Below, one piece after another: positions 1 through 64,000 of a stretch of DNA of 64,000 nt (the stretch's first letter is position 1; each line of letters starts with the position of its first letter). Source of the DNA: Nitrospirota bacterium (GTDB taxonomy: Bacteria; Nitrospirota; UBA9217). The stretch is from NCBI GenBank assembly GCA_963754875.1, contig CAVWHO010000014.1, forward strand, positions 64,001-128,000, written 5' to 3'. Made by a program: the position numbers and the translations under genes. The notes beneath the pieces were generated by a model, which did no database searches, was not told where the DNA came from, and saw nothing but the letters and a program-made list of their open reading frames with translations.

Positions 1-521
1 TGCGCCGAAAGGGATCGGCGCCCTGTACATCAAAAACGGACGCTACGCTTCTCGCCGATGCTGCACGGGGCAGGACATGAGCGCGGTTTGCGGCCGGGGA
101 CCGAAAATGCAGCCTTCATCGTCGGCCTCGGCGCTGCGAGTCTGGTTGCTGCGCCCATCCTAGAAACCGAAGGCCCGCGCCAGACGGCGCTCGGGCAGCG
201 CTTGTTCGACGGGTTTAAAGCAAGGGGGCGTACACGTGCATCTGAACGGCCATCCCGAGAAGAAGCTTCCGAATACCTGGAACATCAGCTTCGAAGGGTT
301 CACCGCCATGGATGTGATGGACGCCCTCGGCAAGGAAGATCGCCGTCTCTCCGGGGGCAGCCTGCCACGGCGATCTTGTCGAACCGTCGCATGTGCTTGC
401 TGCCATGGGCATTGATCCTGCACTCGCCCGGGGCGCGATACGGTTCAGCCTCGGCAGGGAGACTACGGAAGCGGAGATCGATAGGGTGATTGAGAAACTC
501 GGAAAAGATCTGAAGCGATAA
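1..521 (+). CDS. Cysteine desulfurase / selenocysteine-lyase-like PLP enzyme, C-terminal part (5'-truncated by the window, about 3 frameshifts)
   Basis: Stitched frames read APKGIGALYIK, HGAGHERGLRPGTEN, HLNGHPEKKLPNTWNISF, VSPGAACHG and GAIRFSLGRETTEAEIDRV, ending at TAA 519-521. Confidence 0.85.
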
Positions 522-554
522 CGGATCAGGAACTGCGGAACCAAGGGGAAAAAC

Positions 555-1940
555 GTGTCCAATGAACTCATCCTCATAGTCGATGACGAAGAAAGCGTGC
601 GCAAGAGTCTTGCCGACGTGATGCGCGACGAAGGTTATGAGGTTATGACCGCGTCCTCCGGCAAAGAAGGCATCGACGCTCTGGCCGAAACACAGCCGGC
701 GCTCGCGCTGCTCGATATCGCCATGCCGGAAATGGACGGGATCGAAACGCTCCGGCGGTTCAAGGAGATCAGGCCCGACCTGCCGGTCATCATGGTCACC
801 GGCCACGGGACTATTGAGATCGCGGTCAAGACCACGAAGATGGGCGCCTACGATTTCCTCGTGAAGCCTCCGGAACTGCAGCACCTTACGCTCGTCGTGA
901 AGCACGGGATCGAAGAATCCCGGCTGCGCGAGGAGAACGCCTCCCTCAAGCAGAGCATCGAGCGGCGGTACGAAATTGTGGGGGAAAGCGCTGACGATCA
1001 GACGCTCAAGCAGCAGATCGCACGTGCAGGGCCGACGAACGGCTGGGTGTTGATCCACGGAGAGAGCGGGACGGGCAAGGAGCTGGTTGCCCGCGCCATC
1101 CACCGGGCAAGCAAGCGCGCGAACGGTCCCTTCGTCGAGGTGAACTGCGCCGCCATTCCGCAGGAACTCATCGAGAGCGAACTTTTCGGCCACGAGAGAG
1201 GGTCCTTCACCGGGGCAACGGGCATGAAGCGGGGGAAGTTCGAGCTGGCTGACGGCGGGACCATCTTCCTCGATGAGATCGCCGATATGAGCATGGCCAC
1301 TCAGGCCAAAGTGCTGCGGGTGCTGGAAGGCCAGGAGTTCCAGCGCGTGGGCGGCACGAAAACGCTCAAGGCCGACGTGCGCGTGATCGCGGCGTCGAAC
1401 AAGAAGCTTGCTGAGGAAATAAAAAGAGGCTCCTTCCGCGAAGACCTCTATTATCGTCTGAACGTGATCCCGCTCGAAGTGCCTCCTCTCCGCGAACGAC
1501 AGGATGATATCCCGCGCCTCGTGCGCCACTTTCTGAAGGAGTTCTCCGTCGAATACGGCCAGAAGACCAAAGTCATCGATGAGGACGCCCTTGCGCTCTT
1601 TGTCCGATACCCCTGGCCGGGAAACGTGCGCGAACTCAGGAACAGTATCGAACGGCTGATGATCATGGTTCCCCGTACGTCGCTCTCGGTCAGTGACGTT
1701 CCACCGCCGATCAACGCATCGGTCGCGGGGCGGATCCCCCAGGAGTGCCCGGCCGGCATGCGGACGCGGCCCCACGATGCAACACTGAAGGATGCCCGCG
1801 CAGAGTTTGAGCGCGAGTTCATTTCGCAGAAGCTCAAAGAACACGGCGGGAACGTGAGCAAGACCGCCGATGCCATCGGCGTGGAGCGCAGCAACCTGCA
1901 CCGCAAGATCAAGGCGCTGGGGATCGAGGCGGAAGATTGA
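555..1940 (+). CDS. ntrX: Sigma-54-dependent response regulator, NtrX/NtrC family (REC-AAA+-HTH)
   Basis: REC domain (LIVDDE, LLDIAMP), GESGTGKE Walker A, GSFTGA loop, WPGNVREL, C-terminal Fis-type HTH. Confidence 0.85.
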   Translation: MSNELILIVDDEESVRKSLADVMRDEGYEVMTASSGKEGIDALAETQPALALLDIAMPEMDGIETLRRFKEIRPDLPVIMVTGHGTIEIAVKTTKMGAYDFLVKPPELQHLTLVVKHGIEESRLREENASLKQSIERRYEIVGESADDQTLKQQIARAGPTNGWVLIHGESGTGKELVARAIHRASKRANGPFVEVNCAAIPQELIESELFGHERGSFTGATGMKRGKFELADGGTIFLDEIADMSMATQAKVLRVLEGQEFQRVGGTKTLKADVRVIAASNKKLAEEIKRGSFREDLYYRLNVIPLEVPPLRERQDDIPRLVRHFLKEFSVEYGQKTKVIDEDALALFVRYPWPGNVRELRNSIERLMIMVPRTSLSVSDVPPPINASVAGRIPQECPAGMRTRPHDATLKDARAEFEREFISQKLKEHGGNVSKTADAIGVERSNLHRKIKALGIEAED

Positions 1941-2030
1941 TGCCGGATGAACGATGCATGATGCACGATGAGGCATTGTTTGCCTATGGCATATCCCGTT
2001 TTTTCTGTCCTGAATCGTGCATCCTGCATC
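1939..2030. repeat. Intergenic heptamer tandem array (GATGCAC-like) with downstream inverted copies
   Basis: gatgccg-gatgaac-gatgcat-gatgcac-gatgagg at 1939-1973; ctgaatc-gtgcatc-ctgcatc at 2010-2030. Confidence 0.75.
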
Positions 2031-2039
2031 ATCAACACT

Positions 2040-2880
2040 ATGATCGAAACTCATAACCTCACGAAATACTTCGGCGCTCTCGGCGCCGTGCAGTCTGTCA
2101 ACTTCAGCGTCGGCAAAGGCGAGGTCTTCGGTCTCCTCGGCCCGAACGGGGCGGGCAAGACCACGACGATCCGCATGCTGACGACGCTCCTTGCTCCTTC
2201 ATCAGGCTCAGCATCTGGTGGCGGGTCACGATGTGGTCGTGGACCCGCTGGGCGTCAGGCGTTCGATCGGCGTCGTGCCGCAGATGCTGAACCTCGATAT
2301 CGAACTCACCTGCATTGAAAACCTTGAATATCACGGCAGACTCCACAAGATGACCACCGCGGACCGGACAGCCCGGACCACGGAACTTCTTCACTTTGTC
2401 GGTCTCTGGGACAAGCGGGATACTCCCGTCGAACACGTTTCCGGCGGCATGCGCAGGAGGTTGTTGATAGCCCGGGGGCTCATGCACCGCCCCGGCGTCG
2501 TGTTCATGGACGAGCCTACGGTGGGTTTGGATCCCCAGGCGCGGCGGATGATCTGGGGGCTCATACAAGACCTGAAGCAAAGCGGCATCACGATCCTTTT
2601 GACTACGCACTATATTGAGGAAGCGGATTTTCTCTGTGACCGGGTAGCAATCATGCGTGCAGGAAAGATGATGGCCCTTGGCGCGCCTGCCGACCTCAAG
2701 GCAGTTGTGGGAAGATATGTACTCGAATGTCTCAACAGACACGATGTGCCGCGACGTTTCTTGTGGAGCCGGGAGGAAGCGCTCGAAGCGGGCAAGGGCA
2801 TGGGCTGTGATGTCGTGGCCCGCGATGTTACGCTTGAAGACGTATTTATCAGCCTGACCGGAGAGCGGATCGAAGGGTGA
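2040..2880 (+). CDS. ABC-2 (DrrA/NodI-like) transporter ATP-binding subunit, one frameshift near 2215
   Basis: GPNGAGKTT in the 1968 frame; [19 protein letters not shown] and TTH in the 2191 frame. Confidence 0.88.
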
Positions 2881-2896
2881 GTAAAAACATGAGGCG

Positions 2897-2968
2897 GAAG
2901 CCAGAAGACAGAAACCAAAATGAAATCGATATCTTTCTCCGGATTTCTGGCTCCCGTCTCCTGACTTC
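2897..2968. repeat. Intergenic heptamer array (GAAGCCA/TGACTCC family) with inverted copies
   Basis: gaagcca-gaagaca-gaaacca at 2897-2917; tggctcc-cgtctcc-tgacttc at 2948-2968. Confidence 0.65.
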
Positions 2969-2980
2969 TCGATGCATACT

Positions 2981-3709
2981 ATGAATTTCTACCCCATTTT
3001 CTGGAAAGAAATGATGCTCATTCGCAAGAAACCCTGGAGGTTCCTTGCGTCGAGCATGGTCATGCCCGTCCTCTACCTCGTTACGTTCGGCTGGGGCCTC
3101 GGCAGGGGCATGAACGTGGGCGGTAAGTACCTCGATTTCGTGCTGCCCGGGATTCTGGCACTGTCGGCCATGAATAACAGTTTTGGTCCGGTATCTACGT
3201 CACTCAATATCAGCAAGCTCTACACCAAAACGATCGAAGAGGTGCTCGTTTCTCCGGTGAGTCACTGGGACATAGCACTTGGCAGGACGCTCACCGGGTT
3301 TGTGCGCGGTTTGTTTTCCGCGCTCATGCTCCTGCTTGTCGGATTTGCTTCAGGCGTGCACCTGGAGGTGTCAGTCCTTTTTTTTGCCGTCCTCGGGTTG
3401 ACGGCGTTCTGCTTTGGCGCCGCAGGCGTGGCCGCGGCCATGATAGCCCGTTCTCACGAGGACATGGCCAACTTCAACAGTTTTTTCATTATTCCCATGT
3501 CATTCCTGGCAGGAACGTTCTTTTCTCCCGACAGGATGCCTGAACCTTTTCACAGCCTTATTCTGGCTTATCCGCTCACTCACGCAAACCTCGTGCTTCG
3601 TGCTCTTGCCTCGGGAAATAATCCGTCCGTGGGCTCGGCGCTCGTTCTCGGTGCATATGCCTTGTTTTTTTTCTATCTCGCAGGAATGATGGTCAAGAAA
3701 ACGGCGTAA
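2981..3709 (+). CDS. ABC-2 transporter permease
   Basis: About 6 hydrophobic segments, YLDFVLPGILA and FLAGTFFS...PLTH motifs; follows the ATPase gene. Confidence 0.9.
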   Translation: MNFYPIFWKEMMLIRKKPWRFLASSMVMPVLYLVTFGWGLGRGMNVGGKYLDFVLPGILALSAMNNSFGPVSTSLNISKLYTKTIEEVLVSPVSHWDIALGRTLTGFVRGLFSALMLLLVGFASGVHLEVSVLFFAVLGLTAFCFGAAGVAAAMIARSHEDMANFNSFFIIPMSFLAGTFFSPDRMPEPFHSLILAYPLTHANLVLRALASGNNPSVGSALVLGAYALFFFYLAGMMVKKTA

Positions 3710-3759
3710 GGGCCTCATCCGCGGTAACCGTCACGCATCGCTATCGATGTCTCATCCCA

Positions 3760-3790
3760 GAAGGCCATCGGCAGATGGCTTTCGCTTTTT
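3760..3790 (+). terminator. Probable intrinsic terminator
   Basis: gaaggccatc-ggca-gatggctttc hairpin followed by gcttttt. Confidence 0.55.
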
Positions 3791-3907
3791 GTGTTTTACC
3801 GCGGTCGTGAATATGTCCCAAAAAAAACTTTCCACCCCGGCAAGTCCGCTGACAGCGGCGTGGCCTGTTGTTTTGCAATGCAGGAGTGCCTCATTCCCTG
3901 TTTTTCA

Positions 3908-3936
3908 TTGACTTTTCGGGACTATAAGGCTAATAT
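3908..3936 (+). promoter_or_regulatory. Sigma-70-type promoter for the GH57 gene
   Basis: TTGACT-17 nt-TAATAT. Confidence 0.5.
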
Positions 3937-3996
3937 TTAAATCTGTCCGTATTATCAACATTATCAGCGAAAAGTCGGGGAAACAGGTTTCACTTG

Positions 3997-6176
3997 ATGC
4001 CGAAAGTTCAATTTATTTTTGCTATCCATAATCACCAGCCGGTGGGAAATTTCGAGTTCGTTGCCGAGGACGCTTACCAGAAGTCCTACCTGCCGTTTAT
4101 GAAGACGCTCGAACGCCACCGGTCGATCAAGATCACCTTGCATTATACCGGCATACTCTATCACTTCTTTGAACAGAAACATCCGGAATTCATCGATCTG
4201 CTGAAGCAACTGGTGCATGACGGCAGGGCGGAAATTCTGTCGGGCGGATTTTACGAGCCGGTCCTGGCCGTTCTTCCTGACGAGGACAAGGTAGGACAGA
4301 TCCGGACGCTCACGGACCATATCCGCCGCAAGCTCGGTTACGATGCACAGGGCATGTGGCTGGCGGAGCGGGTGTGGGAGCCGCACCTTCCGAAATTCAT
4401 CGCCGCAGCAGGCATCAACCATGTCGTGGTTGACGACTTCCATTTCAAGATGGCTGGCCTCCACGACGACGAGTTGGACGGCTATTACCTCACCGAGGAG
4501 CAGGACAGCCTGATCCGCATCTTTCCGGGAAGCGAAAAACTCAGGTACCTGATACCCTTTGAGCGGCCCGAACAGGCAATTGAGCTTCTTTCCTGCTCTC
4601 CGCTCAACGGAACGGAACCGGCTTGCAGTCATGGCGGACGACGGCGAAAAGTTCGGCGTCTGGCCCGAGACCTATCGTACGGTGTACGAGGAAGGATGGC
4701 TCGAACGGTTCTTCACGCTGATCGAGCAGAACGGCGAGTGGCTCGAAGACAACGACCTTCTCGGAATATCTCGAAAAAGAACAGCCGCGTGGGAAGATCT
4801 ATCTGCCGACCGCTTCCTATATGGAAATGGGAGAGTGGGCGCTCCCGACGCGCGCGATGAAAGAGTATGACGATGCCCTGGCAAAGGTCAAACATTCACC
4901 CGATTTCACGGACCTCAGGCCTTTCATCAAGGGCGGGATATGGAGAAATTTTCTTGCCAAGTACTCCGAGAGCAACCACATGCACAAGCGCATGATGATG
5001 GCGAGCAGGAAGGTACGCGCCGCTCTCGATGCGTTGAACGGGCAGGGCGTGAAGAAGAATGCCGAGGCAGCGAGGATGCTCGATCATCTCTACCAGTCGC
5101 AGTGCAACGATGCGTACTGGCATGGCGTCTTCGGAGGACTCTATCTGCCGCATTTGAGATCAGCGGTCTACGAACAGGTGATCCAGGCGGAGTTTCTTGC
5201 GGACAAGGTCTTGAAGCGAGGCAAGGGTCAGGGAAAGCGGAAGAACAATTCTGAACCGTCGTGGCTGGAGATCGAGCAAGGGGATTTCGACCAGGACGGG
5301 CGTGACGAGGTAATGCTGAATTCTGAACTGCTGAACCTCTTCATCGACCCGGCTGAAGGCGGAAGGATAGCGGAGCTCGACTGGAAGCCCCGTCCCTTCA
5401 ACCTTATGAACACGCTTACCCGCAGGCGTGAGGGCTACCACGACAAGATCCTGCACGCGGCCGCGGCGGCCGCGGGGCCGCAGGACGGCGGCGTGAAGAC
5501 CATTCACGAACGAGTGGCCATGAAAGAGGACGGGCTCCAGTATCATCTGCTTTACGACTGGTATACCCGCGGTTCTCTGCTCGACCATTTCCTGGGGTCC
5601 GGCGTGGACCTCATCAGCTTCATGCGGTCCGAATATTACGAGGCCGGGGATTTCGTTCTCGGCCATTACGGCGTCAAACACCAAAAGCAGGGGAATGCCG
5701 CCGTCATCCTCGAACGCACGGGGCAGGTGGAAGGACTGGGCGTACGGCTCAAGAAGGAAATATCTCTGGCGAAGGCCGCACCGGAGTTTACCGTGAAGTT
5801 CGGGATCACGAATCTGAGTACTGAGGAGTTGAATACGTCATTCGGCAGCGAGTTCAATTTTTCATTCCTTGCGGGCAATGCCCCTGACCGGTATTACGAT
5901 ATGCCCGGCCATACTCTGGATAAGCGGAACCTGGCGTCGATCGGGGAGATCAACAACGTGAGCAAGGTGAGCCTTGTCGACGAGTGGCTGAAACTCAGGC
6001 TCTCACTAGCGTTCACGCAGCCGGCAATACTCTGGCGGGCCCCGGTCGAGACGGTATCGCAGTCAGAAGGCGGGTTCGAGCGGGTGTACCAGAGTTCTCT
6101 GGTGATGCCGATCTGGCGGATTTCGCTTCAACCCCGTTCGTTATGGGAAACGGAAATCACCGTGAAGATTGAATGA
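3997..6176 (+). CDS. GH57 alpha-amylase / 4-alpha-glucanotransferase, frameshifts near 4590 and 4755
   Basis: HNHQPVGN, GMWLAERVWEP, ADDGEKFGVWP, YLPTASYMEMGEW, QCNDAYWHGVFGGLYLPHLR and ETVSQSEGGFERVYQ across three frames. Confidence 0.88.
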
Positions 6177-6333
6177 CCCGGCTGGAACAGCAGGTTGAAT
6201 TGCCGATGTGCGATAACCGCTGAGGACTCTCTGAGACCGCCTTCGCATTGCGGACACCCGTGTAGAACAAAGGCTGCGTTAGGATGAAGACCCGTATTTT
6301 GAGAATGCCTTTAGAAAAGAGGACCCCAGAAGC

Positions 6334-8103
6334 ATGAAAAAAATATTCACTGGTTTCTTATTGCTGCTATCGATGGGTGTTGCCGTGCATGCGGCTGAAA
6401 AGCCCCTCGGCGTGGAAGAATATACTTCTATCGACCAACTCGCAACGGAGATCGTATCGTACTTTCCCAAAGTCCAGGGGGAGGTAAAAGCAGTGCAGGG
6501 CGACCGGCTCACTATCGCCCTCGGTACGAAAGACGGATTGACGCCGGGCGTCGAACTCGCGCTTTGGCGGGACGGCAAGGAAATCCTCCACCCCGTTACC
6601 GGTGCGGTGATCGGCCGTGCCGAAGTGCCGGTAGGCAGCGCCGAAGTACTCAGCCTGTCAGAAACGTCTTTAACGGCGGTGGTGAGGGACAGAGTGCTGG
6701 ACCCGAAACCCGGGGACAAGGCGAGGATCACGCCGAAAAAGATCAATCTCGCCATCCTTCCGGTCAGGGCCGATCGGCCGGAGATCATTCATCGCCTGAC
6801 CGAACGACTGAATGAACTCGGCAGATTTACGCTGCTCGATAGCGAAAAGGCCGCTGATTTCCTCAGAGGGAAAAAGCAGCGGGATGAATCGCTTATCCGG
6901 GAAATGAGCAAGGCCTTCAACCTGGACGTGATTGCGGCAGTGGGGATCTACCCGACGGAAGGTGGAAAAATCCTCGTAACCACACGGTTGTTTTACGCCG
7001 ACGAGGCAAGACCGCTTGATACGATTGTGGCCATGATAGATTTGAAGACGAAAAAAGACGCATTCGGCGAAGTGAAGCCTTACTTTGCGCCGACGAAAGT
7101 GGAAAAGAGCAACATTACCGAATTGCCCTTCGAAGCGCAGCTGTTCGCGGCCGCGAACCTCGACGGTACCGGCGGTCTGGAGTATGTATTTTCCGATGGC
7201 GCGAGACTCCATATCTACCGGCAGAGCGCCGCTGGCTGGCGGGAAGAATGGGCGGAGCCGGCAGGTCCCCGGGATATAGAAATACAGCACATCAACCTTG
7301 ATGTGGCGGACATCAATGGCGACGGCAGGCCGGAGATTTTTGTGACGGAAATGCGGAATGGGACCGTCGTTTCCCATGTCGTCGAATTTCGTAACGGCCT
7401 GTATCAGAGGATAGCCGACGTCCCCGGCTTTCTCCGCGTCGTCAACTACCCCGGCATGGGAAGGATACTCATCGGCCAGGATTACGATTCGAAGTCGTTT
7501 TATACCGGGCCGCCGAGGCAGTATGAATGGTCCAATGGCAAATACGTTCTCGGCCGGGAAATCTCGCTGCCGGAGGGGATAGGCATCTACGGATTCGTTT
7601 TCGCCAATGTCGGCGAATCCAGTCCTCTTCTCGTTGCGCTTACCGAGAAAGACCGCGTGGTCGTTTACTCGAAAGACACCCGTATCTGGAGGAGCGAAGA
7701 AGCGTATCCGTCGGTCGGGATAACCGTGACCAAGCCGGTAACGGACGCTGTCAGCATTATCTCTCAGTCTGTTGGCGAAGGGCAAAAGAGCCAGAAAGTC
7801 AGGATTTCGGGAAGGGTCCTTGCGCTTGACATGAACGGGGACGGCAAAGACGAGATCATTCTGGTGAAAAATATCGGCGACCCCTTCCTGGGGTATTATG
7901 CGAAATCCGAGATCGTCAGCCTGGGATGGACAGGGGCGCGACTCGAGCAGCAGTGGGCCGTGAAAGATGTGCCGGGCGCCGTTCCCGATTTTGAGATTGT
8001 CCGGCAGGAGAGTGCGGGAGTAAGTATCCTGGCCCTGGTGAAATCTCCGGGAGGGCTTTTTGCCAAGGACAAGTACAGCGTTTTAACGTTCATGGCCAAG
8101 TGA
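6334..8103 (+). CDS. Exported FG-GAP/VCBS-repeat protein
   Basis: Signal peptide ending AVHA; DINGDGRPEI, DMNGDGKDEI and NLDGTGGLEY repeats. Confidence 0.75.
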   Translation: MKKIFTGFLLLLSMGVAVHAAEKPLGVEEYTSIDQLATEIVSYFPKVQGEVKAVQGDRLTIALGTKDGLTPGVELALWRDGKEILHPVTGAVIGRAEVPVGSAEVLSLSETSLTAVVRDRVLDPKPGDKARITPKKINLAILPVRADRPEIIHRLTERLNELGRFTLLDSEKAADFLRGKKQRDESLIREMSKAFNLDVIAAVGIYPTEGGKILVTTRLFYADEARPLDTIVAMIDLKTKKDAFGEVKPYFAPTKVEKSNITELPFEAQLFAAANLDGTGGLEYVFSDGARLHIYRQSAAGWREEWAEPAGPRDIEIQHINLDVADINGDGRPEIFVTEMRNGTVVSHVVEFRNGLYQRIADVPGFLRVVNYPGMGRILIGQDYDSKSFYTGPPRQYEWSNGKYVLGREISLPEGIGIYGFVFANVGESSPLLVALTEKDRVVVYSKDTRIWRSEEAYPSVGITVTKPVTDAVSIISQSVGEGQKSQKVRISGRVLALDMNGDGKDEIILVKNIGDPFLGYYAKSEIVSLGWTGARLEQQWAVKDVPGAVPDFEIVRQESAGVSILALVKSPGGLFAKDKYSVLTFMAK

Positions 8104-8178
8104 TAGAAAATGCTTCTCCCTCGACGTGAATAGACGGAACGAGACATGCACGAAAAGAATAATAAGAAAGAAAAGGAA

Positions 8179-8926
8179 ATGCAGACTATCGACGAACTGC
8201 GGGCACGGCTGGATCCGTCCGGCCTCCCGCGGCATATTGCAATCATCATGGACGGAAACGGCAGGTGGGCTCTGCGCAGGGGCCTTCCAAGGGTCGCGGG
8301 CCACAAACGGGGCGCCGAGACGGTGCGCCGCATTACTGAAGTTTGCCGTGGGTTGGGGGTTCCGGTCCTTACCCTGTACGCTTTTTCCGACGAAAACTGG
8401 GGCAGGCCCAAACAGGAAATAGGTTTTCTCATGGACATGCTCGGGGTATTCCTCAAGGCCGAGATCGCGACCATGAAAGCAAACGGCATCAAGTTCCGCA
8501 CCATCGGGAGAATTGAACGGCTCCCGTCATCGGCTGCAATCGTGGGTCGAAAAAGCCATGAACGAGACGGCAGCTAACACCGGTCTGGTCCTGAACCTTG
8601 CGCTGTCCTACGGAGGCCGCGGCGAAATTCTGGAAGCGATCAAACGGAGCATGGCCGCGGGTGGAACGGCTGGACCGTTGACCGAAGAGGTTTTTGCCTC
8701 GTACCTCGATACCGCCGGATTGCCGGACCCGGACCTGATCATCCGTACCAGCGGCGAAAAGAGGATCAGCAATTTCCTGCTCTGGCAGGCCGCTTATGCC
8801 GAGCTGTATTTTACCGACACGCTCTGGCCGGACTTCGAGGAACGAAGCCTGCTTGAAGCGCTCATCGACTACCAGGGCCGGCAACGCAGGTTCGGGCTTA
8901 CCCAGGACCAGCTCGTACAGAAATAG
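8179..8926 (+). CDS. uppS: Undecaprenyl diphosphate synthase, frameshift near 8535
   Basis: HIAIIMDGNGRWA and YAFSDENWGRP, then LALSYGGR and DLIIRTSGEKRISNFLLWQ in the second frame. Confidence 0.93.
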
Positions 8927-9068
8927 GGGTGCACAAGGGCCGCTTATGCTGACCAGACGTATAAGACGGAGGGGAAGGATGTTTTTTGCTGTCTGATTTT
9001 TACCTCCAGCTCCGTCATTTTTCCCAATCCGCTGCAGCGATGTAAAAATAAATCTCCGTGGAGAGTGC

Positions 9069-9869
9069 ATGCTGCGTAAGAGAGTGATCTCGGGGCTTCT
9101 TTTTCTTCCCATCTTTTATCTGGTCGCCTGGGAACTCCCGCCGGTGTATTTCACGGCTCTGGTCCTTGCTGCCGTGCTGGTGGGACAGTACGAATTCTAC
9201 CGTATGGCGAGGGCGCGCGGATATCAGCCTCTTTCGCTGCTGGGGATGGCGCTCGGCGTTCTCGTACTGTTGGGTTTTTATCGTCCCCTGCATCCCGACC
9301 TGGGAATGCTTTTCCCCGTTGCCTTAAGCATGCTCGTTATCATGATCGCTCGATTGTTTTCTGCCCGCCCCGTTGCTGGCGCGTTCGAAGACGTCGCGTC
9401 GACGTTCCTCGGTGTGTTTTATGTGGCCATGCTCTTTGCTTTTCAGGTCGTCATTCGAACCGGCCCTGACGGAAAGCAGTGGCTGGTGTTTTTGTATTTT
9501 ATCATTTGGGCGTCGGATATCGGCGCCTATTCGATCGGCATCCCTTTCGGCAAGCACCGGCTCTACGAAAAAGTGAGCCCCAAGAAAAGCATGGAAGGTT
9601 TTGCAGGCGCACTTGCCGCATCGGCGGGCATGGCCCTTCTGTGCCGGGTCTGGTTCATGCCGCCGATCAGCATGCCAGAAGCAGTGGCAATCGCTCTGGC
9701 GCTGGCGGTGATCGGCACCATCGGCGATCTCGTTGAGTCCCTGCTCAAGCGTTCGGCCGGCGTTAAGGACTCGGGCGGCATCATTCCCGGCCACGGCGGC
9801 ATCCTGGACCGTATGGACAGCATGCTCTTTGCCGCACCGGTGCTGTATTATTATCTCAGGATGCGATAG
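9069..9869 (+). CDS. cdsA: Phosphatidate cytidylyltransferase
   Basis: SPKKSMEG and KRSAGVKDSGGIIPGHGGILDRMDS; uppS-cdsA-dxr synteny. Confidence 0.95.
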   Translation: MLRKRVISGLLFLPIFYLVAWELPPVYFTALVLAAVLVGQYEFYRMARARGYQPLSLLGMALGVLVLLGFYRPLHPDLGMLFPVALSMLVIMIARLFSARPVAGAFEDVASTFLGVFYVAMLFAFQVVIRTGPDGKQWLVFLYFIIWASDIGAYSIGIPFGKHRLYEKVSPKKSMEGFAGALAASAGMALLCRVWFMPPISMPEAVAIALALAVIGTIGDLVESLLKRSAGVKDSGGIIPGHGGILDRMDSMLFAAPVLYYYLRMR

Positions 9870-9904
9870 TGGAATGCGGAGAATTGAATGCGGAGAGTAA
9901 GCGC

Positions 9905-11065
9905 TTGAAGAAAATTTCCCTGCTGGGCTCCACGGGTTCGATCGGGCGGTCTACGCTCTCCGTAGTTGCACAATTTCCCGATCGCTTCAAGGTCGTCGCT
10001 CTTGCTGCGGGCAATAACGTTGTGCTCCTGGAGAAGCAGGTGCGGCAATTCAAACCGTCTGTTGCTGCTGTTGCCGGAGAAAAAGCCGCCGAGGACCTGA
10101 AGGCGCGTTGCAAGGACCTGAAGGTACGTATCTTCTCCGGCGTCGACGGTATGGTCCAGGTCGCTTCCGCCGATGATGCGGACATCACCGTTTCGGCCAT
10201 CGTGGGGACTGCCGGCCTCGTGCCGACGATGGCCGCGATCCGCTCAGGCAAGCATATTGCGCTGGCGAACAAGGAAGTCCTCGTTACGGCAGGAGAACTC
10301 GTCATGGCCGAGTCCCGTTCCCGCGGGATCAGCATCTTCCCGGTGGACAGCGAACACAGCGCCATCTTCCAGTGCCTGCAGGCAGGTGCGAACAATGATA
10401 TCCGAAAGCTGATCCTGACCGCGTCGGGCGGGCCCTTCCGGGCTTTTTCCAAAAAAGACCTTTTGCAGGTGACGCTGGCACAGGCGCTCAAGCACCCGAA
10501 CTGGAGTATGGGCAGGAAGATCACCATCGATTCGGCGACGCTCATGAACAAAGGGCTCGAGGTGATCGAAGCGCGGTGGCTTTTTAACATCCCCCAGGAC
10601 AGGATCAAAGTGCTGGTCCATCCGCAAAGCATTATTCATTCCATGGTTGAATATCGGGACGGCGCGGTCGTTGCGCAACTCGGTATGCCGGACATGAAGG
10701 GGCCGATCGCCTACGCGTTGTCGTATCCCGAGCGTCTGGCGGACGTTTCGCCGGCCCTCGATCTGGCAAGCATCGGTACTCTCACGTTTGAAGAGCCGGA
10801 CATGGACCGTTTCCCCTGTCTTGCCTATGCCTTCGAAGCGCTGAAAGCAGGAGGCACCATGCCGGCGGTCGTATCTGCAGCGAACGAGGTTGCGGTCAAA
10901 TATTTTCTTGATGAGAAGATCGGATACGGCGCTATCGCAAGCGTGATCAATGCCACGATGACAGCTCATACGCCATCCCCTATCAAGACCATTGAGGACG
11001 CGCTCACTGCGGACCTCTGGGCCCGGCAGGAAGCGGAGAAGGCGGTTTCGAAAATTAAGATGTAA
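9905..11065 (+). CDS. dxr: 1-deoxy-D-xylulose 5-phosphate reductoisomerase
   Basis: LGSTGSIG, LANKE, PVDSEH, HPNWSMGRKITIDSATLMNKGLE; TTG start inferred. Confidence 0.96.
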   Translation: MKKISLLGSTGSIGRSTLSVVAQFPDRFKVVALAAGNNVVLLEKQVRQFKPSVAAVAGEKAAEDLKARCKDLKVRIFSGVDGMVQVASADDADITVSAIVGTAGLVPTMAAIRSGKHIALANKEVLVTAGELVMAESRSRGISIFPVDSEHSAIFQCLQAGANNDIRKLILTASGGPFRAFSKKDLLQVTLAQALKHPNWSMGRKITIDSATLMNKGLEVIEARWLFNIPQDRIKVLVHPQSIIHSMVEYRDGAVVAQLGMPDMKGPIAYALSYPERLADVSPALDLASIGTLTFEEPDMDRFPCLAYAFEALKAGGTMPAVVSAANEVAVKYFLDEKIGYGAIASVINATMTAHTPSPIKTIEDALTADLWARQEAEKAVSKIKM

Positions 11066-11207
11066 TGACAGATGACTAACCAGGGGTTCGCTTCGCGAAC
11101 TCACTGTAAGGCTTAAGCGTTTCAGCGACGCAAAGCGTTCGCTCCGTGCAGCCGATTACCGTGCGCGCCGCAGGCGCCCGTGTTCCGGTGTTTAAAAGGA
11201 GTAATAC

Positions 11208-12491
11208 ATGACATTAATTTATTTTCTCATCGTGATCGGTATCCTCGTGTTCGTGCACGAGTTCGGTCACTTTATCATGGCGAAGCGTGCAGGAGTCAGG
11301 GTCGAAAAATTCTCGCTCGGCATGGGCCCCAAGCTTTTCGGATACAAGAAAGGCGATACGGAGTACGTCATCTCCGCGTTGCCGCTCGGCGGGTACGTGA
11401 AGATGGCCGGTGAGAACCCCGACGAGGAGCCGACGGGCGCTGCAGACGAATTCCAGTCCAAGACCGTGTGGCAGCGCATGAAGATCGCGGCCACGGGACC
11501 GCTCACGAACATCGTCCTTGCATTCCTCATCATGCCGTTGGTGTTCATGGTCGGTACCTATTCGGAGGGACCGGCCAAGGTCGGCTACGTCGAGCCGGGT
11601 TCTCCGGCGGAGCGCTCCGGGTTCATGGCAGGCGATGTGATCGAGAAGATCAACGGCAGGAGCATCAGCGACTGGACCAAGGCGCTCTCGTTGATCGCCG
11701 TGAATCCCGATACGGACGTGGCGGTAGTGGTCGACCGGCAGGGGAAAAAAGAAACGCTGACGCTTCGGCCTGCGACGGCAACGGAACTCAAAATCGGCAT
11801 GTCGGGTCTGATACCGGACATGCCTGCGGAGATAGGCAAGTTGAAACCGGGGTTTCCGGCTGAAAAAGCGGGGATCGCCGTAAACGACAAGATCCTCGCC
11901 GTGGACGGCAAGACGATCTATCACTGGAACCAGTTCTCGGCCCTCGTACGGGACAGCAAGGGGAAAAAGCTGACGATCACCATCGAGCGGGGCGGCAAAC
12001 GAGTCGAAAAAGAGGTCACGCCCGTCGAGGACAGCGGCCGCTACGTGATCGGCGTCGAGCCGGTGTTCCGGCTGGTGTTTAAAAAGTACGGGTTCCTGGA
12101 ATCCATTCAACTCGGGTTTGACAAGACCCTCGAGTCGATCGACCTCACGTTCATCACCCTCAAGAAACTGGTGACCTTCGGCCTGTCTATCAAGACCCTC
12201 GGCGGTCCCGTGATGATCGCCCAAATGTCCGGCCAGGCTGCCGCAGCAGGACTGTCGGCGTTCCTCTCGCTCCTCGCTATGATCAGCATTTCGCTCGGCA
12301 TCCTGAACCTGCTGCCAATCCCGGTCCTCGACGGAGGGCTGATCCTGTTCCTCGTGATCGAGGCCATTCGTAAGAAGCCACTGAGCCGAAAGGTGATGGA
12401 AGTGTCGCAGAGCATCGGCGCCGGCCTCCTTATAACATTGATAGCAGTAGTGTCGTACAACGATGTGATGAGGATGTTTTTCAATAAGTAA
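11208..12491 (+). CDS. rseP: RIP metalloprotease RseP with two PDZ domains
   Basis: HEFGH and NLLPIPVLDGG motifs. Confidence 0.95.
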   Translation: MTLIYFLIVIGILVFVHEFGHFIMAKRAGVRVEKFSLGMGPKLFGYKKGDTEYVISALPLGGYVKMAGENPDEEPTGAADEFQSKTVWQRMKIAATGPLTNIVLAFLIMPLVFMVGTYSEGPAKVGYVEPGSPAERSGFMAGDVIEKINGRSISDWTKALSLIAVNPDTDVAVVVDRQGKKETLTLRPATATELKIGMSGLIPDMPAEIGKLKPGFPAEKAGIAVNDKILAVDGKTIYHWNQFSALVRDSKGKKLTITIERGGKRVEKEVTPVEDSGRYVIGVEPVFRLVFKKYGFLESIQLGFDKTLESIDLTFITLKKLVTFGLSIKTLGGPVMIAQMSGQAAAAGLSAFLSLLAMISISLGILNLLPIPVLDGGLILFLVIEAIRKKPLSRKVMEVSQSIGAGLLITLIAVVSYNDVMRMFFNK

Positions 12492-12500
12492 AAGTCATCA

Positions 12501-12537
12501 CCCCTCACCTCAATCCTCTCCCCGGAAGGGGAGAGGG
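12501..12537. repeat. REP-like palindrome (CCCCTCACC..CCTCTCCC/GGGAGAGG type)
   Basis: cccctcacctcaat followed by the cctctcccc-ggaa-ggggagagg hairpin between rseP and ispG. Confidence 0.6.
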
Positions 12538-12564
12538 AAGGAGTCAGGGGGAACTCAGGCGAAC

Positions 12565-13645
12565 GTGGACAATCCTATCACCCGGAAAAAAACCAGACAA
12601 ATATCCCTCGGCTCTGTCAAGATCGGCGGCAACGCGCCTGTTGCGGTCCAGTCCATGTGCAATACCGACACCCGCGATCAGCAGGCGACGCTTGCCCAGA
12701 TCAAACAGCTCGAGCAGGCAGGGTGCGAGCTTGTCCGCCTCGCGGTCCCCGATGAAGCTGCAGCGAAGGCCATCAATAAAATCAAGAAAGGGACTGACCT
12801 TCCGCTGATCGCCGACATTCATTTCGACTACCGTTTGGCGCTCGAAGCAGTGAAACAGGGGATCGATGGACTCAGGATCAACCCCGGAAATATCGGCGGC
12901 AAGGATAAGGTCTGCCGAAGTGGTCCGGGCTTGCAGGGACAGGGGCATACCGGTCCGCATCGGCGTGAACGCGGGCTCGCTCGAAAAGCATCTCCTTGAA
13001 AAGTACGGGCACCCCACGCCCGAGGCCATTGTGGAGAGCGCCTTCGGCCACATCCGTATCCTCGAAGAGCTGAATTTTAAGGACATCAAAGTCTCGCTCA
13101 AGGCCTCCGACGTGATGACGACCGTCTCAGCCTATCGTTTGTTTTCGCAAAAGTCCGATTACCCGCTTCACATCGGCATCTCCGAAGCAGGCACGCTCTT
13201 CTCCGGAACGATCAAGTCGAGCGTGGGCCTCGGCATTCTCCTTGCCGAAGGCATCGGCGATACGATGCGCGTGTCGCTGACTGCGGACCCGGTCGAGGAA
13301 GTGCGGGTCGCTTACGAAATACTGAAATCACTGAAAATCAGGCAACGGGGCGTGAACATCATTTCCTGTCCCACTTGCGGCAGGACCGAGATCGATATCA
13401 TCGGTCTTGCCCGGGAAGTGGAGAAGCGCCTCGCTCATATCAAAGAGCCGATCACGGTCGCTGTTATGGGCTGCGTCGTGAACGGGCCCGGCGAGGCGCG
13501 CGAGGCGGACGTGGGCATCGCGGGCGGCAAAGGCGTTGGTCTCTTGTTCAAGCACGGTGACATCCTCAAAAAGTTCGATGAGAAGGAATTGGCAGATGTG
13601 CTGGTCCATGAAGTAGAAAAAATAATTGATGAGAAGAAGTCATGA
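12565..13645 (+). CDS. ispG: HMBPP synthase (GcpE), frameshift near 12912
   Basis: VQSMCNT, ADIHFDY and RINPGNIG, then [16 protein letters not shown] and [10 protein letters not shown]. Confidence 0.94.
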
Positions 13646-13706
13646 GCCGGTAGCCAGAGAGAGACTGTGCCGTTCTCCTGACTCCCGGATTCTGACTCCT
13701 GTCTTC
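13644..13706. repeat. Intergenic heptamer array (TGACTCC family)
   Basis: tgactcc-cggattc-tgactcc-tgtcttc at 13679-13706, with degenerate complementary units upstream. Confidence 0.6.
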
Positions 13707-13722
13707 TGCATAGGGAGGTTTC

Positions 13723-15414
13723 ATGCGCTTTTCCCGTTTGTTTATCCCCACCTTGAAAGAAGCGCCGGCCGAGGCCGAGGCCGTATCGCACAAGCTCATG
13801 GTGCGCGCCGGCTTCGTGCGGCAGCTCGCGGCAGGGCTCTATATTTACCTGCCGCTCGGCATCAGGGTGATGCAGAAGATCAACGAGATCATCCGAGAGG
13901 AGATGAACGCCATCGGCGGCCAGGAAGTGACCATGCCGGTCTTGAACCCGGCCGAAGTCTGGCAGCAAACGGGCAGGTGGGACGCCATCGGCGACGAGAT
14001 GTTCCGCCTGAAGGACCGTGGCGGCCGCGACATGTGCCTCGCCATGACCCATGAAGAGACGATGACCTGGCTTGCTGCCCACGATCTCCGCTCCTACCGC
14101 GACCTGCCGCAGGTCTGGTACCAGGTTCAGACGAAGCTTCGCGATGAAGCGCGGCCCAAGAGCGGCATCTTGCGCACGCGCGAGTTCACGATGAAGGATT
14201 CCTATAGTTTTGATCGTGACGACGAAGGACTCGATAAGTCTTACCAGCTCCATCTCGAAGCATACAAAAAGATCTACGCCCGGTGCGGCATCAGGTTCTA
14301 CGTTGTCCAGAGCGACACCGGCATGATGGGCGGCTCCATGGCCCACGAGTACATGGCCCCTTCCGCTGCAGGCGAAGACGATGTGGCGCTCTGCGACGGC
14401 TGCGGATATGCAGCGAATACGGAGCTGGCGCTGTCCGTGCCAAAAGCAGCTCAATTGCCAGATTGGGGTTTTGAAGAGGTGGCCACGCCGGAACGGCGGA
14501 CCATCGAAGAGGTGACCCGTTTTCTGAAGGTCGCGCCCGACCTTCTGCTGAAATCCATTCTCGTAATGAGCGACAAAGGCCCCGTCCTTGCCCTGGTGCG
14601 CGGGGACCAGACGCTGCATGAAAAGAAACTGGCAAAGCTCATCGGCCCGCACCGTCCGGCTCAGAAGGACGAGCTCAAGGCGGCCCTCGGTGTAGCTGCG
14701 GGCTTCATCGGCCCCATGGGCCACAAAATCAGGAAAATTGCAGACCGCGTTCTTCAGCAGGGGACGTACATCGCCGGAGCCAATAAAGAAGGATACCACG
14801 TGAAGGGTGTAAGCGCTGAAAAGCACTTTGCCGATGCCGAGTTCGCAGACATCCATACGGCAGCAGCGGGCGACGCCTGCGCTCAATGCGGCAAGGAGCT
14901 TCGGATCGAGCGGGTCATCGAGGTGGGGAATATCTTCAAGCTGGGGACCAAATACTCGGTACCGCTCAAGGCAAACTATCTCGACGAACAAGGCAATGAG
15001 AAGCCGATCATCATGGGCAGTTACGGCATCGGCCCGGCGCGCATCGCCGCCGCCGCCGTTGAACAGGGGAATGACGAGAACGGGATCATCTGGCCGCTCG
15101 CAATCGCGCCGTTCCAGATACTCCTCGTGCCGGTCAATGTGAAAGACGTGAAATCCATGGACGTCGCCGAAGAGATGTATACAGCCCTGGAAGAGAAGGG
15201 GTTCGAGGTGTTGATGGACGACCGGGACGAACGGGCCGGCGTCAAGTTCAAAGACGCCGACCTCATCGGGATTCCCTGGCGTATTATTATCGGCGAAAAA
15301 AATCTCAAAGAGAATAGGGTGGAGATCAAAGAACGCAAGACCGGCGCCGTGGAAAAGGTGAAGGTTGAAGAAGCAGTGGAGCAAATCGCGAAGAGGCTGG
15401 TTTTGGAAATATAA
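13723..15414 (+). CDS. proS: Proline--tRNA ligase (bacterial type with editing domain)
   Basis: KLRDEARPKSGILRTREFTMKDSYSF, IEVGNIFKLGTKYS and MGSYGIG. Confidence 0.97.
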   Translation: MRFSRLFIPTLKEAPAEAEAVSHKLMVRAGFVRQLAAGLYIYLPLGIRVMQKINEIIREEMNAIGGQEVTMPVLNPAEVWQQTGRWDAIGDEMFRLKDRGGRDMCLAMTHEETMTWLAAHDLRSYRDLPQVWYQVQTKLRDEARPKSGILRTREFTMKDSYSFDRDDEGLDKSYQLHLEAYKKIYARCGIRFYVVQSDTGMMGGSMAHEYMAPSAAGEDDVALCDGCGYAANTELALSVPKAAQLPDWGFEEVATPERRTIEEVTRFLKVAPDLLLKSILVMSDKGPVLALVRGDQTLHEKKLAKLIGPHRPAQKDELKAALGVAAGFIGPMGHKIRKIADRVLQQGTYIAGANKEGYHVKGVSAEKHFADAEFADIHTAAAGDACAQCGKELRIERVIEVGNIFKLGTKYSVPLKANYLDEQGNEKPIIMGSYGIGPARIAAAAVEQGNDENGIIWPLAIAPFQILLVPVNVKDVKSMDVAEEMYTALEEKGFEVLMDDRDERAGVKFKDADLIGIPWRIIIGEKNLKENRVEIKERKTGAVEKVKVEEAVEQIAKRLVLEI

Positions 15415-15419
15415 TGACA

Positions 15420-15533
15420 ATGAATCCCGCGACTTGCAATCCCCCGGCTCCCGCCGGGGGTTCGCGCCGTAGGCCGCCGGGAGGTCGCGTTATTCAGGGG
15501 AGCCTCCGGCTCCTGCCGGAGGGGGCTCCACTA
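15420..15533. repeat. Multi-hairpin REP/MITE-like element, long copy
   Basis: Nested palindromes cccccggc-tccc-gccggggg and ggagcctccggc-tcct-gccggagggggctcc; both ends recur at 52668-52718. Confidence 0.75.
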
Positions 15534-15616
15534 GTTCAGGGCCTGCGTTTTGGGAACCTGGACCTTTTTTCTTCACATCGTTACACTTTCCGTTGACGGG
15601 AGGCTCCTGATTGGAA

Positions 15617-15850
15617 ATGGAAATAGAGCAGATCAAGACGATCGTCGCCGAGATGAGCCGGCAATACCGGGCAAAGGACGGTCAAGTGACTTTTGCAGGA
15701 GTCGATGGAGGCACGGTCAAGATCGCTCCTGCAGGTTTCTGCTGGCGTTGACATATTACACGAATGGCCCTGGTCCGGGGCTTGCAAAGCAAACTTAAAG
15801 CGGAATTTCCCTGGGTTGAACAGGTCATTGTAATCAAGCCGCAGCAGTGA
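15617..15850 (+). CDS. Nfu/NifU-C-domain protein, putative selenoprotein (CxxU, UGA at 15749-15751)
   Basis: MEIEQIKTIVAEMSRQYRAKDGQVTFAGVDGGTVKIAPAGFCWR-UGA-HITRMALVRGLQSKLKAEFPWVEQVIVIKPQQ; Nfu-like similarity on both sides of the UGA; GGGAGG RBS at 15598; alternative TTG start at 15611. Confidence 0.75.
15767..15781 (+). promoter_or_regulatory. Candidate bacterial SECIS hairpin
   Basis: gccctg-gtc-cggggc stem-loop with G at the apex about 21 nt after the in-frame UGA. Confidence 0.5.
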
Positions 15851-15870
15851 ATATGTGGCCAAAAATAAGC

Positions 15871-15899
15871 TTGAATTCCGCCGCTGATGAGCCTATAAT
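15871..15899 (+). promoter_or_regulatory. Sigma-70-type promoter
   Basis: TTGAAT-17 nt-TATAAT upstream of the 15935 ORF. Confidence 0.55.
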
Positions 15900-15934
15900 C
15901 GCGGCTTATAAGGATTTCCGGGAGGTATCGTTCT

Positions 15935-16162
15935 GTGGAAGAAATCGTAAAGCTTGAGCTGACGCCGCAGCAGATGGCGGAAATAAAAAAACAGATCGGT
16001 TTTGAGCTTCGCGAAATTTACCTGACGAAGCGGTCGTTGAACAAACTGCGTGTTTTCCGGCTTCGTCTCAGCGAGGAGCAACAACTGGTCCTTGAGGAGA
16101 AGCTCGGCCAAAAAGTACGGGAACTTACCGTAACGCGCTCGGTCGCAACAAGGATCTTGTGA
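15935..16162 (+). CDS. Small hypothetical protein with an internal duplication
   Basis: GGAGG RBS, GTG start, own promoter, two similar halves. Confidence 0.7.
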   Translation: MEEIVKLELTPQQMAEIKKQIGFELREIYLTKRSLNKLRVFRLRLSEEQQLVLEEKLGQKVRELTVTRSVATRIL

Positions 16163-16279
16163 TGTCCTATTTTCTTCAAGGAGTTTTAATCAACGGCATT
16201 GAAAGCAGGGTGTTTTTCCCCCAGGGGCACGTCCCCGTATTTTATTAATTGACGTCTATCCGAAAGGAGGTGAACCTTC

Positions 16280-16468
16280 TTGAAAAAAATTTTTGCACTC
16301 ATATTGGCCCTCGTATTCGTTGTGGCCGTTGCTCTGGTCGGCTGCGAGAAGAAACAGCAGCCTGCACCGCCGCCTGCTCAGCCTGCCGTAACTCAGCCGC
16401 CTGCTCCCCCAGCGCCGGCCCCGGCCCCGGCACCGGCTCCTGAACCGGCGAAGCCGGCAAAAAAGTAG
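16280..16468 (+). CDS. Small Pro/Ala-rich lipoprotein
   Basis: AAGGAGGTG RBS, signal peptide with lipobox LVGC, PAPAPAP tail. Confidence 0.8.
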   Translation: MKKIFALILALVFVVAVALVGCEKKQQPAPPPAQPAVTQPPAPPAPAPAPAPAPEPAKPAKK

Positions 16469-16502
16469 TTTCGAATGTCATGAATTCTAGAAATGGAAGA
16501 TC

Positions 16503-16527
16503 GGCCCCCCATCTGCGGGGGCCTTTT
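16503..16527 (+). terminator. Intrinsic terminator
   Basis: GC-rich hairpin (ggccccc ... gggggcc) followed by tttt. Confidence 0.65.
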
Positions 16528-16698
16528 ATATTTAACTGGGCATACAGAAGAGTATGGCCACGCGCATTTATTTCCGTGTATAATAGCTAAAGTCTAAGAT
16601 TTTTTGTGACGAGCTTTTCGAAGGATGAATGGTCCAAACCGCGGATCCTCCGCGTCAACGGGTCAGATTGTGAGACAGCAAACTCGAACGGGTCCCTT

Positions 16699-18495
16699 AT
16701 GACGAAATTGACGGCCGATCTTCTCTGCGATATCCTGATCAAAGCGGAAAAACTGAACCCCGAACAGGCCAGAGAGATCAAAGTAAAACAGGACGTTCAG
16801 CGAATGAAACTGCTCAAGGCCAGGGGAGAGACCTTGAACCGGGGGAGGATGCACCTTGAGGACGAAGTATCAGCCATCGAGGTCGCTGCATCACTGAACC
16901 TGGAAATTCCCGGCGCGCCCGGGCAGATACTGACCGAGGACCTCATTACCGAACTCGTCGCGCACCACGCCGGCCTGCCGTTTAAAAAGATAGACCCCCT
17001 TAAGCTCAATCCCGAGGTCATCACGCAAATCCTGTCGCGGGCCTTTGCACGCAGAAGCATTTCCGTGCCGATCGAGCGCGAAGACGACAGCCTAACGCTT
17101 GCCGTGGCGGACCCGTATAATATCGAAGTCATCGAGAACATTGAACGCATGGGCTACAAGGTCAAGCGCATCGTTTCCCCCAAAACCGATATTCTCAAGA
17201 TCATCACCGAGTTCTACGGGTTCCGGTCATCGGTCGCCGCTGCAGCGAAGGAAATGTCCTCCTCCGTCGATCTGGGCAACCTGGAACAGTTCGTCAAAAT
17301 GAAGTCCGTGTCCGAAATCGAAGCCACGGACAAACATGTCGTCAACGCCGTAGAGTTCCTGTTCCGATATGCCTTTGATCAGCGCGCCAGCGACATTCAC
17401 ATCGAGCCAAAACGCGATGCAAGCGAAGTCCGCCTCAGGATCGACGGCATGCTCACTACGATCAACAGGATCCCCAAGGTGGTCCACCCTGCCTTCGTTG
17501 CCCGCATCAAGATGCTCTCGCGCATGGATATCGCCGAAAAACGGCGGCCCCAGGACGGCAGGATCAAGACCGAATACAAGTCGCGGGAAGTCGAGCTCCG
17601 GGTCTCCTCGATGCCGACCGCCTTTGGCGAGAAAATCGTGCTCAGGATTTTCGATCCCGATATCCTTCTCCAGGACCTGGAAGAAATCGGCTTCGCACCG
17701 CGTGAGTACGAGCTGTTCCGTTCGTTTATCGCCCGGCCCCACGGCATCATCCTCGTGACTGGCCCGACGGGCAGCGGGAAAACGACGACGCTCTACTCTG
17801 CGCTCAAGACCGTCGCCACGCCCGAGGTGAACGTGGTGACGATCGAAGACCCCATCGAAATGGTGCACGACAAATTCAACCAGGTGAGCGTCCAGCCGCA
17901 GATCGGCGTCACCTTCGGCAGCACGCTCCGCACGATCCTGCGTCAGGACCCGGACATCATCATGGTCGGCGAGATCCGCGACCTCGAGACCGCCGAGAAC
18001 GCCGTCCAGGCTGCACTTACTGGCCATCTGGTGTTTTCGACGCTCCATACAAACGATGCGGCGAGCACGATCACGCGGCTCCTCGACCTCGGTATCCCGT
18101 CGTATCTTATTTCATCCACCATCATCGGCGTGATGGCCCAGCGGCTGGTCAGAAAGATCTGCAGGCATTGTGAAAAGTCCTATGAACTGCTCCCCGAGGA
18201 AGCGCAGGCCGTGGGACTCGCATCGGACAAGGACGAAAAAATCATCGTGAAGTACGGAGAGGGATGTCCCCAATGCAGGGGCACGGGATACCTCGGCCGC
18301 ACGGGCATCTTTGAGGTCATGGAATTGAACGACAGGATCAGGGCAATTATCCGCGATAAAGCAGATGTCGAGCTCATCAGAAAAGCGGCGGTTGCCGACG
18401 GCATGGTCGTGCTCCGCGAAGCCGCGGTGCAGAAAATGCTAAAAGGCGAGACGACCCTGGATGAGGTCATCCGGGTAACGGGGGAGAAGATTTGA
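16699..18495 (+). CDS. GspE/PilB-family secretion/pilus ATPase
   Basis: ASDIHIEP, GPTGSGKTTT, LRQDPDIIMVGEIRD, TGHLVFSTLH and a CxxC..CxxC zinc motif. Confidence 0.93.
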   Translation: MTKLTADLLCDILIKAEKLNPEQAREIKVKQDVQRMKLLKARGETLNRGRMHLEDEVSAIEVAASLNLEIPGAPGQILTEDLITELVAHHAGLPFKKIDPLKLNPEVITQILSRAFARRSISVPIEREDDSLTLAVADPYNIEVIENIERMGYKVKRIVSPKTDILKIITEFYGFRSSVAAAAKEMSSSVDLGNLEQFVKMKSVSEIEATDKHVVNAVEFLFRYAFDQRASDIHIEPKRDASEVRLRIDGMLTTINRIPKVVHPAFVARIKMLSRMDIAEKRRPQDGRIKTEYKSREVELRVSSMPTAFGEKIVLRIFDPDILLQDLEEIGFAPREYELFRSFIARPHGIILVTGPTGSGKTTTLYSALKTVATPEVNVVTIEDPIEMVHDKFNQVSVQPQIGVTFGSTLRTILRQDPDIIMVGEIRDLETAENAVQAALTGHLVFSTLHTNDAASTITRLLDLGIPSYLISSTIIGVMAQRLVRKICRHCEKSYELLPEEAQAVGLASDKDEKIIVKYGEGCPQCRGTGYLGRTGIFEVMELNDRIRAIIRDKADVELIRKAAVADGMVVLREAAVQKMLKGETTLDEVIRVTGEKI

Positions 18496-18550
18496 TTTTG
18501 GATTTTGGGACTGCGGGGGGAGCATCTGCAATCGTAAATTCGCGATCACC

Positions 18551-19840
18551 ATGCTAAATATGACTTCGATCATCGCTTTTATATCCGTTTTCTGGGCGCC
18601 TGCTACTGGCTGTGGGCGCAAGCATCCTCGTTGCCGCTTTTTTTGCCGCAGCCGAAACAGCCATCGTGTATTCGAACAAGGGGCATCTTCACGAACTGGC
18701 CGAAGCAGGAAACAAGCAGGCGAAGGTTGCCCTCATACTGGTGCAGGAGCGCGATCGCCTGCATTCCGCGCTGCTCTTGGCGGAAAATTTTCTGATCGTT
18801 CTTGCCGCAGTCATCACGATGGTCATTATCGGCAAGCCTGTTCACGGAGGTCCTTCTTGCTGCGGCATTCACGGTGCTTATCGTGACCGTTCTCGTCGTG
18901 TTCTTTGCAAAGCTGGCCCCGAAGGGAATCGCCTGCAGAAACCCCGACCGGATTCGCTCTGTCCGTCGCTTCTCCTCTGCACATGATCATGAACGTCCTG
19001 ACGCCTGTCTCCCGGCTGCTGACGGGCACGGCCGACCTGGTCGTCGGCCCGGGGCCGGAAGGCGCGTCCTGCTCCACGGTGGTCACCGAGGAAGACATCA
19101 AGGCCATGATCAACCTGGGTGAAGAGCGCGGCTCGCTGAAAGAGGAAGAAAAGGAATTGCTCCACAAAGTGTTCGAATTCGGCGATACGCTGGCATCGGA
19201 AGCAATGAGGCCCCGGACCGAGATCGTCAGCGTGCCCTCGAATGCGGCGCTACGGGAAGTGTTCGCCCTCGTATCGGAGTTCGGATATTCACGCTATCCC
19301 GTTATCGAAGATACGGTGGACACGGTCATCGGCATCCTGTATATCAAGGACATTCTCGTTGCCATGGCGTCGGGAGATGTGAAGCGCGAGGCGAGCATCC
19401 AGCAGTTCATCAGGCCGGCTTACTTTATTCCTGAAAACAAGCGGGTGAGCGAGCTCCTGTCCGAAATGCAGCGGGAGCGGTTCCAACTCGCCATTGTCAT
19501 CGATGAATACGGCGGCACGGCGGGACTGGTGACCCTCGAAGACCTGATCGAGGAGATCGTCGGCAGCATTCACGACGAATTGGAATCCGAGGAAAAGGAC
19601 GTCCAGATCGTTGACGAGAAGAACTTCGTGGTCTCGGGCCAGTCCCCGCTCGACGAGGTGAACGAGCTGCTCGACTCGAACCTCCAGTCAACGGACTTCA
19701 ATACGCTCGGCGGCTTTGTGTTCGGACTCTTTGGCAGGATGCCGAAAGTCGGCGAACAATTACGGTACCGGCACCTGAAGCTGGAGGTCCTGGAGCTCGA
19801 CGGGAGAAAGATCAGTAAGGTGAAGATAACGAAACTTTAG
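18551..19840 (+). CDS. Hemolysin/CorC-like CNNM-CBS protein, about 3 frameshifts in the first 400 nt
   Basis: FFAAAETA, LAPKGIA, MRPRTEI, YSRYPV, VIDEYGGTAGLVTLEDLIEEIVG and a CorC C-terminal domain. Confidence 0.85.
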
Positions 19841-19844
19841 GATG

Positions 19845-19985
19845 GCCACGGAAACACTTAGTCACGGAGAAAGTCGAAGAAGAGTTATGAGACCCCAGCA
19901 GGGCGGCGTGTTTGCATTGCTTTACTTGAAGTTGTGTTTCTCCGATCTCATGAGAAGTTTTCTGTGTCCCCGTGCATCCGTGGTT
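19845..19985. repeat. Intergenic CACGGA/TCCGTG mirror repeat
   Basis: gccacggaaac..gtcacggaga at the 5' end versus tctgtgtccccgtgcatccgtggt at the 3' end. Confidence 0.5.
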
Positions 19986-20019
19986 AAGATCGCTGGAATA
20001 TAATAGTGGAGGTGTTATT

Positions 20020-20943
20020 GTGCGGAAGAAAGTGACGGTTGTTGGTGCGGGCAATGTGGGGGCGACATTGGTGCAGCGTATCGCCGAGGCCCAGCTCGCG
20101 GACGTGGTGATGGTCGACGTTGTCGAAGGCGTGCCGCAAGGCAAGGGTCTCGATCTTCTGGAGGCGGGTCCAGTCCTCGGCTATGATTCGATGATCACCG
20201 GGGCAAATAGCTATGACGAAACTGCGGGATCGGACATCATCGTGATTACGGCCGGTCTGGCGCGAAAACCAGGCATGAGCCGCGATGACCTCCTTGCTAT
20301 GAACGGGAAAATAGTAAAGACTGTCGCTGAAGAGACTTCGCGCAGGTCACCGAAGGCGGTCATGATCGTGGTCACGAACCCCATGGACGTGATGGCCTTC
20401 GTGGCAATGAAAGCGAGCGGGTTCCCCAGGGAACGGGTCATCGGCATGGGAGGCGTGCTCGATTCCGCGCGGTTCCGGACATTCATCGCCAGGGAACTCA
20501 ACGTGTCGGTGGAAAATACCCATGCTTTCGTGCTCGGCGGTCATGGCGATTCCATGGTCCCTCTGCCGCGCTACTCGACCGTGGCCGGCATCCCGATCAC
20601 CGAACTGATGAGCAAGGCGACCATTGATAAACTGGTGGACCGCACAAAGAACGGGGGCGCCGAGATTGTTGCACTCCTCAAAACCGGCAGCGCCTATTAC
20701 GCTCCGTCGGCGTCCACCCTCGAAATGGTCGAAGCCGTCCTGCGGGACAAAAAGAAGATCCTTCCCTGCTCCGTGTATCTCGACGGCGAGTACGGCGTCA
20801 AAGGAGCGTATGCGGGAGTGCCGGTGAAGCTCGGAGCGAAGGGCGTGGAGCAGGTCGTCGAAATCAAACTGAGCGCCGATGAAAATACGGCCTTCATGAA
20901 GTCAGTTGAGGCGGTGAGATCGGGATGCGCGAAATTCACGTAG
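20020..20943 (+). CDS. mdh: Malate dehydrogenase (LDH-like)
   Basis: [26 protein letters not shown] and GGHGD. Confidence 0.95.
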
Positions 20944-21764
20944 ACGAAATCAGAGACAATGTAGCCCAGATCTGTGTCGATGCAGCATACAACCTGAGCG
21001 AGGACGTGCTCACGGCCTTTGACCGCGCCGCGGAGACCGAGACGGCACCCGGGGCGAAAGAGATCATCGGGCTCCTGAAGGAGAACGCGCGCGTCGCGCG
21101 GGAAGAGCATATTCCTCTCTGCCAGGACACGGGCATTGCAATTTTTTTCGTGGAGCTGGGCCAGGACCTCAGGATCAAGAACGGTTTCATCATCGATGCC
21201 ATCAATGACGGCGTGCGCAAAGGATACAAAGAGGGATATCTCCGGAAGTCCGTCGTTGACCCGCTTACTCGAAAAAATACCGGGGATAATACGCCGGCAA
21301 TCATCTATACTGAGCTTGTGCCCGGCGATAAACTCAAGATCTCGTTCATGCCCAAGGGTGCTGGGAGCGAGAACATGAGCGTGATCCGGATGTTGAGGCC
21401 GACCGAAGGCATCGAAGGCATCAAAAACTTCGTGCTCGAATGCGTACAGAGGGCCGGCGCTAACCCTTGTCCGCCGATGGTCATCGGCGTGGGTATCGGC
21501 GGCGATTTCGAGAAGGCGGCGCTCCTCGCAAAAAAAGCGCTCTTGCGGCCGGTGGGCAGCCCGCATGCCAAGCTGGAACTGGCCTCTCTCGAAGAGACCC
21601 TTCTCAAGGCCGTGAACAAAACCGGCATCGGGCCGGAAGGGCTCGGCGGCAAGGTCACGGCATTGGCCGTTCACGTGGAAAACTTTCCCTGTCATATTGC
21701 GAGCCTGCCGGTGGCGGTCAACATCAATTGCCACGCGGCAAGGCATAAGACGATCATTCTCTAA
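20925..21764 (+). CDS. Fe-S class I fumarate hydratase, alpha subunit
   Basis: [28 protein letters not shown] and CHAARH. Confidence 0.92.
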
Positions 21765-21791
21765 ATTGCGGATTGCGGAATTCGGATTGCG
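21764..21791. repeat. Heptamer tandem array (GATTGCG)
   Basis: aattgcg-gattgcg-gaattcg-gattgcg. Confidence 0.65.
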
Positions 21792-21850
21792 GAAAAAGAC
21801 CGCCGAAACATTTTCTGTGATGATCCAAGGTTCCCGCTCAAGGGCGAAAC

Positions 21851-22432
21851 ATGAATGAGCCGATAAGAATAACCCCTCCCATGACTGAAAAAGTCGTTAC
21901 TAAGCTCAAGGCCGGCGACCGCGTTCTGATCACAGGCGTGATCTATACTGCGAGAGACATGGCGCACAAATATATCGTAGACGGCCACAACAAGGGTGAG
22001 AAACCGCCGTTTGATCTGACGGGCCAGATTCTTTACTATACCGGTCCCACTCCTGCGCCTCCGGGAAAACCTATCGGCTCCGCAGGCCCGACCACCAGTT
22101 ACCGTATGGACAAGTACACGCCGACCCTGCTTGAGCTCGGTCTGAAGGGCATGATCGGCAAAGGGCCGCGTGGACAGACAGTAAAAGACGCGATCAAACA
22201 CTACAGGGCGGTCTATTTTGCAGCCATCGGCGGCGCAGGCGCACTCATGTCCAAGGCAATCAGAAAGGCCGAGGTGATTGCCTACCCCGAACTCGGAACC
22301 GAAGCCGTTATGCGGCTCGACGTCGAGGATTTTCCCGCGGTTGTCGTGAACGACGTGTATGGCAGCGATCTCTACCAGATCGGCGTGGAAAAATACGGTG
22401 AGATCGAAGGTGCCGAGGGAGAGACCTGCTGA
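21851..22432 (+). CDS. Fe-S class I fumarate hydratase, beta subunit
   Basis: TARDMAH, GPTTSYRMD, MIGKG and ELGTEA. Confidence 0.92.
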   Translation: MNEPIRITPPMTEKVVTKLKAGDRVLITGVIYTARDMAHKYIVDGHNKGEKPPFDLTGQILYYTGPTPAPPGKPIGSAGPTTSYRMDKYTPTLLELGLKGMIGKGPRGQTVKDAIKHYRAVYFAAIGGAGALMSKAIRKAEVIAYPELGTEAVMRLDVEDFPAVVVNDVYGSDLYQIGVEKYGEIEGAEGETC

Positions 22433-22490
22433 TGCAAAAAAATGAGAAACCGCGAATCCGTGAACGATACTCAATTCTTGAGGAGAAGCA

Positions 22491-23024
22491 ATGACGATTA
22501 AATCAAAAATCAGGACCATTCCAAACTATCCCAAAAAGGGGATCATGTTCCGCGACATCACGACGCTCATCAAGGACCCCGTCGGCTTCCGGCTCGTGAT
22601 CGACACGCTGACCCAGCGATACCTGCATGCGGATTTTAAATTCGATACGATCGTCGGTATCGAGTCGCGCGGTTTCATTATCGGCTCGGTTTTGGCATAT
22701 ACGCTTGGCAAAGGGTTTATCCCCATCCGGAAGAAGGGCAAGCTCCCTGCCGAAGTAGTGTCCCAAGAGTACGAACTCGAGTACGGCACGGACAGGATCG
22801 AAATCCACAAGGATGCTTTGAAAAAAGGCGAGCGGGTCCTGCTTATCGATGACCTCCTCGCGACCGGCGGTACAGCACTGGCCGCTGCCGCACTTGTTGA
22901 AAAGCTCGGTGCAAATGTGGTGGAGATGGCGTTTATCGTCGATCTTCCGGAGGTGGGTGGAAAAAAGAAGCTGAAGGAAAAAGGGTATAAGGTCTTTGCC
23001 CTTACGGAGTTTGAGGGGGAATAG
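22491..23024 (+). CDS. apt: Adenine phosphoribosyltransferase
   Basis: FRDITTL, GIESRGF, YELEYG and IDDLLATGGT. Confidence 0.96.
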   Translation: MTIKSKIRTIPNYPKKGIMFRDITTLIKDPVGFRLVIDTLTQRYLHADFKFDTIVGIESRGFIIGSVLAYTLGKGFIPIRKKGKLPAEVVSQEYELEYGTDRIEIHKDALKKGERVLLIDDLLATGGTALAAAALVEKLGANVVEMAFIVDLPEVGGKKKLKEKGYKVFALTEFEGE

Positions 23025-23100
23025 GGTTCCCGAATGAAGCGCGGGATAAAAGAGGCGTTGTCGATCATCTAAAGGGGTGTCCCCACCAATGAAAACATCG

Positions 23101-23142
23101 AAAAATATGGCCTTCCACTTTACAGGGAGGCCATATTTTTTT
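23101..23142 (+). terminator. Intrinsic (possibly bidirectional) terminator
   Basis: aaaaatatggccttcc ... gggaggccatattttttt. Confidence 0.75.
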
Positions 23143-23404
23143 GTGGCGAAGAATTGTGATCGATACATGCAGTGCGTACTCATGTACTTGTTATAGTGGC
23201 CGCTTTATGAAATATAAGGTAAGCTGTAGTTTTTCCCGATGGTGTCTCTTCGACAGTCAAGGATGCGCTTGAGCGTTCTTTAAAAAATCTCGACAAGATA
23301 GTTGTTGTGAAGAATTCAGTTGAAATATTGCGAGTACAGCGCGATAATTTTTCATTGAAAACGTCTTTCCTGAATCACGGCGTACGTCCTGACAGGAGGT
23401 TTCC

Positions 23405-25318
23405 ATGCGCATCCTACTCGCCCTTTTCTTCATCCTGCTTTTTTCGACCTCGGCCGTGGCAGGCGGCATCCAAGCTGGGGGGCAATCGGACCGCCAGGCC
23501 CCCGATAAATCACAGATCCTTCTGAGACAGGCTCGCGCAGTCTTCGGATTGCTGCCGCAGCGGATGCCCGGCAGCGACCGAGATACGCCGGACCTGATCG
23601 CGCTTGGGAAAATGCTGTACTATGAGCCCAACCTTTCTATCAACAGGACTCAGAGCTGTAACTCTTGCCACCCGTTAGATGGAAAGCTGGCGGGCGCGGA
23701 CAACCTCGTCCATTCACCCGGCGCCCTCGGGACTATAGGCACACGGAACGCGCCTACGACGCTCAATGCCGGGTTCCAGATCTCGCAGTTCTGGGACGGC
23801 CGCGCTGACGATCTCGCGGAGCAGTCGAAGGGGCCTATCCTGAATGTGATGGAAATGGGCATGCCCCATATCGATGTCTGTCTCAAGCGGATGAAACAGT
23901 CCGATCGGATCCGGGAGGCCTTCCATGCGGCGTTTCCGGACCAGACAGAGTCTGTCACATATGACAACCTTGCCTTGTCCATCGCGGCATTCGAGCGCAC
24001 ACTCGTTTCTCGGGGACGTTTTGACCAGTTCCTTGAGGGCGATTCGGGCGCTCTCAGTGAGCGTGAAAAGGAAGGGCTCGGTATTTTCATAAACAAGGGG
24101 TGCATCCGCTGCCACAACGGACCGCTCCTCGGCGGCATGCTGTACCAGCGGGTGGGCATCTACCATGAGTACAAGAATACCTCAGATGTGGGTCGCTTTA
24201 GCGTCACGGGGAACGAGAACGACCGTTTTGTCTTCAAAGTGCCGTCGCTTCGTAATGTCACACTCACCGCGCCGTACTTCCACGACGGGGGGGTCGCGAC
24301 GCTAGCAGAAGCAATAGATGACATGGCCTGGTTCGAACTGGACGAGAAGCTTTCAAGCGCGGAGATCGACTTGATCCTCCGGTTTTTCACCTCGCTTGCC
24401 GACCTCGATCGCACCACCGCTCCCATGAAAAAGTCGAAGGAGACGGTGAGCTGGAACCCTCCGAAGATGGAAACAATCCCTGCGGGTGCGCGGGGTGATC
24501 TAATCAGGTACGGGCATCAGCTCGTGAGCAGGTCGCAGGCGCTTCTTGGCAGCCGGGCAAAATCGCCGGCCATGGTCTATCTGCATAGCACGCTTGCGTG
24601 CGTCAACTGCCACCAGGAGGACGGCACCAAGATATACGGCATTCCCTGGATGGGAGTGACCCTTCGTTACCCGCAGTATAGCTCTCGGTCGAACTTGGAG
24701 GTGACACTTGAGGACCGCGTCAATGACTGCATGGAACGGAGCATGAACGGCCGTGCCCTTCCCAAGGATAGCCATGAGATGCGGGCCATTATCGCATACC
24801 TATCCTGGCTCGGCACTGACCTGCCTGGGGAACTTGCGGGCCTGCTCAAGGTAAGCTTGTCCGTTCCGGACCGCCGTGCGAATCTGGATAAAGGTGCAGG
24901 GATTTACCGCGAATTCTGCCAGGCCTGTCATGGAGCGGATGGGTCAGGCTACCAGGCCCGATCAGCTTTGGACGAGGGAATCTTCGTCACGCCGCCGATT
25001 GCCGGCCCAAACAGCTTCAATACCGGAGCAGGCATGCACCGGCTTCTTCTGGCCGCGGCTTTTGTGAGGGGCAATATGCCGCTCGGCACGCCTTGGGACC
25101 GGCCTGTGCTGACCGATGATGAGGCATACGACGTCGCGGCGTATATCAATTCCCTGGACCGACCCGATATGCCAGGCACAGATAAGGACTGGCTTGATTT
25201 ATCTAAAAAACCCGTAGATTGCCCGTATCCGCCCTATGCCGACGGCTTCAGCCTCGAGCAGCATAGATACGGGCCTTTTAAACAGATAAGCGAAGCAAAG
25301 AAAAAGAAAGGCAAATGA
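23405..25318 (+). CDS. Tetraheme fusion: diheme cytochrome c peroxidase domain plus TsdA-like thiosulfate dehydrogenase domain
   Basis: Signal peptide; CNSCH, RNAPT, QFWDGRA, CIRCH and FKVPSLRNV..TAPYFHDG; then CVNCH, RVNDCMERSMNG, CQACH, SFNTGAGM and NMPLG. Confidence 0.88.
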   Translation: MRILLALFFILLFSTSAVAGGIQAGGQSDRQAPDKSQILLRQARAVFGLLPQRMPGSDRDTPDLIALGKMLYYEPNLSINRTQSCNSCHPLDGKLAGADNLVHSPGALGTIGTRNAPTTLNAGFQISQFWDGRADDLAEQSKGPILNVMEMGMPHIDVCLKRMKQSDRIREAFHAAFPDQTESVTYDNLALSIAAFERTLVSRGRFDQFLEGDSGALSEREKEGLGIFINKGCIRCHNGPLLGGMLYQRVGIYHEYKNTSDVGRFSVTGNENDRFVFKVPSLRNVTLTAPYFHDGGVATLAEAIDDMAWFELDEKLSSAEIDLILRFFTSLADLDRTTAPMKKSKETVSWNPPKMETIPAGARGDLIRYGHQLVSRSQALLGSRAKSPAMVYLHSTLACVNCHQEDGTKIYGIPWMGVTLRYPQYSSRSNLEVTLEDRVNDCMERSMNGRALPKDSHEMRAIIAYLSWLGTDLPGELAGLLKVSLSVPDRRANLDKGAGIYREFCQACHGADGSGYQARSALDEGIFVTPPIAGPNSFNTGAGMHRLLLAAAFVRGNMPLGTPWDRPVLTDDEAYDVAAYINSLDRPDMPGTDKDWLDLSKKPVDCPYPPYADGFSLEQHRYGPFKQISEAKKKKGK

Positions 25319-25457
25319 TCGGAGACAGTCGATGACCGGTCATCCCCGCCGGTCTGCCGCTGGAACCTATAGTAGACACCAATAACGAATTCAGGTGCCT
25401 TCCTGCAATTCTGAGCCGAACATGCCGCGTTGGGAAAGAATTTAAGGTTTAAAACTG

Positions 25458-25503
25458 ATTGAAAAGCCTGGAGGATGCATTCCTCCAGGCTTTTCAATTT
25501 TTT
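25458..25503 (+). terminator. Intrinsic terminator
   Basis: attgaaaagcctggagga-tgcat-tcctccaggcttttcaat followed by a T run. Confidence 0.8.
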
Positions 25504-25582
25504 ATCTGTGCAGCCAATAATACTGAATCCGTTTCGTGCTGCTCGCTCACGCATGCCCTGCATTGTGCCCATTTTTTTTGTT

Positions 25583-25640
25583 ATACCCTAAAAATACCCC
25601 ATTTATTTTCTTGACAAATGACCAAGGGGGGAAATATAAT
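25583..25640 (+). promoter_or_regulatory. 20-bp operator (copy 1) plus sigma-70 promoter
   Basis: ATACCCTAAAAATACCCCAT (25583-25602), 8 nt, TTGACA, 18 nt, TATAAT. Confidence 0.75.
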
Positions 25641-25765
25641 GATTTACCATAAGTTTTATTTTAGACATGTAATATTGGTAAGTTATCGTATCAGCCATGC
25701 TCCTACTCCAGATCAGGAATCGTAATCACGAGGATAATGATGTCTCAATTAAGAAAGGGGAAAGA

Positions 25766-26110
25766 ATGAGAATTAAATTTATGCTACTTGCAGTCATGGT
25801 AACAGGAGTTCTAATCGGTTGCAGTTCAACAACGAAATTCACGAGAGACCTGCTTATAACATCAGAGCCGGCAGGGGCAGTAGTTTATATGGACGGTGAC
25901 AAAATTGGGGAGACGCCATTGAAAATCCAGACCTTCTTTACGTGGAACAAGGATGCACCCTATGATTCCTTGTTGCGAAGGGTTATCCAGGTCAAAAAGG
26001 ATGGTTATGTGCCCCAGATCCGCGACCTCTATCCGATTGATATGCCAAATATTACGTTTTTCCTGAGCCCAGATAAAGCTCAAGGCAATGAAAAAGGCGG
26101 GATAAAATGA
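25766..26110 (+). CDS. PEGA-domain lipoprotein
   Basis: Lipobox LIGC; ITSEPAGAVVYMDGDKIGETP...KKDGY. Confidence 0.82.
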   Translation: MRIKFMLLAVMVTGVLIGCSSTTKFTRDLLITSEPAGAVVYMDGDKIGETPLKIQTFFTWNKDAPYDSLLRRVIQVKKDGYVPQIRDLYPIDMPNITFFLSPDKAQGNEKGGIK

Positions 26111-26490
26111 AGAATATTTTCAGTGGCATCCTCTTCTGTTTTATTTTTTTGGCCGGCTGCGCCGCCACTTCGACCTTCACCGTAAAAACAAACCCCGCGG
26201 GCGCTGATATTTATGTCGATGGGGAACGCATCGGGCAGACGCCCGCAACTATAAAGGTGAAGTTTTCTGAAAATGCGCAAATGGTCACTGAAAAAAAGAT
26301 ACTTGCTGTGAAACTGCGCGGGTACCGGGAAAAGAAGGAAGTAATTTCCCCGGAAGACATAACGCAAAAGACGCTGGAATTCGCGCTTGTGCCTGAGTTG
26401 AATGAAAAATCGGCTGCCCCGGTTGTCAGCAAAGCGACGGCGACAACGACAGCGCAAACATCGCAGGAAACCAAACCAGTGCGGCGTTAG
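26107..26490 (+). CDS. PEGA-domain lipoprotein (paralogue)
   Basis: Lipobox LAGC; VKTNPAGADIYVDGERIGQTP...KLRGY; overlaps the upstream stop. Confidence 0.82.
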   Translation: MKNIFSGILFCFIFLAGCAATSTFTVKTNPAGADIYVDGERIGQTPATIKVKFSENAQMVTEKKILAVKLRGYREKKEVISPEDITQKTLEFALVPELNEKSAAPVVSKATATTTAQTSQETKPVRR

Positions 26491-26896
26491 TGAGCTCTGG
26501 GACTACAACACAAAGGCAGGAGATTAACCTATTGAGCGGTTCCAGCAATGAGATCATGACGACGACAGGTCAGGAATCATCCTGCCCTGTCGTCGAGGCA
26601 ACTGCCCCGGTTCAGGGCTGAGAAGTTGAACCGAGTGGCAGGTCTCTTGCGGAAACTTGAGAACCACGTCTGTGGATGTTGGCAATATTGCAGGCAAAAT
26701 TTTTTGGAAATAAATAAAGGAACAGCCTTTTCCCCCTTCTCCGGTAAGCACGGAGTAAGCACGTCGTCCGGTGTTTATTCGACTCAATAGTGTTCTGCTT
26801 CTTTAAAATTGCAGAACATCACTTGGAAAGTTCAATGCCTGTGGAGCAGTATCTATCAGTTTGCAACGAGCATATTACAATGCATGGGAGATAGCT

Positions 26897-27115
26897 ATGG
26901 ACTATAAAGATAGCCATACAGATATAATTATAACTGCCGATTATAGCCGCTCTGCTCTTTGGCTGCTTTTCCTCTTCTCTATTTTTTTTGTATTTGCAGG
27001 ACTATGGATCGTATTAGATGCAGCGAGCTCATATGATATGCTGATGGGTGGTTTGTCAGCCTTCTGTTTCGGTGCGGCTTCTATTGCATTGGGGATCAAG
27101 TTAAAGACTAAGTAG
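26897..27115 (+). CDS. Small two-TM membrane protein, possibly a gene fragment
   Basis: GGAG RBS and two hydrophobic segments in AT-rich DNA. Confidence 0.45.
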   Translation: MDYKDSHTDIIITADYSRSALWLLFLFSIFFVFAGLWIVLDAASSYDMLMGGLSAFCFGAASIALGIKLKTK

Positions 27116-27248
27116 GTACTGATAGTTGGATAATGAGCCTGATTTGGCTGGGCTGAAAAATAACTGTTATAACTTGTGGCGTGATGTACCTGAACCAGGT
27201 GCAATTGTCATTCTTTTAAACTTATCAGGTTACATCTATATTAATCGC

Positions 27249-27304
27249 ATACCCTAAAAATACTCCATCACATTGCTTGACAAAAAGTAACACTTTCTTA
27301 TAAT
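27249..27304 (+). promoter_or_regulatory. 20-bp operator (copy 2) plus sigma-70 promoter
   Basis: ATACCCTAAAAATACTCCAT (27249-27268), 8 nt, TTGACA, 16 nt, TATAAT. Confidence 0.75.
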
Positions 27305-27378
27305 CAAAACATCCATCTATTGAAATGCACCATATAAGCAAGATATGTAGCGATCTAAACATTACGAGGAGTCAATTC

Positions 27379-28230
27379 ATGCAGAGATTGCTGAGCGCAA
27401 CAGTGGTAGTTCTATTATCGGCGGCATTACTGGCTGCCTGCAGCAGCGGCGGGTCCGGATCCGGTACAGTCAAAACAAGCACCGCCGATGTAAGCCTTAG
27501 CGGTATCACCTCAGTGGACTACCAGCCCGGCAGCGCAATACAGACATCCTTGAGCACGACCGCCAGCACTACGGTGCTCGATTTTTATTTTCCGCCGGAC
27601 ACAGCCGGTCAAGCGGGAGTGATCACGATTTCCGCAATTCCTGAGAGCGATCTACCCGCGGGACTGCACAGCAGCAAACTCAGATTTCAGGCCGATCCAG
27701 CCAACGTTTTCATTTATGCATTCTCCCTGGCATCGCAGGACGGCAATATAACGAGTTTCAATGCCCCCGTCACACTGAGCGGGACGCTATCGACGTCCGT
27801 TCCAGCGGGTACCACGCTGAACCTAGCATCTTTCACCAGCAACACATGGGTGGAGGTAGCGACACTCAATGTAGGAGCAAACGGCTCCCTCATTCAGAAT
27901 CTTACCTCGACGGCTTTGCCGGGCATTGTGACCCTGGGAACCTATGTATTATATCAGCCTGCCTATCCCTGGGTCGGGACCTGGGTTGGGTCGGACGTCT
28001 CAACGTGCGGCTTCTACTCGGGACCGATCACCATGACGATTACTTCGCCAGGCGGAAACGCCTTGAACCTCTCATATGTCGGAACCGGCATCACAGGCGC
28101 CTATCCCCTGACCTACTCCGGGAACACGGCCACTGATGCGGCTGGAACTGTTACGTACACTCTAAACGGCAATTCGATGACCGCTTCGGAACCGAATTCC
28201 TGTCAGACCGGGACGTTTACCAGACAATAA
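27379..28230 (+). CDS. Ser/Thr/Gly-rich surface lipoprotein, hypothetical
   Basis: GAGGAG RBS, lipobox LAAC followed by SSGGSG, beta-rich composition, C-terminal Cys pair. Confidence 0.75.
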   Translation: MQRLLSATVVVLLSAALLAACSSGGSGSGTVKTSTADVSLSGITSVDYQPGSAIQTSLSTTASTTVLDFYFPPDTAGQAGVITISAIPESDLPAGLHSSKLRFQADPANVFIYAFSLASQDGNITSFNAPVTLSGTLSTSVPAGTTLNLASFTSNTWVEVATLNVGANGSLIQNLTSTALPGIVTLGTYVLYQPAYPWVGTWVGSDVSTCGFYSGPITMTITSPGGNALNLSYVGTGITGAYPLTYSGNTATDAAGTVTYTLNGNSMTASEPNSCQTGTFTRQ

Positions 28231-28342
28231 TCATATTTCGTTCAATCCCAGGCTACCCGGCTTGATCAATGTCGGCGATCAAAGTCGCGGCTCGAAGAGA
28301 GCGACAATCGTTCCGCCTTAGGTACCGCAGAATTTTGCGTTC

Positions 28343-29362
28343 TTATCCTATCCGGTCGGCGCAGGCAAGGAATGTCTTCGCGTTCATTACCGGCGTCTCA
28401 AGAGGCAGATCGCAGGAAGGCATGAGGATGAATTTCCGGAAAGGATAGGCAATTCCGGAAACGCATTCGGAAACAGCCTGGCACACCATGGCGGGGTCAC
28501 CGCCGAACACGGTTTTGATCACGTCCACGTTTCCGGCAAGAACAACCTTTTCACGATAGAGCTCGTACACCTCGCCGAGGCGAACGCCCGCGTCCAGGGA
28601 TATGCAATCAGCACCGGTATCAGGATAGAGGGCCAACTGGGAGCGAATATTGCCGCATTGGTGAAAGAAGCGTGCAACGCCGCACCCCTTGACCTCATCG
28701 AAGAGTTTCCGCTCACAGGGGAGAACCACGTCTTGGTACAGATCAAGGGGGATCAGCGTGGCCGCCCCGTCGGAAATGACGACGCCATCGATCAAGCCTT
28801 GCTCGATGAGCGGACGGAAAAATGCCGAAGAGAGTCGGACGCCAAGCTCGCACGCCTCCCGGATGAACTCCCTGTCCGTCATCGTTTTTTCCTGAAGGAG
28901 GTTCCAGTCGCACAGGATCATTGCCCAGGTAAACGGGCCCCAGGAAGTGGCGCAGAGAAAGCGGTCAGGAAGACGCGCTCTCAAACGGGCAATCATCTCC
29001 ACCAGCGCAAGAGAACGGGGGGAGTCCGCGATATTCACGATTTCAAGATAACGCGCGTCTTCTGTTTGTTGGATCAGGGGTGTCGAGAGGAGCGGGGCCT
29101 GTTCCTCTCGAAAGGCGAGCTCTCCTCCGATTGCCTCCGCGGGAAAGGTGTTCAGGCCTGAACCAACGAATACAATGTCGGTGTCAAGTCCGGCAAAAAA
29201 TTCGGCAAGGCTCTCGGCAAATCCGGCAGGATCACTGTCCAGTTTTTCGGTCCTGAGTCCCGTCTGATGGTATGCCCAGCGGCCTCCGCCAAATAGGGCG
29301 CGCGGCAGGCGTTCGCTGCGCTCCCCCTGCAAAACCCGCTTTATGATTTCCCGCCTGTCCAT
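28343..29362 (-). CDS. Uroporphyrinogen-decarboxylase superfamily protein (MtaA/CmuA-like)
   Basis: GPFT, HQCG, LAGNVD and LMPSCD, giving HxC...C zinc ligands. Confidence 0.78.
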   Translation of the reverse strand: MDRREIIKRVLQGERSERLPRALFGGGRWAYHQTGLRTEKLDSDPAGFAESLAEFFAGLDTDIVFVGSGLNTFPAEAIGGELAFREEQAPLLSTPLIQQTEDARYLEIVNIADSPRSLALVEMIARLRARLPDRFLCATSWGPFTWAMILCDWNLLQEKTMTDREFIREACELGVRLSSAFFRPLIEQGLIDGVVISDGAATLIPLDLYQDVVLPCERKLFDEVKGCGVARFFHQCGNIRSQLALYPDTGADCISLDAGVRLGEVYELYREKVVLAGNVDVIKTVFGGDPAMVCQAVSECVSGIAYPFRKFILMPSCDLPLETPVMNAKTFLACADRIG

Positions 29363-29408
29363 CGAAATTTAATGTGACCTTGCTTCGGAATACGCGTCCG
29401 CGATCGTT

Positions 29409-29996
29409 CTAATGAAAAAAAGGTATCCTGAACAATAACAGATAACCATTCAGCATCGTAATGAAGCCGAGTGAAGCGGAACCCATTGCAAAATAGAAGA
29501 CCGGTCGCGATACTGCGAGGATGGAGATCGATGCAAGGACAATGGATATCTGCAATAAAACTTCGGCGTAGTCGAAGTAGGGATCCTTGACGAGGTTTTT
29601 GTCCCGATGGCGTTCAAGATTTTTGGCTTCCGTCTCGATTTCTTTTTTCTCATCCCGGTACCGTGCTTCTTCCGCCCGCAACTCGCTGATCAGGGACTGG
29701 TACTGCTTTTTTGCAGCAGGCTTCATGGTTGCGCCGCGTTCCAGAAGATCCAATTCCAGCCGCAAACTGCTCGTTCTGTAGAGATGCTCCCGAAAAACCT
29801 TGGACTGGTAAAAGGCCCATTGATCGGAAGCCTGCTGCTGCGAGAGCAGCATTTCCTTCATGGCATTGTTTCCGCCGAGTGAAGTAATGGCGAGCAGCAC
29901 CGCGAAGATCGCCGTGGTAAGGGCGACCTTGCGGGTAAAGCCTTTTGTGCGGATCTCTTCAAGCTCCTCGGGATTGGGAAGTTCCATTTCCGCCAT
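29409..29996 (-). CDS. DUF4337-like membrane protein
   Basis: VALTTAIFAVLLAI, ASDQWAFYQSK and AEVLLQISIVLASI. Confidence 0.75.
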   Translation of the reverse strand: MAEMELPNPEELEEIRTKGFTRKVALTTAIFAVLLAITSLGGNNAMKEMLLSQQQASDQWAFYQSKVFREHLYRTSSLRLELDLLERGATMKPAAKKQYQSLISELRAEEARYRDEKKEIETEAKNLERHRDKNLVKDPYFDYAEVLLQISIVLASISILAVSRPVFYFAMGSASLGFITMLNGYLLLFRIPFFH

Positions 29997-30277
29997 ACAG
30001 CCATCCTCCTTCATTGATTACTTGGTGGTTCATCATTCCCTTACAAATGGAGATCATGCATGAGCGGGCAAAGACGGAACGGCATCCGTTCAGGTGCTCA
30101 GGCTGGCACGCGTTCAACTATCATACCCAAGGGAACCCTCATAATGACACGTTCTGGCATCCGAACGGTATCATGTATAATTTATAAAATCAAGCGTTGA
30201 TGCGTCGTGATGACGCAATCCAAATGCCGTGTTGTTTTCGTTCATGTGTGAATTTGCTGGTAGTAAGCGCTAAAATT

Positions 30278-30310
30278 ATACTTGACAGAATTGGTCAAGT
30301 TTGTTATCGT
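30278..30310 (+). promoter_or_regulatory. IscR/Rrf2 type-1 operator overlapping the -35 of the Fe-S operon promoter
   Basis: ATACTTGACAGAATTGGTCAAGTTT matches ATASYYGACTRWWWYAGTCRRSTAT at 22 of 25 positions; TTGACA-17 nt-TATCGT with an extended TG. Confidence 0.75.
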
Positions 30311-30382
30311 TATGGTAACGATTGACGGGAGTTAAAGAGTCCTGTTTATGTGAGTCGCGGGGCCTCAGGGCCGGATGAAAGA

Positions 30383-30862
30383 ATGAAGCTCTCTACAAAA
30401 GGGAAATACGGTGTGCGGGCGGTTTTTGAAATCGCCCGGCACTATGGCAATGGGCCGATTACCATCAAGGAGATCGCGGACCGTCAGGGGATTTCTTTTT
30501 CCTACTTGGAGCAGATATTGCACAGACTGGGGAAAGCCGGTGTTATCGACAGCGTCCGGGGGCCCGCAGGCGGATACCTGCTGGCGCGCAAGCCGGCTGA
30601 GCTGACCATCGGAGACATCGTCCGCACTCTGGAAGGGCCCATCGCCCTGTCCCATTGCCTGGAGCCTGGTGAGACCGGTGAATGCAACCAGACTGAGGAT
30701 TGCGTTGCACGGATGGTTTGGGCAAAAGTCGGGGCTAAAATAGAAGAGGCCCTTGACAGCATCAGCTTTAGCGATCTCCTGCATCAGCAGCATGACCAGA
30801 AAGCTCCTGTTCTGCTGAGACCCAGGAAAAAGGCAACCTTGACGGGAAAGGGGGCATGTTAA
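30383..30862 (+). CDS. iscR: Rrf2-family regulator (IscR-like, three Cys)
   Basis: MKLSTKGKYG, SYLEQ, SVRGPAGGY, C-x9-C-x5-C; heads the nifS-nifU operon. Confidence 0.85.
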   Translation: MKLSTKGKYGVRAVFEIARHYGNGPITIKEIADRQGISFSYLEQILHRLGKAGVIDSVRGPAGGYLLARKPAELTIGDIVRTLEGPIALSHCLEPGETGECNQTEDCVARMVWAKVGAKIEEALDSISFSDLLHQQHDQKAPVLLRPRKKATLTGKGAC

Positions 30863-32053
30863 ATGAGAACTGTTTACCTTGATCACGCGGCAACTACACC
30901 GGTGCATCCGAAAGTGCTGGAAGCCATGCTGCCGTACTTTTCCAATAAGTTTGGGAACCCTTCTAACCTGCACGATATCGGCAGGGAAGCAAAGAACGCT
31001 GTCGAAGAAGCCCGGGAAAAAACCGCAGCGCTCATCGGCGCCAAGGCCGGGGAAATCTATTTTACTTCGAGCGGCGCCGAGTCGAACAACTTCGCACTCA
31101 AGGGGCTCGCCCAGGCGAACAGCCAGAAGGGCAAACACATCATCCTCTCGCAGATCGAGCATTTTTCCCTTCTCCATCCGGCGAAGACGCTCGAAAAGTC
31201 TGGCTTTACGGTCACCTATCTTCCCACGGACAACAAGGGGCTGGTGAACCCTGACGACGTTGCCAAGGCGATCACCAAGGACACGATTCTCGTGTCGATC
31301 ATGCACGCGAACAACGAGATCGGCACGATTGAGCCGATCGAAGCGATAGCAAAGATCACCAAGGAAAAAGGGGTACTGTTCCACACCGATGCGGTCGCAA
31401 CGACCGGTTGGGTCCCGGTCAACGTCGAAGCGCTGGGCGTTGACGCGCTCTCGCTCTCGGGACACCAGTTCTACGGACCCAAGGGCGCTGCAGCACTCTA
31501 TGTGCGCAAGGGCGTCAGGATCAAGCCGCTGATCGAGGGCGGCATCCAGGAAGACGACAGGCGCGCGGGAACGGAAAATGTCCCGGCTTTGGTTGGTCTG
31601 GGCAAGGCTGCCGAGCTTGCGGCTGCGGAGGTCCAAAACCGCATGATGTATACTTCACAGCTCCGGGACAAGTTGCAGAAAGGGCTCCTGGAGCGAATCG
31701 ACGATATGGTCATCAATGGGCACCCGGAACGCAGGTTGCCGCACAATCTCAACGTTTCCTTCTGGTATGTGGAAGGGGAATCGATGCTCCTTTTCCTGAA
31801 TATGGAGGGAATTTCCGTATCAAGCGGGTCGGCCTGCACCTCGCGGTCGCTGAAATCGTCCCACGTCCTCACGTGCATCGGGACCGATGCCGCAGTTGCA
31901 AATGGAACGCTGCTCATGACGCTCGGGACGGGCACGAGCGCCGAGGACATCGACTACGTGCTCGAGAAGCTGCCGCCCATCGTCCAGCGCCTGCGGGAGA
32001 TGTCCCCACTGTATGAAGACATGATGAAAAAGAAACAGGCAGCAGCACGGTGA
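30863..32053 (+). CDS. nifS: Cysteine desulfurase
   Basis: YLDHAATTP, MHANNEIG, RAGTEN, SSGSACTS and RLREMSPLY. Confidence 0.93.
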   Translation: MRTVYLDHAATTPVHPKVLEAMLPYFSNKFGNPSNLHDIGREAKNAVEEAREKTAALIGAKAGEIYFTSSGAESNNFALKGLAQANSQKGKHIILSQIEHFSLLHPAKTLEKSGFTVTYLPTDNKGLVNPDDVAKAITKDTILVSIMHANNEIGTIEPIEAIAKITKEKGVLFHTDAVATTGWVPVNVEALGVDALSLSGHQFYGPKGAAALYVRKGVRIKPLIEGGIQEDDRRAGTENVPALVGLGKAAELAAAEVQNRMMYTSQLRDKLQKGLLERIDDMVINGHPERRLPHNLNVSFWYVEGESMLLFLNMEGISVSSGSACTSRSLKSSHVLTCIGTDAAVANGTLLMTLGTGTSAEDIDYVLEKLPPIVQRLREMSPLYEDMMKKKQAAAR

Positions 32054-32124
32054 GCTGTGCCGAACGAGCTCCCTGCACTACAACTAATTACGACTAACCG
32101 TCTTCGACGAATTTCAAGGAGGAA

Positions 32125-32556
32125 ATGATGGAACAGTACAGCTCAAAAGTGATGGACCATTTTGCTCATCCCCATAACGTGGGAGAGATCGAGAATGCCG
32201 ACGGCGTCGGCACGGTGGGGAACCCTGTGTGCGGCGACGTGATGCGCCTGTATATAAAGGTGGAAGGCAACGTCATCACCGATGCTAAATTCAAGACCTT
32301 CGGGTGCGGTGCGGCAATTGCCACGAGCAGCATGGTGACCGACCTGGTGAAGGGCAAGAGCATCGACGAGGCGCTTAAAATTTCGAACGCTGCAGTTGCC
32401 GAGGCGCTCGGCGGACTGCCGAAGGTGAAGATGCACTGCTCGGTGCTGGCAGAAGAGGCGCTCAAGTCCGCGCTCGATGATTACTACAAGAAAAAAGGGA
32501 TTCCTTCGCCGGTGAAGATCTCCGCTGAATCAGGACACGAACACGAGATGGAGTAG
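32125..32556 (+). CDS. nifU: Fe-S cluster scaffold (IscU / NifU N-terminal domain only)
   Basis: GNPVCGD, FKTFGCGAAIA and KMHCSVLA. Confidence 0.92.
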   Translation: MMEQYSSKVMDHFAHPHNVGEIENADGVGTVGNPVCGDVMRLYIKVEGNVITDAKFKTFGCGAAIATSSMVTDLVKGKSIDEALKISNAAVAEALGGLPKVKMHCSVLAEEALKSALDDYYKKKGIPSPVKISAESGHEHEME

Positions 32557-32642
32557 GGGATTAATCTGCCACGGATTCATGGATACGATTGCAGTCGATT
32601 CGCGGTTCCGCAATTTCTATCCGTGGAAAAGAACTTTCTTAT

Positions 32643-32885
32643 ATGGATATCAAGGACATCAAACCCGATGAAGTTCTGGACAGTGTCGGCCTGGCCTGTC
32701 CGATGCCGATCTTCAAGACCTCGAACAAGATGAAAGAGCTGTCTTCCGGCCAGATCCTCGAAGTGCAGTCCGACGATGACGGCATAGTCAAGGACATGCC
32801 CGCTTGGTGCAGGCTGACCGGCAATGAATATCTCGGCCTCGTCAAGGAGAATGGGGAGTATCACGTCTACGTTCGCAAGAAGTAA
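32643..32885 (+). CDS. tusA: TusA/SirA-family sulfurtransferase
   Basis: LDSVGLACPMP and DMPAWC. Confidence 0.88.
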   Translation: MDIKDIKPDEVLDSVGLACPMPIFKTSNKMKELSSGQILEVQSDDDGIVKDMPAWCRLTGNEYLGLVKENGEYHVYVRKK

Positions 32886-32998
32886 AGCTGCTCCTTCCCG
32901 CTCTCAAGTGAACCGGTACTCGCCACCAACTTAAAAAAACCTTTCCCTAAAAAAAGAACTAAACTGCAGCAACGCTCCCGAGGTTTCCCCGTTTCCGT

Positions 32999-33027
32999 TT
33001 GACAACACCAGGGGGATAGTTTATTAT
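32999..33027 (+). promoter_or_regulatory. Sigma-70-type promoter
   Basis: TTGACA-17 nt-TATTAT upstream of the yhaM-like gene. Confidence 0.6.
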
Positions 33028-33053
33028 CCATTTCGTTAGACGAGAGGAGCACG

Positions 33054-34130
33054 ATGCAGACCATAGTATCCCTGAAGGAAGGCGATTGGGTTGAAGAAGT
33101 TTATCTCGTCACGTCAAAGCAGGTTTCGACGGCAAAGAACGGCGTGACCTACCTTTCCCTCAAACTCGCAGATAAGACCGGAGAAATCGACGGGAGACTG
33201 TGGGACAACGCCGATGAAGTGGCTGGGAAATTCGAACGGGAAGATTTTGTCCGCATCAAAGGGATGACGTCGAACTACCAGGGTTCGCTGCAGATCAAGA
33301 TGAAGACCCTGGAAAAGGTCGACGACAGCAGGGTGGATATTGCCAACTTTCTCGAATGTTCGCCGCGCAATCCCGACGAGATGGTGGCGGAGCTGAAGGC
33401 GATTGCAGCGTCATTGTCCAACAGCTACCTCCGGCAGCTCATGAACGCTTTTCTGAACGACGAGCCGTTCATGGTGATGTTCAGGCGCACGCCGGCGGCC
33501 AAGACGCTGCATCATAATTATATCGGCGGCCTGCTTGAACACATAGTCGAGCTGATCGCGCTCAGCCGGGACGTGGCAAAGCACTTTCCGTCAATCGACA
33601 AAGACCTCCTGAGCGTGGGCGCGTTCCTGCATGACATCGGCAAGGTCCGCGAACTAGCCGTGAGAAAATCGATCGAGTACACCACCGAGGGACGGCTCAT
33701 CGGCCATATTTCCCTCGGGTACGAGATGATCGTCGAGAAGATCAAAGCCATTCCCGGATTTCCTGTGGAACTGACTATGCTGCTCAAACACATCATGCTG
33801 TCTCACCACGGCGAGTACGAGTTCGGTTCTCCCAAACGGCCGAAGATTCAGGAAGCGATCGTCATCAATTACCTGGATGATCTCGCAGCAAAGATCAACA
33901 ACTTCCAGGCGACGCTCAAGAAAGAGCAGGTGGCGGAGGGCGAGTGGACAGGCTTCAGCAAAATGCATGACCGCTATCTCTACCGGCAGAGGGCATTTTC
34001 CGAAGCCGAAAGCGATCGAGACATTGGTCCTGAGAGGCTCGAAGAGGGAAGACCGCACAATCCCAAGGACAAAAAGACGCCGCCCGCGGCAGGACACAAT
34101 GTATCCGGTAAATTGCCGCTGGATATATAA
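33054..34130 (+). CDS. yhaM: OB-fold plus HD-domain 3'-5' exoribonuclease (YhaM-like)
   Basis: LADKTGEI, PAAKTLHHNYIGGLLEH, LHDIGK and SHHGEYEFGSP. Confidence 0.85.
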   Translation: MQTIVSLKEGDWVEEVYLVTSKQVSTAKNGVTYLSLKLADKTGEIDGRLWDNADEVAGKFEREDFVRIKGMTSNYQGSLQIKMKTLEKVDDSRVDIANFLECSPRNPDEMVAELKAIAASLSNSYLRQLMNAFLNDEPFMVMFRRTPAAKTLHHNYIGGLLEHIVELIALSRDVAKHFPSIDKDLLSVGAFLHDIGKVRELAVRKSIEYTTEGRLIGHISLGYEMIVEKIKAIPGFPVELTMLLKHIMLSHHGEYEFGSPKRPKIQEAIVINYLDDLAAKINNFQATLKKEQVAEGEWTGFSKMHDRYLYRQRAFSEAESDRDIGPERLEEGRPHNPKDKKTPPAAGHNVSGKLPLDI

Positions 34131-34189
34131 CGGCATTCGCTGAATGCCGAATTGAAATCTCCCATTTCCAATTCAGTTTGAGGTGTTCC

Positions 34190-35095
34190 ATGTTCGGCGT
34201 ACTCCGCAGCCTGAGCGAAGGGCTCGCTAAAACGAGGAAGAATTTAACCGATAGAATCGGAACACTGGTCCTCGGCGAAAAAATTGATGAAGCGTTCCTC
34301 GACGAGCTTGAAGAAGCGCTCATAGCTTCCGATGTCGGCGTCGAAACGGCCTCATTCGTGTTGAAGGACTTGAAAGAACGCTTCAAGCGCCAGGAACTGT
34401 CTTCATCTGCACAGGTGAAAGATCGGCTGAAGCAGGTCCTGTTCGAGATCCTGGCAGGTCGCTCTTCGCAACTGTCCATTGCCGCTTCACCCAGCGTCAT
34501 CCTTGTCGTGGGAGTGAACGGTACGGGCAAGACCACGTCGATCGGCAAGCTGGCATACCGCCTTCATGGAGAAGGGAAGAAGGTGATGCTTGCTGCCGGG
34601 GACACGTTTCGCGCTGCAGCCTCGGAGCAGCTCTCGATCTGGGGCGCGCGCACCGGCATTCCGGTGATTAAGCACCGCGAAGGCGCCGATCCGAGTGCAG
34701 TCGTGTTCGACGCGGTGACTGCGGCGAAGGCGCGGGAGATGGATGTGCTCATCGTGGACACGGCAGGCAGGCTGCATACAAAATCGAACCTCATGGAAGA
34801 GCTTAAAAAAGTGAAGCGCATTCTTTCCCGTGAACTGCCGGGGGCCCCGCAGGAAACGCTTCTTGTCCTCGACGGCAATACGGGCCAGAATGCTCTCGTG
34901 CAGGCGAAAATGTTCAACGAAACAGTAGGAGTGAGCGGCATCGTATTGACGAAGCTTGACGGGACATCGAAGGGCGGCATTGTCTTTGCCATCAACAAGG
35001 AACTTGGGATCCCGGTGAAGTTTGTGGGCATCGGCGAGGCCATGGAAGACCTGAGGAGCTTTGACCCGAAGGAGTTCGTGGACGCATTGCTGTAA
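34190..35095 (+). CDS. ftsY: SRP receptor FtsY
   Basis: GVNGTGKTT, DTFRAAA, DTAGR and TKLDGTSKGG. Confidence 0.96.
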   Translation: MFGVLRSLSEGLAKTRKNLTDRIGTLVLGEKIDEAFLDELEEALIASDVGVETASFVLKDLKERFKRQELSSSAQVKDRLKQVLFEILAGRSSQLSIAASPSVILVVGVNGTGKTTSIGKLAYRLHGEGKKVMLAAGDTFRAAASEQLSIWGARTGIPVIKHREGADPSAVVFDAVTAAKAREMDVLIVDTAGRLHTKSNLMEELKKVKRILSRELPGAPQETLLVLDGNTGQNALVQAKMFNETVGVSGIVLTKLDGTSKGGIVFAINKELGIPVKFVGIGEAMEDLRSFDPKEFVDALL

Positions 35096-35152
35096 GAGTA
35101 AAGGGTAGAGCGCAGAGGGTAAGTAATCGCTCTATCCTCTATGCGCTATGCT
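35095..35152. repeat. Intergenic heptamer array with inverted copies
   Basis: agagtaa-agggtag-agcgcag-agggtaa versus ctatcct-ctatgcg-ctatgct. Confidence 0.65.
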
Positions 35153-35197
35153 TTCTCCAGATCTTTGACGCTTTTAATGTTGTATGATGGAGTCATC

Positions 35198-35485
35198 ATG
35201 GAACGCGTGCAGGTCGAGATATACGGACAGGCCTACAACCTTAAGGGAGGAAACGATCCTGCCTATACGCGCGAACTGGCAGCATATGTAGACGGGAAAA
35301 TGAGGGAGATCGAGAAGGGAACGGGCACCGTTGATCCTCTTCGTGTAGCTATTTTGACCGCCCTCACCGTAGCCGATGAACTCAACCAAGAGCGAAAGCG
35401 ATGTGGTGACTTAGAAAATACGGCTGGTAGCGCGGTCAAACGCCTGATGGAACTTACGCAGGATGCCTCCGATGAGACGATATAG
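35198..35485 (+). CDS. zapA: Cell division protein ZapA
   Basis: VEIYGQAYNL...LAAYVDGKM...VAILTALTVADEL. Confidence 0.9.
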   Translation: MERVQVEIYGQAYNLKGGNDPAYTRELAAYVDGKMREIEKGTGTVDPLRVAILTALTVADELNQERKRCGDLENTAGSAVKRLMELTQDASDETI

Positions 35486-35651
35486 ATATATAGGAAGCCA
35501 GCGCGAGAAACATCATGTGCTTTAGCGGCGAGAGTACGACAACTATTAATTATTTCACGCAGGGATATTTTTAGGTATAGAGCACGCTGATAACACACCA
35601 AAACTAAATGATATTTTCTGTTCCTTATCCTCCTACCACCCATTTTTATCC

Positions 35652-35680
35652 TTGCCATTTTTAGTTGTTTCTGGTATATA
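35652..35680 (+). promoter_or_regulatory. Promoter for 6S RNA
   Basis: TTGCCA-17 nt-TATATA with an extended TG. Confidence 0.55.
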
Positions 35681-35705
35681 CTCTATAGGGTTAACGAATA
35701 AAAAC

Positions 35706-35883
35706 GTCCCCTGCTTTGCGCGTGATAGTTAAGTCTTGTTCCTCGTGAATAAAAAATAACGGGAGCTATCTTCGGGAAAGGGTGTGCATGCCCAGATAGG
35801 ACTGGGAAGCCTAAACTTTCCTACATGGCGCCCACCTGGTCATACCAGGAAACAAGTCTATCTGCACGGCAAAAGCGGGGGAT
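35706..35883 (+). ncRNA. ssrS: 6S RNA
   Basis: About 180 nt; the 5' end (tcccctgctttgcgcgtgatag) pairs with the 3' end (ctatctgcacggcaaaagcggggga); A-rich central bubble; canonical position after zapA. Confidence 0.85.
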
Positions 35884-36117
35884 TTTTAATATTTTGACGT
35901 TTAGGTATCATGCTCGTATCATAATCATCAATTTTTAAAATTGTGTATCGACACAAGTTTGAAAGGAGCGGGAAGCATGGCTCCGGCGCTTGTGATAGAT
36001 GGTGCAATGTGTCGGCAATGTCCCTGAGGAAGAGACAAAGAATACTAATCCTATAATGATTCTCCCTTGAGGACCGTACAAGGATTGTTTTACCAGCACT
36101 GTAACACTCTGAGATTA

Positions 36118-36290
36118 TGGGGTTTATTATTTATACATATACACGCCGAACGGTAACACCGGGAATTGATGTTCCGGAGACCAGGTTTACAACGGTCTTT
36201 CGAGAGAGCCGTGCTTCGCTATCTCCTGGAATATCAAGATGTTCCCAGATGTTCGTCAACACCCCAGGATCCTCAGGAAACTGAGCTGGT
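36118..36290 (+). ncRNA. Candidate structured RNA or leader upstream of rarA-rny
   Basis: Long stem 36161-36180/36222-36246, GAGA-capped inner hairpin, second hairpin ctcag-GAAA-ctgag. Confidence 0.45.
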
Positions 36291-36351
36291 CAAAGCCGTC
36301 AGCCGTCTTCCAATCTATCGCTAGCCCCGTAAGCCCTCCTGAAGCACAACG

Positions 36352-37695
36352 TTGGGTCTGAAGAACCTCAAAAAACAACCACAGCTTGATGCTCTCGCTG
36401 TTGAGCCATCGGAACCGCCTCTTGCCTGGAGAATGCGGCCCCGCGACCTGTCAGAGTTCGCAGGGCAAAAACATATTCTCGGCGAGGGCAAACTCCTTCG
36501 GAGGGCCATCGAGACTGACCGTTTCATGTCGCTCATCCTCTACGGTCCTCCGGGAGTCGGTAAAACCGCGCTTGCGCATCTGATCGCCGAGAGAAGCAGC
36601 GCTCATTTTCTGTCGCTGAATGCAGTTACGGCTGGTGTTGCCGATATCCGGAAAGTGACCCAGGAGGCAGCGCTGGAACGGGGCCAAAGCGGCAAGCGGA
36701 CCGTGCTCTTCATCGACGAGATCCATCGCTTTACACGCGTCCAGCAGGACGCGCTTTTGCCTGATGTGGAGCGTGGCAACATCACCCTCATCGGCGCCTC
36801 GACCTCGAACCCTTTTTTTGCGATCATCCCCGCGCTTTCTTCCCGTTCGCAGATTTTCGAATTCAAGCCGCTCGGAAACGAAGACATCAAGTCCCTCCTC
36901 CTCCGTGCGCTTTCCGATAAGGAACGAGGCCTCGGAAAACTTTCGATAACATTGACGCCGGAAGCACTGGAGCTGATCGTTGCAAAGTCAAACGGGGACG
37001 CGCGGCGGGCGCTGAATGCTTTGGAACTGGGCGCGCTGTCAACCGCCCCGCTTCCCGATGGAACGATCCTGTACGATCTGCAAGCAGCCGAGGAGTCCAT
37101 TCAGAAGAAGGCGCTCGTTTATGACGAGGACGAACATTACGACACCATTTCCGCGTTCATCAAAAGCATGCGCGGCAGCGATCCTGATGCAACGCTCTAC
37201 TGGATGGCGAAGATGATTTACGCCGGCGAGGACCCTTTGTTCATCGCCCGCAGGATTGTCATCGCTGCGAGCGAGGACGTGGGGAATGCCGACCCGCGGG
37301 CGTTGTTTGTCGCCGTTTCCGCGTACCAGGCAGTGGAGCGGATAGGCATGCCCGAGGGCCAACTGCCCCTGGCGCAGGCCGCCGTGTACGTCGCATCGGC
37401 GCCCAAGAGCAATGCATCCTACCTCGGGATCAAGGCAGCGATGAAGGACGTGGAGGAGGGGAACCTTCTGCCGGTACCTGACCACCTGAAGGACGCACAC
37501 TACAAAGGCGCCGTACGGCTTGGCAGAGGCAAAGGCTACAAATATCCGCATGATTTCCCGGGCCACTATACGGCCCAGGATTACCTCCCGCAGAAGCGGG
37601 AGTATTACCGTCCCACGGAACAGGGCGAGGAAAAGCGAATCAAGGAGCGCCTCGCCGGACTGAGGAAGAGATTCCAGGAGGAAAAGAATGATTGA
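36352..37695 (+). CDS. rarA: Replication-associated recombination protein A (MgsA)
   Basis: [38 protein letters not shown] and [10 protein letters not shown]. Confidence 0.95.
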
Positions 37696-39244
37696 ATATA
37701 TTGTGCTGCTGATCGTAGGGCTTGCCGTCGGACTCGGCGCCGGCCTGCTGATCAAAAGTAAGTCGGCTGCAGGCAAGATCAAGGACGCGGAAGCAGAAGC
37801 GGCCCGCATCATCGCCAATGCCGAGCGCGAAGCAGAGACCAAACGCAAGGAGTCCGTACTCGAGGCAAAGGACAAGTTCTACCAGGCGCGGGCAGACTTC
37901 GAAAAAGAGACCCGCGAAAAGCGGCAGGAACTTCAGAACCAGGAACGCCGGCTCACCCAGAAGGAAGAGAGCCTCGAAAAGAAGATGGACCTGATCGAAA
38001 AGCGGGAGGGGGACGCGGTGCGCCGCGAACGCGAACTCTCTGCGCGCGAAAAGGTAGCGATTGAAAAAGAGGAACGCTTCGACAAGGGCCTGCGCGAACA
38101 GCGCGAAATGCTCGAGAAGATCGCGAACATGACGGCTGAGGAGGCCAAGCGCCAGCTCATGCTTTCCATGGAGGACGAGGCGAAGTTCGAGGCGGCCAAG
38201 TCCATCAAGCGGATCGAGGACGAAGCAAAGGAAGAAGCGGACAAGAAGTCCAAGAACATCATCAGCCTGGCGATCCAGCGGTACGCCAGCGACTACGTGG
38301 CTGAAGCAACGGTCTCGGTCGTGAACCTTCCGAACGACGAGATGAAGGGGCGCATCATCGGGCGGGAGGGCCGGAACATACGTGCCATCGAAGCCGCAAC
38401 CGGCATCGATCTGATCATCGACGATACGCCAGAAGCGGTTATCCTGTCCTGCTACGATCCGCTCCGGCGCGAGATCGCCCGCATGACCATAGAACGTTTG
38501 ATGCAGGACGGACGCATCCATCCTGCCAGGATCGAAGAGATCGCCGAAAAAGTGAAGAAGGACCTCGACATTGCCATGAAAGACGAGGGCGAGAAGGCGG
38601 CCTTCGATCTGGGGCTTCATAACATCCACCCCGAGATCATCAAGCTCCTGGGAAGGCTCAGGTTCCGGACGAGCTACGGCCAAAACGTGCTCATGCATTC
38701 CCGCGAGGTTGCGTACTTTGCGGGTATCATGGCGGCGGAATGCGGCGTGGACCAGAAACTCGCGCGCAGGGCAGGCCTGCTGCACGACCTGGGCAAGGCT
38801 GTCGACCACGAGGTGGAGGGGACCCATCCGCAACTCGGCGGCGACCTTGCCAAGAAGTACGGCGAGAACCCCAAGGTGATCAACGCGATCATGACCCACC
38901 ACGGAGACGGCGAGCCGAATTGCGTCGAGTCCGTGCTGGTCGCGGCCGCGGATGCGCTCTCGGCAGGCAGGCCCGGCGTGCGGCGTGAGACGCTCGAAAG
39001 CTACCTCAAGAGGCTGGAGCAGCTCGAAACAGCGGCAAATTCCTTCAAGGGAGTCGAGAAGTCCTATGCCATCCAGGCGGGCCGCGAGATCCGGATCATT
39101 GTGAAGCCTGAAGACCTTTCGGACGCCCACTCGGCCCAGCTTTCACGTGATATCGCCAAGAAGATCGAGACCGAGATGTCCTATCCCGGCCAGATCAAGG
39201 TGACCGTGGTTCGCGAGAGCAGGTACGTGGAGTTCGCGAAGTAG
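37688..39244 (+). CDS. rny: Ribonuclease Y
   Basis: N-terminal TM, coiled coil, KH domain ([13 protein letters not shown]) and HD domain (LLHDLGK). Confidence 0.97.
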
Positions 39245-39253
39245 ATATTTCGA

Positions 39254-39329
39254 GAAGCCAGGAGACTGGAGTCAGTATCCAGAAGAGTTTCAGCCCCTTC
39301 TGGGCTTCCGGCTCCTGACTTCTGAATAC
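39254..39329. repeat. Intergenic heptamer array (GGAGTCA/TGACTTC family) with inverted copies
   Basis: gaagcca-ggagact-ggagtca-gtatcca versus gggcttc-cggctcc-tgacttc-tgaatac. Confidence 0.7.
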
Positions 39330-39340
39330 CTGGGGGAGTA

Positions 39341-40117
39341 TTGAAGGTCCTATTCATCGGCGATATCATCGGCGAGCCGGGCAGAAAAATGGTCCGCGCA
39401 AACATACGCACGCTCCTGGAAAGCCATGCACCCGATCTCGTGATCGCCAACGGAGAGAATTCCGCCGGCGGTTTCGGCATCACCTCTGAGATCGCCGAGG
39501 AGTTGTTTTCTCTCGGGATCCATGTGCTGACCTCGGGCAACCATGTGTGGGACAAAAAGGAGATAGAACCCTACCTGACCAAACAGGACCGGCTCATCAG
39601 GCCTGCAAATTATCCTTCGGGAAACCCGGGTTACGGAAGCGTTGTCATTTCCACGAAGGCAGGGAAAGCCGCAGTATTGAACCTCGAAGGCAGGGTCTTC
39701 ATGTCCAACCTCGAAGACCCCTTCCGTGTTGCCGAGCGCGAAATTGAAAAACTAAAGAAAGAAACACCCGTCGTGATCATCGACTTTCATGCCGAAGCCA
39801 CATCCGAGAAAGTCGCTCTCGCCTGGCATGTGGACGGCAAGGCGAGCGCGGTGATCGGGACCCATACCCATGTACAGACCGCGGACGAGCGCATCTTGAG
39901 CGCAGGCACTGCCTTCATCACCGATGCGGGGATGACCGGGCCCACGGACTCGGTGATCGGCGTCAAAAAAGAGCAGGCCATAGCGCGATTCCTCTACCAG
40001 ACACCGCACCGGTTCGAGATCCCTAAAGGGCCGGTCCATTTGAACGCGGTGCTCCTCGATATTGAAGAAAAAACAGGAAAGGCGAGAGGGATCGAGCGAA
40101 TACAGATAAAATCGTAA
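39341..40117 (+). CDS. ymdB: YmdB-family metallophosphoesterase
   Basis: GDIIGEPG, NGEN, GNH, DFHAEATSEK and GTHTHV. Confidence 0.93.
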   Translation: MKVLFIGDIIGEPGRKMVRANIRTLLESHAPDLVIANGENSAGGFGITSEIAEELFSLGIHVLTSGNHVWDKKEIEPYLTKQDRLIRPANYPSGNPGYGSVVISTKAGKAAVLNLEGRVFMSNLEDPFRVAEREIEKLKKETPVVIIDFHAEATSEKVALAWHVDGKASAVIGTHTHVQTADERILSAGTAFITDAGMTGPTDSVIGVKKEQAIARFLYQTPHRFEIPKGPVHLNAVLLDIEEKTGKARGIERIQIKS

Positions 40118-40129
40118 CTGTCCGGGAGC

Positions 40130-41350
40130 ATGGGCCACGTGTCTAGTACGACTCACATCTTAACCGTAACACAGCTTACCTCGCACATCAAGAGCCTGTT
40201 GGAAGGCTCTTTCCCCGATGTCTGGGTCGAAGGCGAACTATCGAACCTCAGCGTCCCTCAGTCCGGTCATGCCTATTTCACCCTCAAAGATCAGCAGAGC
40301 CAGATCAGGGCGGTCTTGTTCCGTTCTTCCCATCGCTTTCTCAAGTTCACGCTCGAACACGGCATGCACGTGATCTGCCGCGGACGCGTGAGCGTGTACG
40401 AACCGCGCGGCGAGTACCAGCTTATCCTCGATTATGTCGAACCCAAGGGCGTCGGCGCGCTCCAACTGGCTTTCGAACAGCTCAAGGACCGTCTTGAAAA
40501 AGAGGGGCTCTTCGACCTGGACCGCAAGAAACCGCTGCCGGTCCTTCCGCAACGCATCGGAATCATTACGTCGCCGAGCGGTGCTGCCATCCGCGACATG
40601 TTGCGGGTGATAAAACGGCGGCATCCCAAAATGCAGATCCTTATCTATCCCGTGCCGGTACAGGGCGTTGAGGCGGCTCCCGCTCTGGTAGAAGCGCTAC
40701 GTTATTTTAACCGTGAGCAGAATGTGGACGTCCTTATCGTCGGCCGCGGCGGAGGGTCGCTTGAGGACCTCTGGGCCTTTAATGAAGAAGCGGTGGCCCG
40801 CGCGATCTATGCATCGAAACTTCCGGTCATCTCCGCAGTCGGGCATGAGACTGATTATACGATCTCCGATTTCGTTGCCGACCTGCGGGCGCCGACGCCG
40901 TCGGCTGCCGCCGAGATGGTGGTAGAGAGCGAAGAAAATTTTCGGGTGAGTATTGGCACACTCGAGTCGCGGCTCGTCAGAAGTATGAAGCAGCTGCTTG
41001 AGCAGGTGCGTTCCTCAGTCCGCGAAAACATGCGCATTCTGGGAGATCCCCGCAGAGGATTGGAGCAGTTCAGCCAGCGGCTCGATGATCTGGTTCACCG
41101 CATGGCGATGGAGATCGGTCACCGGGTGCGCAGGGACAGGGCGCGGCTCACGGCACTTACTGCGGGTCTGGACCACCTGAACCCGCTCGCTATTCTTGCA
41201 CGGGGCTACAGTATTACCCGGAACCATCCATCGGGAACGGTCCTGAAAGACGCTGCCGAGGTCAAACGCGGGGATTACCTCAGCACGAAACTGCACAATG
41301 GTATTGTGTTTTCACGCGTAGAAAAAACGGAGAACGACAGGAGTAGTTGA
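40130..41350 (+). CDS. xseA: Exodeoxyribonuclease VII large subunit
   Basis: SGHAYFTLKD, GRGGGSLEDLWAFN, SAVGHETD and RAPTPSAAAE. Confidence 0.96.
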   Translation: MGHVSSTTHILTVTQLTSHIKSLLEGSFPDVWVEGELSNLSVPQSGHAYFTLKDQQSQIRAVLFRSSHRFLKFTLEHGMHVICRGRVSVYEPRGEYQLILDYVEPKGVGALQLAFEQLKDRLEKEGLFDLDRKKPLPVLPQRIGIITSPSGAAIRDMLRVIKRRHPKMQILIYPVPVQGVEAAPALVEALRYFNREQNVDVLIVGRGGGSLEDLWAFNEEAVARAIYASKLPVISAVGHETDYTISDFVADLRAPTPSAAAEMVVESEENFRVSIGTLESRLVRSMKQLLEQVRSSVRENMRILGDPRRGLEQFSQRLDDLVHRMAMEIGHRVRRDRARLTALTAGLDHLNPLAILARGYSITRNHPSGTVLKDAAEVKRGDYLSTKLHNGIVFSRVEKTENDRSS

Positions 41351-41461
41351 AACAACGCACTACTCTGCCCCGGAGGCGGTGAACAATAATGTGTTCGCAT
41401 GGTGCAGAGGCTGACAAAATATCTTTGACACAGCATTATTTTTGAGATACTCTGTACTACG

Positions 41462-43555
41462 ATGCCGGAAGATATAAAACAATCCGATACGCTGTCACCT
41501 GAAGTCCAAGAGGTGATGCGCAGTCTGATCACAGCCATGAGGGCAGTTAAACTCTATCCGCCCAACAACCCCATCTATTCCCAAACCGTTAAGAAAGCCC
41601 ATGAAGTACTTGCCCGATTTCTTGAGGCCACACCGGAATACAACGTCGGTGTCCAAAAGACCTTTTTCACCTATATGCACACGCCGGTTGGAAAAGACGC
41701 GCAGTTGAACAAGGCCATCGCCCAGGACCTTTTCACAAAGGGGATAAGGCACATTACCTTTCGCGGAGGGGTGACGGAAAAAGAAACACTGGAGTTGTTC
41801 CAGGCACTCGCTCTATCCATGGAAGAGATGGCAATGAAAAGCGGCATCTCCTCTATCCTCTGGGAAAAGGATGTGACCAATATCAAGGTCATCGAAGCGG
41901 GACTCGACGAGGTCATCACGACAAAAACCGGGGGCGCACTGGTCGAGCTGGACCCCAGAACGACCCGGACCGACGAGAACGATCCAGAATCTGCGGCGAA
42001 AGCTGCGGCACTTCCCGGCCGTACCCTCATTCTGGGCGACCTTCTGACGGATCCTGCCTCGTTCGGCGCGGGGCTGGTAGCGCTTGCGAAACAGACGCAT
42101 GGCGAGCACGAAACCGTTGAAGACCGCCTCCTTGCTCTGTATCAGGAAGCAGGACGTAAGATACAGGAGGGCAGTCCGGAACAGCAGGATAGACTGTTCT
42201 CCGGCCTGGCACAGTCGGCCCTGTCCCTTCAATCGCCTTACCGCGAAACATTAATCGCCGGAAAACTGTATGCTAATATGGACTCTGAAAACGTCGAAGA
42301 GCGAAAAACGGAACTTGCAGAGGAATTGCCGAATGAGTATCACGAGATCCTGACCGGACGGTTCTCGGATGCATGGACCGTTCAGCAGGTGGCAGTGCTT
42401 TTGAGGAGGACGGCGGTGACAAAGAAAACATCCCCGCCTGTGCCGGTTTCTTCCCCCTCCGCACTGACCGCTGTGCCATTCCCTCCTGATATCCTCGAAC
42501 TTGTGAGAGAAATGGCGGAGTACACATCGGAGGAGATGGAAACACTCAAGGCCATGAGCGGCGTTGGCATGGAGTCGGACATTATCGAGGCCTCGGTCCA
42601 CACCCTGATTTCTCTTATTCCCCTTCTGAAAGACCCTCGCCATGAGAAACCCGATGACGAAGAAATTACCCTGTTCTCGACTGTCATTCAACAGCTCGAA
42701 GAGATGCTGAGCTATCTTTTGAGCAAGAAAAATTACGGAGCCGCCTTGCTCATTTCCAACGTCTTCCATATGTCCGTGGACCCCGCCTTTATGCCGCGGC
42801 TGGCGGAGGCGCTCAATAAATCATCTTCCAAAAAGTTCATCACCTCAACGATCAACTACTTGAGAAATCAGGCCAAGGGATCCCCGGAATATACCTCCGC
42901 TTATTCCTACTTGTCCGCAATGGAAAGGGAAGCCACGGCAGTCCTGTTGGAACTTCTGGCAACCGATACAGACAAGACATCGCGCATTGCTCTTCTCGAT
43001 TTAGTGAAGGAGATCGGCAAAAACCAGATCGCGATGCTTGGCGAATACCTCTCCGATGACCGCTGGTACCTTGTCCGTAATATCGTGAATGTTCTCGGTG
43101 AAACCAAGGGAGAACAGGCCCTTGTCTTTCTGCAGAAAGCAGCCGACCACAAAAATGTGAAGATACGGCAGGAAGTTGCCAAGGGCCTGATCTCCATCGG
43201 AGGGAAGAAGGCCGCCGGCATCCTGGCAAGGTTCTTAAATGACAGGGACGATTCCCTCAGGGTGATGGCAATCCATGGATTCGCCGAAATCAAGGGCATC
43301 AGTGCGGAGGACACGAAACCCCTGATCGAGTACCTGCAGGATCGTCCTATCAACAGCAAGGAGCATGAGTTTACCCTGGAGGCGATCAGGGCTCTGGGAA
43401 AGGTCGGGGGCCCCGCTGCCGAGGCCGTACTCACAGGGTATACTCGAGTCCGGTGGTGGAAACCGCGGAAGATCCAGGTAGAACTTCGGGCTGCGGCAAA
43501 GCGGGCCATGCTTGAAATCACGAGGAGGCGGGGAGATGGCGGATCAGAAAAATGA
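41462..43555 (+). CDS. HEAT-repeat protein
   Basis: C-terminal HEAT units (DDRWYLVRNIVNVLG, VKIRQEVAKGL); N-terminal LYPPNNP domain. Confidence 0.8.
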   Translation: MPEDIKQSDTLSPEVQEVMRSLITAMRAVKLYPPNNPIYSQTVKKAHEVLARFLEATPEYNVGVQKTFFTYMHTPVGKDAQLNKAIAQDLFTKGIRHITFRGGVTEKETLELFQALALSMEEMAMKSGISSILWEKDVTNIKVIEAGLDEVITTKTGGALVELDPRTTRTDENDPESAAKAAALPGRTLILGDLLTDPASFGAGLVALAKQTHGEHETVEDRLLALYQEAGRKIQEGSPEQQDRLFSGLAQSALSLQSPYRETLIAGKLYANMDSENVEERKTELAEELPNEYHEILTGRFSDAWTVQQVAVLLRRTAVTKKTSPPVPVSSPSALTAVPFPPDILELVREMAEYTSEEMETLKAMSGVGMESDIIEASVHTLISLIPLLKDPRHEKPDDEEITLFSTVIQQLEEMLSYLLSKKNYGAALLISNVFHMSVDPAFMPRLAEALNKSSSKKFITSTINYLRNQAKGSPEYTSAYSYLSAMEREATAVLLELLATDTDKTSRIALLDLVKEIGKNQIAMLGEYLSDDRWYLVRNIVNVLGETKGEQALVFLQKAADHKNVKIRQEVAKGLISIGGKKAAGILARFLNDRDDSLRVMAIHGFAEIKGISAEDTKPLIEYLQDRPINSKEHEFTLEAIRALGKVGGPAAEAVLTGYTRVRWWKPRKIQVELRAAAKRAMLEITRRRGDGGSEK

Positions 43556-44966
43556 TAGCCGTGGTGAGTCGCGGCAGTCCTTTTTCGCGAAGCAATTGCT
43601 GCTTGGCACGGCCAAGACCGCGTTTCAGCAGCTATCTGGTTTGCTGAAAAACGTGACCATTTATCCCGAATCTCACCCCTTCCTGCGCGCCCTGTCGGAA
43701 AAGTTTATCATTACGATCGAGGGCCTCTTGGTCGGACGGAAAGAGGTCGCGTTCTACATCGTATCCGGAGAATTATTTTTTGAGACCCACTCCGTTCCGC
43801 TCGACCAGAGCGTCGCATTGCTCATAGAGCATTTTACCAGCCGGGATGTCGGCGGGATATTTTTTAGACCGGGCCTTACTACTGCAGAACTCATAAGTCT
43901 GGCTGTTCTCATGAGCAAGGAGCCCGCGACACTTGCTGCCGAGGGCGGGCTTATCGAGATTGCCCGCCGTTCTAATATCACTCACATCGAACTTAACCGC
44001 GTGCTGCTTGTCGATAAGAGTACCGGCGGCGCCATTAAGGAAGGACAAAAAAGAGCGACCAAGTTGTTTCTGGATGCGATCGAATCGATAAAAGAGGTGG
44101 TCCAGAACGTTCACCGCGACAAAGCAATCGGCATGCGCAGGTTGAACACGGTCGTTCAAACGATGGTTGATAATATTATCGACAATCGTGACGCCCTCAT
44201 GGGCCTGACCAACCTCAAGATGTATGATGAATATACGTTTGCCCACTCGGTCAACACGTCCATTCTTGCCATTTCTCTCGGGACTTTCCTCTCATTCGAA
44301 AAACCCCAGATCGCCGCACTCGGCGTCGCCGCAATGCTGCACGATATCGGTAAAGTTCGCGTGCCGATCGAAATCATCAACAAGCCGGCCAAACTGTCGG
44401 ATGAGGAATGGAAGGCGGTCAAGCGCCATCCCGTCGATGGTGCGCTGATCGCATCGACTATTCCGGGTGTGACGAAGCTGGCGATGGTGGCGTCATTCGA
44501 ACATCATCTGCACGGGGCTTCGGGCTACCCGCACGTGGAGGTCCCTGTTCAGCCCCATCTGTTTTCGCAGATCGTTTCGCTGGCTGATTCCTACGAGGCC
44601 CTTACGGCGGCGCGTGTCTACTACAGCGTCCAGATGCCTCCGGATGAGGCGATCCGGATACTGATGAAAAAGCGGGGGATCGCGTTTAATCCGGTCCTCG
44701 TAAAGGCCTTTGTCAACATGATCGGGATCTTCCCTATCGGCACGCTCCTCAAACTATCAAGCGGTGAAGTCGGGCTTGTTCTGCATCAGACCCGTGATCT
44801 TATGCGTCCCCGGGTCCTGCTGCTTACGAAATTCGACGGTTCAGAAAAAGAGTCCGGTGTAGAAATCAGTCTTCTTGAAACAGCGGGCGGAAAGTATAAA
44901 CGGGACGTTGTTGGCACCATCAATCCTCACACTGCAAATATTAATATAAAAAAATATTTGGAATAG
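43536..44966 (+). CDS. HD-GYP domain protein (cyclic dinucleotide phosphodiesterase family)
   Basis: YTFAHSVN, LHDIGK, KRHP, EHH...GYP and ADSYEALT. Confidence 0.88.
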   Translation: MADQKNDSRGESRQSFFAKQLLLGTAKTAFQQLSGLLKNVTIYPESHPFLRALSEKFIITIEGLLVGRKEVAFYIVSGELFFETHSVPLDQSVALLIEHFTSRDVGGIFFRPGLTTAELISLAVLMSKEPATLAAEGGLIEIARRSNITHIELNRVLLVDKSTGGAIKEGQKRATKLFLDAIESIKEVVQNVHRDKAIGMRRLNTVVQTMVDNIIDNRDALMGLTNLKMYDEYTFAHSVNTSILAISLGTFLSFEKPQIAALGVAAMLHDIGKVRVPIEIINKPAKLSDEEWKAVKRHPVDGALIASTIPGVTKLAMVASFEHHLHGASGYPHVEVPVQPHLFSQIVSLADSYEALTAARVYYSVQMPPDEAIRILMKKRGIAFNPVLVKAFVNMIGIFPIGTLLKLSSGEVGLVLHQTRDLMRPRVLLLTKFDGSEKESGVEISLLETAGGKYKRDVVGTINPHTANINIKKYLE

Positions 44967-45087
44967 CTCCCACGAGGCCATTCGCAGACCTTCACGGAAC
45001 TGACAGCCGGTCCACAGCGGAAGATCACGTAATCATAAACCTGGGCTGCACCCTTCCGTTGATTCTTCCAGCCGACCCGTTTCCGAC

Positions 45088-47622
45088 ATGCCTATAATCT
45101 CTTACCCCATAGACGCCATTCTGCCTAAACTGAAAGAAACGATCACTGCCAGCCCAGCGGTCGTTCTGCATGCTCCGCCCGGTGCAGGCAAAACAACCCG
45201 TGTCCCGCTCGCTCTGCTGGAGGCCGTCCCGCTTGAACAGGGCCGCATCGTAATCCTCGAGCCGCGCAGGATCGCCGCTGTTTCGGCTGCACGCTGGATG
45301 GCGAAAACAATCGGTGAAGAGGCGGGAGGTACCGTCGGCTATACCATCCGCTTTGATACGAGAACGTCCGAAAAGACCCGCATCGAAGTCGTAACCGAGG
45401 GGGTCCTTACCCGCCGCATTCAGTCCGATCCGGGCCTTGAAGGCACTGCCATGGTCATTTTCGACGAGTTCCACGAACGAAGCATCCACGCCGATCTTGC
45501 GCTTGCACTCTGCCTCGATGTCCGCAAAGGCCTTCGACCGGACCTTAAAATTCTGGTCATGTCCGCCACACTCGACCCCGGTCCCATTGCAAAGCTTCTG
45601 GGCAACGCACCGGTCATCACCTCCATCGGCAAGGCCTTTCCCGTAGAAGAGCGATATCTCGAGGACAAAGCCGGCATGCTGCCTGTGCGTGTTGCCAATG
45701 CGGTCAAGATCGCCCTGAAAGAGACGTATGGCGACATCCTCGTGTTCCTTCCCGGATCAGGAGAGATCAAGGCGTGCGTCAAGGCATTACAGGAAACACT
45801 GAACATCGGCAGTGACCGCATTGCCCTGCATGCGCTTTACGGGGACCTTCCGTTCGATGAACAGGAGCGCGCCATCATGCCGTCGAAAGACGCACGGAAG
45901 ATCGTGCTCGCCACGAACATTGCGGAAACAAGCCTTACGATCGAGGGCGTTCACGTTGTCATCGACAGCGGCCTGACGCGCATGCTCCGCTACGATCCAT
46001 CGACAGGGATGAACCGGCTCGTGACGGTGCCGGTCTCCCGGGCGTCGGCGGAACAGCGCAAGGGCAGGGCAGGACGGCTCGGACCCGGCGTGTGCTATCG
46101 ACTCTACGGAAGCCATGACCTTCACAGCATGCTGCCCTTTACGCAGCCGGAAATTTTGCTCTCCGATCTTGCCCAGCTCGTGCTGGAGCTCACCGTCTGG
46201 GGCGTTAAAGACGCGCGAGAACTTTCGTGGCTCGACAGGCCGCCTTCGGCGGCCTGGGATTCGGCGCTGCGGCTGCTGCAGGAACTTGGCGCCCTCGACA
46301 GATCGGGGTCCGTCACTGCCGTAGGGAGGGCAATCGCACGTTTTCCGCTGCACCCCCGGTTGGGACGCCTGATGATGCGTGCGAAGGAACTGGGCTGTCC
46401 AGGCCTCGGCGCGGACCTCGCCGCCATTCTTACCGAGCGGGACATTTTCCGGCACAGCGCAGCAGGCCGTAAGATCGACGATCCCGATATCCTGCAGCGG
46501 ATTGAATCGCTTCAGTGCTGGCGAACGGGAAAAGGAACGGACTCGCTCGCAGATCCGTCGGCGCTCCGCGCCGTGGAAAGGACTTCAAAACAGCTTGCGC
46601 GCCTGACAGCCGCGGCAGCGGAGAAGCCCCTTCGCGATACCATTGCTCCAGATGCGGTTTCCCGGCTGTTGCTCTCTGCTTTTCCTGATAGAATCTGCAA
46701 ACGACGTGAAGAAGGAGGGGGCCGTTTTATCCACGTCCAGGGGCGGGGAGTCCGTCTTTCCCCGGACAGTCACCTCGGCAGCAGCTCCTATCTCATAGCT
46801 GTTGCCGTCGATGCGGGCGAGAAAACGGAGGGGTTTGTGCACATTGCCGCAGCCGTGGACGAGGAACTCATCCGGAGCGAATGTGCGTCACGTATCGAGA
46901 CCATCAGAAGAGTGGAATGGGACAGGAAGGAGAACAGGATCAAAGCTGCTGTTGAAGAGCGGTATGGGGCGTTGCTCCTTTCGAAGCGGCCGTTCACCCC
47001 CACGGACGTCGAGGCCGCACCGATTCTCTGCGAAACCGTCAGGATGACCCCCGGCGTCCTGACCTTCAGCCGTGAGGCGCGCCAGTTTCAGGCAAGGGTC
47101 GGTTTGATGAAGAGGTCCTTTCCCGAGGAAACCTGGCCGGACCTTTCTGACGAAGAGCTGTTTCAACGTCCCGAGGAGTGGTTAGTGTCCTGGCTTGCAG
47201 GAATTCGCAGCGCACAGGGTTTGAGCGGGCTGAACGTCCTCCCGGCGCTCCGGGCCCGTCTTTCCGGGAAACAGCAGCGGCTCTTGGATGAGCGTGCACC
47301 TTTATCCATTACTGTTCCGAGCGGTTCCAACGTAGCGCTCGATTATACTTCAGGCGATCAGCCGGTACTTGCCGTCAAATTGCAGGAAATGTTTGGTCTT
47401 GCTGATACGCCCGCGATTGTCAACGGCCGGGTAAAAATAGTATTGCACCTGCTCTCGCCTGCCCGCAGACCGGTCCAGATCACCCAGGATTTGAAAGGAT
47501 TCTGGAACACGTCCTATCAAGAGGTTAAAAAAGATTTAAAGGGACGGTATCCGAAACATCCTTGGCCGGACGATCCCTGGAATGCCGTACCCACCCGCCG
47601 CACGAAGCCACGCGCTCGTTGA
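45088..47622 (+). CDS. hrpB: ATP-dependent helicase HrpB
   Basis: APPGAGKTT, DEFHERS, SAT, TNIAETSLTI, QRKGRAGR and LKGRYPKHPWPDDP. Confidence 0.95.
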   Translation: MPIISYPIDAILPKLKETITASPAVVLHAPPGAGKTTRVPLALLEAVPLEQGRIVILEPRRIAAVSAARWMAKTIGEEAGGTVGYTIRFDTRTSEKTRIEVVTEGVLTRRIQSDPGLEGTAMVIFDEFHERSIHADLALALCLDVRKGLRPDLKILVMSATLDPGPIAKLLGNAPVITSIGKAFPVEERYLEDKAGMLPVRVANAVKIALKETYGDILVFLPGSGEIKACVKALQETLNIGSDRIALHALYGDLPFDEQERAIMPSKDARKIVLATNIAETSLTIEGVHVVIDSGLTRMLRYDPSTGMNRLVTVPVSRASAEQRKGRAGRLGPGVCYRLYGSHDLHSMLPFTQPEILLSDLAQLVLELTVWGVKDARELSWLDRPPSAAWDSALRLLQELGALDRSGSVTAVGRAIARFPLHPRLGRLMMRAKELGCPGLGADLAAILTERDIFRHSAAGRKIDDPDILQRIESLQCWRTGKGTDSLADPSALRAVERTSKQLARLTAAAAEKPLRDTIAPDAVSRLLLSAFPDRICKRREEGGGRFIHVQGRGVRLSPDSHLGSSSYLIAVAVDAGEKTEGFVHIAAAVDEELIRSECASRIETIRRVEWDRKENRIKAAVEERYGALLLSKRPFTPTDVEAAPILCETVRMTPGVLTFSREARQFQARVGLMKRSFPEETWPDLSDEELFQRPEEWLVSWLAGIRSAQGLSGLNVLPALRARLSGKQQRLLDERAPLSITVPSGSNVALDYTSGDQPVLAVKLQEMFGLADTPAIVNGRVKIVLHLLSPARRPVQITQDLKGFWNTSYQEVKKDLKGRYPKHPWPDDPWNAVPTRRTKPRAR

Positions 47623-47737
47623 ACGGAAAATTGCGGAACGCGGACCGGGGAAACGCAACAGGCAACACGTAACAGGATTGCTAGCACGAAAAGAGCAGCG
47701 GCGATGGCCCGGCTCCTCTCCGAAGCAAGTCTGTTCA

Positions 47738-48082
47738 CTATTGCGTGATATAGGTGTTTCGCGCCAGACTCGCAGTTTCAGTCAACGCTCTCTCCCCCCT
47801 GTTTACATAGTGCATTGCCGCGTCGTGCCGGTCGGCAAGTTTCCAAGCATGTTTGTAAAGGTGCCGGGGCTGCTTGACGATCACCCGGAACTTCCCCGCT
47901 TCATAGTCAATGGGCATGAACAGACCTGCTTCCTTCGCAAGAAGGTCCGCCTGAACAATCGCCCACTCACTACCCGTGGAAAATCCAATGCTCTGTCCGA
48001 TCGGGAAGCCGGCCGCAAAACCTGCCAGAAGCAATGCGGCAACTATTGTGATACGCTTTATGGTTTTTACGATAATATTCAT
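47738..48082 (-). CDS. Hypothetical membrane-anchored or exported protein
   Basis: GAGGAGG RBS and an N-terminal hydrophobic segment. Confidence 0.7.
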   Translation of the reverse strand: MNIIVKTIKRITIVAALLLAGFAAGFPIGQSIGFSTGSEWAIVQADLLAKEAGLFMPIDYEAGKFRVIVKQPRHLYKHAWKLADRHDAAMHYVNRGERALTETASLARNTYITQ

Positions 48083-48191
48083 GTTTCCTCCTCACCTTCG
48101 GCCGTTCTGAAAAAAAATCAAGAGAACGTCTCGTAAGCAACCGAAGGACTTTCAATAGCACGCTGAATTTACTCTCGTTACACGATCTTAC

Positions 48192-48207
48192 AGCAAGAGT
48201 GCTGCCA
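48192..48207 (-). promoter_or_regulatory. Sigma-54 (-24/-12) promoter
   Basis: Minus strand reads TGGCAGCACTCTTGCT (GG-N10-GC), about 110 nt upstream of the 48082 start. Confidence 0.6.
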
Positions 48208-48567
48208 GAATTAAAGGGTTGAAAAAAAGGAGTTAAACTGTCCGAATTGGTTTGAAGCTGAAGAGGAGTTCAATCTGAACAGGCCATTTTGAACTGCGCG
48301 GTTATTCTGAATTGCAACAGTTCAAACCTCCTCTGCGTCCTTCTTTTGCTCCAACTACACAAACTGAGTAAAAAAGTCGGAACGTAGTACATGACCATCC
48401 GTAGTACCGTCTTAGTTTGATTAAACGATAGGATTTTTCTAACTGACTCATGCACTGGGAGTGCCGTAGATAGAAAGAGGCGAGCGATTCGGCAGCGAAA
48501 GGAAAATTTAAAATAAGGTGCGGCTGAGATGCCGCACCTTGGAAGGGAAAATGATAACAATCCCATT

Positions 48568-48798
48568 CTAATCAAATTGAGAGAACATTCTCTGCAGCAT
48601 CAAAGCTTTATCGAGATCGTCATGCTCCAGTGCGCCGATCTTGACCAATATTTCGCCGAGCAGCTCCTTGGTGTATTTCTGGTGTTCAAGAGCCAAATCA
48701 AGGTCCTGAGGAATAATAACATCGTCGGCGAGTAGAAGAGCACCGAGTGGAACCTTTTCCTTGCTGTTTTTTACCACCATTGCTGCCAGGTCCATCAT
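48568..48798 (-). CDS. Stand-alone MshEN-like (GspE N-terminal, c-di-GMP-binding) protein
   Basis: Two 24-aa motifs, PLGALLLADDVIIPQDLDLALEHQ and LLGEILVKIGALEHDDLDKALMLQ, joined by a 5-aa linker. Confidence 0.75.
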   Translation of the reverse strand: MMDLAAMVVKNSKEKVPLGALLLADDVIIPQDLDLALEHQKYTKELLGEILVKIGALEHDDLDKALMLQRMFSQFD

Positions 48799-49580
48799 AC
48801 TAGCCCCCTTTTGTCATCCTTGCTATAAGTAGAATTTTGTAAAAATATCAGACAATTTTTTATTGATATAAACACATTATACTGTATTTTTTTTATTTGT
48901 CAAGTAAATTTAGTAAAAACTATAATTAATTGTTATAAAGAGTGAATGCTTATATGCCATTGATAAATTGTATCTTTTACTGGTATCATGTAAGACTGTA
49001 TCGTAATATATTTTAAAAAGCCCGCCAAGGATTACCTGTTCTCTCGGGAAACGTCATGTTGAAGCCCTGAACCGCCAATCGTGCTTGTTTCTCTTTTTTC
49101 CTGAGAGCTGTAAATCCTGTACCGAAGTTGGAAGCATGTTGCGGCCGATCTGGCACGTCGTATTGGTAACTCAGCCGCTTCGTTTCTTGCATAACAATAA
49201 TTAATTTATTTTTTTTCGTTAATTCCTGTTATTGTTGCGGGCCTTTGCAATTAGTCTTATAAAAACAATTACCAAGATATCGCAAATCATGAATTCTATC
49301 TCCCCCAAAACTCTTGCCTTTTTCAAATTAGTGTAGTACGTTATGATTACGAAAGGGCTATTGAGAGCTCTTTTGCTCCTCTGGTCTGTCACTGCCTTAT
49401 TTTTTTGGCTTCAATTACGCAGGCAATTCCCTATGCATGACATAATAAATATTTGCCGGGCACCCGCTCTTTCCTGAACGTGTGCTCTCCTATGCGAGTC
49501 GGCACTTTGCGATAATTCGAGACCCACCACCGAGAGGCACACGTTAGCGTCGTCTGCAGAATTTCAATGGAAGAGGCACT

Positions 49581-52550
49581 ATGTGGCGCGCTGTAAATAA
49601 TCTCCCCATCTCGATAAAACTGCTTCTGACATCATTTGTCTTCATTTTTATTGTCGTCTGCCTGGCAGTGGCCGCTTTCTCCGGACTTACCCGCCAAAAG
49701 GAAATAACCGAAGAACTCTATTCCATTCAATACCGGGACCTGCAACGCAGCGCAGGGATAACGGGGCTGATTGCGAAAACTCATGCGGACATCTCGCGCG
49801 TGCTACGCAGCTACGGGAAGACAGCACAGGCGGACAGAGCGAACGTGCTGGACAAGCATGAGACCGCGCTGCAGTCCGTCATTCAATCACTGCAGGAAGC
49901 GGCTGACTCCGGTCGCCTGAGTGCAGAGTCACAGAAGACGTACCGTAACGTTATCCCCGAAATACAACAATACCTGCAGTTGATCGAGCGCGTTCGTGAC
50001 GCCGGGAAAGCCGATGCGGTTTTTGTCCGGCAGGTCCCGGCCATGGCTGATGAGCGTTTTGAGGCGATCATGGGCCTGTTGCAATCGCTCAATGATGCGG
50101 GTGACAGGGCCGGCGCAAAAACGTATGAACGATCCCTGGTTGCTTATCGATCAAGGCTTACAACGCTCGGCGTACTGCTTGCCGCAGCCGTTTGCCTCAT
50201 CGTCATCAATTTATTCATCGTACGGAGATCGATAATCACGCCGATCAAATCAATCGAGCAGGCGGCCAGGAAAGTGTCGCAGGGCGACCTGGCGTTCGAC
50301 GTGACGGCAGAAAGCGGGGACGAGATCGGTCGGGCCGGGAAGCTCTTGAAGGAATCTTTTACCGCCATGGAGGGGGTGCTCCTGCGGATCAAGGAGCTGT
50401 CGGACAGAATACGCTCGGTCGTCGTCGAGGTTGAAAAGACGACGGAAAAAGTTCTTGCCGGGTCACAAACGGAAGCGGAAGCAACAAGCTCCATATCGAG
50501 CGCTGTCGCGGAACTGAACTCCACCGTCGACGAGATTGCCGGCAACACGGAAGGCCTCGTGTCCGCATCGGAATCCGTTTCCTCTTCGATCGATCAGATG
50601 GCTGCCAGTATCAAGAGGATCAACGCCAGCATCCAGGACCTGGACGGGCTGGCATCGTCGACGACCGCCTCGATCGAACATCTCTCGAATGCCATCCGCA
50701 CCGTGGCCCGCAATTCCGAAGATCTGGAGGGCGCGTCGGAGGAGACCAGCGCGGCAATCGTCCAGATCGCGGCAACGGTGCGAAAGGTCGAGACCCATGC
50801 CAAAGAGTCGGCAGACCTTTCGGAACAGGTGACCACCGAGGCGGCCACGATCGGGCTCGATGCGATCCTGAAGACGATCGAGGGCATGAAGGAGATAGCC
50901 CTGTCGGTCAACGATTCCGCTGCGGCCATCCAAGCTCTGGGAAAGAGATCGCAAGAAATAGAGATGATCGTCGGCGTCATCGAATCGGTCAACGAGGAAA
51001 CGAACCTGCTGTCCCTGAACGCGTCAATCCTTGCGGCGCAGGCAGGCGAGCACGGCAAAGGGTTCGCAGTCGTGGCCAAAAAGATCAAAGACCTCTCGGA
51101 CAAGACGGAGCGTTCGACGCGGGAGATCGCATCACTCATCCAAACGGTCCAGCAGGAAATGAACGATGCGGGAAAACTGGTAAAGCAGGGCATCCCAGTC
51201 GTTGAAGAAGGCACGCGGCTCGCGCAGGCCGGGGAAGATGCGCTCAGGAGGGTCCTGGATAGCTCGAAGCGGGCCTCGGAGATGACCCTCTCCATACGCA
51301 GGGCCACCGAAGAGCAGGTAAAATCAACGGTCCTTGTAGAAGAAGCCGCCCGGAGCGTGAAGAAAAAGGTCGGCGATATCGCCAAGGCCACGGCCGACCA
51401 ATCGCGCGAGGTCGCCCTCATCGCTCAGGCAGCAGAAAGTATGAAATCACTCGCAGACCAGGTGAGCAAAGCAACGGGAGAGCAGGCAACGAGCAGCGGG
51501 CAGATTGCGCAAAACACCCAGCTTGTTTTCGAAAGAAGCCACCAGATTTCACGGTCCCTCAGCGAACACCGGAACGGGTCGCGAAGTATTCAAAAAAGCA
51601 TTGAGGCCGTCCAGAATGTTCCCCTCGCAAACCAGGACCTTGCCTTCAGGATCAGCAAAACGCTCTGGAACCTTCAGAAAGACGTGGAACTTCTCGGGGC
51701 AGAAATGGAGCGGTTCTCGTTGGACGATACGCGGGGCTTCTCGCTCCGTTTCGGAGTCGTTCCTCTCAAAGAACCTTCGGAGATGTTCAGAAAATTCAAA
51801 CCGCTCTCGGACCACCTGGCCGCAGAACTTGGCAGACGGGTTGATCTGAAAGTCGCGATCGACATGGAAAGCGCCGTCAAGGACCTGGGCGACAACGTAA
51901 CGCAAATCTGCGCCATGGGCCCGGCAAACTACGTTGAAGCGCACAGGAAATACGGTGTCGTCGTCATCGCGAAAGCACTCCGGAGGGGGAAACCATTTCA
52001 CCGCGTGGCCATCGTGGTGCGGAAAAATTCTCCTATTCAGTCCGTAACGGACTTGCGGGGAAAACGCTTTGCCTTCGGCAACATCGGATCAGCAACCGGC
52101 CATGTTATTCCGCTCGGGATGCTGAAGAACGCCGGCATGACGACCGCCGACCTCGGCCATTGCGAATTCATCGGGCATCATGACCGGCAGATAAAAGCCG
52201 TGCTCGACGGGGACTTCGATGCCGCCGGACTCATCGATGAAGCAGCGCAGAAGCACCTGTCCGATGGCTTGCGGGTACTCACGCTTTCCATTGAGATACC
52301 GGAGTTCAATATATGCTGCAATCCTTCGGTTGACGGCGAAACGCGGGACCATCTCAGGACAATCCTGACGTCCCTTACTGCGGCGAACGAAAAAGACGTG
52401 CAGATCCTTCAGGCGCTCGGGAAAGACTGTACGGGTTTCCTTCCCGCTTCTGAAAAGGATTATACCGAATTCAGAGACGAAATCGATAGTGTCGCGAACC
52501 TCGTTGCGGAAGAGGTCCAAAACCGGCCCGTTCAGCCGGGGCGGCGCTGA
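49581..52550 (+). CDS. Methyl-accepting chemotaxis protein with a C-terminal PhnD-like binding domain
   Basis: TM-sensor-TM-HAMP, then TNLLSLNASILAAQAGEHGKGFAVVA, then LRFGVVP..FKPLSDHL..GKRFAFGNIGSATGH. Confidence 0.87.
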   Translation: MWRAVNNLPISIKLLLTSFVFIFIVVCLAVAAFSGLTRQKEITEELYSIQYRDLQRSAGITGLIAKTHADISRVLRSYGKTAQADRANVLDKHETALQSVIQSLQEAADSGRLSAESQKTYRNVIPEIQQYLQLIERVRDAGKADAVFVRQVPAMADERFEAIMGLLQSLNDAGDRAGAKTYERSLVAYRSRLTTLGVLLAAAVCLIVINLFIVRRSIITPIKSIEQAARKVSQGDLAFDVTAESGDEIGRAGKLLKESFTAMEGVLLRIKELSDRIRSVVVEVEKTTEKVLAGSQTEAEATSSISSAVAELNSTVDEIAGNTEGLVSASESVSSSIDQMAASIKRINASIQDLDGLASSTTASIEHLSNAIRTVARNSEDLEGASEETSAAIVQIAATVRKVETHAKESADLSEQVTTEAATIGLDAILKTIEGMKEIALSVNDSAAAIQALGKRSQEIEMIVGVIESVNEETNLLSLNASILAAQAGEHGKGFAVVAKKIKDLSDKTERSTREIASLIQTVQQEMNDAGKLVKQGIPVVEEGTRLAQAGEDALRRVLDSSKRASEMTLSIRRATEEQVKSTVLVEEAARSVKKKVGDIAKATADQSREVALIAQAAESMKSLADQVSKATGEQATSSGQIAQNTQLVFERSHQISRSLSEHRNGSRSIQKSIEAVQNVPLANQDLAFRISKTLWNLQKDVELLGAEMERFSLDDTRGFSLRFGVVPLKEPSEMFRKFKPLSDHLAAELGRRVDLKVAIDMESAVKDLGDNVTQICAMGPANYVEAHRKYGVVVIAKALRRGKPFHRVAIVVRKNSPIQSVTDLRGKRFAFGNIGSATGHVIPLGMLKNAGMTTADLGHCEFIGHHDRQIKAVLDGDFDAAGLIDEAAQKHLSDGLRVLTLSIEIPEFNICCNPSVDGETRDHLRTILTSLTAANEKDVQILQALGKDCTGFLPASEKDYTEFRDEIDSVANLVAEEVQNRPVQPGRR

Positions 52551-52667
52551 TTCTGCGACAACTTTACCGGACAGGCAGTCCACAGTCGTTCTGACCGGCG
52601 CATGTGGGAAAGAAAACATAAATCAGCGATAAAATAGTTTTTGGCAGTGTTCTCCGGACGACGAATG

Positions 52668-52718
52668 ATGAACCCCGCGACTTGCAATCCCCCGGCTCCT
52701 GCCGAGGGGGCTCCACTA
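52668..52718. repeat. Short, internally deleted copy of the 15420-15533 element
   Basis: atgaaccccgcgacttgcaatcccccggctcctgccgagggggctccacta. Confidence 0.75.
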
Positions 52719-52733
52719 TAAAAAGGAGAGGCC

Positions 52734-53231
52734 ATGAGCGAAGACCAGAAGAAACAGTCAGACGAATGGATTGTTTACGAGAAGACCGAGAAAGGCGTCG
52801 AGGAGATCCAGACAAGAAAAAACAACCTGCCGCAGAAGTTTCGCACGCTTCTCATAGTTGTCGACGGGAAGAAAACACGAGGAAACATTCTCAACCAGTT
52901 CTCGACCCTGGAAGGGGCGGTCGCGGTGCTGGATGAACTGGAGCAAAAAGGTTTCATAATGAAAAAAGCCGACGTTCTCGCCCCCGGCGTATTCACGGCA
53001 GAAGAAGAAAAGAAACGGACACAATTGGCAAAAGCCTTCATGATAAACACTCTCAATGATGCAGTAGGATCGATGGGCCTGTCGCTGATAGAATCACTGA
53101 GGGCGTGCGAAACGCTCGAGGAGCTTAAGGGCCACTTCGAAAACTACCTCTACGCAATAAAGAGCGGAAGGGGGAAAACGACGGCTGACGAATACAAGGA
53201 AGAATTGCAAAAATACTTCAACGGCGATTGA
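52734..53231 (+). CDS. Hypothetical protein
   Basis: AGGAGAGG RBS; YEKTEKGVEEI..RTLLIVVDG..LEQKGFI suggests a winged-helix-like fold. Confidence 0.75.
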   Translation: MSEDQKKQSDEWIVYEKTEKGVEEIQTRKNNLPQKFRTLLIVVDGKKTRGNILNQFSTLEGAVAVLDELEQKGFIMKKADVLAPGVFTAEEEKKRTQLAKAFMINTLNDAVGSMGLSLIESLRACETLEELKGHFENYLYAIKSGRGKTTADEYKEELQKYFNGD

Positions 53232-53569
53232 TCAAAGAACGGATTGCAACGATTTTGAAATTTTCAAAATCACTAATCACCTTCCTGCTGCAGAACTGGG
53301 ACCGTCCCTGGTCGAGGAGCGCTCTCGAATCGAAAGCAGCGCGCGGGCTTTTACGCCAACCGCGAGAACCGACAGCGCATTCCCGACCTCTGCATTGAGA
53401 GAAACAGGTTCCTGCCAAAGCGTCCTTTTCCCGCTCGTTCTTTCCAGTTTTCTTCCCAGCTATCCAGAGCTCGCAGTGAGCAACTTACCGGGGCTGGTCG
53501 TTTCGATCGGTCCAGTGTCCTCGCCGCACGTCCAAGGGCCTCTCCCCGATAAAGCGGCGGAAACCGCCC

Positions 53570-53626
53570 ATACCCTAAAAATACCCCATCGAGATTCTTG
53601 CTATTTGTCAATCCGTCCTGTACAGT
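53570..53626 (+). promoter_or_regulatory. 20-bp operator (copy 3) plus sigma-70-like promoter
   Basis: ATACCCTAAAAATACCCCAT (53570-53589), 8 nt, TTGCTA, 17 nt, TACAGT. Confidence 0.7.
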
Positions 53627-53742
53627 AATTACCGAGTTTAGGACCATCGGGTCTACGGGCCGGTTGAATTTTAATTTTGGCGGTGCTGTATTGCCGCGTT
53701 GATTCCCCGGCTTTCGGGTCTTTTGCGCAGGGGAGGTTTTCC

Positions 53743-54459
53743 ATGAACAGACAGAAACATTCACTTCTGGTTGTTGAAAGCAGCGCCACGTATTTGTTCT
53801 ATATGTCGATGATGCTCAAAAAACTCGAATATACCGTACGGACCGCCACGACAGCTAAACTTGCCCTGCAAGCGATGAATGACTCACTGCCCGCACTTAT
53901 CATGATCGATACATCACTTGACGACATGAGCGGAGTGTCCCTGCTTGAAAAAATAAAAAAGGACCGGCGGCTGAAGACCATTCCCGTTATCATGCATACC
54001 TCAGACAGCGACCGGGCGGTCCAGGATAAATGCGTGGCACTCGGGTGCGTGGCTTATTTTAAAAAACCCGTTGAGCCGGACGAGCTGTACCGGGCCATCC
54101 AGTCAGCAACCGAAGCCACGCCGCGCCGGACCATCCGGATCGAAGCGTCCCTCAAGGTCGAGATAGGCGACGGTCCTTCCGCCGGCAGGAGCGTCCGGAC
54201 GGAAACCGTGACCTCCCTGTCCGAGAACGGCTTATACATAAAGACACTGACCCCTGAAGCAGTGAATACCAGAGTGCCTCTGAAGATATTCTTTACCAAC
54301 AGACAGGTCAATGTGAAAGCTGAAGTTCATTACAGCTCGGTGAAAATCGGCGGGCAACACAAACAACCGGGAATGGGTATGCAGTTCGTCAGCATCAGCC
54401 CGGAAGACAAGGCCTTTATCAGGGAATTCATCAAGGAACAGATCGCGAAGGGGTTATAA
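53743..54459 (+). CDS. Response regulator with REC and PilZ domains
   Basis: REC (VVES, MID, HT, KP); PilZ RRTIR, SLSENG and GMGMQF. Confidence 0.85.
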   Translation: MNRQKHSLLVVESSATYLFYMSMMLKKLEYTVRTATTAKLALQAMNDSLPALIMIDTSLDDMSGVSLLEKIKKDRRLKTIPVIMHTSDSDRAVQDKCVALGCVAYFKKPVEPDELYRAIQSATEATPRRTIRIEASLKVEIGDGPSAGRSVRTETVTSLSENGLYIKTLTPEAVNTRVPLKIFFTNRQVNVKAEVHYSSVKIGGQHKQPGMGMQFVSISPEDKAFIREFIKEQIAKGL

Positions 54460-54673
54460 CGAGGAAATTATTTTGTTGTGGTCAGCTTGAAATTTCGAAT
54501 CCTCAAACTGTATTAGGCAGCGGTTAATACCATGTTCCAATACCGGCAGCCGTATCTTTTGTGAGTGTTTGCATTACAGACGCATATCTTTTCTGAATGT
54601 CGGACAGTATGACGCGCCTTCCCCTATCCCCCAGTTTCGTTTGGACGACATTCTGCCGCCTGCTTTCATATTA

Positions 54674-56722
54674 TCACAGGGTCTTCGTAACCTCGTTTGA
54701 ATAGTCACTTTCCAGTCCTGAGGCATCTACGTCGGTCACAACAAAGAAATACGTCCCTGCGGGGAGACTTAATGTTTGCGTTATGGTCGTGGTCCCGGGA
54801 TTGCTAACATTCACGACCTGTGTATAGGTGTTACTTGCGGTTCCATAATATATCTTATACATTGATACGTCCGTTGAGGGATTCAGGGGTGACCCGTCTG
54901 TCATTGTCGTTGGCGCATCCCAGCTTAACGTTACGGCACTGCCTCCCGTCACGGTAAGCGCGGCAGTCCCCGAAACGCTACCCGATACACTCGTAATCGT
55001 GGTCGTCCCGACGCCGACTGCGGTGGCTGATCCGTTGGATCCGGCAACGTTGCTGATTGTTGCTATACTTGTGTCGGCGGACATCCAGGTCACTAACGAA
55101 GTCATGTCCTGCGTTGTGTTGTCGGAGAATGAGCCCGTCGCCGTGAACATTAGCGTGGCGCCGTTTGCAATAGAAGGGCTGCCGGGAGTCACGGCGATGG
55201 ATACAAGCGTTGCCGCAGTGATCGTCAGCGTCGTAGATTTTGAAATATTCCCCAAAGCGGCCGTGATCGTTGTCGATCCGGCAGCTATAGGAGTCACCAC
55301 GCCATTGGCGCCCGCAGCATTGCTGATCGTGGCTATACCCGTTGACGAAGAACTCCACGTCACCATTATTGTCAGGTCCTGCGTCGAATTGTCGGAGTAA
55401 GTCCCCGTAGCGATGAAGTGCTGCACAGTTCCCAATGCAATGCCGGGATTTGTCGGCGTGATTGACAGGGACACGAGCGTCGCGGGAGTAACGGTCAGTG
55501 CCGTAGATCCCGAAACACTCCCCATCGATGCCGAGATCGTTGTCGAACCGGCAGCTGTTGACGCCGCCACACCATTGGAGCCTGCGGCATTGCTGATAGT
55601 TGCAGCAGCCGTTGTCGATGACGTCCAGGTCACGGCTGCTGTCAGGTCCTGCGTCGAATTGTCGGAGTAAGTCCCCGTAGCAATGAAGCGCTGCACAGTT
55701 CCCAATGCAATGCTCGGATTTGTCGGTGTGACCGCAAGGGACACGAGCGTCGCGGGAGTAACGGTCAGTGCCGTAGACCCCGAAACACTTCCCAGCGCTG
55801 CCGCGATCGTTGTCGGGCCGGCAGCCGCTGAAGTCGCCACACCATTGGAGCCCGCGGCATTGCTGATAGTTGCAGCAGCCGTTGTCGATGACGTCCAGGT
55901 CACGGCTGCTGTCAAGTCCTGCGTCGAATTGTCGGAGTAAGTCCCCGTAGCGATGAAGCGCTGCACAGTTCCCAATGCAATGCTCGGATTTGTCGGCGTG
56001 ACCGCAAGGGACACGAGCGTCGCGGGAGTAACGTTCAGCGTCGTAGATCCCGAAACACTTCCCATTGCGGCCGTGATAGTCGCTGATCCTGATGCCACTG
56101 AGGCGGCCGATCCATTGGAGCCTGCCGTATTGCTGATGGTTGCAGCGGCCGCTGACGATGAAGTCCAGGTCGCGGCTGCTGTCAAGTCCTGAGTTGTGTT
56201 GTCCGAAAATGTCCCCGTGGCGGTAAATTGCTGGCTCGTTCCCACTGCGATGTTCGGATTCGTCGGTGTAACTGCCAGGGACACGAGTGTTGCCGGGGTA
56301 ACCCGCAGTGTGATCCATGCCGATATGGCGCCCATGATCACTTCAATGTTTGTACTGCCGACGCCTTTGGCGATTACGGTAATATGCCCGGGAGCCTTGA
56401 CCGCTGCTGCAGTCATGCCGGCGGGGCTGATCGTGGCCACGTTCGTATCAGTTGAAAGCCATGTCGCTGATGTTGTCAGGTCTTGTGTCGTGTTATCAGA
56501 GTATGTGCCGACAGCAGTGAACTGTTGGGTCGTGCCTGTTGCTATTATTGAATTAGTCGGTGTTATAGAAACGGACACGAGATGAGCCTGTTTGCTGCTT
56601 GTGGGGGTTGAGATACTATTTACGCCGCATCCGGCGAGATTTGCAATAAACAATGATACCAAAAGAACGGGATATATCTTCCTGATTGACATTGAGATGA
56701 ACCTCGCTTTCTTCGACGTCAT
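54674..56722 (-). CDS. Surface lipoprotein with six Big_2 Ig-like repeats and a C-terminal FN3-like domain
   Basis: Lipobox LAGC; repeated LVSLAVTPTNPSIA..FxATGTYSDNxTQDLT..TWxSS; terminal LSWDAP..YKIYYG..SDYSNE. Confidence 0.88.
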   Translation of the reverse strand: MTSKKARFISMSIRKIYPVLLVSLFIANLAGCGVNSISTPTSSKQAHLVSVSITPTNSIIATGTTQQFTAVGTYSDNTTQDLTTSATWLSTDTNVATISPAGMTAAAVKAPGHITVIAKGVGSTNIEVIMGAISAWITLRVTPATLVSLAVTPTNPNIAVGTSQQFTATGTFSDNTTQDLTAAATWTSSSAAAATISNTAGSNGSAASVASGSATITAAMGSVSGSTTLNVTPATLVSLAVTPTNPSIALGTVQRFIATGTYSDNSTQDLTAAVTWTSSTTAAATISNAAGSNGVATSAAAGPTTIAAALGSVSGSTALTVTPATLVSLAVTPTNPSIALGTVQRFIATGTYSDNSTQDLTAAVTWTSSTTAAATISNAAGSNGVAASTAAGSTTISASMGSVSGSTALTVTPATLVSLSITPTNPGIALGTVQHFIATGTYSDNSTQDLTIMVTWSSSSTGIATISNAAGANGVVTPIAAGSTTITAALGNISKSTTLTITAATLVSIAVTPGSPSIANGATLMFTATGSFSDNTTQDMTSLVTWMSADTSIATISNVAGSNGSATAVGVGTTTITSVSGSVSGTAALTVTGGSAVTLSWDAPTTMTDGSPLNPSTDVSMYKIYYGTASNTYTQVVNVSNPGTTTITQTLSLPAGTYFFVVTDVDASGLESDYSNEVTKTL
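54945..56290 (-). repeat. Intragenic 270-bp tandem repeats
   Basis: The block gtcaggtcctgcgtcgaattgtcggagtaagtccccgtag recurs near-identically at 55371, 55641 and 55911, with diverged units at 55101 and 56181. Confidence 0.9.
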
Positions 56723-56748
56723 ATTACCGAGGGGTCAACCAGATTGTC

Positions 56749-56764
56749 TGTGATTGCGGTTACA
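56749..56764. promoter_or_regulatory. Candidate Crp box
   Basis: TGTGA-N6-TTACA just upstream of the Big_2 gene; a Crp-family gene is adjacent. Confidence 0.45.
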
Positions 56765-57171
56765 CTATCTAGTGCCAGTTATCGTGCTGGTTTCCGACTT
56801 TTAATTCCGGCTTTGGATCAATAATTTTTGGACAGAGTTAGTTGCTCTTCGAGCGGAGGACTAAAAAAAATGTGATTTCCAGCGACACGTTTGTCTGGTT
56901 TTTTTGCGAACCGGAAAACAGCCGAATTGTTTCGCTTCGAAAGTGATATCAATCGGAGCTCACGGTCATTTTTGTCCTGCTTAATCGCCGGTGGGAAACG
57001 ATCGCGACATCATCTGGAAAGGCATTGGGCAGATCATCGTTGAAAGGATGATACCGTTGTGGATGATAAAGCGTGGGTGGGGTGGAAGGGGTTGATGATG
57101 ACAGGGCTGCCAGCTAGGTCCATGCATGAAGGAGACGGCCTTGCGGTCCTGAGGGAAGCACGTCTGAACGG

Positions 57172-57885
57172 TTAAAATTGGATCGATTCGAACTCGGGGC
57201 GGAGGAGGATATTTCTGTCCGCCTGGACTTTTATCAGCCCTTCCTTTCGCCATTTATCGAGGATCCGCGTTACGGTCTCGCGGGTAAGGCCGGTCATGTC
57301 GGCAATGTTCTGATGGATGAGGCGGATATTCAGGACCGTCCCCGCCGCCGTTTTCCCCCCGTAGGATTCTGCAAGCAGGAGAAACAACATTTTTACCCGC
57401 TGTGCTGCGTTGCTGAAGTTTAAGAGCTGTATTTTCTTCATTGATTCTCGGAGCCGCGAACAGAGGATCTGAAGCAGGTTCTTCAGGATTTTGTCTTGGC
57501 TGAGCAACAAAGAGTAAAAATCCTTTTTTGATATGATTGCAGTCACCGAATTTTTCGTTGCAAATACGGCAGCAGGTGCGGTCTTGCCGTCTATCAGAGA
57601 AAGCTCGCCGAAGAAATCGCCCGATTGATGTACCGTAATGATTATGTCTTTTCCCGCGTCCGTTGTCTGGACCACCTTCGCCTCTCCCTCAAGGATGATG
57701 TACATAAAATCATTGCTGTTCTCTTCATGGAGGATCACTTCATTTTTGGAGAAGCTGCGAATGACGACGTTCTTCCGTATCCGATGCAGTTCTTCGGGAG
57801 TCAATGAAAAAAACAGCGGGGTCTGTTGCAGCGACTCGATTCCATATTTTTTATTCACTTTTTTGCTTCGTTCCGCCTGCAGCAT
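57172..57885 (-). CDS. Crp/Fnr-family transcriptional regulator
   Basis: cNMP-binding GDFFGELSL; HTH IADMTGLTRETVTR. Confidence 0.92.
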   Translation of the reverse strand: MLQAERSKKVNKKYGIESLQQTPLFFSLTPEELHRIRKNVVIRSFSKNEVILHEENSNDFMYIILEGEAKVVQTTDAGKDIIITVHQSGDFFGELSLIDGKTAPAAVFATKNSVTAIISKKDFYSLLLSQDKILKNLLQILCSRLRESMKKIQLLNFSNAAQRVKMLFLLLAESYGGKTAAGTVLNIRLIHQNIADMTGLTRETVTRILDKWRKEGLIKVQADRNILLRPEFESIQF

Positions 57886-58045
57886 GGCTGGCTCCTCTGT
57901 GGTCCCGATAGGAATTGACAATATCAACCCAAGTACATATATTTTATCATACGTTGCCGTCACTGGCGAGTCGAATCTGTTGAATGCATTTCTCGGTCCG
58001 AAAACCGCGCCAGGGTGTTCACTTTTTGTCGCAAGGAGCTTCGCC

Positions 58046-58275
58046 ACGATCGTATCAGACCTCAACCCATTGACCGCCAGATTACGAAGACGCCATCTCT
58101 GCAGAAGGCGCTCGAGTTTTTGCGTTTACGCGGAATCCAAGACCTTCCCGACGGAAGGGTGGAGATCGACGGCCAAAAAGTGTATGCAATCGCGCGGCGA
58201 TATGAGACGACGGACACCGGCCCCCCGAAGTTCGAATACCACAAAAAGTACATCGACATCCAGTTCATTGCAACG
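58046..58275 (+). pseudogene. YhcH/YjgK/YiaL (DUF386) family remnant
   Basis: AAGGAG RBS then ACG-ATC-GTA-TCA-GAC (start codon lost), an early frameshift, KALEFL..IDGQKVYA..FEYHKKYIDIQ, then similarity stops. Confidence 0.7.
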
Positions 58276-58407
58276 AAAAGAGTGCCGGTTCACCATGCCG
58301 AATATAAACTGCCGATTTAAGTCGAAAGAAAACCTGCCCTTACTTCACCCGATCCTTTTTATCCTGAATCCTCCCGGCCTGTCGGCTGTTATGCTACAAT
58401 ATTATCT

Positions 58408-58977
58408 ATGAAGGACAGCCACGAGAAAAAGAAATCCGCAAGCGGCGCAGAGCCGGCACCCGAAGGTCAGACCAAGGACATAACGCCGGCGCTTTATCTG
58501 CGCGCAGCAAAGGCCCACCTCAAAAACGGCAAGCAAAAAGATGCATTTGTTCTTCTGCAGCAAGCCGCTGTGCATTATCCCGACGAGCCCATGATCCTTT
58601 CCTATTTCGGATGTCTCCAGGCCCTCGTGGGGAAAAAATACCGGAGCGGCATAGAAACGTGCATGCGGGCCATTGCCCTTTTAAAAGACAGGGAAGAAGA
58701 CGAAAAAGAGAAGCTCTACGCACTCTTCTATCTCAATCTGGGAAGGGCATATCTCGCAGCAGGAAAGAAACAGGACGCGATCACGGCGTTTACCACAGGG
58801 ATCAAGTATAATAGCAGCAATGGCGACCTGCTCAAGGAATTGCGCTCGATCGGAAAACGGAAACAACCTCCCGTATCGTTTCTCGGACGGTCTAACCCGA
58901 TCAATAAATATATCGGCATGATTTTGCATACAAGCAGTAAAGAGCCTGAAAAAATGCGGGGCAGGGGGCAACGCTAA
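58408..58977 (+). CDS. TPR-like hypothetical protein
   Basis: Helical repeats, FYLNLGRAYLAAGKKQDAI, and RKQPPVSFLGRSNPINKYIG. Confidence 0.8.
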   Translation: MKDSHEKKKSASGAEPAPEGQTKDITPALYLRAAKAHLKNGKQKDAFVLLQQAAVHYPDEPMILSYFGCLQALVGKKYRSGIETCMRAIALLKDREEDEKEKLYALFYLNLGRAYLAAGKKQDAITAFTTGIKYNSSNGDLLKELRSIGKRKQPPVSFLGRSNPINKYIGMILHTSSKEPEKMRGRGQR

Positions 58978-59006
58978 GTTCAGAGAATAGTGCATCGCGT
59001 TCATCG

Positions 59007-59041
59007 AAAAAAAGCCGGCGAAGTTATTCGCCGGCTTTTTT
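59007..59041. terminator. Bidirectional intrinsic terminator
   Basis: aaaaaaagccggcgaa-gtta-ttcgccggctttttt between convergent genes. Confidence 0.85.
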
Positions 59042-59068
59042 GTCATGCAACGGGGCGGAGAAGTTCTC

Positions 59069-59386
59069 CTAGCCGCCGACATACCCTCCGGAAAAATCGA
59101 TATCCGGGAATTTTCCCAGAGACTCAACCTGAACGTCGCTCTCAATGTCCATACCGGTTCCTTTCCAGTCGAAGGGAGAGGCCTTCATCACGAGTTGGAG
59201 CTTCCAGTCGATCATATCGGCAAGCTCGCACAGGTGAACATCATATCTCCTGAACTCCTCGCTCTCTGCCCCATAGGTCTTTTTGGCCTCCTCCCGGATG
59301 ATGTGGATGCCCTCCTTCATTTCCGATAACTCGCGGGTTACGGTATCGAAAAACGAGTTGATTTTTATGTTCTTTACAGTTGCCAT
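59069..59386 (-). CDS. Hypothetical protein
   Basis: AAGGAGG RBS; 105 aa ending DFSGGYVGG. Confidence 0.75.
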   Translation of the reverse strand: MATVKNIKINSFFDTVTRELSEMKEGIHIIREEAKKTYGAESEEFRRYDVHLCELADMIDWKLQLVMKASPFDWKGTGMDIESDVQVESLGKFPDIDFSGGYVGG

Positions 59387-59702
59387 TGCTACCTCCTTCT
59401 TAAACCACGTTATCTCACTGCTGATGTACTTCGCTTTCACCGTTCCTGCAGATTCAGGCGGCAAGCAGAAGCATACGCCTTTTTCTTTCTGTTTAAAGTA
59501 TAACACCGGAACCTGCATTGCGGGGGAAAAAACAGGAGTAAACCGGTGTTTGTTGTCCCTCCCCCCGGGGGAGGGGAAATAATTTCCGGCACCCTCCCGG
59601 CCCGTTCCGCTAAATTCGACTTGACTCCCTTGCCTCCTTTGCGTAATATCAACGCCGTCCGGTCCTTTTTAACCGGTTATGACCGTTCAGAAGGAGTCCC
59701 TT

Positions 59703-60188
59703 ATGGATTTATGCCCCTGCGGCTCAAATATCGGCTATGATTCGTGCTGCCGGCCAATCATCACCGGCGAGAACAAGGCAAAGACTGCGGAACAACTCAT
59801 GCGTTCCCGGTACAGCGCGTATGTCAAAAAAGAGATCGGCTACATCCTTACCTCGCTTCATCCTGACCACCGGGCCGGCTACGACGAAAATAGCAGCAGG
59901 GCATGGGCTGAGAGCGCTGAGTGGCAGGGGATCAGGATTTTAAAGACCGTTGCCGGGGGGGAAGGCGACAGCGAAGGCCAGGTTGAATTTGTCGTGTCCT
60001 ACACGGAGAAGGGGCTCAGGCAGGAACACCATGAGTTGTCCACGTTCCGTAAAAAAGACGGGCTTTGGTACTTTGCAACCGGGAAGACGATGCCAAAGCC
60101 GGTCTCCCGCGCAACGCCAAAGACGGGCCGCAACGAGCCATGCTCCTGCGGCAGCGGAAAGAAATTCAAAAAATGCTGCGGCGCGTGA
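59703..60188 (+). CDS. ychJ: YchJ-family SEC-C motif protein
   Basis: [30 protein letters not shown] and [18 protein letters not shown]. Confidence 0.92.
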
Positions 60189-60217
60189 TCGCGGTCGAAG
60201 CACCGGGAGAAATTGCC

Positions 60218-60511
60218 ATGATACAAAAGAAGGACGATAAGCAGATACGTCACCACTTCCACATGCGCCAGAACCGTCAGATCATCGCCATAACGATCGC
60301 GCTCTTTCTCGTGCTCTTGTCCGCCGTGATCTATAAACGCCCTCTTTTCGTGGAATTGCCGAAGGGCATGCTGTTTGGAATGCAGATTGCCGCAATCGCC
60401 GCTTTTTTGGGATTCACTGCGCTCAACTGGAAATGCCCCTCCTGCGGTAAAAGCCTGGGCAGTAACATCAACCGGCGTGTTTGCAAGAAATGCGGCGCCC
60501 GGCTCCAGTAA
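60218..60511 (+). CDS. Small membrane protein with a C-terminal zinc ribbon
   Basis: Two TM segments followed by NWKCPSC..CKKCG. Confidence 0.75.
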   Translation: MIQKKDDKQIRHHFHMRQNRQIIAITIALFLVLLSAVIYKRPLFVELPKGMLFGMQIAAIAAFLGFTALNWKCPSCGKSLGSNINRRVCKKCGARLQ

Positions 60512-60578
60512 GCCTTTCCCCCTCTTCCCGCTGCTTCCGACGCGGCAAGATCGAACTTCGTACTTCGAACTTTCGTCC

Positions 60579-61958
60579 TTACCCTGCCAGTTCCTTGATG
60601 TTCTTGATCACTTCGTTCACAACCTGCTGCGCGCTGCCGTAGAGCATCCGCGTGTTCTCGGCATAGAAGAGCGCGTTCTCAATGCCTGAGTACCCGGCTC
60701 CCTTGCCGCGCTTGATGACGATCACGTTATGCGCCTGATCGACGTTCAGGATGGGCATGCCGTAGATGGGGCTCGACTTGTCAGTGCGCGCCGCAGGGTT
60801 TACCACGTCGTTCGCGCCGATCACGAGCGCCACATCGGCCTGGCTGAATTCCTCGTTGATCTCCTCCAGGTCGAAGATCTTGTCATAGGGCACGCCGGCC
60901 TCGGCCAGGAGCACGTTCATGTGTCCGGGCATGCGGCCCGCAACGGGGTGGATGGCGAATTTTACCGTGATGCCCGCCTCCTCCAGCAGCACGCTCATCT
61001 CCTTGACCTTGTGCTGGGCCTGGCCCACGGCCATGCCGTAGCCCGGCACGATGATCACCTTCTGCGCATAGCGGAGCATGGCAGCGGCATCGAGGGCGGA
61101 GACTTCCTTCATCGTCCCCGCGATGGCCCCCCCTCCGGTCTGCGCCTCGCCCGTGATCGGCCTGAACAGGATATTCGTGATCGGCCGGTTCATGGCCTTT
61201 GCCATCAGCTGGGTAAGCAGCGTACCTGCCGAGCCGACCACGATGCCGGCGATGATGAGCGCGGGGTTGTTCAGCACGAACCCTTCAAAGCCCACGGCAA
61301 GGCCGGTAAGCGCGTTGAACAGCGAGATCACCACGGGCATATCTGCGCCGCCGATGGGCATGGTGATGACTGCGCCGAGCACGAGTGCCAGCACGAAGAA
61401 GGCGATGATCTGGAGCATCGCCGCCTGGCTGGAAACGACGATTGCGATGCCGCAGCCTATCGTTGCCGCAGCCAGGATGATGTTCACGGCATTTTGTGCG
61501 GGCAGTTGAAAGGTCTTTTTCATGATGCCCTGCAGTTTGGCAAAGGCGACAAGGGAGCCCGAGAAGGACACGGTGCCGATCAGCCCGCCGAGTACTGCAA
61601 GGGCCGTTCCCGTCACGCTGTGGGTCTCACCCCGCGCCAGCTCGATCGCCGCGATAGAAGCCGCAGCGCCGCCGCCCATGCCGTTGTAAAGGGCGACCAT
61701 CTGCGGCATATCGGTCATCTTGACCACCTTGCCCGACCACGTGGCGAATCCGCCGCCGATGGCGAGAGCAATCACCATAAGCATATAGTTGCTCATGCCC
61801 GGCCAGCCGAAGGTGACGAGCGTTGCCAGGACCATGCCCGCACCGGCCCAGATAATGCCGCGCCTGGCAGTGACCGGAGACGACATGCCCTTGAGCCCGA
61901 GGATGAATAAGAGCGCTACGACGAAGTAGCTTGTGTTGATCAGGATTTTAACGTTCAT
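60579..61958 (-). CDS. pntB: NAD(P) transhydrogenase beta subunit
   Basis: MPQMVALYNGMGG, PIGGADMPVVIS, VPGYGMA and HPVAGRMPGHMNVLLAE. Confidence 0.97.
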   Translation of the reverse strand: MNVKILINTSYFVVALLFILGLKGMSSPVTARRGIIWAGAGMVLATLVTFGWPGMSNYMLMVIALAIGGGFATWSGKVVKMTDMPQMVALYNGMGGGAAASIAAIELARGETHSVTGTALAVLGGLIGTVSFSGSLVAFAKLQGIMKKTFQLPAQNAVNIILAAATIGCGIAIVVSSQAAMLQIIAFFVLALVLGAVITMPIGGADMPVVISLFNALTGLAVGFEGFVLNNPALIIAGIVVGSAGTLLTQLMAKAMNRPITNILFRPITGEAQTGGGAIAGTMKEVSALDAAAMLRYAQKVIIVPGYGMAVGQAQHKVKEMSVLLEEAGITVKFAIHPVAGRMPGHMNVLLAEAGVPYDKIFDLEEINEEFSQADVALVIGANDVVNPAARTDKSSPIYGMPILNVDQAHNVIVIKRGKGAGYSGIENALFYAENTRMLYGSAQQVVNEVIKNIKELAG

Positions 61959-62070
61959 ACACGAGCCTTTCCGTAAGGCCTGAGATCGTTAATGCAGAGA
62001 GCGCTGAGAAAAATTTCCGGCAGAGGTTCCCCTCCGATATTCCGTTGCGTCCTCCACGGTGCGGTCATGT

Positions 62071-62370
62071 TCAGTGCTGTTTTTCGTCCTTGCTCTTTCC
62101 GGTCTTGAACATGGCGAGCATGCGTTCCGTAACCACGTAGCCGCCCGCTGCATTCGCCGCGCCGAGCAGCACGGCAATGAACCCGATGGCCTGTTCGAGC
62201 GGTGTCCGGGCCTCGCCGAGCGCGACCATGGCGCCTACCAATACGACGCCGTGCACGAAGTTCGAACCGGACATGAGCGGCGTGTGCAGGATCACGGGCA
62301 CGCGCGAGATCACTTCATAACCGGTAAAAGCGGCAAGCATGAATATGTAGAGCGCTGCAAAACCTTCCAT
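62071..62370 (-). CDS. pntAB: NAD(P) transhydrogenase alpha subunit, membrane part (alpha-2)
   Basis: LHTPLMSGSN and GGYVVTERMLAMF. Confidence 0.93.
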   Translation of the reverse strand: MEGFAALYIFMLAAFTGYEVISRVPVILHTPLMSGSNFVHGVVLVGAMVALGEARTPLEQAIGFIAVLLGAANAAGGYVVTERMLAMFKTGKSKDEKQH

Positions 62371-62402
62371 AAAAACCTCCCCAGGCGGGCAGTCGCCGGC
62401 AA

Positions 62403-63536
62403 TTACGGTCTTGTCTGTTCCAGAGCTTTTTTCACACCTTCGTTGCGGACCGTTCCTTCATGGGTAAAGACGCTCCCTGCCAGGATCTCATCGCTCCAGT
62501 CAAGAGTAAGCTTTCCCTCTTTGATGAAGGGCGATAGGAAGTTGAACAGGTTGCGGGCGTACATCTCGGACGCATGGACCGGCATGCGGGAGGCAAGGTT
62601 CGCCGTTCCCACGATCGAGACGCCGTCCTTCACCACGGTCTCTCCGGGATGGGAGCCGGCCACGTTGCCGCCGCTGTCAGCGGCCATGTCCACAATGACC
62701 GCACCTTTTTTCATGCGCGTTACCATGCCCTCGGTGACGATGAGGGGGCTCTTTTTGCCCGGGATCGCCGCCGTGGTGATCAGGACGTCCGCCTGCGCTA
62801 TCGCCTTGGCCAGCTTCTCCTGCTGGGTTGCCCGCTCATCCTGCGTCAATTCCCTCGCATAGCCTCCCGTGCCCACGGCGGCCACGCCGGTGTCCACGAA
62901 CCGCGCGCCGAGAGATTCGATCTGCTCTTTCGTTTCAGGACGCACATCGTAGGCTTCGACAATCGCGCCGAGCCGGTGCGCGGTCGCGATGGCCTGCAGC
63001 CCCGCCACGCCAGCGCCGATCACCATGACCCGCGTCGGGCGAAGGGTCCCGGCTGCGTAGGTTATCATGGGGAAGAATTTCGGGGATATCACGCCGGCGA
63101 TGAGCGCGCACTGGTAACCGGCCACGGTGGCCTGGGATGAGAGGGCGTCCATGCTCTGCGCGCGCGAGATGCGCGGGATCAGCTCTACGGCGAAGCTCGT
63201 GATGTTGCGCTCGCAGAAGAGCAGTGCCCGCTCCTTGTCCTGGTAAGGGTGGAGAAACCCGATGAGGACCGTACCCGCCTTCATCATCCTGATCTCGTCC
63301 AGGGTCGGCGGCTGAACTTTCAGGATGACCTGGGACCGGTCGAATACTTCGGCATTGGTCGGGGCAAGGGAAACTTCGCCGAAGTCGTTGTCCGGAAAGA
63401 AACTTCCGGCCCCGGCGCCGTGCTCAATGCAGAGCTCGGCGCCCAGGGCCTTGAATTTTTTTACTACGTCGGGGACCACGGCCACGCGCTTTTCACCGTG
63501 GTCAATCTCCCTGAGCACGCCTATGACCAGAGGCAT
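62403..63536 (-). CDS. pntAA: NAD(P) transhydrogenase alpha subunit, domain I (alpha-1)
   Basis: EKRVA, PRISRAQSMDALSSQ, GAGVAGLQA and GGYARE. Confidence 0.95.
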   Translation of the reverse strand: MPLVIGVLREIDHGEKRVAVVPDVVKKFKALGAELCIEHGAGAGSFFPDNDFGEVSLAPTNAEVFDRSQVILKVQPPTLDEIRMMKAGTVLIGFLHPYQDKERALLFCERNITSFAVELIPRISRAQSMDALSSQATVAGYQCALIAGVISPKFFPMITYAAGTLRPTRVMVIGAGVAGLQAIATAHRLGAIVEAYDVRPETKEQIESLGARFVDTGVAAVGTGGYARELTQDERATQQEKLAKAIAQADVLITTAAIPGKKSPLIVTEGMVTRMKKGAVIVDMAADSGGNVAGSHPGETVVKDGVSIVGTANLASRMPVHASEMYARNLFNFLSPFIKEGKLTLDWSDEILAGSVFTHEGTVRNEGVKKALEQTRP

Positions 63537-63718
63537 GACATCCTCCCCAAGCATATAAATTTGCTATTGTTTGGGATTTATTGTACCAGCCTGGAATTTA
63601 TTGTTCTCTCCTTATTTATTATATCATTGTTTCTTTTATCCAGGAGAGTTCCGGGCAGTTGATAGCGGCCCCGGAGGAAAATGTGAATTCGGGCCCTGGT
63701 TGTGTTACAATCTTTTTT

Positions 63719-64000
63719 ATGGAACAAACGATCATCCACTGGATAACGCTGCATGGCTACGGGGTCATTTTTATCGTGCTGGCACTCGGAATTTTCGGCC
63801 TGCCCTTTCCGAACGAGCTGATCCTTGCCTCTCTCGGCTACCTTATTTTTAAAGGACGGCTGGACCCGCTGCCTACCGTTATCTCCGCGTTCTTCGGCAG
63901 TTTATGCGGCATGATGCTCAGTTACGCGCTCGGGAGGACCTTCGGCCTTTATGTGGTTTATAAATTCGGCCGCTTTGTGCACGTAACCGCGGAGCAGATA
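63719..64000 (+). CDS. DedA-family membrane protein (3'-truncated by the window)
   Basis: MEQTIIHWITLHGYGVIFIVLALGIFGLPFPNELILASLGYL...SYALGR. Confidence 0.85.
   Translation, partial: MEQTIIHWITLHGYGVIFIVLALGIFGLPFPNELILASLGYLIFKGRLDPLPTVISAFFGSLCGMMLSYALGRTFGLYVVYKFGRFVHVTAEQI

Follow-up and report, generated by a model that had tools for sequence, protein, structure and literature searches.

The locus at 15611–15850 of the window, i.e., the whole 64,000-nucleotide stretch of Nitrospirota DNA analysed here, raises the question of whether an in-frame TGA ends a small Nfu-like gene or is decoded as selenocysteine (Sec) in a single-domain Nfu-type protein (Sec-Nfu). The plus-strand frame spanning 15617–15850 was found to contain a single in-frame TGA (15749–15751) at the position of the second cysteine, after which 32 sense codons run to another TGA (15848–15850), and reads as the 77-codon frame given in the original prediction. 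The second TGA is the true stop codon, near which the orthologues terminate with TGA, TAA, or TAG. The first Cys codon of the CxxU motif (15740–15742, plus strand) is invariant among the aligned orthologues, the inferred Sec codon at 15749–15751 is conserved across them, and the motif reads G-F-C-W-R-U-H. The start codon is more likely to be TTG at 15611, giving 79 residues, than ATG at 15617, giving 77, because a likely ribosome-binding site predicted from the sequence (GGGAGG, 15598–15603, plus strand) lies 7 nt before the TTG, many orthologues begin at the equivalent codon, and the ATG reads AGG in contigs from three of four DNA runs. The differences listed between the contigs of the four DNA runs and the window leave 15749–15751 unaffected. 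Elsewhere in the window, genes that look like uppS (8146–8926), ispG (12565–13645), and a CBS-domain membrane protein gene (18612–19840) are each split over two frames, as is mnmL of the same genome (G000:C10:108203–109082), which suggests indel errors in the assembly.

The conservation of the codon was followed in relatives. A search of genome contigs with the single protein gave five loci, only three of them true relatives. A profile of 23 orthologues was run against 401 genomes, with matches accepted at E 1e-11 or better. This profile search, which at the genome level covered Nitrospirota only, found the gene in 35 of the 401 genomes, distributed in three families: 24 carriers in the family of the source genome (23 of 63 plus the source genome itself), and 3 of 5 and 8 of 14 genomes in two others, with no match in the remaining Nitrospirota families. 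The original prediction had proposed looking for TGA or Cys at this codon in homologues, and TGA was found in 34 of the 34 carrier genomes that were read, as well as at 64 of the 67 loci from metagenomes. The 35th carrier has its copy at a contig edge and was flagged with one TGA, and the other three metagenome loci comprise one that ends before the codon at a contig end and two spurious short matches. All the true orthologues read, down to ~45% identity, have TGA and never TAA, TAG, or Cys. A Cys orthologue was found neither in the genomes and metagenome loci nor in the protein databases searched, where the searches for Cys or fused forms were word-based or limited to representatives. The only full-length database match (P0002) is a single sequence lacking both ligands, and divergent or Cys members looked for beside mnmL in 20 other genomes did not reach 8 bits. 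A fused form was also considered and rejected, its single match being an over-extended call that terminates at the UGA.

In the protein database, 119 of the best 120 matches (of 210) span at most 57% of the query. Seven of these short matches were opened, and all stop at the residue before the UGA and carry, where named, mostly the name "hypothetical protein." Such calls would agree with a UGA that truly terminates translation, or that arose in assembly, in a pseudogene or in a gene for a 46-residue peptide, as would the apparent frameshifts in housekeeping genes of this assembly and the genuine decayed copies present in relatives. Two of the 35 genome copies are indeed damaged: one (G011) has decayed, its hairpin being mutated and parts of it deleted, and the other (G043) is frameshifted upstream. 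Against this reading, the codon is always TGA in true orthologues read down to ~45% identity, the 3′ half is under purifying selection, and the decayed copies show scattered damage that includes the hairpin, unlike the window copy. We consider such an artefact or pseudogene to be very improbable and, on these sequence comparisons, effectively excluded.

The purifying selection was measured in 22 orthologues from the family of the source genome, in which pN/pS was 0.38 in the part before the UGA and 0.29 in the part after the hairpin. The similarity past the TGA claimed in the original prediction is borne out by the latter value, and also by sequence matches in the PDB, six out of six of which are Nfu domains whose second Cys aligns with the TGA. 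Judged from substitution patterns, the 3′ half past the TGA is coding and under purifying selection.

The hairpin expected at 15767–15781 was found within 1 nt of that position, at 15766–15782 on the plus strand and inside the coding sequence. It has a stem of seven pairs and a G-led loop, GUC (15773–15775), located 21 nt past the UGA, with a folding energy of −10.2 kcal/mol. In single-sequence folding its stability is not beyond chance (z of 0.22 to −0.75), and the folding energy of one sequence is therefore no evidence for the hairpin. The evidence comes from comparison: the stem is 88.8% paired in 28 sequences with 17 double-sided changes at four pairs, covariation as high was seen in 0 of 500 shuffles (the shuffle ignores kinship), structures slid along the alignment score lower, RNAalifold recovers the same stem unprompted, and synonymous divergence is 0.26 within the stem versus 0.62–0.71 elsewhere. 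The conservation of the hairpin is thus beyond chance, and by these measures the hairpin is selected. The bacterial SECIS (bSECIS) model, as summarised in sections of a review (PMC13188914), has a loop of 3–9 nt with G in the first two places, a distance of 16–37 nt from the UGA, a stem of at least four pairs, and an energy of at most −7.5 kcal/mol, and the Sec-Nfu hairpin falls within all of these limits. When bSECIS scoring was applied, as the original prediction had also suggested, 67 of 75 distinct orthologue sequences satisfied a simplified form of the model, versus 101 of 500 ordinary TGA stops. A narrower hairpin model separated the same 67 of 75 orthologues from 14 of 500 stops; it was set after the data had been seen, and we therefore rely on the broad model.

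The element also resembles, in loop spacing and G-led loop, those of other genes in the source genome, where selD, two fdhA genes, and mvhD contain in-frame TGAs with G-led loops at ~18–23 nt. Separately, one formate dehydrogenase alpha gene on the minus strand (G000:C1:77099–79096, locus L167) contains an in-frame TAG ~46 codons before its Sec TGA, which may be a nonsense change, an assembly error, or a readthrough codon. The genome was expected to encode the decoding machinery, and selA, selB, tRNA-Sec (selC), and selD were all present above cut-off, with selA and selB adjoining. A match to selA or selB was obtained in 33 of 35 carriers (selA tested in 24 of the family of the source genome, selB in the 11 others). 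The two exceptions, with completeness of 89% and 96%, each encode a selD that contains an in-frame TGA, and one has tRNA-Sec, so that an assembly gap over selAB is likely in both. The UGA and a recoding-type hairpin kept across Nitrospirota make a selenium-bearing Nfu relative very likely, and it is almost certain, as judged from the sequence evidence, that the UGA would be read as Sec by the standard SelB/SECIS route. The core of the original prediction, an Nfu-domain selenoprotein with CxxU and a bacterial SECIS, is strongly supported by the conservation, the hairpin, and the machinery, and none of the three outcomes that it named as refuting was encountered in the contigs, genomes, and homologues compared.

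Assignment to the Nfu fold was examined with profiles and a predicted structure. The Pfam model NifU (PF01106, cut-off 27) matched with 38.7 bits over all 67 positions when Cys was placed for Sec and with 30.9 bits when the stop was read through. With Cys substituted for Sec, AlphaFold gave a model (pLDDT 87) arranged as helix-strand-strand-helix-strand, like Nfu, and the top four Foldseek matches are Nfu domains, the best being CnfU (2z51) and the C-domain of human NFU1 (2m5o, TM 0.84). Both ligand positions are retained, and so is an invariant Gly located two residues ahead of the first Cys; the canonical CxxC with two cysteines is absent, the second position being TGA in all orthologues read. 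The canonical signatures RP..L..DGG and GACxxCP are likewise not present in Sec-Nfu. When the consensus of 16 Sec sequences was compared with that of 29 Cys sequences, G-x-C and one Gly were found to be kept, and R, P, D, A, and the Pro that follows the motif to be lost. The conserved set of Sec-Nfu is P-x-G-(F/Y)-C-(W/Y)-R-U-H-x-T-R-x-x-L-V with a late W-V, replacing RP..L..D and CPMS, with UHxT standing in place of CPMS and aromatic residues flanking the first Cys; part of this set reflects RNA constraint, since the L-V codons form the hairpin. Sec-Nfu shares ~26% identity with the Cys Nfu found in the same phylum. When a tree was built from 16 Sec sequences together with 29 Cys Nfu domains from the phylum and 6 representatives from databases, the Sec group formed one side of a long branch (100/99), on 75 columns that cannot place its origin.

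The relationship with the ordinary Nfu of the cell was addressed next to that of the neighbouring genes. The source genome encodes a canonical CGSC Nfu on another contig (C13), upstream of an rnf-like operon, and a stop-free Nfu domain was also present in 19 of 19 other carriers tested (20 of 20 with the source genome). The suggestion in the original prediction that Sec-Nfu complements the nifU gene at 32125 did not hold: this gene, located behind an Rrf2 regulator and nifS, matches the 121-position model TIGR03419 with 206 bits, above cut-off, and as an ordinary stand-alone scaffold leaves nothing to complement. Judged from gene content, Sec-Nfu is a dispensable extra paralogue. In the family of the source genome it lies between proS and a conserved 75-aa ORF, and when the locus was examined in 18 family genomes without an intact copy, six had significant DNA remnants (E below 0.05), which indicates that the gene is ancestral in this family and has been lost repeatedly. 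Reversion to Cys was not seen among the losses examined. Loss driven by a lost Sec machinery was rejected, as all six genomes with clear remnants retain selA.

Several other features accompany the gene in the window. Between proS and Sec-Nfu there is a 113-bp GC-rich palindromic repeat (15421–15533) that folds strongly (z −2.8), has ~8 further near-full copies in the genome, and is skipped cleanly by related-strain contigs; from these properties it looks like a MITE/REP-type insertion. The downstream 75-aa ORF (15935–16162, plus strand) belongs to no Pfam or NCBIfam family, has an internal two-fold repeat and its own sigma70-like promoter (15871–15899), and is 73–97% identical in 60 of 63 genomes of the source family and was not found in the other families searched. 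A partnership between this ORF and Sec-Nfu was rejected, because the ORF occurs in 60 of 63 family genomes versus 23 of 63 for Sec-Nfu, was not found in the two other carrier families, and has its own TTGAAT-17-TATAAT promoter. Further downstream, a small Pro/Ala-rich protein with a lipoprotein-like signal (16280–16468, plus strand) is syntenic in relatives and has no NCBIfam match, and a 637-aa protein with several CxxCH haem motifs (23405–25318, plus strand) is apparently, from its sequence, a fusion of a cytochrome c peroxidase-like domain with additional c-type cytochrome domains.

In the two other carrier families, 10 of 11 carriers have the gene downstream of mnmL (TIGR01212) at a distance of no more than ~900 bp, and an opposite-strand nitroreductase gene stands between the two in at least three genomes. 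The mnmL gene is present in 188 of 401 genomes, mostly without Sec-Nfu, and the link may be one inherited arrangement, as both families fall on a single branch. Part of a preprint (bioRxiv 10.64898/2026.05.18.725915) describes MnmL/YhcC as a radical SAM enzyme with a [4Fe-4S] cluster that modifies tRNA in anaerobic growth, and gene context points weakly to MnmL as the only candidate client. Co-occurrence was counted over 64 genomes of the source family, with the copy frameshifted upstream (G043) counted as a carrier and the decayed one (G011) not. In this set dsrA (57 of 64) and an A-type carrier (58 of 64) were uninformative, and nifH showed no clear link (14 of 23 intact carriers versus 19 of 41 others). 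In 13 family genomes a second match to PF01521 (A-type carrier/HesB-like) with an internal TGA was noticed (e.g., G024:C4:5784–6041); it occurs in 9 of 23 Sec-Nfu carriers versus 4 of 41 others, largely in one genus, and is absent from the source genome.

The function of the product can be approached from what is reported for Nfu. Passages of PMC5014551, PMC10388178, and PMC5890173 describe the CxxC of Nfu as holding a [4Fe-4S] cluster across a dimer, which in PMC5014551 is bound at the homodimer interface with the Gly before the motif mattering in Nfu1, and in ISCA1-NFU1 both Cys are described as required ligands (PMC10388178). Sec is already listed for some Fe-S proteins, HesB-like and MvhD among them (Table 1 of PMC13188914). 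By analogy, there is about an even chance that Sec-Nfu works beside the ordinary Cys Nfu as an accessory carrier of [4Fe-4S] clusters, dispensable and with Sec as a ligand. SelB would bind the hairpin 21 nt downstream of the UGA and deliver Sec-tRNA to yield the 79-residue CxxU protein; a [4Fe-4S] cluster might then be held between two such molecules, or between one of them and a partner carrier, with Cys and Sec as its ligands, before being handed to a few particular clients. The altered surface near the motif points to clients other than those of Cys Nfu, and the output of the carrier would depend on selenium supply.

The carrier function may also have been lost, given the ~26% identity to Cys Nfu, the absence of RP..L..D, the change of CPMS to UHxT, and the aromatic residues beside the first Cys. 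An Nfu-fold selenoprotein that carries no cluster could cycle between selenol/thiol and selenenylsulfide and reduce persulfides or disulfides, e.g., on cysteine desulfurase or oxidised Fe-S proteins. Redox CxxC sites sit at the start of a helix, and the motif is at the start of a long helix (residues 42–62) in the model; the loss of canonical Nfu surface residues agrees with this possibility, as does the presence, in 20 of 20 carriers tested, of a Cys Nfu that could do the carrying. In the portion of the review on uncharacterised CxxU proteins, most are expected to be redox proteins (PMC13188914), and a persulfide reductase role has been proposed for Nfu1 (passage in PMC5014551, citing Liu et al, 2009), although this is a minority view even for Cys Nfu. 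Nevertheless, the Gly that precedes the motif in cluster-binding Nfu is invariant in Sec-Nfu, and no thioredoxin-system or peroxidase gene was a neighbour at the loci examined, and we consider the redox function, which is the chief alternative to the carrier, possible and on balance unlikely.

That no Cys version was found among the orthologues and that the gene is lost outright, without reverting to Cys, make selenium itself seem to be the point. A protein made only with selenium could traffic or sense it, by binding selenide or Fe-Se species or by tuning Cys Nfu through pairing. The gene is, however, never beside sel genes at the loci examined, the source genome gave no match to selenouridine synthase, and the loss occurs in genomes that retain selA, which leaves selenium handling improbable. 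In the most specific form of the carrier reading, offered tentatively and at somewhat less than even confidence, Sec-Nfu would be the selenium-dependent second Nfu of sulfate-reducing-type Nitrospirota, a true Fe-S carrier with a Sec ligand from an uncatalogued family, whose task would be to load or repair the [4Fe-4S] clusters of clients, MnmL for example.

Why Sec is used instead of Cys is a long-standing question that has been studied mostly in redox enzymes. The occurrence of a CxxU Nfu and a CxxC Nfu in one cell makes this question directly testable for Fe-S trafficking and, if the carrier function is true, offers a natural Cys/Sec pair for testing the effect of selenium on cluster binding and release. 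The gene also exemplifies a class truncated by annotation, 119 of the best 120 database matches being the pre-UGA part only. Its reach is bounded by a standard recoding mechanism, confinement in our searches to three Nitrospirota families, dispensability, and a predicted function.

Sec-Nfu is a real family, very probably of selenoproteins, with the Nfu fold; neither the 119-family catalogue nor NCBIfam includes it, and it would add a family to a fold without a listed selenoprotein. Table 1 of the May 2026 review (PMC13188914), which lists 119 selenoprotein families and includes those of Haft and Tolstoy 2025, has no Nfu/NifU entry, and NCBIfam 20.0 has no model for Sec-Nfu, giving a weak partial match to TIGR02000 only. 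No such family came up when the main texts of PMC9312934 and BSepDB (PMC13326102), and deep-Sep (PMC12013277) with its four supplements, were searched by word, and none of the papers listed in a search of non-subscription literature dealt with it. Among the known systems, the HesB-like selenoprotein (TIGR01911), related to A-type carriers, is likewise a selenoprotein that derives from a family of Fe-S carriers (Table 1 of PMC13188914), but it belongs to another fold family, has the motif UxGP versus CxxU in Sec-Nfu, and was not matched by Sec-Nfu in NCBIfam or Pfam. The CxxU redox selenoproteins (SelW-like, AhpD-like, DUF1858, and the CC/Se motif), as listed in the same review, have the CxxU motif and small size in common with Sec-Nfu; they give no family match to it, and Sec-Nfu has the Nfu fold. 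The closest likeness is to the single-domain Nfu/NifU C-terminal proteins (PF01106; 2z51, 2m5o, and 1xhj), which have the same length, predicted fold, position of the two-ligand motif, and preceding Gly. Sec-Nfu differs from them in having UGA at the second Cys, a SECIS-type hairpin, and a long branch of its own (100/99), in the replacement of RP..L..D and CPMS, and in always being a second copy that is often lost.
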